Below are positions 1 through 40,302 of a stretch of DNA of 40,302 nt, in pieces (position 1 is the stretch's first letter; each line of letters starts with the position of its first letter). The DNA lies in the IMG/VR virus record IMGVR_UViG_2654588006_000003; one strand, written 5' to 3'. A model generated the notes under the pieces. The model did no database searches and was not told the origin of the DNA. It was given only the letters and a program-made list of their open reading frames with translations. Source of the stretch: a virus (Duplodnaviria; Heunggongvirae; Uroviricota; Caudoviricetes). Both the position numbers and the translations under genes were made by a program.

Positions 1-19
1 CTATTTGATAAATATTAAA

Positions 20-1315
20 TTAATTTTTCATTGCTTCGTTATGGGGCATGGTTGGGGCAAACTCGCTTAACTGTGTATTTAACAAAGCTACCTGTGCATT
101 ATTGTTTTCAGACATCCATTTTCCGTATACCTGAAATACCATTTGCGCATCTGCATGGCCCATCTGGTTTGCTATAAATGCCGGGTTAGCACCAGCTGTC
201 AGCGACCAGCAGGCATAAGTATGTCTCGACTGATATGATTTTCGATGGCGGAGTCCGGCACGTTTTATCGCTGCGTCCCACATCTGCCTTATTGAGTCAA
301 CGGTAAAATGGTCACCATAATTTTTTACTCTCGCTGACACTTCAGGTTGAAAAACAAAGGTGCATTTTTGTTTTTCTGTTCTGCCATACTCTCTGAGGTG
401 AACATCAATGATATGCTCTTTGCTCAGTCTCGTTAATGTCATCTGACTCCGGAGAGCGTCGATTGCTGGCTTAATAAGATGAATGACCCGATTGGTTCCC
501 GCCTGTGTTTTTGGTACCGTGAAACGGTCTTTTGCTAAATTTCTCCTGATCATCATTGTTCCATTTTTCAGATCTATGTCCTCCCATCCAAGTGCACACA
601 GCTCACCAGGGCGAACTCCAGTATAAACAGAAACACACCATAAATTTTTTGCTTGCTGATTTCTGCACGCATCGATAAGACGGATAAATTCTTCCCGCGA
701 AAGAGGATCCGGAATGGTTCTTGATTCCTTTAATGGCGAGATCCCCTTAAACGGATTATCTGCCAGGTAACCGTTATCAACACCAAACTGGAACACGGCG
801 TTAAGATTTGTCATGTAATTATTTACAGTTACAGCCGATCCCCCTGGTTGTGTAACAATATAGTTACTTTTGGGGATCTGGTATCCAGTCAGTAACTCTT
901 TACGAACCTCCAGTAATTTTTCTTTATTAATCGATGAGGCAAGATTTTTTTCACCGATTATGCTCAGGATATTTTTGATGACGGCACGGTATGTGTTGAG
1001 TGATGTTTTGGCGACTTCAGTTTCTTTCAGTGCCAGAAATTTTTCAGCCAGTTCTTTTATGGTTAAATCTTGTCGGGCCTCACCAAATTTTTCCAGATTG
1101 CGTGAGGAGGGAAACTGTTTTGCATAGTCGAAAACACCAGTTTTTATTGCGTAACAAACAGAGGAGCGTAGTTCACCTGCAACGCGCCTGTTTTTTGCTG
1201 TGTCAGGAACCCCCAGATTTTCCCTGACTCTTACGTCTTTATAAACAAACCAGATACGTAATTTCCCTCCATGGTTTTCCACGCCTGTCGGATATTTCAT
1301 TTCAACTTCTCTCAT
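20..1315 (-). CDS. intQ: Phage integrase, tyrosine recombinase (431 aa)
   Basis: ORF track; C-terminal catalytic region with SRHTYA (H-x-x-R) and VYGKW (Tyr) motifs typical of tyrosine recombinases; sits at prophage end next to an excisionase-like gene. Symbol by analogy to K-12 Qin. Confidence 0.9.
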   Translation of the reverse strand: MREVEMKYPTGVENHGGKLRIWFVYKDVRVRENLGVPDTAKNRRVAGELRSSVCYAIKTGVFDYAKQFPSSRNLEKFGEARQDLTIKELAEKFLALKETEVAKTSLNTYRAVIKNILSIIGEKNLASSINKEKLLEVRKELLTGYQIPKSNYIVTQPGGSAVTVNNYMTNLNAVFQFGVDNGYLADNPFKGISPLKESRTIPDPLSREEFIRLIDACRNQQAKNLWCVSVYTGVRPGELCALGWEDIDLKNGTMMIRRNLAKDRFTVPKTQAGTNRVIHLIKPAIDALRSQMTLTRLSKEHIIDVHLREYGRTEKQKCTFVFQPEVSARVKNYGDHFTVDSIRQMWDAAIKRAGLRHRKSYQSRHTYACWSLTAGANPAFIANQMGHADAQMVFQVYGKWMSENNNAQVALLNTQLSEFAPTMPHNEAMKN

Positions 1316-1334
1316 TAGTTAGTGTGGCTTTTAG

Positions 1335-1586
1335 TCAAGTAAGATGACGTCTTGGTCTCGCTGATGCCTGGCGCTCAATCCAGCGATCAATTTCTTCCAG
1401 GTTGTAAAAGCATGGACTGTTATCCCATGGCATACCGTCATGAGCGACATGCTTATATTCCCTTCCTTCCATAAACGATTTTTCCCGGGCCTTTTTTAAC
1501 GTACCTTTTTTTATTCCTTTCAGCGCAATTAACTGCTCTTCGGATACCCATTTGCCGGGAGAGACAATCATGATTACTTCGCTCAT
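1335..1586 (-). CDS. Excisionase-like small DNA-binding protein
   Basis: 83-aa ORF immediately upstream of the integrase on the same strand; size and position typical of Xis. True start may be an internal Met (MIVSPGK). Confidence 0.55.
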   Translation of the reverse strand: MSEVIMIVSPGKWVSEEQLIALKGIKKGTLKKAREKSFMEGREYKHVAHDGMPWDNSPCFYNLEEIDRWIERQASARPRRHLT

Positions 1587-1658
1587 CGATTTCTTTATCT
1601 CTTACATCAGACGAGCGCCGGTTGCAGAATACCAGTCACAACCGGCGACAGTTGAACA

Positions 1659-4130
1659 TTAAGAATCAGCCTGACTCGGGATCAGTTTTTGCCAGATAAC
1701 TGAAACGTATTTTGCCTGGTAACGGGCGTCATCAAGTGCATTATGGCGCTCACCTTCGAATGGAATAGCCGTTCTGGCATCGAAGTCTATGGCTTTCCCC
1801 AGCTCAACGATTGTGCGTACATCGCGATCGTTGTAGTAACGCCACGGGCAGGGGATCCCCTGCCGTTCGTATGAACGGCGCAAAATCGTGTTGTCGAAGT
1901 TGGCTCCATTTCCCCAAACCTGAACAAAAAATTCACCGGAGTTTTCGTCGATAAATTCTCGCAATTGTAACAGTGCATCATCTAACGGGATTTCATCGGT
2001 CATAATGGCAGATTGCGCTTCGCGTGATTGCTTAAGCCACCATTTAATGGTGTCCCGATCAATGACTCCGCCAGCAGTTTCCAGATCGATAGTCTTACTA
2101 AATTCCGGTCCCATATCTCCGGTTTGCGGATCGAAAAATATTGCACCTATTGAGATGATCGGGGCATCAGGATTTTTTCCCATGGTTTCAAGGTCGATCA
2201 TTAGATGGTCACACGTCCTGCTGGTGGATGTGATTTCGTGATGACCGTTCACCTTAATTGGGTGATCTGCCGTCTCGCCAGTTTCATTATCGCTATTGTG
2301 ATGCTGATTGCCGCCAGTGTTCTCCTTGTGTGGATGTTCAGCGCCTTCCATTTCCTCCGGATCATCTTCCTGAACTTCAACCTGATACTCTTCATCGAAT
2401 GTTTCTTGGTATGTTGCGTCGCCCATCACCGCGCCACAATCAGGGCAGTTGCCGCCGCCGGTCTGACCGCAGGCGGTGCAGACTTTTTCCACTTCCTGTT
2501 GCGCTACTGGTTCAGGCTGTTTCGTTTCTGGCTCGTTTTGTAACGCATTTGGACTGTTTTGTTCCGCTTTTTGGTAGTTCCGTTCCGATTCATGCTGGTT
2601 CTGGTTCACAGAATCGCGGGTCTGGAGCCCCTTAACCCATTTCGGATCATTCGGGTCACTAATCCCTTCAACAAATTCACCACGTGATGCAGCAAGCAAC
2701 TTATCGGCGTCAGGCTGGCTGATATTGGCTGCCTGCATAATTTTGTTTACTTCGTCAGCGGTAACTTTTATCGGCTCTGGTTGTTCTGAATCTTCAGCGG
2801 TATCTACATTTTGCGGTAAGCCCGTGTATGTGCCATTTTTTCGGGCAAAATATTCTTCTTTTGTGATTTCAGTGGCGCCAGCAGCCAGTGCCTTATCCAG
2901 ACCAGAGAGTTTGTTTGCGCGACCGTATTTTTCTCCGTCCTTATCTGCGAAGAGGAAATAGAACGGCCCCTCACGCTCTACAGATGGTTCAGCTTCCGGC
3001 GCGGTTTCATTTTTTGGGATATCAGATACCTCAGTTTCCACTGCATCAGTTTGTGTTTCTGATGACTGGAGAACATCAACAGTGCCCAGGTCTGTTTCTT
3101 CATTCTCAAACACGCCCTTTGTCGTCAGGTATTCGCAGATATATTTGTTCAGTGCTACGGGATCTTTGTGAATGTCGATCGGACGCTCACGGACAAGGCC
3201 AAAAATAGTTTGGCGGTCGTAGCGAAGGGCATCAGGCTGTTTGCGCATTGATGCCGAGATACGCTTCCAGTCTTCGCGGTCGTTGTCGATAACTTCTTTT
3301 TTTGCCCAGCGATGGATGCTGCCGTCAATGTTTCCGGCATCCACATCACTAGGCCAGAGAGCGTAGGCCAGTTCGTCATCCAGTGTTTTCCATGTCTGCT
3401 TGTATTCGCGATGAATGGCAGCAATGACCGGGCTGATTTTTCCTGTTGAATTTTCAGTGTACTGTTGATTGGCTCTGGCGCGGGCGAGATCAACAACAGA
3501 CGTGTATTTTCCGGTTTCCTTGCGTTCACCTTCGCGACGTTTTTTCCAGATGCGCATCTCTGCCTGAATTTCGGGCCATTTAGCACCAGGAATACATTTA
3601 TGCTTAACCCACCCAATGGCGTGCAACTTAAGCTCCGGATACATGGCGTTAACTTCTGGCATTTTCATCAACGCTTCAACGATATGTCCGTCGAATGTTG
3701 CCATGTCTTCCTGCAACAATTCCTGTGCGCTAATAACCATATCAACGGTGATGTTTTCACATGTGTCGAACTTAACCATGACAGCGTTCTGTACTTCAGG
3801 GGCCAGCTTGTCAAAAGTGACGTTCATCGGATCGGATTCAGTCTCAACCGGGACAAAAGAAGCAGACTCCTCATCCCAGCGGTTTTCCTGCATATATTCA
3901 GCATCCCATGAATCGAGGGCAGGGCGGGGTATGCCAGGTTTATCCTCGCAGACAATAAATTTATAAGCGCAGTCCTGAGCAGCCGGATAATGTTCCAGGA
4001 ATTGCCAGTGAAATTTTGCTCGAGCACGGCGTTCGTCGCCAGCTTCAATGGCTGTGGCTACAGCCACAGCGCCTTCTTCCCTTGTTGCCAGTTCGTCAGG
4101 AATAGCGGCGCAAATAAAGACTTTACTCAT
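1659..4130 (-). CDS. ydfE: Exonuclease family protein, full-length ydfE-like, with C-terminal DnaQ/DEDDh 3'-5' exonuclease domain
   Basis: ORF track 1659..4166; start placed at internal ATG 4130 (MSKVFICAAIP) with upstream GAGG. C-terminus carries Exo I (MIDLETMG), Exo II (VWGNGANFDNT) and Exo III (HNALDDARYQAKY) motifs; central CxxC...CPDC zinc ribbon. N-terminus matches K-12 YdfE as recalled. Confidence 0.8.
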   Translation of the reverse strand: MSKVFICAAIPDELATREEGAVAVATAIEAGDERRARAKFHWQFLEHYPAAQDCAYKFIVCEDKPGIPRPALDSWDAEYMQENRWDEESASFVPVETESDPMNVTFDKLAPEVQNAVMVKFDTCENITVDMVISAQELLQEDMATFDGHIVEALMKMPEVNAMYPELKLHAIGWVKHKCIPGAKWPEIQAEMRIWKKRREGERKETGKYTSVVDLARARANQQYTENSTGKISPVIAAIHREYKQTWKTLDDELAYALWPSDVDAGNIDGSIHRWAKKEVIDNDREDWKRISASMRKQPDALRYDRQTIFGLVRERPIDIHKDPVALNKYICEYLTTKGVFENEETDLGTVDVLQSSETQTDAVETEVSDIPKNETAPEAEPSVEREGPFYFLFADKDGEKYGRANKLSGLDKALAAGATEITKEEYFARKNGTYTGLPQNVDTAEDSEQPEPIKVTADEVNKIMQAANISQPDADKLLAASRGEFVEGISDPNDPKWVKGLQTRDSVNQNQHESERNYQKAEQNSPNALQNEPETKQPEPVAQQEVEKVCTACGQTGGGNCPDCGAVMGDATYQETFDEEYQVEVQEDDPEEMEGAEHPHKENTGGNQHHNSDNETGETADHPIKVNGHHEITSTSRTCDHLMIDLETMGKNPDAPIISIGAIFFDPQTGDMGPEFSKTIDLETAGGVIDRDTIKWWLKQSREAQSAIMTDEIPLDDALLQLREFIDENSGEFFVQVWGNGANFDNTILRRSYERQGIPCPWRYYNDRDVRTIVELGKAIDFDARTAIPFEGERHNALDDARYQAKYVSVIWQKLIPSQADS

Positions 4131-4222
4131 TTGTTTTAACCTCATGACAGATTTAAGGATGAACAAATCCCTGCCATTGCTGGCATATAAGAATGAAACC
4201 GGATATTTATTACGGAACTGTT

Positions 4223-4414
4223 TTAAAGACCTGCCGGGATTTCGATATTATCCTGGTGAATAACTTTATCGACCGGGTAACAGTTACCGGGAATTTTCTG
4301 TTCGGTTGCTGCAGTCATACACTCCTGCATTGTCCTGTGAACACTGACTGCAATATCAACTGGCTCTCCGGAAACAAGAAAAACTGTCAGAACAAGCACA
4401 AATGCTGAATTCAT
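4223..4414 (-). CDS. ydfD: YdfD-like small protein (63 aa) with N-terminal hydrophobic segment
   Basis: Internal ATG of ORF 4223..4468; start overlaps dicB stop in an ATGA arrangement (translational coupling); sequence MNSAFVLVLTVFLVSGEP... matches YdfD as recalled. Confidence 0.7.
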   Translation of the reverse strand: MNSAFVLVLTVFLVSGEPVDIAVSVHRTMQECMTAATEQKIPGNCYPVDKVIHQDNIEIPAGL

Positions 4415-4599
4415 TGTGCACATCCTTTTGGCATCAGACGTAAACGAGCCAGCATTGAAACAATGCATATTTTATTTAATAGCTCCCGTTCTTGTTTTCT
4501 CTTGTTAATGGCATCTTCAGTAAATACTGGGTTACTGATAGTGACACCAATTTCAAAACAACCTTCAGACGTATTAACGTTTGGTAATAACGTTTTCAT
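4411..4599 (-). CDS. dicB: Cell division inhibitor DicB (62 aa)
   Basis: Translation MKTLLPNVNTSEGCFEIGVTISNPVFTEDAINKRKQERELLNKICIVSMLARLRLMPKGCAQ from internal ATG of ORF 4411..4704; located downstream of dicF as in the dicB operon. Confidence 0.9.
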   Translation of the reverse strand: MKTLLPNVNTSEGCFEIGVTISNPVFTEDAINKRKQERELLNKICIVSMLARLRLMPKGCAQ

Positions 4600-4773
4600 T
4601 ATCGCGTCCTCAACAATGAATTTTGTGATGCAGTGCCTGGTGCCTCCAGGTGACGTTAACCAGTTAACAATTAACGCCGGATACAGAGAATCCACCCATA
4701 ACACTGTTTTTGGTTTTAACTGTTCCGCGTGCGCTCAGCCGCATTCACCACATCACAAAATTCACTTTAAAAA

Positions 4774-4826
4774 GGGCGGCAGAGCAGTCACGGAGTAAAA
4801 CTGATACCGCCAAACGTCACCAGAAA
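4774..4826 (-). ncRNA. dicF: DicF small regulatory RNA (ftsZ-targeting antisense sRNA) with intrinsic terminator
   Basis: Minus-strand sequence UUUCUGGUGACGUUUGGCGGUAUCAGUUUUACUCCGUGACUGCUCUGCCGCCC followed by a U-run (plus 4769..4773); lies between ydfC and dicB. Confidence 0.9.
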
Positions 4827-5166
4827 ATTGATAACAGAGGGCGTTGCAGCGGGGTTGTCACTTAAGCGTATGGTCAACCTGACAACCCGGTGTCCTCAAC
4901 GGGGAAGGAATAACCCCGCCATACTTACCGCCGCGCCATTTCGCGGGTTGCCACAACCGGAAGCGCACGGTCGACGAAAATTTAACGACAGGCTATCTAT
5001 GAACCAGCTACCTCGCCGTGCGCTTTCGCGTTATGGTCTGACTTTTCAGGGAAATATCCTTTCAGTAAACTGTCAGTTCCGGATGCGCACCCGTGTCCGG
5101 CGCACGCACTCCACCTCACCCGTGGAGAACTCCTTAATTACTAACCTTAGCTTTGTTGATTAGCTA

Positions 5167-5385
5167 CTAACGCGGGTATGTAATCATTCTGGCAATGCTT
5201 AATGCCGCTGCTTTTTCCAGATTGGTGATATCCTGCTCCAGAGCGGACAGATTTTCAGCCTGCTTAGCCCTGGCTTCATTAGCCCATTTCAGATCCTGCG
5301 CTGCATTAATTTTCTGGCGCATCCACTCATAAAGTTCATCATCGGTATAGTCTGGCGCGATGATGACGGGTTCTCGTTTCTGCAT
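5167..5385 (-). CDS. ydfC: YdfC-like protein (72 aa), dicB operon
   Basis: ORF track; sequence and position between ydfB and dicF. Confidence 0.8.
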   Translation of the reverse strand: MQKREPVIIAPDYTDDELYEWMRQKINAAQDLKWANEARAKQAENLSALEQDITNLEKAAALSIARMITYPR

Positions 5386-5414
5386 ACTGATTCCTCGCGG
5401 TGCTGTTTCGCTTA

Positions 5415-5543
5415 TCAGCCGTTAGATTTTGCCGAACTGGAAAGCGCCTGTTTAAACTCACTGAAGCTGAGAGCTTCTTCGCCTTCGGCAAGGCCTTCGA
5501 AGTATTCTTCGTAAGCCTTTTCCATGATTGTGTCGAAATCCAT
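5415..5543 (-). CDS. ydfB: YdfB-like small protein (42 aa)
   Basis: Hand translation of minus strand from ATG at 5543: MDFDTIMEKAYEEYFEGLAEGEEALSFSEFKQALSSSAKSNG; below the ORF-track size cut-off; start abuts ydfA stop (TGATATG). Confidence 0.75.
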   Translation of the reverse strand: MDFDTIMEKAYEEYFEGLAEGEEALSFSEFKQALSSSAKSNG

Positions 5544-5544
5544 A

Positions 5545-5700
5545 TCACTCACCTGAGTTTCTTTCCAGCCAGCGACGGGCACCATTTTCGGTTTTAAACG
5601 TTTTGCTTTTGGTATACGTCATTGCGGTGAACGTGCCGTCCTGGTTTGGAAACACGCCGTACACCAGAGATTCGTTGTTGCCAAGATCGATAGTATCCAT
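5545..5700 (-). CDS. ydfA: YdfA-like small protein (51 aa), first gene of dicB operon
   Basis: Internal ATG at 5700 of ORF 5545..5778 giving MDTIDLGNNESLVYGVFPNQDGTFTAMTYTKSKTFKTENGARRWLERNSGE. Confidence 0.75.
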   Translation of the reverse strand: MDTIDLGNNESLVYGVFPNQDGTFTAMTYTKSKTFKTENGARRWLERNSGE

Positions 5701-5866
5701 GCTGACCTCATTTCCCCTTAACGCTGGGGTAGCGGAACTGTTTGCTGAGAACACCGTGCGGTGTGTTGATGCAAACAAGATTAGCCATGACTAACATATC
5801 GGTCAAGTGATTTTGTATGCTATAGCTAACATAATTGATGTGGTAAAAGATAACTCATTGATGATG
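5701..5866 (-). promoter_or_regulatory. Putative dicB-operon promoter/operator region between dicA and ydfA
   Basis: Intergenic; contains tagctaac and atgactaaca motifs that recur in the dicA-dicC intergenic palindromes, consistent with DicA operator half-sites. No promoter boxes assigned. Confidence 0.4.
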
Positions 5867-6274
5867 TTATCTTTTATTTGTCCGCTGACGGGCTTTTAGT
5901 AATTCTTCAAAGAGTTTATTGAAGTTTTTTACTCGAGCTCGCATTTCGGCGAGCTGGGTATCCTGTTCTGATTCTGGCAGTGCATTAAACAGCTCAAGGA
6001 GCTCTAGTTCTTTGGGGGATAAGGCAACTGGCTTCTCAACAGGTGGTGTTGGTTGCTTGTCTTCATCGCCAAATAGAATCCATGTTGGTGAGCATTGCAA
6101 TACTTTGCTGAGGGCAAAAAGGTTCTTCCCTGTAGGTTCACTATCACCCCGTTCCCATTGTGATACAGACACATGGGAGATTTTCAGGGCTTTAGCAAGA
6201 GACCTTTGGGTGTGTTTGAGGTTTTTCCGACGATACCTGATGCGTTCGCCGATAGTTAAATTTTTTGTTTCCAT
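5867..6274 (-). CDS. dicA: DicA, cI-like HTH repressor of the dicB operon (135 aa)
   Basis: ORF track; N-terminal HTH (QRSLAKALKISHVSVSQWERG); divergent from dicC. Confidence 0.9.
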   Translation of the reverse strand: METKNLTIGERIRYRRKNLKHTQRSLAKALKISHVSVSQWERGDSEPTGKNLFALSKVLQCSPTWILFGDEDKQPTPPVEKPVALSPKELELLELFNALPESEQDTQLAEMRARVKNFNKLFEELLKARQRTNKR

Positions 6275-6357
6275 AGTTAGCTAATGCTAAATCGTATTGA
6301 CTATGTTTTTGTTAACATCTATCTTGTTAGTTATGACTAACAATAAAGGTGTTTTAA
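6275..6357. promoter_or_regulatory. Divergent dicA/dicC promoter-operator region
   Basis: 83-bp intergenic region with palindromes ttagctaa (6277..6284) and tgttagttatgactaaca (6325..6342). Confidence 0.55.
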
Positions 6358-6588
6358 ATGCTTAAAACTGACGCTCTTTTGTATTTCGGTTCAAAAACAA
6401 AACTTGCACAAGCAGCAGGTATTCGTTTGGCTTCGCTTTATAGCTGGAAAGGGGATTTAGTTCCCGAAGGTCGCGCGATGCGTCTACAGGAGGCATCTGG
6501 CGGGGAGCTTCAGTATGATCCCAAAGTTTATGATGAATATCGTAAGACGAAGCGGGCGGGGCGGTTGAACAATGAAAATCACTCCTGA
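6358..6588 (+). CDS. dicC: DicC, Cro-like regulator (76 aa)
   Basis: ORF track; divergent from dicA; sequence recognised as DicC. Confidence 0.9.
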   Translation: MLKTDALLYFGSKTKLAQAAGIRLASLYSWKGDLVPEGRAMRLQEASGGELQYDPKVYDEYRKTKRAGRLNNENHS

Positions 6589-7093
6589 ACAGGCTCGTGA
6601 GGCTCTGGATGCCTGGATATGTCGACCAGGAATGACACAGGAGCAGGCGACGATATTAATCACTGAAGCATTCTGGGCTTTGAAAGAGCGCCCGAACATC
6701 GATGTTCAGCGTGTCACATATGAAGGTGGCGCGATTGATCAGCGAGCGCTTGGCGTTAATCGAGTGAAGATATTTGAACGCTGGAAGGCTATCGACACCA
6801 GGGATAAGCGTGAAAAGTTCACGGCGCTAGTGCCTGCAATTATGGAGGCTATCCGGATTAATGATTTCAGGTTGTATCGTGAAATTACTGACGGAAAAAG
6901 CATCACGTGCATGATCGCCGGGTTAAACAAAGAATATGGCGATGTGGTGGAGTCCGGACTGCTTTTTGCTGATCCTGCCGTAGTGGATCGTGAAACTGAC
7001 GAACTTATAGAAAAAGCAATTGCTTTCAAACTTGCGTATCGACAGCAATACCAACAAAAAGCTGGATGGAATTATGAGCCTTCTTTTTGCTGA
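6572..7093 (+). CDS. YdaT-like protein (173 aa), probable regulator/toxin-family protein in CII-equivalent position
   Basis: ORF overlapping dicC stop by 17 nt; position downstream of the Cro-like gene mirrors ydaS-ydaT of Rac-type prophages. Family assignment from memory. Confidence 0.55.
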   Translation: MKITPEQAREALDAWICRPGMTQEQATILITEAFWALKERPNIDVQRVTYEGGAIDQRALGVNRVKIFERWKAIDTRDKREKFTALVPAIMEAIRINDFRLYREITDGKSITCMIAGLNKEYGDVVESGLLFADPAVVDRETDELIEKAIAFKLAYRQQYQQKAGWNYEPSFC

Positions 7094-8039
7094 ACGCCCA
7101 CTGGTTATAAACACGCAGCTGGCAATGAAAATTGGCTTAAACGAAGCCATTGTTTTGCAACAACTGCACTACTGGTTGAGAGATACCAACTCCGGCATGG
7201 AATGTGATGGTGTTCGCTGGATTTATAACACAACGGAACAATGGCTGGAACAGTTCCCATTCTGGTCAGAGTCAACGTTAAAGCGCGCGTTTGCAAGTCT
7301 GAAAACGCTGGGGCTTTTGCGTTGTGAAAAGCTCAATAAATCAAAGCGCGATATGACCAATTTCTACACGATCAACTATGGGAGCGAGCTTTTAGATGGT
7401 GGCAAATTGAGCGAATCCATCGGTTCAAAATGCGCCGCTCCATCAGGTCAAAATGACACGATGGAAGAGGTCAAAATGAAACGCTCCATTGGTTCAAAAC
7501 GACCCAATGTCATCGGGTCAAAATGGCCTGATGATCTTACAGAGAATACAACAGAGATTACTACAGAGAATAAAAACACTTTTCGTCCGGAAGCTTCGCA
7601 ACCGGACCCGCAGACGACTGAACAGGATTTTTTAACCCGGAACTCCGACGCGGTTGTGTTTAGTGCGAAAAAACGCCAGTGGGGTAGCAGGGAGGATTTG
7701 GCGTGTGCGCAGTGGATCTGGGGGCGGATCGTGGGTCTCTACGAACAGGCAGCCAGTGATGATGGCGAGATCATGCGACCAAAAGAGCCTAACTGGACTG
7801 CCTGGGCCAATGACGTGCGCACAATGCGGATGCTGGATGGCAGAAGCCACAGACAAATTTGCGAAATGTTTGGTCGGGTTCAGCGAGATCCATTCTGGGT
7901 AAAAAACATCATGAGCCCGTCAAAGCTCCGCGAAAAATGGGACGAACTGGTCATCCGCCTGGGACGTTCACCTGTACAGCGTTGTGTTAATCATATTTCT
8001 GAACCGGATACAGAAATTCCGCCTGGTTTCAGAGGATAA
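7074..8039 (+). CDS. Putative phage replication initiation protein (N-terminal wHTH, C-terminal DnaT-like region)
   Basis: ORF track 7020..8039; start placed at ATG 7074 (MSLLFAERPL) with upstream GGATGGA; contains embedded iteron-like repeats and an AT-rich tract, as in lambda O/ori. Confidence 0.6.
   Translation: MSLLFAERPLVINTQLAMKIGLNEAIVLQQLHYWLRDTNSGMECDGVRWIYNTTEQWLEQFPFWSESTLKRAFASLKTLGLLRCEKLNKSKRDMTNFYTINYGSELLDGGKLSESIGSKCAAPSGQNDTMEEVKMKRSIGSKRPNVIGSKWPDDLTENTTEITTENKNTFRPEASQPDPQTTEQDFLTRNSDAVVFSAKKRQWGSREDLACAQWIWGRIVGLYEQAASDDGEIMRPKEPNWTAWANDVRTMRMLDGRSHRQICEMFGRVQRDPFWVKNIMSPSKLREKWDELVIRLGRSPVQRCVNHISEPDTEIPPGFRG
7415..7600 (+). repeat. Iteron-like direct repeats plus AT-rich tract (candidate replication origin) inside the replication gene
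   Basis: Five copies of (a/c/t)ggt(t)caaaa(t/c)g at about 7421, 7445, 7468, 7490 and 7515 (23-24 bp spacing), then AT-rich repeats acagagaata/acagagatta (7540..7575). Confidence 0.5.
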
Positions 8040-8079
8040 GTGTTGATTTCAGGTCATGAGGTAATTTTAAGGGGGACTT

Positions 8080-8502
8080 GTGGCAAAAGTTTTTACACAA
8101 GAAGAGCGGGAAAAAATTAAATGGCAGGTGGTGGAACTCGTGCGCCAGAGCGGCCGTGAGACGTTACGGCAACTGGAAGCTAAAACAGGTGCGACTAGAT
8201 ATCTGATGAGCGTTCTTGCCAGAGAGCTGGTAGCCAGTGGCGATGTATACAACTCCGGCTACGGGTTATTCCCCTCTGAACAGGCGCGTAAGGACTGGCA
8301 AAACGCCCGCAAAAAACTCTCGAGGGCAAAGGTGAAGAAACCTGCTGTGGTTGATCCGGACCTTATCTGGTCATCACCTGACGGAGAAATACGTCGCTAC
8401 GACAGTCGCCTAAACATAATCTGTCGCGAGTGCCGGAAGAGCGAAGTTATGCAGCGCATACTGGCTTTCTATCAGGGTAATTTTCAGGACGTGGCGCAGT
8501 GA
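8080..8502 (+). CDS. Hypothetical protein (140 aa)
   Basis: GTG start preceded by AAGGGGGA; stop overlaps the GTG start of the downstream methyltransferase (GTGA); contains CRECRK motif. No family recognised. Confidence 0.5.
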   Translation: MAKVFTQEEREKIKWQVVELVRQSGRETLRQLEAKTGATRYLMSVLARELVASGDVYNSGYGLFPSEQARKDWQNARKKLSRAKVKKPAVVDPDLIWSSPDGEIRRYDSRLNIICRECRKSEVMQRILAFYQGNFQDVAQ

Positions 8503-8945
8503 GTGCACCGGCAACCATTCTTGATATGTGCTGTGGCAGCCGCATGTTCTGGTTCGATAAGTCTGACGAACGGGCGATATTCAGCGATATCAGAAAAGAA
8601 GGATACACATTACGCAATGGGAGACGCTTGATTATCAGCCCTGACATTATCGCAGATTTTCGTGCATTATCATTTGCAGACGCATCTTTTTCGATGGTTG
8701 TATTAGACCCTCCGCATCTTGAGAGTGTTGGTGATAACGCCTGGATGGGAAAGAAATATGGACGGCTGAATAAAGATGCCTGGCGTGATGATTCGCGACA
8801 GAGATTTAAAGAAGCCTTTCGGGTGTTGAGGCCGCACGGCGTTCTGATTTTTTAATGGAATGAAACGCAAATACCGGTAAGCCAGATTCTGGCACTGACA
8901 GACAGAAAACCTGTTATCTGTCAACGAACAGGGAAAAAACGATAA
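8499..8945 (+). pseudogene. DNA methyltransferase (amino-MTase motifs) interrupted by in-frame TAA at 8853..8855
   Basis: SAM-binding-like motif ILDMCCGS and catalytic-like VLDPPH in the 118-aa ORF 8499..8855; the same frame stays open for 29 more codons after the TAA (WNETQIPVSQILALTDRKPVICQRTGKKR) to 8945. Confidence 0.5.
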
Positions 8946-10007
8946 AACCCACTGGATTATTTTTATGAAAGAGGCATCCAGTGAGTAGATTCGTAAGGCT
9001 ACAGATACGTATATCTGAATAATTAAATTCAGTTCTGTAAATAAAATTTAATCCTTAACCGGATGGATTTCTGCACCCTCAGAACATCAGGAGGCCGCCC
9101 GAAAGGGCGGTAGTGAAATGCGAAAGTTCAAAATTATTATTGAAACGGGAATAGCTGGTGGAGATTTTGAGGATGTATTCGAAGTGGACGATGACGCAAC
9201 ACCTGAGGAAATTCATGACGGAGCATAAGAAATTTTCTTTAACTACTGCAATTACTCATACCACGAAATAAAAGACGATGAGGAAGAACAAAGTGGCTGA
9301 TTTTTGTTCAGCTAAATATAACATCAGTTTTGAAGAGCGGGATGAACTATTAATGGACTATGGTGAGTTACGCGGTGGAAGTGCTGCTGATGTCGAATCC
9401 TAGCGTGATGACTATGAAGCGGGAAAAACTCCGGTCGAAGCATATTGTGATGAGTGGGGCGATGAATGAGCGAGATTAATTATCAGGAAGGGCATGAAAC
9501 GGCGGGGCAAGCAAAACCAGTGGCATGGCGATATCGCTACGTGAAAAAAGGCGTTACGGACTTTCAGGGGAAGTAGTGGTCTGGTGACTGGAAATATGTA
9601 CCGAAAAAAGAGGATTGTAACGACAGGCCGAACTATCAAATTCAGGCCTTATTCACTGCCTCACCAGTCCCAGTTACATCAGAAGAACTGGTTAAAGCTG
9701 TGCACTTTTATGAACAACTAAAACGCGAAAATCCACCAACATCCGGCAACTAGATTAATGGATTAACTATGTCGGTTAAACGACCAGCCAACTGAAAAAG
9801 CGGAAACCTGATTACAGGTTGCCAGATAAGGCAATGAGCTACCTGGCGCGGAACGGACTGATAAGTATGGGGAATGTTTTACGATGAACCTTTAGACTAA
9901 AGAGTTTGTAACGCTATGTAAGTGATTTTTTCTGGTTTAGATATTTATATGTCCGGCCAAATTGAGGTGTGTTTAAATGTAATTGCACATTGATTGTAGG
10001 AGGAATA

Positions 10008-10187
10008 ATGAAAAACGCATTGCAGTTTTTGTTTGTTGCGTTCTGGTTGTTCGCATCATGTATGCCCATCATCTTCACAGCAAGGTATATGGAAAAAGTT
10101 GATGTTTTGATATTAATATTTGGATATATAAATGCCCTTTTTTTAGGGGTGTTCATGGCGGTCATGTGCATTGAATACTGGCGGTAA
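10008..10187 (+). CDS. Small hydrophobic (2-TM-like) protein, 59 aa
   Basis: Internal ATG of ORF 9969..10187 preceded by TAGGAGG; hydrophobic stretches FLFVAFWLFASCMPIIF and ILIFGYINALFLGVFMAVM; AT-rich context. Confidence 0.35.
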   Translation: MKNALQFLFVAFWLFASCMPIIFTARYMEKVDVLILIFGYINALFLGVFMAVMCIEYWR

Positions 10188-10521
10188 ATACAGCGAACTC
10201 CATTGGTTTAGTTGGATATTTACTGTGCTGGACAAAAACGGTTTGCGGGGAAATCTTAGTTAAGTAGAATGACTGCGGGTGCTTGAGGCTATCTGCCTCG
10301 GGCATGGACACCAACGGCAGATAGAGAAAAGCCCCAGTTAACATTACGCGTCCTGCAAGACGCTTAACATTAATCTGAGGCCAATTTCATGCTAGACACA
10401 TGTAGGTTAGCCTCTTACGTGCCGAAAGGCACGGAGAAGCAGGCTATTGTTAACACCAAGCTGTAATGTCCCCTTTGAACCATTCTAAAATGTCCCCAGA
10501 CAATTCTCTGGGGGATTTTTC

Positions 10522-11004
10522 ATGATCAAAGAGACTGTTACGATGAGTCATAAGGAACTCCACCGACTTCAGATTATTCAGGAACAAGCTGCGGCACGCA
10601 TTGGCATTTCTATTCGGCAGGTTAAACGTCTGGTGCAACGGTATAGAAATGAAGGGCCTTCTGGTCTGGTTTCCCACCGACGTGGAAAGCGTCCTAATAA
10701 TTCCTTTTCTACTGAATTCAGAGCAACAGTAATTTCACTCCTCAAAGGCCGTTACGCTGATTTTGGACCTACGTTTGCGTGCGAAAAATTGCGCGAGATA
10801 CACGGTTTATCTTTATCCGTTGAAACTCTCAGAAAGTGGATGATAGAAGAGGGGTTATGGCGTGAACGCCGTCGTAAAATTGCCCGTATATATCAACGCC
10901 GCATGCGACGACCATCTTACGGTGAACTGATCCAGATTGATGGCTCACCTCATGACTGGTTTGAAAATCGAGGCCCCCAGATGTACACTGATCGTTTTCA
11001 TTGA
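10522..11004 (+). CDS. Transposase N-terminal part (HTH domain), frame 1
   Basis: ORF track; HTH-like AARIGISIRQVKRLVQRY; ends shortly after IQIDGSPHDWFENRGP. Confidence 0.7.
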   Translation: MIKETVTMSHKELHRLQIIQEQAAARIGISIRQVKRLVQRYRNEGPSGLVSHRRGKRPNNSFSTEFRATVISLLKGRYADFGPTFACEKLREIHGLSLSVETLRKWMIEEGLWRERRRKIARIYQRRMRRPSYGELIQIDGSPHDWFENRGPQMYTDRFH

Positions 11005-11836
11005 TGATGCCACCAGTGCGTTGATGGCGTTGCGTTTTGTGCCTGCTGAAACAACCCGGGCTTACATGGAAACCCTCCGGGGTTACCTTAATGATCATGG
11101 CGTACCGCTCGCTCTCTACTCTGATAGACACAGTATATTCAGGGTAAATAACCCAGAGCGGGAAGGTGAGCTGACCCAGTTCACTCGTGCGATAAAGACA
11201 CTGGGCATCGAGCCAATCCATGCCAACAGCCCGCAGGCAAAAGGGCGGGTAGAGCGCGCCAATCAGACACTACAGGACAGGCTGGTCAAAGAAATGCGGC
11301 TTCAGAATATCAGTGATATTGAAACAGCAAATGCATGGTTGCCGACCTTTATTGAAGCCTATAACAACCGGTTCGCTACGTCGCCTCGTACTACTGATAA
11401 TGCTCATCTTGATGTGCACCATTCTGAAGAGGAACTGGGTTATATCTTCAGCCTACAGGCGAAGCGCGTTCTGTCTAAAAATCTCACTTTCCAGTACAAA
11501 AGCAGTGCGTTTCAGGTACGCAGTGAGGGCCGGGGATATCGACTTAGGCATTCGGTTGTTACTGTATGCGAGAACTTTGACGGTGAAATTAACGTTCTGT
11601 ATGACGGGAAAGCGCTGGGCTGGGAAAAGTATGTTGATGGCCCGGAGCCTATACCACTGGATGATGAAAAGAGTGTCCATGAACGAGTGGATAATGCCCG
11701 TATTGATTTACGCTCAAAATACTATGTTAAACCTAAAGCTGACCATCCCTGGCTTACGCGCCGAACGCAAAGTCATCAGCAAGTTAAGCCCCCGAAGTTA
11801 CCTAAAAAGAAGCCTGATCCCGATAAAAAAGATTGA
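10937..11836 (+). CDS. Transposase catalytic part (rve/DDE core and C-terminal domain), frame 2
   Basis: ORF track; motifs CTLIVFIDDATS, LYSDRHSIF and SPQAKGRVERANQTL typical of retroviral-integrase-like DDE transposases; continuity with the upstream ORF needs a 1-nt frame change in the C5 run at 10974..10978. Confidence 0.7.
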   Translation: MMAHLMTGLKIEAPRCTLIVFIDDATSALMALRFVPAETTRAYMETLRGYLNDHGVPLALYSDRHSIFRVNNPEREGELTQFTRAIKTLGIEPIHANSPQAKGRVERANQTLQDRLVKEMRLQNISDIETANAWLPTFIEAYNNRFATSPRTTDNAHLDVHHSEEELGYIFSLQAKRVLSKNLTFQYKSSAFQVRSEGRGYRLRHSVVTVCENFDGEINVLYDGKALGWEKYVDGPEPIPLDDEKSVHERVDNARIDLRSKYYVKPKADHPWLTRRTQSHQQVKPPKLPKKKPDPDKKD

Positions 11837-12272
11837 AACCAAGATCGATTCGGTTGAGTGCATATCCATTCATAGGGTAGATTCTTAAGTCGCGTTTCTG
11901 GTGTTCATTTTCGGGTGGTTTGTTACTTGTTTTACCGGGGATATGCCAGAAACGCGCTGAGTCAGTCTGGGCGGTGCGCGTAATGAGGCGTTATGGTAAA
12001 TAGCCTATGCTAATGTCCGCTAAGAGCAAGAAGCGGAAGTTGGCAGTTTTGTGGACTGTCCCCACAAAAGTGACTACAGAAATAGTTGCAATTCATAATT
12101 GATCATGGGTTGTCAGTTAAACTCGTGGCGATTTAAATAGACTAATTGGGAGTGCGTCCATTACTTATATCTTGTAATGTTAACTATCAGAAATGATACA
12201 AAGATAATATGTCTTTAAAGAAAAGGCTGATGGCGAAAAGTGGCCCGATGAGGGCCACAATACGGCTGTCAC

Positions 12273-12605
12273 TTAGACGTAAATATCAATGGTGCCAGCG
12301 GTATTTGTATCGTCTTTTTTCTCTTCTTTTTTATCAGGCTGAACTGTCGCGTCTTCATTCTTTTTCTCTGCCTGCTGCCTTAACAACTGCTCCAGTTGAG
12401 CCCAGAGGCTTTCAATTTGCTTCTGTACCAATGCAGCCATTTCTTTTTTCTGCTGTGTCGTCATCCCCTCTTCCGATGAGATTTTCCCAAGCTTTTCAGT
12501 CAGCACCTGAATTTGTCTTGTGATTTTGGCTATTTCTGATGTTCCTTCCGGGGCGGAGTTGTTTGAAATAACGGTTGAGGTATTTCCCTGAATTGTGACA
12601 GACAT
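12273..12605 (-). CDS. flxA: FlxA (110 aa), flagellar-regulon protein
   Basis: ORF track; sequence recognised; sigma-28-type promoter immediately upstream. Confidence 0.85.
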   Translation of the reverse strand: MSVTIQGNTSTVISNNSAPEGTSEIAKITRQIQVLTEKLGKISSEEGMTTQQKKEMAALVQKQIESLWAQLEQLLRQQAEKKNEDATVQPDKKEEKKDDTNTAGTIDIYV

Positions 12606-12627
12606 AGATTTCTCCTTTTAAAAAAGC

Positions 12628-12655
12628 ACTATCGGCATGCACAAAAAAATCTTTA
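12628..12655 (-). promoter_or_regulatory. Sigma-28 (FliA) type promoter for flxA
   Basis: Minus strand reads TAAAG - 15 nt - GCCGATAG about 20 nt upstream of the flxA start, matching the TAAA-N15-GCCGATAA consensus. Confidence 0.65.
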
Positions 12656-12807
12656 ATCGTATTTCTTGTGTCATTAATTGTTTGATGTTCAGATTGTTTT
12701 CCTCGCGGGCTGGCGCGCCTCAGAAAGTAAAGCTTGTTGACAGGGGTAAACGTTCGGCAATAATTTTCTGCCGCATGCGGGTGTTGCATAAAACGTGTTA
12801 CGTTCCT

Positions 12808-13113
12808 TTATCGACAGGTCAGGTCACCGCTCACCCGCCGACGAGAAAGCAACACTGACATGCTAAAGCAAAAAATAGATGAATAAGTTGAGTTGTGCAT
12901 ATGTAGCCTGACCGTCACAAAGTATATGGTGTCTGTACCAGTAAGATGATGGCCGGACTCTTTAAAAACGAGCTGACCTGCACAATACAGGATGGACTTA
13001 GCAATGGCTGCTCCTGGCACAAAGCGGACAGTGATCACCGTTCTTACGACTACTTTCTGACTTCCTTCGTGACTTGCCCTAAGCATGTTGTAGTGCGATA
13101 CTTGTAATGACAT
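12808..13113 (-). CDS. ydfV: YdfV-like hypothetical ORF (101 aa)
   Basis: ORF of matching size and position between flxA and relB; overlaps the relBE promoter region; possibly not a real gene. Confidence 0.3.
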   Translation of the reverse strand: MSLQVSHYNMLRASHEGSQKVVVRTVITVRFVPGAAIAKSILYCAGQLVFKESGHHLTGTDTIYFVTVRLHMHNSTYSSIFCFSMSVLLSRRRVSGDLTCR

Positions 13114-13126
13114 TTGTAATTACAAG
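13101..13126 (+). promoter_or_regulatory. relBE operator (palindromic repeats)
   Basis: cttgtaatgacatttgtaattacaag immediately upstream of relB; ttgtaat/attacaa inverted repeats. Confidence 0.6.
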
Positions 13127-13137
13127 AGGTGTAAGAC

Positions 13138-13377
13138 ATGGGTAGCATTAACCTGCGTATTGACGATGAACTTAAAGCGCGTTCTTACGCCGCGCTTGAA
13201 AAAATGGGTGTAACTCCTTCTGAAGCGCTTCGTCTCATGCTCGAGTATATCGCTGACAATGAACGCTTGCCGTTCAAACAGACACTCCTGAGTGATGAAG
13301 ATGCTGAACTTGTGGAGATAGTGAAAGAACGGCTTCGTAATCCTAAGCCAGTACGTGTGACGCTGGATGAACTCTGA
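13138..13377 (+). CDS. relB: RelB antitoxin (79 aa)
   Basis: ORF track; sequence MGSINLRIDDELKARSYA... recognised; stop overlaps relE start (TGATG). Confidence 0.95.
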   Translation: MGSINLRIDDELKARSYAALEKMGVTPSEALRLMLEYIADNERLPFKQTLLSDEDAELVEIVKERLRNPKPVRVTLDEL

Positions 13378-13664
13378 TGGCGTATTTTCTGGATTTTGAC
13401 GAGCGGGCACTAAAGGAATGGCGAAAGCTGGGCTCGACGGTACGTGAACAGTTGAAAAAGAAGCTGGTTGAAGTACTTGAGTCACCCCGGATTGAAGCAA
13501 ACAAGCTCCGTGGTATGCCTGATTGTTACAAGATTAAGCTCCGGTCTTCAGGCTATCGCCTTGTATACCAGGTTATAGACGAGAAAGTTGTCGTTTTCGT
13601 GATTTCTGTTGGGAAAAGAGAACGCTCGGAAGTATATAGCGAGGCGGTCAAACGCATTCTCTGA
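13377..13664 (+). CDS. relE: RelE mRNA interferase toxin (95 aa)
   Basis: ORF track; sequence recognised; coupled to relB. Confidence 0.95.
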   Translation: MAYFLDFDERALKEWRKLGSTVREQLKKKLVEVLESPRIEANKLRGMPDCYKIKLRSSGYRLVYQVIDEKVVVFVISVGKRERSEVYSEAVKRIL

Positions 13665-13735
13665 ACCAAAGCATGACATCTCTGTTTCGCACCGAAGGTG
13701 ACACTTCTGCTTTGCGTTGACAGGAGAAGCAGGCT

Positions 13736-13891
13736 ATGAAGCAGCAAAAGGCGATGTTAATCGCCCTGATCGTCATCTGTTTAACCGTCATAGTGACGGC
13801 ACTGGTAACGAGGAAAGACCTCTGCGAGGTACGAATCCGAACCGGCCAGACGGAGGTCGCTGTCTTCACAGCTTACGAACCTGAGGAGTAA
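13736..13891 (+). CDS. hokD: HokD (RelF) Hok-family membrane toxin (51 aa)
   Basis: Hand translation MKQQKAMLIALIVICLTVIVTALVTRKDLCEVRIRTGQTEVAVFTAYEPEE; below ORF-track cut-off. Confidence 0.85.
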   Translation: MKQQKAMLIALIVICLTVIVTALVTRKDLCEVRIRTGQTEVAVFTAYEPEE

Positions 13892-13959
13892 GAGACCCGG
13901 CGGGGGAGAAATCCCTCGCCACCTCTGATGTGGCAGGCATCCTCAACGCACCCGCACTT

Positions 13960-13986
13960 AACCCGCTTCGGCGGGTTTTTGTTTTT
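13960..13986 (+). terminator. Rho-independent terminator after relBE-hokD
   Basis: cccgc-ttcg-gcggg stem-loop followed by a T-run. Confidence 0.65.
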
Positions 13987-14107
13987 ATTTTCAACGCGTT
14001 TGAAGTTCTGGACGGTGCCGGAATAGAATCAAAAATACTTAAGTAGCGCGCAGGGATAAGAGGGATGGTCCCTTAAAGGGGAGAGCTAATTATCCGGAAG
14101 GATTCTG

Positions 14108-14359
14108 ATGATGAACATCGAAGAACTGCGTAAAATTTTTTGTGAAGATGGCCTCTATGCTGTGTGCGTTGAAAATGGAAATCTTGTTAGTCATTACCGC
14201 ATTATGTGTTTGCGAAAGAATGGGGCTGCGTTAATTAATTTTGTGGATGCTCGGGTCACGGACGGATTTATCTTGCGCGAAGGTGAGTTTGTCACTTCAT
14301 TACAGGCATTGAAAGAGATCGGAATAAAAGCTGGCTTTTCTGCTTTTTCAGGAGAATAA
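14108..14359 (+). CDS. rem: Rem (83 aa), unknown function
   Basis: ORF track; size and position between hokD and ydfU. Confidence 0.75.
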   Translation: MMNIEELRKIFCEDGLYAVCVENGNLVSHYRIMCLRKNGAALINFVDARVTDGFILREGEFVTSLQALKEIGIKAGFSAFSGE

Positions 14360-14425
14360 ACTCATCTACAATCTTGCGCGGGGCTGAACTCCCGCTGAGT
14401 AACACCGTGCCACCGGAGAAAACCG

Positions 14426-14704
14426 ATGGCACGCAACGCAAAATATTACAATTCTGATAATTCGCCCGTTCTTGCCTGCACGCACGGGCGGTATTCTCAC
14501 GCATTCAAGTCTGAATGGTTCCAGCACCCTCCATGCACTGCAGAACAGGCCGAATGGCTGATTCATTCTTACCGCAGGCGCGGGTTCGAGGTTAAGAAAG
14601 CTCTCAGTCTCGACTATCGGCACTGGATAATCTCTGTCAGGCTGCCTTATTCAGAACGCCCACCACGTGCGTCCCGCACTTTCCAGCAACGGATCTGGAG
14701 GTAA
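14426..14704 (+). CDS. Hypothetical protein (92 aa)
   Basis: ORF with GGAG 9 nt upstream of ATG; ends 1 nt before the proposed GTG start of ydfU; protein-like composition. Confidence 0.4.
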   Translation: MARNAKYYNSDNSPVLACTHGRYSHAFKSEWFQHPPCTAEQAEWLIHSYRRRGFEVKKALSLDYRHWIISVRLPYSERPPRASRTFQQRIWR

Positions 14705-14705
14705 C

Positions 14706-15755
14706 GTGCGGGTATTACTTAGACCTGTTCTGGTGCCTGAGCTTGGGCTGGTGGTCCTTAAGCCGGGCCGTGAATCCATACAGATATTTCATAATCCTCG
14801 AGTGCTGGTGGAACCGGAACCAAAAAGCATGCGTAATCTGCCATCCGGAGTCGTTCCTGCCGTTCGCCAGCCGCTGGCGGAAGACAAAACATTGCTGCCG
14901 TTTTTTAGTAACGAACGGGTGATTCGTGCTGCTGGCGGCGTTGGCGCATTGTCCGACTGGCTATTACGTCATGTTACATCCTGCCAGTGGCCTAATGGCG
15001 ATTACCATCACACTGAAACAGTCATTCACCGTTATGGTACCGGCGCAATGGTGTTGTGCTGGCACTGCGACAACCAACTGCGTGACCAGACATCGGAATC
15101 ACTGGAGCTGCTTGCTCAACAAAATCTGACAGCATGGGTGATTGACGTCATCCGTCACGCAATAAGCGGTACGCAGGAGCGGGAATTATCTTTGGCTGAA
15201 TTATCCTGGTGGGCGGTCTGCAATCAGGTGGTGGATGCACTACCTGAGGCTGTATCGCGTCGTTCGCTGGGATTACCAGCGGAAAAAATCTGCTCGGTGT
15301 ACCGCGAAAGCGACATCGTACCGGGAGAGCAGACCGCCACCAGCATATTGAAACAACGCACAAAAAATCTTGCACCGTTGCCTTACGCCCACCAGCAACA
15401 AAAATCACCACAGGAAAAGACGGTGGTAAGCATCACCGTTGATCCAGAGTCTCCGGAATCTTTCATGAAGCTGCCTAAACGTCGCCGCTGGGTTAAGGAG
15501 AAATACACACGTTGGGTTAAGACACAGCCGTGTGCTTGCTGCGGTATGCCAGCCGACGATCCGCATCATCTGATTGGTCACGGGCAGGGCGGAATGGGAA
15601 CAAAAGCACATGATCTCTTTGTGTTGCCTTTGTGCAGAAAGCATCACAACGAGCTGCATACGGATACAGTGGCATTTGAAGATAAGTATGGCTCCCAACT
15701 GGAGCTGATATTTCGTTTTATCGATCGCGCGCTGGCAATTGGCGTACTGGCGTAA
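14706..15755 (+). CDS. ydfU: YdfU-like DUF968 protein (349 aa)
   Basis: ORF track 14667..15755; in-frame GTG at 14706 gives the 349-aa length recalled for YdfU; C-terminal Cys/His-rich region (CACCGMPADDPHHLIGHG...CRKHHNELH). Confidence 0.7.
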   Translation: MRVLLRPVLVPELGLVVLKPGRESIQIFHNPRVLVEPEPKSMRNLPSGVVPAVRQPLAEDKTLLPFFSNERVIRAAGGVGALSDWLLRHVTSCQWPNGDYHHTETVIHRYGTGAMVLCWHCDNQLRDQTSESLELLAQQNLTAWVIDVIRHAISGTQERELSLAELSWWAVCNQVVDALPEAVSRRSLGLPAEKICSVYRESDIVPGEQTATSILKQRTKNLAPLPYAHQQQKSPQEKTVVSITVDPESPESFMKLPKRRRWVKEKYTRWVKTQPCACCGMPADDPHHLIGHGQGGMGTKAHDLFVLPLCRKHHNELHTDTVAFEDKYGSQLELIFRFIDRALAIGVLA

Positions 15756-15768
15756 GTGGAGAACGAGC

Positions 15769-16521
15769 ATGAACCTTGAAGCCTTACCAAAATATTACTC
15801 CCCAAAATCTCCAAAATTGAGCGATGACGCTCCAGCGACAGGCACCGGTTGTTTAACAATTACGGATGTAATGGCAGCGCAGGGGATGGTGCAGTCGAAA
15901 GCACCACTTGGGTTGGCCTTATTTCTGGCAAAAGTTGGTGTTCAGGACCCTCAGTTTGCGATTGAAGGCCTGCTAAATTACGCGATGGCACTGGATAACC
16001 CGACATTGAACAAATTGAGTGAAGAAATCCGGTTACAGATTATTCCTTACCTCGTGAGTTTTGCCTTTGCTGATTACTCCAGGTCTGCGGCAAGTAAGGC
16101 TCGCTGTGAGCATTGTTCAGGTACGGGATTTTATAATGTATTGCGCGAAGTGGTGAAACACTACAGACGCGGGGAATCTGTAATCAAGGAAGAATGGGTG
16201 AAGGAACTATGTCAGCATTGCCATGGTAAGGGCGAAGCCAGCACAGCGTGCAGAGGGTGTAAGGGTAAAGGGATTGTTCTGGATGAAAAAAGAACCCGGT
16301 TTCATGGCGTACCGGTATATAAGATTTGTGGGCGTTGTAATGGAAACCGGTTTAGTCGTTTACCGACCACGCTGGCACGACGTCATGTCCAGAAGCTGGT
16401 ACCAGACCTGACCGATTATCAGTGGTATAAGGGGTATGCGGACGTCATTGGTAAACTGGTAACAAAGTGCTGGCAGGAAGAAGCATACGCGGAAGCGCAA
16501 TTGAGGAAGGTGACGAGATAA
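15769..16521 (+). CDS. quuQ: Q-like late antiterminator (250 aa)
   Basis: ORF track 15739..16521; Met at codon 11 (MNLEALPKYY); Cys-rich zinc-binding motifs (CEHCSGTG, CQHCHGKG, CRGCKGKG, CGRCNG). Confidence 0.85.
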   Translation: MNLEALPKYYSPKSPKLSDDAPATGTGCLTITDVMAAQGMVQSKAPLGLALFLAKVGVQDPQFAIEGLLNYAMALDNPTLNKLSEEIRLQIIPYLVSFAFADYSRSAASKARCEHCSGTGFYNVLREVVKHYRRGESVIKEEWVKELCQHCHGKGEASTACRGCKGKGIVLDEKRTRFHGVPVYKICGRCNGNRFSRLPTTLARRHVQKLVPDLTDYQWYKGYADVIGKLVTKCWQEEAYAEAQLRKVTR

Positions 16522-16626
16522 ATGATTTTTGCTGAAGATGGCGACATGATGTTTGCATTTTTCAAAAAATATGGATAAAATTTTTTCAACGATGGGCTTT
16601 GTATACCCGACGTTAAGAAAAAGTAG

Positions 16627-16656
16627 AAAACCCGCTGATGAGCGGGTTTTGTGCTT
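16627..16656 (+). terminator. Rho-independent terminator downstream of quuQ
   Basis: cccgct-gatg-agcggg stem followed by tttt; T/A-rich on both sides so may act bidirectionally. Confidence 0.6.
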
Positions 16657-16942
16657 TAAATGGGGCAATGGTAATGTTGAATCTCATCCCGGGACTCATG
16701 TCTGTTAACTTATTATTTAGCTGGTGACTTGGTTATTTGCCTGATGTTTAAAATGTTTTCTTCCAGTACAATGTCCCTAAACACAATGAGTCTGCTTATT
16801 ATATTATTAGCAGAGCTATTACGGCCAAAGTACAGCATAAGCTTTTAAAGCCAATCAACCAGTCATCAAGACAGACGGGGTTATTCATAAAAACTCTCCA
16901 TGTGTGATCCGATGGGGCCTGAAATTAAAGCTTTAATATAGC

Positions 16943-17155
16943 TCATGAAAGGTAAACATTGGCAGCTGAAGGGCCACGCAGACCATTTATCCGGCAAAAT
17001 TCCACGCGTAATCCGGTGGTAATTTCTTCTGCATCGCGGAGATTGAGCGCTGAAACATGAAGCTGGACATCGATACGACCATCGGATGGGGTGATAAGAC
17101 CCTTGCCGCTTTTGCCGTCAAAGGTTTTGACAATTCCTGTCATTTTACGGGACAA
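16943..17155 (-). CDS. cspF: Cold-shock protein family member CspF (70 aa)
   Basis: ORF track; CSD fold signature; sequence recognised. Confidence 0.9.
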
Positions 17156-17455
17156 AAAAATTCCTTAATACTGATAACTTGGCGCACTATACACACGTTC
17201 CTGAAGAAAGCTATAGTTTTTTGATGGGGTTGAAGATGGCTGGATGTCTAAAATAAACATTGCTTCATATGTTCAACTATGCGTTAATGATTGCGTCGGT
17301 TTGAAGAACAGACGATATACGAAGTAGTTTACTAAAGCAGTTCTCATTTCAGGTGTTATTCACTTATTCCTTCTTTGAGTCTCTCCAATTAAGTACGAAG
17401 TCGTTTCTGTTATGCAAACCATTTATGCCGAAAGGCTCAAGTTAAGGAATGTAGA

Positions 17456-17671
17456 ATGTCAAATAAAATGACTGGTTTAGTAAAATGGTTTAACGCTGAT
17501 AAAGGTTTCGGCTTTATTTCTCCTGTTGATGGTAGTAAAGATGTGTTTGTGCATTTTTCTGCGATTCAGAATGATAATTATCGAACCTTATTTGAAGGTC
17601 AAAAGGTTACCTTCTCTATAGAGAGTGGTGCTAAAGGTCCTGCAGCAGCAAATGTCATCATTACTGATTAA
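17456..17671 (+). CDS. cspB: Cold-shock protein CspB (71 aa)
   Basis: ORF track; [21 protein letters not shown]... with RNP motifs; long AT-rich 5' leader. Confidence 0.9.
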
Positions 17672-17952
17672 AATTCATCGCTCGTCTGTATACGATAACG
17701 AAGAAGGCTGATGCCTGAGTAGAGATACGGACAGAGTAGTGAATATTGGATCTCTTTAATAAAAAGTAAGGAGGTCCAATACATGAAACAATGGCTAGCA
17801 TATTTGGCAAAATCTTAATCAGGAAAAGTATGCTAACCATTGTGGTGAAGTGCAGGTTTGCTGCATGAATAGTTTTACAGCAGAAGCTAACTGCTGGCAT
17901 GGCAAAACAAAGTGCGTAAGTGGATGACTCCCACAAAAAGCACCACAATCTC

Positions 17953-17977
17953 AAACCCGCTCAGGCGGGTTTTTTAT
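17953..17977 (+). terminator. Rho-independent terminator after cspB
   Basis: cccgc-tcag-gcggg stem plus T7 run. Confidence 0.7.
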
Positions 17978-18034
17978 TATCTGCTTTAAATATATTATTA
18001 AAATATAAAAAATACTTGTTACTAATAAAATCAA

Positions 18035-18205
18035 TCAGGCTACAGCTTTAAGATTTGTCTGGAATACTTTGTTGCAATGAGGGCAGATCAAAAGGGCACC
18101 TTTTTGTACTCTTGAAAAACTGTGTTCTGACTCTTGGGTGCAGTTTGGGCAGGAACATTTAACGAGATAATTACGGCGTGATTTTGAGTTTTTACGTTCT
18201 GACAT
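18035..18205 (-). CDS. Small zinc-ribbon protein (56 aa)
   Basis: Internal ATG (MSERKNSKSRRNYLVKCSCPNCTQ...CPHCNKVF) of ORF 18035..18256; two CxxC pairs. Confidence 0.5.
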   Translation of the reverse strand: MSERKNSKSRRNYLVKCSCPNCTQESEHSFSRVQKGALLICPHCNKVFQTNLKAVA

Positions 18206-18424
18206 AGGCTTTTCCTGTATAAATGGCCGTATACAGTACACTAAATATGAAAACATTTCTCGTATTATTATTTTATATATGACTTTCTTTCAAAATAATT
18301 ACCCACATTTTTAATGTGTATGTTTTTTTAGCGCCGTTGAGAACAACGTGTGCTGTCAAAACTACCCCGTAGACTCCGATCTTTTCAAACATATTGCACC
18401 ATCCGTGTACATCGGGGTGAGGAT

Positions 18425-18640
18425 ATGAAATCAATGGATAAGTTAACAACAGGTGTTGCCTATGGCACATCGGCGGGTAATGCTGGTTTCTGGGCATTGC
18501 AGTTACTCGATAAAGTAACTCCGTCACAGTGGGCTGCAATCGGTGTGCTGGGTAGCCTGGTTTTTGGCCTGCTGACGTATCTGACAAATCTTTATTTCAA
18601 GATTAAAGAAGACAGGCGTAAGGCTGCGAGAGGAGAGTAA
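18425..18640 (+). CDS. essQ: Class II holin / pinholin, S21-like (71 aa)
   Basis: [23 protein letters not shown]... from internal ATG of ORF 18350..18640; two Met codons (M1, M4) form a dual-start motif; precedes a SAR endolysin. Confidence 0.9.
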
Positions 18641-18644
18641 TCCA

Positions 18645-18952
18645 ATGACTCAAGACTATGAACTGGTTGTGAAAGGAGTCCGTAATTTTGAGAATAAAGT
18701 TACGGTAACTGTAGCCTTACAGGACAAAGAACGCTTTGACGGTGAAATTTTTGACCTGGATGTCGCCATGGACCGTGTTGAAGGAGCTGCGCTGGAGTTT
18801 TATGAGGCAGCAGCCAGAAGGAGCGTCCGGCAAGTCTTCCTGGAAGTAGCAGAAAAATTGTCAGAAAAAGTTGAGTCTTATCTGCAGCATCAGTACTCCT
18901 TTAAGATTGAAAATCCTGCCAATAAGCACGAGCGTCCTCATCATAAATATCT

Positions 18953-18956
<4 letters not shown>
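18645..18956 (+). CDS. ydfR: YdfR-like protein (103 aa), unknown function
   Basis: ORF track; sits between holin and endolysin. Confidence 0.75.
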
Positions 18957-19980
<1,024 letters not shown>

Positions 19981-20342
19981 GGTAATATTAAATCGGAACA
20001 TTTACATCGCGGAATGTAAAATTTAAATAAAAAGGACTCTTCCATGAGCCAAAATTCCTGAAATCTTAAGGGTAAGATAAAAGGTCTTAATCAGAATGAC
20101 ACGTTTTATTAATAAATAAAGCTATTCTTTCATTGCTGTGTTTTTCTTTACAAAAGTAATCCTTGCTATGGGTGGTTAATCATGCGTTAATGGTGTTCTG
20201 GTTTGTTACAAATTTATCTGAAGCAGTCATTGTTATAATTTTATTATTTGTACCTCTTGAGATTTCCTTGTTGGTTTTTCTCTCTGATATTTTTTTTCGG
20301 ACCATTCTGCCCAAGGGCTAATTTCTTCAAAAGGTAATAATT

Positions 20343-20555
20343 ATGTCTAACAAAATGACTGGTTTAGTGAAATGGTTTAACCCTGAAAAAGGTTTTGGTT
20401 TCATCACGCCGAAAGATGGCAGCAAAGATGTGTTTGTCCATTTCTCAGCAATTCAGAGCAACGATTTCAAAACATTAACTGAGAATCAGGAAGTTGAATT
20501 TGGTATTGAGAACGGACCTAAAGGTCCTGCCGCTGTTCATGTAGTGGCGCTTTGA
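20343..20555 (+). CDS. cspI: Cold-shock protein CspI (70 aa)
   Basis: ORF track; CSD signature [23 protein letters not shown]... Confidence 0.9.
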
Positions 20556-20589
20556 GGTAGACAATATTACAAACCATATTCACTTTAGA

Positions 20590-20752
20590 TGCCCGTGTTG
20601 TCATGGTTCCCAGTATAGAACATCATCTTTTGATGTTTCTGACATGAATCCTTTCGGGGCAAAATGTATCTTTTGTAAATCAATGATGATTACATTTGAT
20701 AATATTTCACAATACTTAAATGCCAGCCGTCTGTCGTTGGATTTAAAAAAGT
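20590..20752 (+). CDS. ynfN: YnfN-like small zinc-ribbon protein; start codon unclear
   Basis: Open frame ...RCPCCHGSQYRTSSFDVSDMNPFGAKCIFCKSMMITFDNISQYLNASRLSLDLKK ending TGA 20750..20752; no in-frame ATG before codon Met-21 (20644). Symbol from memory. Confidence 0.35.
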
Positions 20753-20759
20753 GAAAATG

Positions 20760-20783
20760 AAGGCTCCTTCGGGAGCTTTTTTG
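20760..20783 (+). terminator. Rho-independent terminator
   Basis: gctcc-ttcg-ggagc stem followed by a T6 run. Confidence 0.65.
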
Positions 20784-20864
20784 CTTGGTGTCTATTCGAT
20801 GGATACTCACATACTACGGTAACATCATGAAAAAAATCATAGTTTTTTTAACTCTGAACCAGCA

Positions 20865-21056
20865 GTGGTAGTGCCAGCGATGACTGGAGTTAACACCATC
20901 ATGCGTGAATATCCAAATGGCGAAAAAACACACCTTACTGTAATGGCCGCAGGGTTTCCATCTCTGACCGGAGATCATAAAGTCATTTATGTAGCCGCGG
21001 ATCGACATGTTACTTCAGAAGAAATTCTGGAAGCAGCAATAAGGCTCTTGAGTTGA
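20865..21056 (+). CDS. Hypothetical small protein (63 aa)
   Basis: ORF track only; protein-like composition but no recognised family and weak RBS. Confidence 0.25.
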   Translation: MVVPAMTGVNTIMREYPNGEKTHLTVMAAGFPSLTGDHKVIYVAADRHVTSEEILEAAIRLLS

Positions 21057-21225
21057 TTTGATGCTATTGCATTGATAATTCAGGAAAATTCTCTTTGTCT
21101 GTTTGTGTAAAATTTAGACTATCGTATGTTGATTATTGCGATGTTTCATCTTATCTTTTACACGTTTGCACCATATAATCGACTTACTGTGTAACTGGAA
21201 AGTCATAACAGACTAAAAGAGGAAA

Positions 21226-21401
21226 TGATGAATATTGAAAACTTAAAAACAAAAGCAGAAGCAGATATTTCTGAATATATAACAAAAAAAATTATTGAAC
21301 TTAAGAAAAAGACCGGGAAAGAAGTTACCAGTATTCAGTTTACCGCACGGGAAAAAATGACGGGTCTTGAAAGCTATGATGTCAAGATTAATTTAATCTG
21401 A
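21226..21401 (+). pseudogene. gnsB: gnsB-like gene with 5' frameshift
   Basis: ATGATGAATATTGAA (MMNIE) runs into TAA after 6 codons; the GnsB-like body (...LKTKAEADISEYITKKIIELKKKTGKEVTSIQFTAREKMTGLESYDVKINLI) continues in another frame to TGA 21399..21401. Confidence 0.5.
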
Positions 21402-21552
21402 TGTATTCAATAATAAAATTTATCCATAAACCTCGTTTTTACGGGGTTTTGTTATATTTGAATGGTTCCGAATATCTAAATCACAATTGTTGATGGTTTT
21501 TATTAAACCAATGCAGTCCGGCTCAGGAGTGAGAGAAGCCGGACGTTATGGT

Positions 21553-21963
21553 TTAGCGTGGTAAGATCTGTGTAGTTTTCTGGATGCTTTCAGTAAATAG
21601 TAATGAATTATCAAAGGTATAGTAATATCTTTTTTGTTCGTGGATATTTGTAACCCACCGAAAAACTCCTGCTTTAGCAAGGTTTCTTCTGTATTCCTGA
21701 AATGTGATCTCTCTGGATTTCAGCTTATTAGAGGTCGTTTCTATAAGATGCCTATCCTTTGAAAATTTGACAGACACAATGTTTTTTAGGCCCTTTAATA
21801 ACACTGTATTATCATTTTTTAATACAATATGAACATTCTCTGTGGCTAAATAGTAAATGTAATGTGAGACATTGTGACGTTTTAGCTCAGAATAAAACCA
21901 TTGATAGTTTAAATCGTTTCGAACTTTATCAAATATTTGTTTAAAAATGACTACCTGATCCAT
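21553..21963 (-). CDS. ydfO: YdfO-like DUF1398 protein (136 aa)
   Basis: Internal ATG ([14 protein letters not shown]...) of ORF 21553..21978; sequence recognised. Confidence 0.85.
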
Positions 21964-22020
21964 AGATAAACCTTCCATGTGATATGAGGGGGCGTAGTCT
22001 GCACGATTATCTAAATTGCT

Positions 22021-22254
22021 TCAATCTGGTCTGACCTGTTTTCTGAGCAATTCAGTAATGTCACTCTTTTCTTTGTTTGCTTCAGAAGAAACTCTTTTTT
22101 CTGAGCACAGTCTCCGGCGGCAGGCTTCAATGACCCAGGCTGAGAAATTCCCGGACCCTTTTTGCTCAAGAGCGATGTTAATTTGTTCAATCATTTGGTT
22201 AGGAAAGCGGATGTTGCGGGTTGTTGTTCTGCGGGTTCTGTTCTTCGTTGACAT
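22021..22254 (-). CDS. Small ribbon-helix-helix-like DNA-binding protein (77 aa)
   Basis: ORF track; basic N-terminus then beta-strand/helix pattern (TRNIRFPNQMIEQINIALEQKGSGNFSAWVIEACRRRL); lies just upstream of cos. Confidence 0.5.
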   Translation of the reverse strand: MSTKNRTRRTTTRNIRFPNQMIEQINIALEQKGSGNFSAWVIEACRRRLCSEKRVSSEANKEKSDITELLRKQVRPD

Positions 22255-22419
22255 GAGGTTGCCCCGTATTCAGTGTCGCTGATTTGTATTGTCTGAAGTT
22301 GTTTTTACGTTAAGTTGATGCAGATCAATTAATACGATACCTGCGTCATAATTGATTATTTGACGTGGTTTGATGGCCTCCACGCACGTTGTGATATGTA
22401 GATGATAATCATTATCACT

Positions 22420-22640
22420 TTACGGGTCCTTTCCGGTGATCCGACAGGTTACGGGGCGGCGACCTCGCGGGTTTTCGCTATTTATGAAAATTTTCCGGTT
22501 TAAGGCGTTCCGTTCTTCTTCGTCATAACTTAATGTTTTTATTTAAAATACCCCCTGAAAAGAAAGGAAACGACAGGTGCTGAAAACGAGCTTTTGGGCC
22601 TCTGTCGTTTCCTTTCTCTGTTTTTGGCCGTGGAATGAAC
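22420..22640 (+). other. Lambda-type cohesive end site (cosQ-cosN-cosB)
   Basis: Sequence ...ccgacaggttacg/GGGCGGCGACCT/cgcgggttttcgctatttatgaaaattttccgg... matches the joined lambda right and left ends; 12-nt cohesive end at 22454..22465; lies about 190 bp upstream of Nu1. Confidence 0.85.
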
Positions 22641-22641
22641 A

Positions 22642-23187
22642 ATGGAAGTCAACAAAAAGCAGCTGGCTGACATTTTCGGTGCGAGTATCCGTACCATTCA
22701 GAACTGGCAGGAACAGGGAATGCCCGTTCTGCGAGGCGGTGGCAAGGGTAATGAGGTGCTTTATGACTCTGCCGCCGTTATAAGATGGTATGCCGAAAGG
22801 GATGCTGAAATTGAGAACGAAAAGCTGCGCCGGGAAGTTGAAGAACTGCGGCAGGCCAGCGAGGCAGATCTCCAGCCAGGGACTATTGAGTACGAACGCC
22901 ATCGACTTACGCGTGCGCAGGCCGACGCACAGGAACTGAAGAATGCCAGAGACTCCGCTGAAGTGGTGGAAACCGCATTCTGTACTTTCGTGCTGTCGCG
23001 GATCGCAGGTGAAATTGCCAGTATTCTCGACGGGATCCCCCTGTCGGTGCAGCGGCGTTTTCCGGAACTGGAAAACCGACATGTTGATTTCCTGAAACGG
23101 GATATCATCAAAGCCATGAACAAAGCAGCCGCGCTGGATGAACTGATACCGGGGTTGCTGAGTGAATATATCGAACAGTCAGGTTAA
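22642..23187 (+). CDS. nohA: Terminase small subunit, lambda Nu1-type (181 aa)
   Basis: ORF track; MEVNKKQLADIFGASIRTIQNWQEQGMPVLRGGGKGNEVLYDSAAV... near-identical to lambda Nu1 as recalled; overlaps A by 26 nt as in lambda. Confidence 0.95.
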   Translation: MEVNKKQLADIFGASIRTIQNWQEQGMPVLRGGGKGNEVLYDSAAVIRWYAERDAEIENEKLRREVEELRQASEADLQPGTIEYERHRLTRAQADAQELKNARDSAEVVETAFCTFVLSRIAGEIASILDGIPLSVQRRFPELENRHVDFLKRDIIKAMNKAAALDELIPGLLSEYIEQSG

Positions 23188-25087
23188 CAGGCTGCGGCAT
23201 TTTGTCCGCGCCGGGCTTCGCTCACTGTTCCGGCCGGAGCCACAGACCGCCGTTGAATGGGCGGATGCCAATTACTATCTCCCGAAAGAATCCGCATACC
23301 AGGAAGGGCGCTGGGAAACACTGCCCTTTCAGCGGGCCATCATGAATGCGATGGGCAGTGACTACGTCCGCGAGGTGAATGTGGTGAAGTCTGCCCGTGT
23401 TGGTTATTCCAAAATGCTGCTGGGTGTTTATGCCTACTTCATAGAGCATAAGCAGCGCAACACCCTTATCTGGTTGCCGACGGATGGTGATGCCGAGAAC
23501 TTTATGAAAACCCACGTTGAGCCGACCATCCGCGATATTCCGTCGCTGCTGGCGCTGGCTCCGTGGTATGGCAAAAAGCACCGGGATAACACGCTCACCA
23601 TGAAGCGTTTTTCCAATGGTCGTGGCTTCTGGTGCCTGGGCGGTAAAGCGGCAAAAAACTACCGTGAAAAGTCGGTGGATGTGGCGGGTTATGATGAACT
23701 TGCTGCCTTTGATGAGGATATTGAACAGGAAGGCTCTCCGACGTTCCTGGGCGATAAGCGTATTGAAGGCTCGGTCTGGCCAAAGTCCATCCGTGGCTCC
23801 ACGCCCAAAGTGAGAGGCACCTGCCAGATTGAGCGTGCAGCCAGTGAATCCCCGCATTTTATGCGTTTTCATGTTGCCTGCCCGCACTGCGGGGAGGAGC
23901 AGTACCTTAAATTTGGCGATAAAGAGACGCCGTTTGGCCTCAAATGGACGCCGGATGACCCCTCCAGCGTGTTTTATCTCTGCGAGCATAACGCCTGCGT
24001 CATCCGTCAGCAGGAGCTGGACTTCACTGATGCCCGTTATATCTGCGAAAAGACCGGGATCTGGACCCGTGATGGCATTCTCTGGTTTTCGTCATCCGGT
24101 GAAGAGATTGAACCGCCTGACAGCGTGACCTTTCACATCTGGACGGCGTACAGCCCGTTCACCACCTGGGTGCAGATTGTCAAAGACTGGATGAAGACGA
24201 AAGGGGATACGGGAAAACGTAAAACCTTCGTGAACACCACGCTCGGTGAGACGTGGGAAGCGAAAATCGGTGAACGTCCGGATGCTGAAGTGATGGCAGA
24301 GCGGAAAGAGCATTATTCAGCGCCCGTTCCTGACCGTGTGGCTTACCTGACCGCCGGTATCGACTCCCAGCTGGATCGCTACGAAATGCGCGTTTGGGGA
24401 TGGGGGCCGGGTGAGGAAAGCTGGCTGATTGACCGGCAGATTATTATGGGCCGCCACGACGATGAACAGACGCTGCAGCGTGTGGATGAGGCCATCAATA
24501 AAACCTATACCCGCCGGAATGGTGCAGAAATGTCGGTATCCCGTATCTGCTGGGATACTGGCGGGATTGACCCTACCATTGTGTATGAACGCTCGAAAAA
24601 ACATGGGCTGTTCCGGGTGATCCCCATTAAAGGGGCATCCGTCTACGGTAAGCCGGTGGCCAGCATGCCACGTAAGCGAAACAAAAACGGGGTTTACCTT
24701 ACCGAAATCGGTACGGATACCGCGAAAGAGCAGATTTATAACCGCTTCACACTGACGCCGGAAGGGGATGAACCGCTTCCCGGTGCCGTTCACTTCCCGA
24801 ATAACCCGGATATTTTTGATCTGACCGAAGCGCAGCAGCTGACTGCTGAAGAGCAGGTCGAAAAATGGGTGGATGGCAGGAAAAAAATACTGTGGGACAG
24901 CAAAAAGCGACGCAATGAGGCGCTCGACTGCTTCGTTTATGCGCTGGCGGCGCTGCGCATCAGTATTTCCCGCTGGCAGCTGGATCTCAGTGCACTGCTG
25001 GCGAGCCTGCAGGAAGAGGATGGTGCAGCAACCAACAAGAAAACACTGGCAGATTACGCCCGTGCCTTATCCGGAGAGGATGAATGA
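23162..25087 (+). CDS. A: Terminase large subunit, lambda gpA-type (641 aa)
   Basis: ORF track; length and sequence ([43 protein letters not shown]...) match lambda A. Confidence 0.95.
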
Positions 25088-26448
25088 CGCGACAGGAAGA
25101 ACTTGCCGCTGCCCGTGCGGCACTGCATGACCTGATGACAGGTAAACGGGTGGCAACGGTACAGAAAGACGGGAAAATCCTGCAGGCAGATTACAACACG
25201 CTGATGGCGGCGGCGAAAAAGGACTATGAAGCGACGCTGAAAAAGCCGAAACAGTCCGGCGTGAAGGTGTCTGCGGGCGATCGTCAGGAAGACAGTGCTC
25301 ATGCTGCCCTGCTGACGCTTCAGGCTGAACTCCGGACGCTGGAGAAGCATGCCGGAGCAAATGAGAAAATCAGCCAGCAGCGCCGGGATTTGTGGAAGGC
25401 GGAGAGTCAGTTCGCGGTACTGGAGGAGGCGGCGCAACGTCGCCAGCTGTCTGCACAGGAGAAATCCCTGCTGGCGCATAAAGATGAGACGCTGGAGTAC
25501 AAACGCCAGCTGGCTGCACTTGGCGACAAGGTTACGTATCAGGAGCGCCTGAACGCGCTGGCGCAGCAGGCGGATAAATTCGCACAGCAGCAACGGGCAA
25601 AACGGGCCGCCATTGATGCGAAAAGCCGGGGGCTGACTGACCGGCAGGCAGAACGGGAAGCCACGGAACAGCGCCTGAAGGAACAGTATGGCGATAATCC
25701 GCTGGCGCTGAATAACGTCATGTCAGAGCAGAAAAAGACCTGGGCGGCTGAAGACCAGCTTCGCGGGAGCTGGATGGCAGGCCTGAAGTCCGGCTGGAGT
25801 GAGTGGGAAGAGAGCGCCACGGACAGTATGTCGCAGGTAAAAAGTGCAGCCACGCAGACCTTTGATGGTATTGCACAGAATATGGCGGCGATGCTGACCG
25901 GCAGTGAGCAGAACTGGCGCAGCTTCACCCGTTCCGTGCTGTCCATGATGACAGAAATTCTGCTTAAGCAGGCAATGGTGGGGATTGTCGGGAGTATCGG
26001 CAGCGCCATTGGCGGGGCTGTTGGTGGCGGCGCATTCGCGTCAGGCGGTACAGCCATTCAGGCCGCTGCGGCGAAATTCCATTTTGCAACCGGAGGATTC
26101 ACAGGAACCGGCGGCAAATATGAGCCAGCGGGGATTGTTCACCGTGGTGAATTTGTCTTCACGAAGGAGGCAACCAGCCGGATTGGCGTGGGGAATCTCT
26201 ACCGGCTGATGCGCGGCTATGCCACCGGTGGTTATGTCGGTACACCGGGCAGTCTGGCTGACAGCCGGTCGCAGGCGTCCGGGACGTTTGAGCAGAATAA
26301 CCATGTGGTGATTAACAACGACGGCACGAACGGGCAGATAGGTCCGGCTGCTCTGAAGGCGGTGTATGACATGGCCCGCAAGGGTGCCCGTGATGAAATT
26401 CAGACACAGATGCGTGATGGTGGCCTGTTCTCCGGAGGTGGACGATGA
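25084..26448 (+). CDS. In-frame fusion of head-tail joining protein W N-terminus (about 30 aa) to tape-measure protein H C-terminal part (about 424 aa)
   Basis: Starts [30 protein letters not shown] (lambda W start, overlapping A stop), then continues as a Gln/Ala-rich tape-measure-like sequence ending GGLFSGGGR with ATGA overlap to M, as at the lambda H/M junction. Confidence 0.8.
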
Positions 26449-26774
26449 AAACCTTCCGCTGGAAAGTGAAACCCGGTATGGATGTGGCTTCGGCCCCTTC
26501 TGTAAGAAAGGTGCGCTTTGGTGATGGCTATTCCCAGCGAGCGCCTGCCGGGCTGAATGCCAACCTGAAAACGTACAGCGTGACGCTTTCTGTCCCCCGT
26601 GAGGAGGCCACGGTACTGGAGTCGTTTCTGGAAGAGCACGGTGGCTGGAAATCCTTTCTGTGGACGCCGCCTTATGAGTGGCGGCAGATAAAGGTGACCT
26701 GCGCAAAATGGTCGTCGCGGGTCAGTATGCTGCGTGTTGAGTTCAGCGCAGAGTTTGAACAGGTGGTGAACTGA
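26445..26774 (+). CDS. M: Tail tip protein M (109 aa)
   Basis: ORF track; [16 protein letters not shown]... matches lambda M; overlaps the H-derived ORF stop. Confidence 0.95.
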
Positions 26775-27472
26775 TGCAGGATATCCGGCAGGAAACACTG
26801 AATGAATGCACCCGTGCGGAGCAGTCGGCCAGCGTGGTGCTCTGGGAAATCGACCTGACAGAGGTCGGTGGAGAACGTTATTTTTTCTGTAATGAGCAGA
26901 ACGATAAAGGTGAGCCGGTCACCTGGCAGGGGCGACAGTATCAGGCGTATCCCATTCAGGGGACGGGATTTGAACTGAACGGCAAAGGCAGTGCTGCCCG
27001 TCCGACACTGACGGTTTCTAACCTGCACGGCATGGTCACCGGGATGGCGGAAGATCTGCAGAGTCTGGTCGGCGGAACGGTGGTCCGGCGTAAGGTTTAC
27101 GCCCGTTTTCTGGATGCGGTGAACTTCGTCAACGGAAACAGTGACGCCGATCCGGAGCAGGAGGTGATCAGCCGCTGGCGCATTGAGCAGTGCAGCGAAC
27201 TGAGCGCGGTGAGTGCCTCTTTTGTACTGTCCACGCCGACGGAAACGGACGGCGCTGTTTTTCCGGGACGTATCATGCTGGCCAACACCTGCACCTGGAC
27301 CTATCGCGGCGATGAGTGCGGTTATCACGGTCCGGCGGTCGCGGATGAATATGACCAGCCAACGTTCGATATCACGAAGGATAAATGCAGCAAATGCCTG
27401 AGTGGCTGTAAGTTTCGCAATAACGTCGGCTCCCTTTTCGGGTTCCTTTCCCTTAAAAAGCTTTCCCAGTAA
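26774..27472 (+). CDS. L: Tail tip protein L (232 aa)
   Basis: ORF track; [42 protein letters not shown]... matches lambda L; C-terminal Cys cluster. Confidence 0.95.
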   Translation: MQDIRQETLNECTRAEQSASVVLWEIDLTEVGGERYFFCNEQNDKGEPVTWQGRQYQAYPIQGTGFELNGKGSAARPTLTVSNLHGMVTGMAEDLQSLVGGTVVRRKVYARFLDAVNFVNGNSDADPEQEVISRWRIEQCSELSAVSASFVLSTPTETDGAVFPGRIMLANTCTWTYRGDECGYHGPAVADEYDQPTFDITKDKCSKCLSGCKFRNNVGSLFGFLSLKKLSQ

Positions 27473-27476
27473 TCCC

Positions 27477-28220
27477 ATGACAGAGACAGAATCAGCGATT
27501 CTGGCGCACGCCCTGCGATGTGCGCCAGCGGAGTCGTGCGGCTTCGTGGTGAGAGCGCCGGAGGGGGAAAGATATTTTCCCTGCGTGAATATTTCCGGTG
27601 AGCCGGAGGATTATTTCCGGATGGCTCCGGAGGACTGGCTGCAGGCAGAGATGCAGGGTGAGATTGTGGCGCTGGTCCACAGCCACCCCGGTGGTCTGCC
27701 CTGGCTGAGTGAGGCCGACCGGCGGCTGCAGGTGCAGAGTGATTTGCCGTGGTGGCTGGTCTGCCGTGGGGAGATTCATAAATTCCGCTGTGTGCCGTAT
27801 CTCACCGGGCGGCGCTTTGAGCACGGGGTGACGGACTGTTACACGCTGTTCCGGGATGCTTACCATCTGGCGGGGATTGAGATGCCGGATTTTCATCGCG
27901 AGGATGACTGGTGGCGTCACGGTCAGAATCTCTATCTGGATAATCTGGAGGCCACAGGGCTGTATCAGGTGCCGTTGTCAGCGGCGCAGCCGGGCGATGT
28001 GCTGCTGTGCTGTTTTGGTTCATCGGTGCCGAATCATGCCGCCATTTACTGCGGCGACGGCGAGCTGCTGCACCATATTCCTGAACAACTGAGCAAACGA
28101 GAGAGGTATACCGACAAATGGCAGCGACGCACACACTCCCTCTGGCGTCACCGGGCATGGCACGCATCTGCCTTTACGGGGATTTACAACGATTTGGCCG
28201 CCGCATCGACCTTCGTGTGA
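27477..28220 (+). CDS. K: Tail tip assembly protein K (MPN/JAB plus NlpC/P60-like domains)
   Basis: ORF 27402..28220 with ATG at 27477 (MTETESAIL); HSHPGG JAB motif and Cys/His peptidase-like motif; an alternative internal start at about 27618 (MAPEDW) would give the 199-aa form. Confidence 0.9.
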   Translation: MTETESAILAHALRCAPAESCGFVVRAPEGERYFPCVNISGEPEDYFRMAPEDWLQAEMQGEIVALVHSHPGGLPWLSEADRRLQVQSDLPWWLVCRGEIHKFRCVPYLTGRRFEHGVTDCYTLFRDAYHLAGIEMPDFHREDDWWRHGQNLYLDNLEATGLYQVPLSAAQPGDVLLCCFGSSVPNHAAIYCGDGELLHHIPEQLSKRERYTDKWQRRTHSLWRHRAWHASAFTGIYNDLAAASTFV

Positions 28221-28787
28221 AAACGGGGGCCGAAGCCATCCGGGCGCTGGCCACGCAGCTTCCGTCGTTTCGTCAGAAACTGAGCGACGGCTGGTATCAG
28301 GTACGCATTGCCGGGCGTGATACAGGTGAAACGGAATATCAGCCCGTCTTATGAACCGCTGGCAAATGGTGCTGTGATCCATATCGTGCCGGGTCTGGCA
28401 GGAGCCAAAAGTGGCGGTGTATTCCAGATTGTCCTGGGAGCAGCCTTTCAGGCGGGCTCAGTCGTGACGGCCGGAGCCGCCGTTGCAGCATGGGGGGCAG
28501 CCATTGGGGCCGGTGGTATGTCATGCATCATGTTTTCTCTGGGTGCCAGTATGGTACTTGGTGGTGTGGCGCAGATGCTGGCACCGAAAGCCAGAACTCC
28601 CAGTACACAGACAACGGATAACGGCAAGCAGAACACGTATTTCTCCTCACTGGATAACATGGTTGCCCAGGGCAATGTTCTGCCCGTTCTGTACGGTGAA
28701 ATGCGCGTGGGGTCGCGGGTGGTATCTCAGGAAATCAGCACGGCAGACGAAGGGGACGGTGGTCAGGTTGTGGTGATTGGTCGCTGA
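28118..28787 (+). pseudogene. I: Tail tip assembly protein I, split by a frameshift
   Basis: N-terminal 68 residues in ORF 28118..28354 (MAATHTLPLASPGMARICLYGDLQRFGRRIDLRVKTGAEAIRALATQLP...), C-terminal about 139 residues in a different frame in ORF 28308..28787 (...GAVIHIVPGLAGAKSGGVFQIVLGAA...VVVIGR); total span 670 nt, not a multiple of 3. Confidence 0.8.
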
Positions 28788-28847
28788 TGCAAAACATTTT
28801 ATGTGAAACCGCCTGCGGGCGGTTTTGTCGTTTATGGAGCGTGAGGA

Positions 28848-31800
28848 ATGGGTAAAGGCAGCAGTAAGGGGCATACCCCGCGCGAAGCGAAGGACAACCT
28901 GAAGTCCACGCAGTTGCTGAGTGTGATCGATGCCATCAGCGAAGGGCCGGTTGAAGGTCCGGTGGATGGATTAAAAAGCGTGCTGCTGAACAGTACGCCG
29001 GTGCTGGACAGTGAGGGGAATACCAATATCTCCGGTGTCACGGTGGTGTTCCGGGCCGGTGAGCAGGAGCAGACTCCGCCGGAGGGATTTGAATCCTCCG
29101 GCTCCGAGACGGTGCTGGGTACGGAAGTGAAATACGACACGCCGATCACCCGCGCCATCACGTCGGCAAACATCGACCGACTGCGCTTTACCTTCGGTGT
29201 GCAGGCACTGGTGGAAACCACCTCAAAGGGGGACCGGAATCCGTCGGAAGTTCGCCTGCTGGTTCAGATACAGCGTAATGGTGGCTGGGTGACGGAAAAA
29301 GACATCACCATTAAGGGCAAAACCACCTCGCAGTATCTGGCCTCGGTGGTGGTGGATAACCTGCCGCCGCGCCCGTTTAATATCCGGATGCGCAGAATGA
29401 CGCCGGACAGCACCACAGACCAGCTGCAGAACAAAACGCTCTGGTCGTCATACACCGAAATCATCGATGTGAAACAGTGCTACCCGAACACGGTACTGGT
29501 CGGCGTACAGGTGGATTCGGAGCAGTTCGGCAGCCAGCAGGTGAGCCGTAATTATCATCTGCGCGGGCGTATTCTGCAGGTGCCGTCGAATTATAACCCG
29601 CAGACGCGGCAATACAGCGGTATCTGGGACGGAACGTTTAAACCGGCATACAGCAACAACATGGCCTGGTGTCTGTGGGATATGCTGACCCACCCGCGCT
29701 ACGGCATGGGGAAACGTCTTGGTGCGGCAGATGTGGATAAATGGGCGCTGTATGTCATCGGCCAGTACTGCGACCAGTCGGTGCCGGACGGCTTTGGCAG
29801 CACGGAGCCGCGCATCACCTGTAATGCCTGGCTGACCACACAGCGCAAGGCGTGGGATGTGCTCAGTGATTTCTGCTCGGCGATGCGCTGTATGCCGGTA
29901 TGGAACGGGCAGACGCTGACGTTCGTGCAGGACCGACCGTCGGATAAGGTGTGGACCTATAACCGCAGTAATGTGGTGATGCCGGATGATGGCGCGCCGT
30001 TCCGCTACAGCTTCAGCGCCCTGAAGGACCGCCATAATGCCGTTGAGGTGAACTGGATTGACCCGGATAACGGCTGGGAGACGGCGACAGAGCTTGTGGA
30101 GGACACGCAGGCCATTGCCCGTTACGGTCGTAATGTCACGAAGATGGATGCCTTTGGCTGTACCAGCCGGGGGCAGGCACACCGAGCCGGGCTGTGGCTG
30201 ATTAAAACGGAGCTGCTGGAAACGCAGACCGTGGATTTCAGCGTCGGCGCAGAAGGGCTTCGCCATGTACCGGGCGATGTTATTGAAATCTGTGATGATG
30301 ACTATGCCGGTATCAGCACCGGTGGTCGTGTGCTGGCGGTGAACAGCCTGACCCGGACGCTGACGCTTGACCGTGAAATCACGCTGCCATCCTCCGGTAC
30401 CACGCTGATAAGCCTGGTTGACGGAAGTGGCAATCCGGTCAGCGTGGAGGTTCAGTCCGTCACCGACGGCGTGAAGGTGAAAGTGAGCCGTGTTCCTGAC
30501 GGTGTTGCTGAATACAGCGTATGGGGGCTGAAGCTGCCGAGGCTGCGCCAGCGACTGTTCCGCTGCGTGAGTATCCGTGAGAACGACGACGGCACGTATG
30601 CCATCACCGCCGTGCAGCATGTGCCGGAAAAAGAGGTCATCGTGGATAACGGGGCGCACTTTGACGGCGAACAGAGTGGCACGGTGAATGGTGTCACGCC
30701 GCCAGCGGTGCAGCACCTGACCGCAGAAGTCACTGCAGACAGCGGGGAATACCAGGTGCTGGCCCGCTGGGACACGCCGAAGGTGGTGAAGGGCGTGAGC
30801 TTCCTGCTTCGCCTGACCGTGGCAGCGGATGACGGCAGTGAGCGGCTGGTCAGCACGGCCCGGACGACGGAAACCACTTACCGCTTCACACAACTGGCGC
30901 TGGGGAACTACAGGCTGACAGTCCGGGCGGTAAATGCGTGGGGGCAGCAGGGCGATCCGGCGTCGGTATCGTTCCGGATTGCCGCACCGGCAGCGCCGTC
31001 GCGGATTGAGCTGACGCCGGGCTATTTTCAGATAACCGCCACGCCGCATCTTGCGGTTTATGATCCGACGGTACAGTTTGAGTTCTGGTTCTCGGAAAAG
31101 CGGATTGCGGATATCAGGCAGGTTGAAACCACAGCACGCTATCTTGGCACGGCGCTGTACTGGATAGCCGCCAGTATCAATATCAGGCCGGGCCATAATT
31201 ATTATTTTTACGTTCGCAGTGTGAACACCGTTGGCAAATCGGCATTCGTGGAGGCTGTTGGTCAGCCGAGTGATGACGCATCCGGCTATCTGGATTTTTT
31301 CAAAGGCGAGATAGGGAAAACCCATCTGGCTCAGGAGCTGTGGACGCAGATTGATAACGGTCAGCTTGCGCCTGACCTGGCTGAAATCAGGACATCCATT
31401 ACGGATGTCAGCAATGAAATCACACAGACCGTCAATAAGAAACTGGAAGACCAGAGTGCAGCGATCCAGCAGATACAGAAGGTTCAGGTTGATACAAATA
31501 ATAATCTGAACAGCATGTGGGCTGTGAAGCTGCAGCAGATGCAGGACGGACGCCTTTATATTGCGGGTATCGGTGCCGGTATTGAGAACACCCCCGACGG
31601 CATGCAGAGTCAGGTGCTGCTGGCGGCAGACAGGATTGCGATGATTAATCCTGCAAATGGCAACACAAAACCGATGTTTGTTGGTCAGGGTGATCAGATA
31701 TTCATGAATGAAGTGTTCCTGAAATATCTGACGGCTCCCACCATTACCAGCGGCGGTAATCCTCCTGCATTTTCCCTGACACCGGACGGAAAGCTGACCG

Positions 31801-32327
31801 CTAAAAATGCAGATATCAGTGGCAGTGTGAATGCGAACGCCGGGACGCTCAACAACGTTACGATAAATGAAAACTGTCAGATTAAAGGGAAACTGTCAGC
31901 CAACCAGATTGAAGGCGATATTGTCAAAACAGTGGGTAAGGCTTTCCCGCGGGACTCCCGGGCACCGGAGCGGTGGCCATCAGGGACCATTACCGTCAGG
32001 ATTTATGACGATCAGCCGTTTGACCGGCAGATTGTTATTCCGGCGGTGGCATTCAGCGGTGCTAAACATGAGCGGGAGAATAACGATATTTACTCCTCAT
32101 GCCGCCTGATAGTGAAGAAAAATGGTGCTGAAATTTATAACCGTACCGCGCTGGATAATACGCTGATTTACAGTGGTGTTATTGATATGCCAGCTGGTCA
32201 CGGCCACATGACGCTGGAGTTTTCGGTGTCAGCATGGCTGGTAAATGACTGGTATCCCACAGCAAGTATCAGCGATTTGCTGGTTGTGGTGATGAAGAAA
32301 GCCACCGCAGGCATCAGTATCAGCTGA
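28848..32327 (+). CDS. J: Central tail fibre / host specificity protein J (1159 aa)
   Basis: ORF track; N-terminal and central regions match lambda J as recalled ([34 protein letters not shown]...); fibronectin-like repeats; C-terminal part appears divergent. Confidence 0.95.
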
Positions 32328-32394
32328 ATTTTATAACCCATATACGGGCGCCAGAAATGGCGCCTTTTTTATTGCAGAAAAGCGAGAGGTAATT

Positions 32395-32994
32395 ATGCGT
32401 AAAGTTTGTGCAGCCATTTTGTCCACAGCCATCTGTCTGGCCGTATCCGGTGCGCCTGCATGGGCGTCTGAGCAGCAGGCCACACTGAGCGCAGGGTATC
32501 TTCATGCCCGTACGAACGCTCCCGGCAGCGATAATCTGAACGGGATTAACGTGAAATACCGTTATGAGTTTACGGACACGCTGGGGCTGATTACGTCATT
32601 CAGTTATGCCAACGCTGAAGATGAGCAAAAAACGCATTACAGCGATACCCGCTGGCATGAAGATTCCGTGCGTAACCGCTGGTTCAGCGTAATGGCGGGG
32701 CCGTCTGTGCGCGTGAATGAATGGTTCAGCGTGTATGCGATGGCGGGTGTGGCTTACAGCCGTGTGTCGACTTTCTTCGGGGATTATCTCCGCGTAACTG
32801 ACAACAAGGGGAAAACGCACGATGTGCTGACCGGAAGTGATGACGGTCGCCACAGCAACACGTCTCTGGCGTGGGGGGCTGGCGTGCAGTTTAACCCGAC
32901 CGAATCCGTGGCCATTGATATTGCTTATGAAGGCTCCGGCAGTGGTGACTGGCGCACTGACGGTTTCATCGTGGGTGTCGGTTATAAATTCTGA
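32395..32994 (+). CDS. lom: Lom-like outer membrane beta-barrel protein (Ail/Lom family), 199 aa
   Basis: ORF track; signal peptide [24 protein letters not shown] and C-terminal ...GVGYKF beta-barrel terminus; position after J as in lambda. Confidence 0.9.
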
Positions 32995-33019
32995 TTAGCC
33001 AGGTAACACAGTGTTATGA

Positions 33020-33049
33020 CAGCCCGCCGGCTCAGGCGGGCTTTTTTGT
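33020..33049 (+). terminator. Rho-independent terminator after lom
   Basis: agcccgcc-ggctca-ggcgggct stem followed by a T6 run. Confidence 0.7.
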
Positions 33050-33058
33050 GGGGTGAAT

Positions 33059-36000
33059 ATGGCAGTAAAGATTTCAGGTGTACTGAAAGACGGCACAGGA
33101 AAACCGGTACAGAACTGCACAATCCAGCTGAAAGCAAAACGTAACAGCACCAGGGTGGTGGTGAACACGCTGGCCTCAGAAAATCCGGATGAAGCCGGGC
33201 GTTACAGCATGGACGTTGAGTACGGTCAGTACAGCGTTATTCTGTTGGTGGAGGGATTCCCGCCGTCACATGCCGGGACCATCACCGTGTATGAAGATTC
33301 TCAACCCGGTACGCTGAATGATTTTCTCGGTGCCATGACGGAGGATGATGCCCGTCCGGAGGCACTGCGCCGTTTTGAACTGATGGTGGAAGAGGTGGCG
33401 CGTAACGCGTCCGCGGTGGCACAGAACACGGCAGCCGCGAAGAAGTCAGCCAGCGATGCCGGCACATCAGCCCGTGAGGCGGCAACCCATGCGACTGATG
33501 CTGCAGGCTCAGCACGTGCAGCCAGCACATCAGCCGGGCAGGCCGCGACGTCGGCTCAGTCAGCGTCTTCCAGCGCAGGAACGGCATCAACAAAGGCTAC
33601 TGAAGCATCAAAAAGTGCTGCCGCTGCAGAGTCCTCAAAAAGCGCGGCGGCTACCAGTGCCGGTGCGGCGAAAAAGTCAGAAACGAATGCCGCAGCGTCA
33701 CAACAATCAGCAGCCACTTCTGCATCCACCGCGACTACGAAAGCGTCAGAAGCTGCCACCTCAGCCCGGGATGCGGCGGCCTCAAAAGAAGCAGCGAAAT
33801 CATCAGAAACGAACGCATCCTCGAGCGTCAGTAGCGCAGCTTCCTCGGCAACGGCGGCAGCAAATTCCGCGAAGGCGGCAAAAACGTCCGAGACGAACGC
33901 CAGGTCTTCTGAGACGGCAGCGGGACAGAGCGCCTCAGCTGCGGCAGGCTCAAAAACAGCGGCTGCGTCGTCTGCCAGTACCGCGTCAACAAGTGCCGGG
34001 CAGGCCTCAGCCAGTGCCACCGCCGCCGGAAAATCGGCAGAAAGTGCCGCATCGTCTGCTTCAACAGCCACAACGAAGGCTGGCGAAGCCACTGAACAGG
34101 CCAACGCAGCAGCGAGGTCAGCTTCCGCAGCGAAGACATCCGAAACGAACGCGAAAGCGTCGGAAACCAGCGCAGAATCCTCAAAAACGGCTGCCGCATC
34201 GTCCGCCAGTTCGGCGGCGTCATCGGCCTCATCGGCGTCTGCTTCAAAAGATGAGGCGACCAGACAGGCATCAGCAGCGAAAGGCAGCGCCACGACGGCA
34301 TCCACGAAGGCAACAGAGGCTGCTGGCAGTGCGACGGCGGCAGCACAGAGCAAGAATACGGCAGAATCCGCAGCAACGCGCGCCGAGACAGCAGCTAAAC
34401 GGGCAGAGGATATTGCATCCGCCGTGGCGCTTGAGGATGCGAGCACGACGAAAAAGGGGATAGTACAGCTCAGCAGTGCGACCAACAGTACGTCTGAAAC
34501 GCTGGCGGCAACGCCAAAGGCAGTAAAATCAGCCTATGACAATGCAGAGAAACGTCTGCAGAAAGACCAGAACGGCGCTGATATACCCGATAAGGGACGC
34601 TTCCTGAACAACATTAACGCGGTCAGTAAAACAGACTTTGCTGATAAGCGTGGTATGCGTTATGTGCGGGTTAACGCTCCTGCAGGTGCAACATCTGGAA
34701 AATATTACCCTGTTGTTGTTATGCGTTCTGCTGGCTCAGTAAGCGAACTGGCATCAAGGGTCATTATCACCACGGCAACGCGAACCGCAGGCGATCCGAT
34801 GAATAACTGCGAGTTTAACGGATTTGTTATGCCTGGTGGCTGGACTGACAGGGGGCGTTATGCTTATGGAATGTTCTGGCAATATCAAAACAATGAACGA
34901 GCCATCCACTCAATAATGATGAGTAATAAGGGCGATGATTTGCGCTCTGTGTTCTATGTTGATGGCGCTGCTTTCCCTGTTTTTGCGTTTATCGAAGATG
35001 GCCTGTCAATATCCGCACCTGGTGCTGATCTCGTTGTTAATGATACGACCTATAAGTTTGGGGCAACAAATCCAGCGACTGAATGTATCGCGGCGGACGT
35101 TATCCTTGATTTTAAGAGTGGGCGTGGTTTTTATGAGTCTCATTCGTTAATCGTTAACGATAATTTGTCGTGCAAAAAACTTTTTGCCACAGACGAAATT
35201 GTAGCGCGTGGTGGTAATCAGATTCGAATGATAGGTGGGGAGTATGGTGCATTATGGCGTAATGATGGCGCTAAAACTTACCTGCTGCTTACCAATCAAG
35301 GTGATGTTTATGGTGGCTGGAATACATTAAGACCGTTTGCTATTGATAACGCAACCGGCGAACTGGTTATTGGAACCAAACTGTCCGCAAGTCTGAACGG
35401 TAATGCATTAACAGCAACAAAGCTGCAAACGCCAAGACTGGTTTCTGGTGTTGAGTTTGATGGTTCCAGAGATATTACTTTAACCGCCGCGCATGTGGCT
35501 GCTTTTGCCAGAAGGGCAACGGATACATATGCCGATGCGGATGGTGGCGTTCCCTGGAATGCCGAATCAGGTGCTTACAATGTCACCCGCTCTGGCGACA
35601 GCTATATTCTGGTTAACTTCTATACCGGAGTCGGAAGTTGCCGGACCTTGCAGATGAAGGCGCATTACAGAAATGGTGGTCTGTTCTACCGTTCTTCAAG
35701 AGACGGTTATGGTTTTGAGGAAGACTGGGCAGAAGTTTATACCTCGAAAAATCTTCCACCAGAAAGCTACCCAGTCGGCGCACCAATCCCGTGGCCATCA
35801 GATACCGTTCCGTCTGGTTATGCCCTGATGCAGGGGCAGGCTTTTGACAAATCTGCTTACCCGAAACTTGCAGCCGCTTATCCGTCAGGCGTGATCCCTG
35901 ATATGCGTGGCTGGACGATTAAGGGCAAACCTGCCAGTGGTCGGGCCGTATTGTCTCAGGAACAGGACGGCATTAAATCTCATACCCACAGCGCCAGCGC

Positions 36001-36421
36001 ATCCAGTACAGATTTGGGGACGAAAACCACATCGTCGTTTGATTACGGCACTAAATCCACGAATAACACCGGGGCACATACACACAGTGTGAGCGGCTCT
36101 ACAAACTCGGCTGGAGCACACACACACTCACTAGCCAACGTGAACACGGCTAGTGCTAACTCCGGTGCTGGTAGTGCATCAACAAGATTGTCTGTTGTGC
36201 ATAATCAAAACTATGCAACATCATCTGCTGGCGCACATACCCACTCACTGTCCGGCACTGCTGCAAGCGCAGGTGCACACGCGCATACTGTCGGTATTGG
36301 TGCTCATACGCACTCCGTTGCGATTGGTTCACATGGACACACCATCACCGTTAACGCTGCTGGTAACGCGGAAAACACCGTCAAAAACATCGCATTTAAC
36401 TATATTGTGAGGCTTGCATAA
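33059..36421 (+). CDS. stfQ: Side tail fibre protein Stf (about 1120 aa)
   Basis: ORF track 33053..36421 with ATG at 33059; long Ala/Ser/Thr-rich fibrous repeat region; C-terminal His-rich GAHTHS repeats; followed by tfa. Confidence 0.9.
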
Positions 36422-36996
36422 TGGCATTCAGAATGAGTGAACAACCACGGACCATAAAAATTTATAATCTGCTGGCCGGAACTAATGAATTTATTGGTGA
36501 AGGTGATGCATATATTCCGCCTCATACAGGTCTGCCAGCAAACAGTACCGATATTGCACCGCCAGATATTCCGGCTGGCTTCGTGGCTGTTTTCAACAGT
36601 GATGAGTCATCGTGGCATCTCGTTGAAGATCATCGGGGTAAAACGGTTTATGACGTGGCTTCCGGCAACGCGTTATTTATTTCTGAACTCGGTCCGTTAC
36701 CGGAAAATGTTACCTGGTTATCGCCGGAAGGGGAGTTTCAGAAGTGGAACGGCACAGCCTGGGTGAAGGATACGGAAGCAGAAAAACTGTTCCGGATCCG
36801 GGAGGCGGAAGAAACAAAAAACAACCTGATGCAGGTAGCCAGTGAGCATATTGCGCCGCTTCAGGATGCTGCAGATCTGGAAATTGCAACGGAGGAAGAA
36901 ATCTCGTTGCTGGAAGCATGGAAAAAGTATCGGGTATTGCTGAACCGTGTTGATACGTCAACTGCACAGGATATTGAATGGCCAGCACTGCCGTAG
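36421..36996 (+). CDS. tfaQ: Tail fibre assembly protein Tfa (191 aa)
   Basis: ORF track; start overlaps stf stop; sequence recognised as the TfaR/TfaQ family. Confidence 0.9.
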
Positions 36997-37093
36997 GGTA
37001 AAACATATAAATTCTATAATTAGATGTATCTTTCCATTTACGGCAAGGAAGGGGGCTTGGAAGACGTAAAGCATCTCACACCGAGATTATTTT

Positions 37094-37684
37094 TTATATG
37101 TCAGGTGTCTGAAGTTTTGCTTTGGCTCTTAAAATGGTTTGCCGCGAGGTTTTGAATTCCCGGGCAATGGCACTTATACTTACACCTGACTTAATTCGTT
37201 CGAATACCACCTGTTTCTGTTCTTCATTTAACACAGGTGGTCGACCAAAACGTTTCCCTGCGCCGCGGGCTCTTACTATCCCGGAATGAGTGCGTTCAAG
37301 TAAAAGGTCTCGTTCAAATTCAGCGACTGCTGAAATTACTTGCATCATCATTTTTCCTGTTGGACTGGTCAGGTCAATGCCACCCAATGCTAAGCAATGC
37401 ACTCTGATACCTGTTTCGGTCAGTTGTTCCACTGTTTTCCTGATATCCATTGCATTACAACCAAGGCGATCCAGTTTTGTCACAATCAATTGATCACCAC
37501 ATTTCAGGCGAGCAAGCAACCGGTTAAAACCAGGACGCTCACTGGTTGCTGCTGAGCCGCTAATGTGTTCTTCGATTATTTGCTGAGGTTTGATTTTAAA
37601 ACCTGCACTTTCGATTTCCCGGCGTTGATTTTCGGTGGTCTGATCCAGCGTTGATATCCGACAGTAAGCAAAAATTCGAGACAT
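37094..37684 (-). CDS. pinQ: Pin-family serine DNA invertase (196 aa)
   Basis: ORF track; N-terminal catalytic Ser motif (YCRISTLDQ) and C-terminal HTH; convergent with tfa. Confidence 0.9.
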
Positions 37685-38000
37685 AGTGAGACTCTATACG
37701 AAATTGGTGTTCATATCATAATGCATCTCAGAAAATAATTATGATTATTTTTGTGCATATTTGTATGTACACGTTCGAAAATAAACGAATGCGTATGCAA
37801 CCCCGTAATTTTGGTGAGACCCAAAATCGATTTTGTGAAAAATGGCTTTAACTCGGTTTGTTTTTCGAGTTCCGGGCGGACTCAAGGAAGAAGAATAGTG
37901 TTGCGTGTTATTTTAACCAGATTTCAAGTTGTTTGGTCGTGGAAAAGTGGAGCAAAATGTTGTTAAAGTGGAAAAATGATAAAAAAGTAAGTTTATTATA

Positions 38001-38234
38001 TTACATTTTACCATTTAAATTTTGGTTGTCTTTAAGAACTGATATCGCTGTTTGTAATAATTCTTTGTTATCCAGCCATGATTTTTTCTTTATGTTTCCT
38101 TCAATGTAATCAAGCAATGTTCTGGTATTGATAGGTCTTCCCTGTTTTGCTACTTCCACTACAGCATCCCCTAGGATAATTCTTACTTCAGGAAGCTGCG
38201 CAGGGAACCACTTTAGGGTGTCTTTTGATTTCAT
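38001..38234 (-). CDS. ydfK: YdfK/YnaE-family small protein (77 aa)
   Basis: Internal ATG (MKSKDTLKWFPAQLPEVRIILGD...) of ORF 38001..38267; sequence recognised. Confidence 0.75.
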   Translation of the reverse strand: MKSKDTLKWFPAQLPEVRIILGDAVVEVAKQGRPINTRTLLDYIEGNIKKKSWLDNKELLQTAISVLKDNQNLNGKM

Positions 38235-39018
38235 GAAGATATTCCTTAAAATATTATTGATTTTCATTGCGATATTGTATGTCTGATTCAGGATATGTTG
38301 ACTTATACATCGGTTTTGTCTGGGTTATTGGATATGCCAATCCCTAATTTTATTAGGGCATGACTAAAAATGCTGAATATGATAAGGAGAGAAGTGATTA
38401 TCAGTATGCTGTTCATATAGCCTCGAATTAGTAATGTGTTATATATGATATAGTTGACAATTTTTATCTTGGGTGTTCTTAAAGTTCGTAGATAAACATT
38501 GTCGTTTCAGGTATACAGGAATGCTAACAGGTGGCGGCAAAAATCAGGCGGTTTATGGCGCAATCTGAAGTGGCAACTGCAAACTATCTTATGCAGAGAC
38601 TCTACACGGATTGGGTTTAAAAGTATACATAGATAACAATTTTTATCTGAAGAAGAAAAATATCAAGGTGATATAGCCTATATGCCTTTGATGCGGAGGA
38701 ATGAATGTGATGGGAGTGATGTATCTGAATAGTTGAAAAACCGCAGACACGCCTTATGCAAGAACGTGCTGCGGTTGGCTGGTAAATTTTTCGATAGTGC
38801 GAGTATTGAATGATTTCCAGCCGTTATTGATTTTACGCGTAAATCCATGAAAAAACTACTTATCTGTTGGGGAGTTTTTTGGGGCATATATGGGACAGAA
38901 ATAGGCCCCAGATAGACACTGAGATCGAACTTAGGATGCTTTTAAAAAAATGCAACTATCTGAAAAAACCTAGAAAACGCCAAGGAAACCACAGGATGGG
39001 AAAAAACACCTGTGAATT

Positions 39019-40302
39019 ATGGATTTCCAGTTATATTCGCTCGACGCAGCGTTGGTGTTTCATGAAATATTTTTTCCTGAATCATCAACGGCAATGGCGT
39101 TAATTTTGGCAATGGGAACCTACGGTGCAGGTTATGTGGCGCGTATTGTCGGAGCATTTATTTTCGGCAAAATGGGCGACAGAATAGGGCGTAAAAAAGT
39201 GCTCTTTATTACCATCACCATGATGGGGATCTGTACCACCTTAATTGGTGTGTTACCGACCTATGCACAGATTGGTGTTTTTGCCCCCATCTTGCTGGTG
39301 ACGCTGCGTATTATTCAGGGGTTGGGTGCAGGTGCGGAAATTTCCGGTGCCGGTACGATGCTGGCGGAATATGCACCAAAAGGTAAGCGCGGAATTATCT
39401 CCTCATTTGTAGCTATGGGAACTAACTGCGGAAGCTTGAGCGCAACGGCAATCTGGGCCTTTATGTTCTTCATTCTCAGTAAAGAGGAACTGCTGGCGTG
39501 GGGATGGCGTATACCGTTCCTGGCGAGCGTTGTCGTGATGGTCTTTGCTATCTGGTTACGTATGAATCTGAAAGAAAGCCCGGTCTTTGAGAAGGTTAAT
39601 GACAGCAACCAACCCACAGCAAAACCTGCACCTGCTGGTAGCATGTTCCAGAGCAAATCCTTCTGGCTGGCAACAGGGCTGCGTTTTGGTCAGGCGGGTA
39701 ACTCCGGGTTAATTCAGACTTTCCTTGCAGGCTATTTAGTGCAGACGTTATTGTTTAACAAAGCAATTCCAACAGATGCATTGATGATTAGTTCGATTCT
39801 CGGCTTTATGACCATTCCGTTCCTTGGTTGGTTATCCGATAAAATTGGTCGCCGGATCCCGTATATTATTATGAATACCTCCGCGATTGTGCTGGCATGG
39901 CCAATGCTTTCTATCATTGTAGATAAAAGCTATGCCCCGAGCACCATTATGGTTGCACTGATTGTGATTCATAACTGTGCGGTGCTGGGATTATTTGCTC
40001 TGGAAAACATTACCATGGCAGAAATGTTCGGCTGTAAAAACCGCTTTACCCGGATGGCTATTTCTAAAGAAATTGGTGGTCTTATCGCTTCCGGTTTTGG
40101 TCCTATCCTGGCGGGTATTTTCTGCACCATGACGGAATCCTGGTATCCGATCGCCATTATGATCATGGCATATTCAGTAATTGGTTTAATCTCTGCGCTG
40201 AAAATGCCAGAGGTGAAAGACCGTGATTTAAGTGCGCTGGAAGACGCTGCGGAAGATCAACCGCGTGTTGTAAGAGCTGCGCAACCTTCCAGAAGTCTGT
40301 AA
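39019..40302 (+). CDS. ydfJ: MFS metabolite:H+ symporter family transporter, N-terminally truncated (host gene at prophage junction)
   Basis: ORF track, 427 aa; multiple TM segments and MFS motif GKMGDRIGRKK; by alignment logic to ProP-like transporters it starts inside TM1, with an in-frame stop directly upstream (39013..39015). Confidence 0.85.
   Translation: MDFQLYSLDAALVFHEIFFPESSTAMALILAMGTYGAGYVARIVGAFIFGKMGDRIGRKKVLFITITMMGICTTLIGVLPTYAQIGVFAPILLVTLRIIQGLGAGAEISGAGTMLAEYAPKGKRGIISSFVAMGTNCGSLSATAIWAFMFFILSKEELLAWGWRIPFLASVVVMVFAIWLRMNLKESPVFEKVNDSNQPTAKPAPAGSMFQSKSFWLATGLRFGQAGNSGLIQTFLAGYLVQTLLFNKAIPTDALMISSILGFMTIPFLGWLSDKIGRRIPYIIMNTSAIVLAWPMLSIIVDKSYAPSTIMVALIVIHNCAVLGLFALENITMAEMFGCKNRFTRMAISKEIGGLIASGFGPILAGIFCTMTESWYPIAIMIMAYSVIGLISALKMPEVKDRDLSALEDAAEDQPRVVRAAQPSRSL

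Follow-up and report, generated by a model that had tools for sequence, protein, structure and literature searches.

An intact StfR-type side tail fibre gene in a defective lambdoid prophage and a residue-level map of its domains

The open reading frame at 33059..36421 of the window, i.e., of the whole 40,302-nt stretch of viral DNA that was analysed, is the StfR-type side tail fibre gene, which is well known from E. coli prophages and is intact here. As such it is already known and ordinary. The gene very probably encodes a lambdoid side tail fibre of this type, a modular homotrimer by homology, that works in the way proposed below, and the interpretation of the ORF in the original prediction is supported as essentially correct. 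Little of this biology is new: the gene is an allele of a prophage gene already named in E. coli, and for every part of Stf there is a solved or modelled homologue (Ur-lambda Stf for the N-terminus and coiled coil, then Mu S, T4 gp34 and the tip of T4 gp37). The use of the analysis lies in a residue-level domain map of StfR-type fibres, for which the sequence anatomy, homologies, conservation pattern and helical prediction were obtained here. The features of the gene are the following.

33059..36421, plus strand: stf, side tail fibre gene, allele of Rac-type stfR, 1120 aa (ORF and stfR identity)
33059..33331, plus strand: StfN collar domain, aa 1-91 (9e7m match aa 1-94, E = 4e-51; phage_tail_N)
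33386..34435, plus strand: proximal shaft, 50 heptads A-x-x-A-x-x-S, aa 110-459 (periodicity, 21-nt spacings, AlphaFold2 helices)
33968..34282, plus strand: 315-nt (15-heptad) extra segment relative to lambda stf (one in-frame gap when aligned with lambda orf-401 at the DNA level; borders ambiguous within the repeats)
34376..34621, plus strand: Mu tail-fibre-S-like segment, aa 440-521, conserved motif at the shaft end (PDB sequence matches 8ju3, 5yvq)
35045..35344, plus strand: T4 gp34 C-terminal trimerisation-like domain, aa 663-762 (Pfam Gp34_trimer, E = 3.4e-27)
35483..35779, plus strand: second Mu-S-like segment, aa 809-907, running into the tip (8ju3 stretch 3, E = 1.6e-20)
35762..35974, plus strand: gp37-type collar, N-terminal part, aa 902-972, equal to gp37 811-881, D10 (Pfam Collar aa 907-954; 82% identity to gp37)
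35975..36367, plus strand: gp37-type needle, aa 973-1103, equal to gp37 D11, with seven His-x-His pairs (2XGF alignment, Phage_fiber)
36128..36235, plus strand: hypervariable distal loop between His pairs 3 and 4, aa 1024-1059 (low identity and conservation)
36368..36418, plus strand: C-terminal strand, aa 1104-1120, returning to the collar (94% identical to T4, 100% to lambda; invariant among homologues)

In the proposed working of the fibre, its trimeric state, its binding of metal and receptor and its need for a chaperone would be as in solved or studied relatives. The StfN collar domain would anchor the fibre on the tail, and a short linker would lead into the alanine-core shaft of about 50 heptads, which would be roughly 52 nm long if trimeric and would keep the tip far from the tail. 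The shaft would be followed by a middle module related to the Mu tail fibre S and T4 gp34, after which the last 219 residues would fold as a collar and needle of the T4 gp37 type. Within the needle, the histidines would form seven layers of six (one pair per chain), each layer binding a metal ion, which is iron in T4, and so riveting the three intertwined chains. The loop of aa 1024-1059 at the far end of the needle would touch the host outer-membrane receptor, which is a porin and/or LPS core in relatives. This contact would give fast reversible adsorption, and the central fibre J would then engage its own receptor. Tfa would act as a chaperone required for tip folding.

The assignment as a side tail fibre, as originally predicted, was borne out by the Pfam model phage_tail_N (PF08400, E = 3.2e-71, full-length model match at aa 1-134), by the position of the gene after J and lom and before a Caudo_TAP gene, by the stfR annotation of the matching gene in >1200 complete E. 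coli genomes, and by a distance of only 15 aa from Rac StfR. The Pfam domains on Stf are phage_tail_N, Gp34_trimer, Collar and Phage_fiber. Translation starts at ATG 33059, as the solved N-terminal Stf chain 9e7m aligns with residues 1-94 from its first residue onward; the in-frame GTG at 33053 was rejected as an artefact of mechanical ORF listing. Compared with the K-12-like Rac stfR gene, identity is 98.0% at the nucleotide level, with 15 amino acid substitutions and 0 indels. Rac StfR likewise has 1120 aa, the same domain order and an identical tip loop. The codon differences between the two genes comprise 50 synonymous and 15 non-synonymous changes, which suggests purifying selection on stf.

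The gene is flanked by the following features, of which the last marks the state of the prophage.

28848-32327: J, upstream of lom (ORF listing)
32395-32994: lom, between J and stf (Pfam Ail_Lom)
36421..36996, plus strand: tfa, tail fibre assembly chaperone, 191 aa (Caudo_TAP, E = 2.7e-43; PHROG 105 'tail fiber assembly')
37094..37684, minus strand: pinQ-type serine DNA invertase (Pfam Resolvase and HTH_7; annotated pinQ at 99.7% identity)
25084..26448: W'-'H fusion ORF, replacing the portal, capsid, tail-tube and most tape-measure genes

The order J-lom-stf-tfa is that of lambda, where stf also follows J and lom, and of Escherichia phage Turner (PP925837), a viable lambdoid phage with the arrangement J-lom-fibre (1119 aa)-tfa-invertase. 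The tfa start overlaps the stf stop. In K-12 Rac, stfR is likewise followed by genes for a 191-aa Tfa (TfaR) and a 196-aa Pin invertase (PinR). Both J and lom are intact here; in the K-12-like genome, an IS5-like element interrupts lom. The right flank, pinQ-ydfK-ynfT-ydfJ, is that of the Qin site, while the Rac site has ydfK-ynaM-uspF-ompN.

The host prophage is defective because of the W'-'H deletion. Having lost its head and tail-tube genes, the element by itself cannot build a virion to carry the fibre. The gene might thus be an idle relic in a dead prophage, intact by chance or recent descent and never assembled, an explanation that concerns its present use and not its identity and that is also in line with the location of the K-12 copy inside a defective prophage, Rac. 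However, the 1120 codons carry no frameshift despite the degenerately repetitive shaft, and the 50:15 ratio relative to Rac stfR is a sign of constraint. Infecting lambda acquires prophage stf/tfa regions by recombination (PMC3945230), and viable phage Turner has the same fibre design, the last 231 aa of its fibre being 99.6% identical to Stf and the tip loop identical. We consider disuse possible but rather improbable. As a working fibre gene in a defective prophage, stf would act only if supplied to a viable lambdoid phage or brought into one by recombination.

The boundaries of StfN and its role as fibre anchor at the gpV/gpM junction of the tail come from cryo-EM of Ur-lambda, in which the Stf model runs from StfN (1-91) through a linker to the coiled coil of aa 102-393 (PMC12617516). 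In the gene studied here, the corresponding tract had been described as an Ala/Ser/Thr-rich repeat of SETNA and AAKTS units at aa ~110-450. The tract is real, with 36% Ala, 22% Ser and 12% Thr in aa 101-460, but its period is 7: mean identity is 0.40 at lags that are multiples of 7 versus 0.19 elsewhere (z = 22 against 1000 shuffles). SETNA (four copies in Stf, at aa 207, 249, 277 and 361) and AAKTS (two copies) were rejected as repeat units, since they are recurring variants of the heptad. No higher-order unit longer than 7 residues was found in the shaft, where identity is flat over multiples of 7 up to 203.

Alanine occupies position 1 in 34/50 heptads and position 4 in 47/50, and serine occupies position 7 in 37/50. 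There is no register shift over the 50 heptads of aa 110-459. In the AlphaFold2 monomer model the shaft forms helices at aa 101-275 and 286-465 (mean pLDDT 70.9), and the hairpin is a monomer artefact. The shaft is predicted to be an alanine-core alpha-helical coiled coil, the counterpart of the trimeric coiled coil in the proximal part of Ur-lambda Stf, and by analogy with the cryo-EM/cryo-ET model of the latter it would be a parallel trimer. The distance between the anchors flanking the shaft is 359 aa here versus 254 aa in lambda, a difference of exactly 15 heptads. Among the best 120 database matches, which do not include lambda, shaft length is equal in 117, with 2 at -3 and 1 at +3, and lambda gave the only informative comparison of length. 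The shaft is a register-perfect heptad rod with an alanine core whose length offset from lambda is a whole number of heptads.

The low-complexity composition, the lack of any Pfam model matching the Ala/Ser/Thr tract and the unusually small alanine core could also be read as signs of a disordered linker or a beta-structured fibre. Such a structure is very unlikely in view of the uninterrupted register with alanine at position 4, the whole-heptad length difference from lambda and the helical prediction throughout the tract. Moreover, the lambda homologue appears as a rigid coiled-coil rod in cryo-ET and cryo-EM (PMC12617516).

Beyond the predicted coiled coil, Stf resembles the Mu tail fibre. 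Matches to Mu S chains in a PDB search were confined to aa 440-522 and 809-907 of Stf and did not include the tip. Homology to Mu S and Tfa U (5YVQ, 8JU3) covers both Mu-S-like segments and the C-terminus of Tfa, which matches Tfa U (chain 5yvq_B). Between these segments, PDB entries 4uxe and 5nxf match aa 706-776, overlapping the gp34-like domain. This domain belongs to a middle module (~aa 517-804) that phage Turner has exchanged for a different allele, in which most of its 140 differences from Stf lie. Ur-lambda Stf (orf-401 plus orf-314 in lambda PaPa), also accompanied by Tfa, has the N-terminal collar, linker, heptad shaft and gp37-type tip in common with Stf but lacks the ~300-aa middle module related to Mu S and gp34. 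We take lambda Stf to be 774 aa long, compared with 1120 aa here.

The tip is the part with the closest crystallised relative. Residues 902-1120 (219 aa) show 70% identity with the T4 gp37 tip 2XGF (E = 3.6e-87), with collar, needle, seven His-x-His pairs in the same order and C-terminal strand common to both. The D10 and D11 domain limits were taken from PMC6957217. In line with the comparison to T4 gp37 and lambda Stf that had been proposed, the tip is also 80% identical overall to that of lambda. T4 gp37 differs in being a long tail fibre of a virulent myovirus that is folded by gp38 and gp57A (PMC6957217).

The needle had been predicted to carry at least six GAHTHS repeats at ~36060..36330. 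These repeats are real, but there are seven pairs (aa 975/977, 1007/1009, 1021/1023, 1060/1062, 1074/1076, 1083/1085 and 1092/1094, with the first His codons at nt 35981, 36077, 36119, 36236, 36278, 36305 and 36332), the first of which (KSHTHS, nt 35981) lies upstream and was missed. Six pairs fit G[AS]HxH[ST], with starts at nt 36071-36326, and four fit the stricter motif that had been given. The Pfam model Phage_fiber (PF03335) scores 28.9 bits on the needle against a cut-off of 20, and its best stretch, aa 1002-1015, covers a GAHTHS unit. The likeness to the His-x-His metal sites of distal needles turned out stronger than originally supposed, as the seven pairs align one to one with gp37 H883/885, 915/917, 929/931, 966/968, 980/982, 989/991 and 998/1000. 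In gp37, seven iron ions lie coordinated along the needle, with H929/H931 as essential ligands (PMC6957217). Following 2XGF as described in the same paper, the Stf needle would have octahedral iron coordination with six histidines per layer in an intertwined trimer. A published paper on the T4/lambda tip family makes no mention of iron or StfR.

Absence of the His repeats from homologues would have spoken against this assignment; instead, each of the 14 paired histidines is kept in 119-120 of 120 homologue cluster representatives, while the non-paired H1048 is not conserved. The number of pairs varies, with 5-9 in each of 12 fibres from lambdoid, T4-like, P2-like and FelixO1-like phages; lambda has 8. 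In an AlphaFold2 monomer model of the C-terminal 231 aa (54-sequence alignment), mean pLDDT was 42.7 with almost no secondary structure. This could favour the view that the histidines serve at the surface in metal or receptor binding, or reflect composition by accident, instead of forming structural metal sites on the axis, but a poor monomer model is expected for an obligately intertwined trimer and speaks neither for nor against such sites. That view is highly improbable given the one-to-one match to the gp37 pairs within a domain of 70% identity, the shuffling result (mean 0.95 pairs in the shuffled C-terminal 220 aa, with 0/20000 shuffles reaching 7), and the near-invariance of the pairs beside a freely varying receptor loop between pairs 3 and 4.

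Divergence of the tip is limited to this loop, both in the T4/lambda comparison and among the 120 homologues. Residues 1024-1059 are 22% identical to T4 and 33% to lambda, where the loop is longer and unrelated, whereas the flanking parts reach 70-100%; conservation in the loop among the 120 homologues is 7-49%. The conserved flanks equivalent to gp37 812-931 and 966-1026 are both present, at 70-94% identity. The specificity region of gp37, 932-965, matches the Stf loop, and the LPS- and OmpC-binding residues of gp37 sit in its tip loop (PMC6957217). The receptor of lambda Stf is OmpC (PMC12617516). By analogy, aa 1024-1059 is presumed to be the receptor-contacting head. The determinant of receptor specificity is thereby narrowed to a loop of 36 residues, a result of use for engineering fibres and for predicting host range. 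It is a tentative idea that the loop shared by Rac and Turner binds some receptor different from both OmpC and the known LPS glucose, and that intact stf-tfa cassettes in defective prophages are selected as a recombination reservoir that changes the adsorption specificity of infecting lambdoid phages.

The invertase gene pinQ lies 97 bp downstream of tfa and is an orphan, with no invertible segment. The crossover core AAACCNNGGTTT, which we take to be the core consensus of gix and hix sites, was not found in 33000-38000 with up to 2 mismatches allowed. No convincing inverted repeats flank pinQ; those found are short, at most 88% complementary and inside coding sequence. Between stf and pin there is neither an inverted alternative fibre end nor an antisense fibre or tfa ORF, and tfa is single. 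An invertible segment at the locus, such as the Mu G segment with its alternative S/U ends, was accordingly rejected. Although the Pin-family enzyme is close by and published work links invertases with stf genes (PMC3945230), these results make it most improbable that the fibre belongs to a host-range switch of the Mu G, P1 C or e14 P kind, in which Pin flips alternative ends.

At the DNA level, the shaft repeats of stf are degenerate, with copies 60-88% identical and nearly all spacings multiples of 21 nt. Tandem Repeats Finder detected only two trivial arrays over stf and nothing substantial, because the repeats are too degenerate. The tract has 62% G+C and is built of GCN, TCN and ACN codons; it contains 0 stops in one alternative plus-strand frame and 1 in one minus-strand frame. 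As was foreseen from the sequence, the repeat DNA gives rise to long spurious ORFs, and annotators should be cautious with those that overlap the shaft.

33456..34463, plus strand: spurious ORF, 335 aa, alternative frame over the shaft
33556..34485, minus strand: spurious antisense ORF, 309 aa (GCN/TCN/ACN codon tract)
33828..34376, minus strand: spurious alternative-frame ORF, 182 aa (ORF listing)

Lambda has the same kind of historical annotation, orf206b within orf-401.

The open reading frame at 33059..36421 (+) is genuine and encodes 1120 residues (Stf). The start codon of stf is the ATG at 33059, since residues 1-94 match the solved N-terminal tail-fibre chain 9e7m from residue 1. The original prediction of a side tail fibre is borne out by Pfam domains, stfR annotation, near-identity to the Rac prophage gene, and the order J, lom, stf, Caudo_TAP tail-fibre assembly gene (tfa, with its start overlapping the stop of stf) and serine invertase. 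More than 1200 complete E. coli genomes have a gene annotated as stfR that matches stf DNA, the closest at 98.3% identity, and this type of fibre is already known.

Pfam domains of Stf
aa 1-134: prophage tail-fibre N-terminal domain (E = 3.2e-71)
aa 663-762: T4 gp34 C-terminal trimerisation domain
aa 907-954: phage tail Collar domain
over a GAHTHS unit: Phage_fiber repeat, 14 residues

Within its last 150 residues Stf has seven His-x-His pairs (first His at residues 975, 1007, 1021, 1060, 1074, 1083 and 1092), six of them in the form G[AS]HxH[ST]. These repeats had been recognised and counted as at least six; the first pair, KSHTHS (nt 35981), upstream of the range assigned to them, had been missed. 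After shuffling of the last 220 residues, the mean was 0.95 pairs and seven were reached in 0 of 20000 trials. Residues 902-1120 match the crystallised receptor-binding tip of T4 gp37 (2XGF; E = 3.6e-87, 70% identity), and in this alignment pairs 1-7, numbered from the N-terminal side, correspond one to one with gp37 H883/885, 915/917, 929/931, 966/968, 980/982, 989/991 and 998/1000. All seven gp37 pairs lie within needle domain D11, residues 882-1009 (PMC6957217). According to that paper, the needle coordinates seven iron atoms along its length, with H929 and H931 as iron ligands whose substitution by Ala is lethal. The likeness to needle metal sites proposed earlier extends to all seven pairs, and by analogy Stf may bind metal as well.

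The His repeats are conserved in homologues, as the original prediction required. Among 120 cluster representatives (73-97% identical), each of the 14 paired histidines is retained in 119 or 120, and the sole unpaired one, H1048, is not conserved. In a set of twelve fibres drawn from lambdoid, T4-like, P2-like and FelixO1-like phages, the number of pairs ranges from 5 to 9. An AlphaFold2 model of the tip as a monomer was unusable (pLDDT 42.7), as would be expected for an intertwined, metal-stabilised trimer.

Variation in the tip is restricted to residues 1024-1059, the loop joining pairs 3 and 4. Identity in this loop is 22% to T4 and 33% to lambda, with flanks at 70-100%, and it is 7-49% conserved among the 120 representatives. 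The loop corresponds to the gp37 specificity region 932-965, and it is there that the LPS and OmpC contacts of gp37 have been mapped (PMC6957217). Tips of the T4 and lambda type that have a chaperone gene next to them have already been described as a family, which counts more than 200 phage members (PMC9659904). Lambda Stf/Tfa and T4 gp37/gp38 are functionally interchangeable according to Montag et al. (1989), as cited in PMC3945230.

The predicted Ala/Ser/Thr-rich tract is present (36% Ala, 22% Ser and 12% Thr in residues 101-460) and is indeed repetitive, but its unit is a heptad rather than SETNA or AAKTS. Residues 110-459 form 50 heptads with zero register shifts, with Ala at position 1 in 34, Ala (47) or Val (3) at position 4, and Ser at position 7 in 37. 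Identity is 0.40 when the lag is a multiple of 7 and 0.19 otherwise (z = 22), and no period above seven residues was seen up to lag 203. As DNA, the repeat copies share 60-88% identity, with spacings nearly all multiples of 21 nt; Tandem Repeats Finder returned nothing substantial for stf. A single-chain AlphaFold2 model gave two long helices, residues 101-275 and 286-465 (mean pLDDT 70.9), joined by a hairpin that we regard as an artefact of single-chain modelling. A heptad coiled coil is supported for this tract, and in Ur-lambda the homologous region is described as the proximal coiled coil in a trimeric fibre, where it comes after the collar domain StfN (aa 1-91) and then a flexible linker (PMC12617516).

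Lambda stf lacks one in-frame block of exactly 15 heptads, the only difference in shaft length between the two. The repeat DNA had also been predicted to create spurious long ORFs; three were found. They occur because the tract (62% G+C, GCN/TCN/ACN codons) is nearly stop-free in two alternative frames, with 0 or only 1 stop. Lambda orf206b inside orf-401 is a historical annotation of like kind.

Features of the shaft DNA
33968..34282: 315-nt block absent from lambda stf
33456..34463 (+): alternative-frame ORF
33556..34485 (-): alternative-frame ORF
33828..34376 (-): alternative-frame ORF

In-register unequal exchange between the degenerate heptads could account for the 315-nt difference, as insertion or deletion alike. 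At about 0.15 nm per residue, the usual rise of a coiled coil, the Stf shaft would be about 52 nm long, roughly 16 nm beyond that of lambda.

By homology with its relatives, the fibre would be a trimer attached through StfN to the collar at the gpV/gpM junction, with the coiled coil pushing the distal fibre outward and the Mu-S-like and gp34-like modules acting as knobs or a hinge. Seven axial metal sites would hold the gp37-type needle together, and Tfa would fold the tip. The distal needle loop may bind an outer-membrane receptor reversibly, which would speed adsorption before J engages its own receptor.

The stfR gene of the K-12-like Rac prophage is equal in length to stf and 98.0% identical in DNA, and the proteins differ by 15 residues and 0 indels. 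Synonymous changes account for 50 of the 65 differing codons, which suggests that stf is under constraint. The viable lambdoid Escherichia phage Turner shares the J-lom-fibre-tfa-invertase layout, and the last 231 residues of its fibre are 99.6% identical to Stf, with another allele of the middle module (about aa 517-804). Such mosaicism is usual in tail-fibre genes.

The prophage occupies the Qin integration site, since its right flank pinQ-ydfK-ynfT-ydfJ (37000..40302) matches many E. coli chromosomes at 99.7% identity. Unlike this flank, full-length stf has no match above 98.3% among 5426 complete genomes. An 835-aa ORF adjoining the integrase (1659..4166, -) carries an Rv2179c-like 3'-5' exoribonuclease domain at its C-terminus, the only part of it that Pfam recognises. 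Portal, capsid and tail-tube genes are absent, and in one ORF residues 1-31 of lambda gpW run into the C-terminal portion of gpH, the tape-measure protein:

25084..26448 (+): gpW-gpH fusion ORF, 454 aa (Pfam gpW 1-30, Tape_meas_lam_C 228-302)

An in-frame deletion appears to have taken out the portal, capsid and tail-tube genes and most tape-measure genes; the prophage is therefore defective. Terminase A, L, K, J, lom, stf and tfa are intact, so stf survives whole within a phage that is dead, as it does in Rac. Recombination of prophage stf/tfa regions into infecting lambda is known (PMC3945230).

A pinQ-type serine invertase (37094..37684, -) lies directly 3' of tfa, across a gap at 36997..37093. 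An invertase-driven fibre switch was rejected: near stf-pinQ neither a second tfa nor an alternative fibre end was present, no convincing inverted repeats bounded an invertible segment, and the gix/hix-like crossover core AAACCNNGGTTT had no match with up to 2 mismatches in 33000-38000. As an invertase, pinQ is an orphan, and any target it has lies outside this region.

Among database proteins, P0127, P0155, P0173, P0219 and P0227 (300-400 aa; P0227 on 480 contigs) have a terminase, portal, Lom or ParB domain joined directly to a Collar and His-x-His tip. Their make-up suggests deletion-fusion remnants of degraded prophages in which only the fibre tip is kept. The N-terminal Stf fragments P0011, P0022, P0031 and P0036 are publicly named 'short-chain fatty acid transporter', an evident misannotation. 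Most Stf cluster representatives are labelled 'partial', which suggests that assemblies often break within stf.
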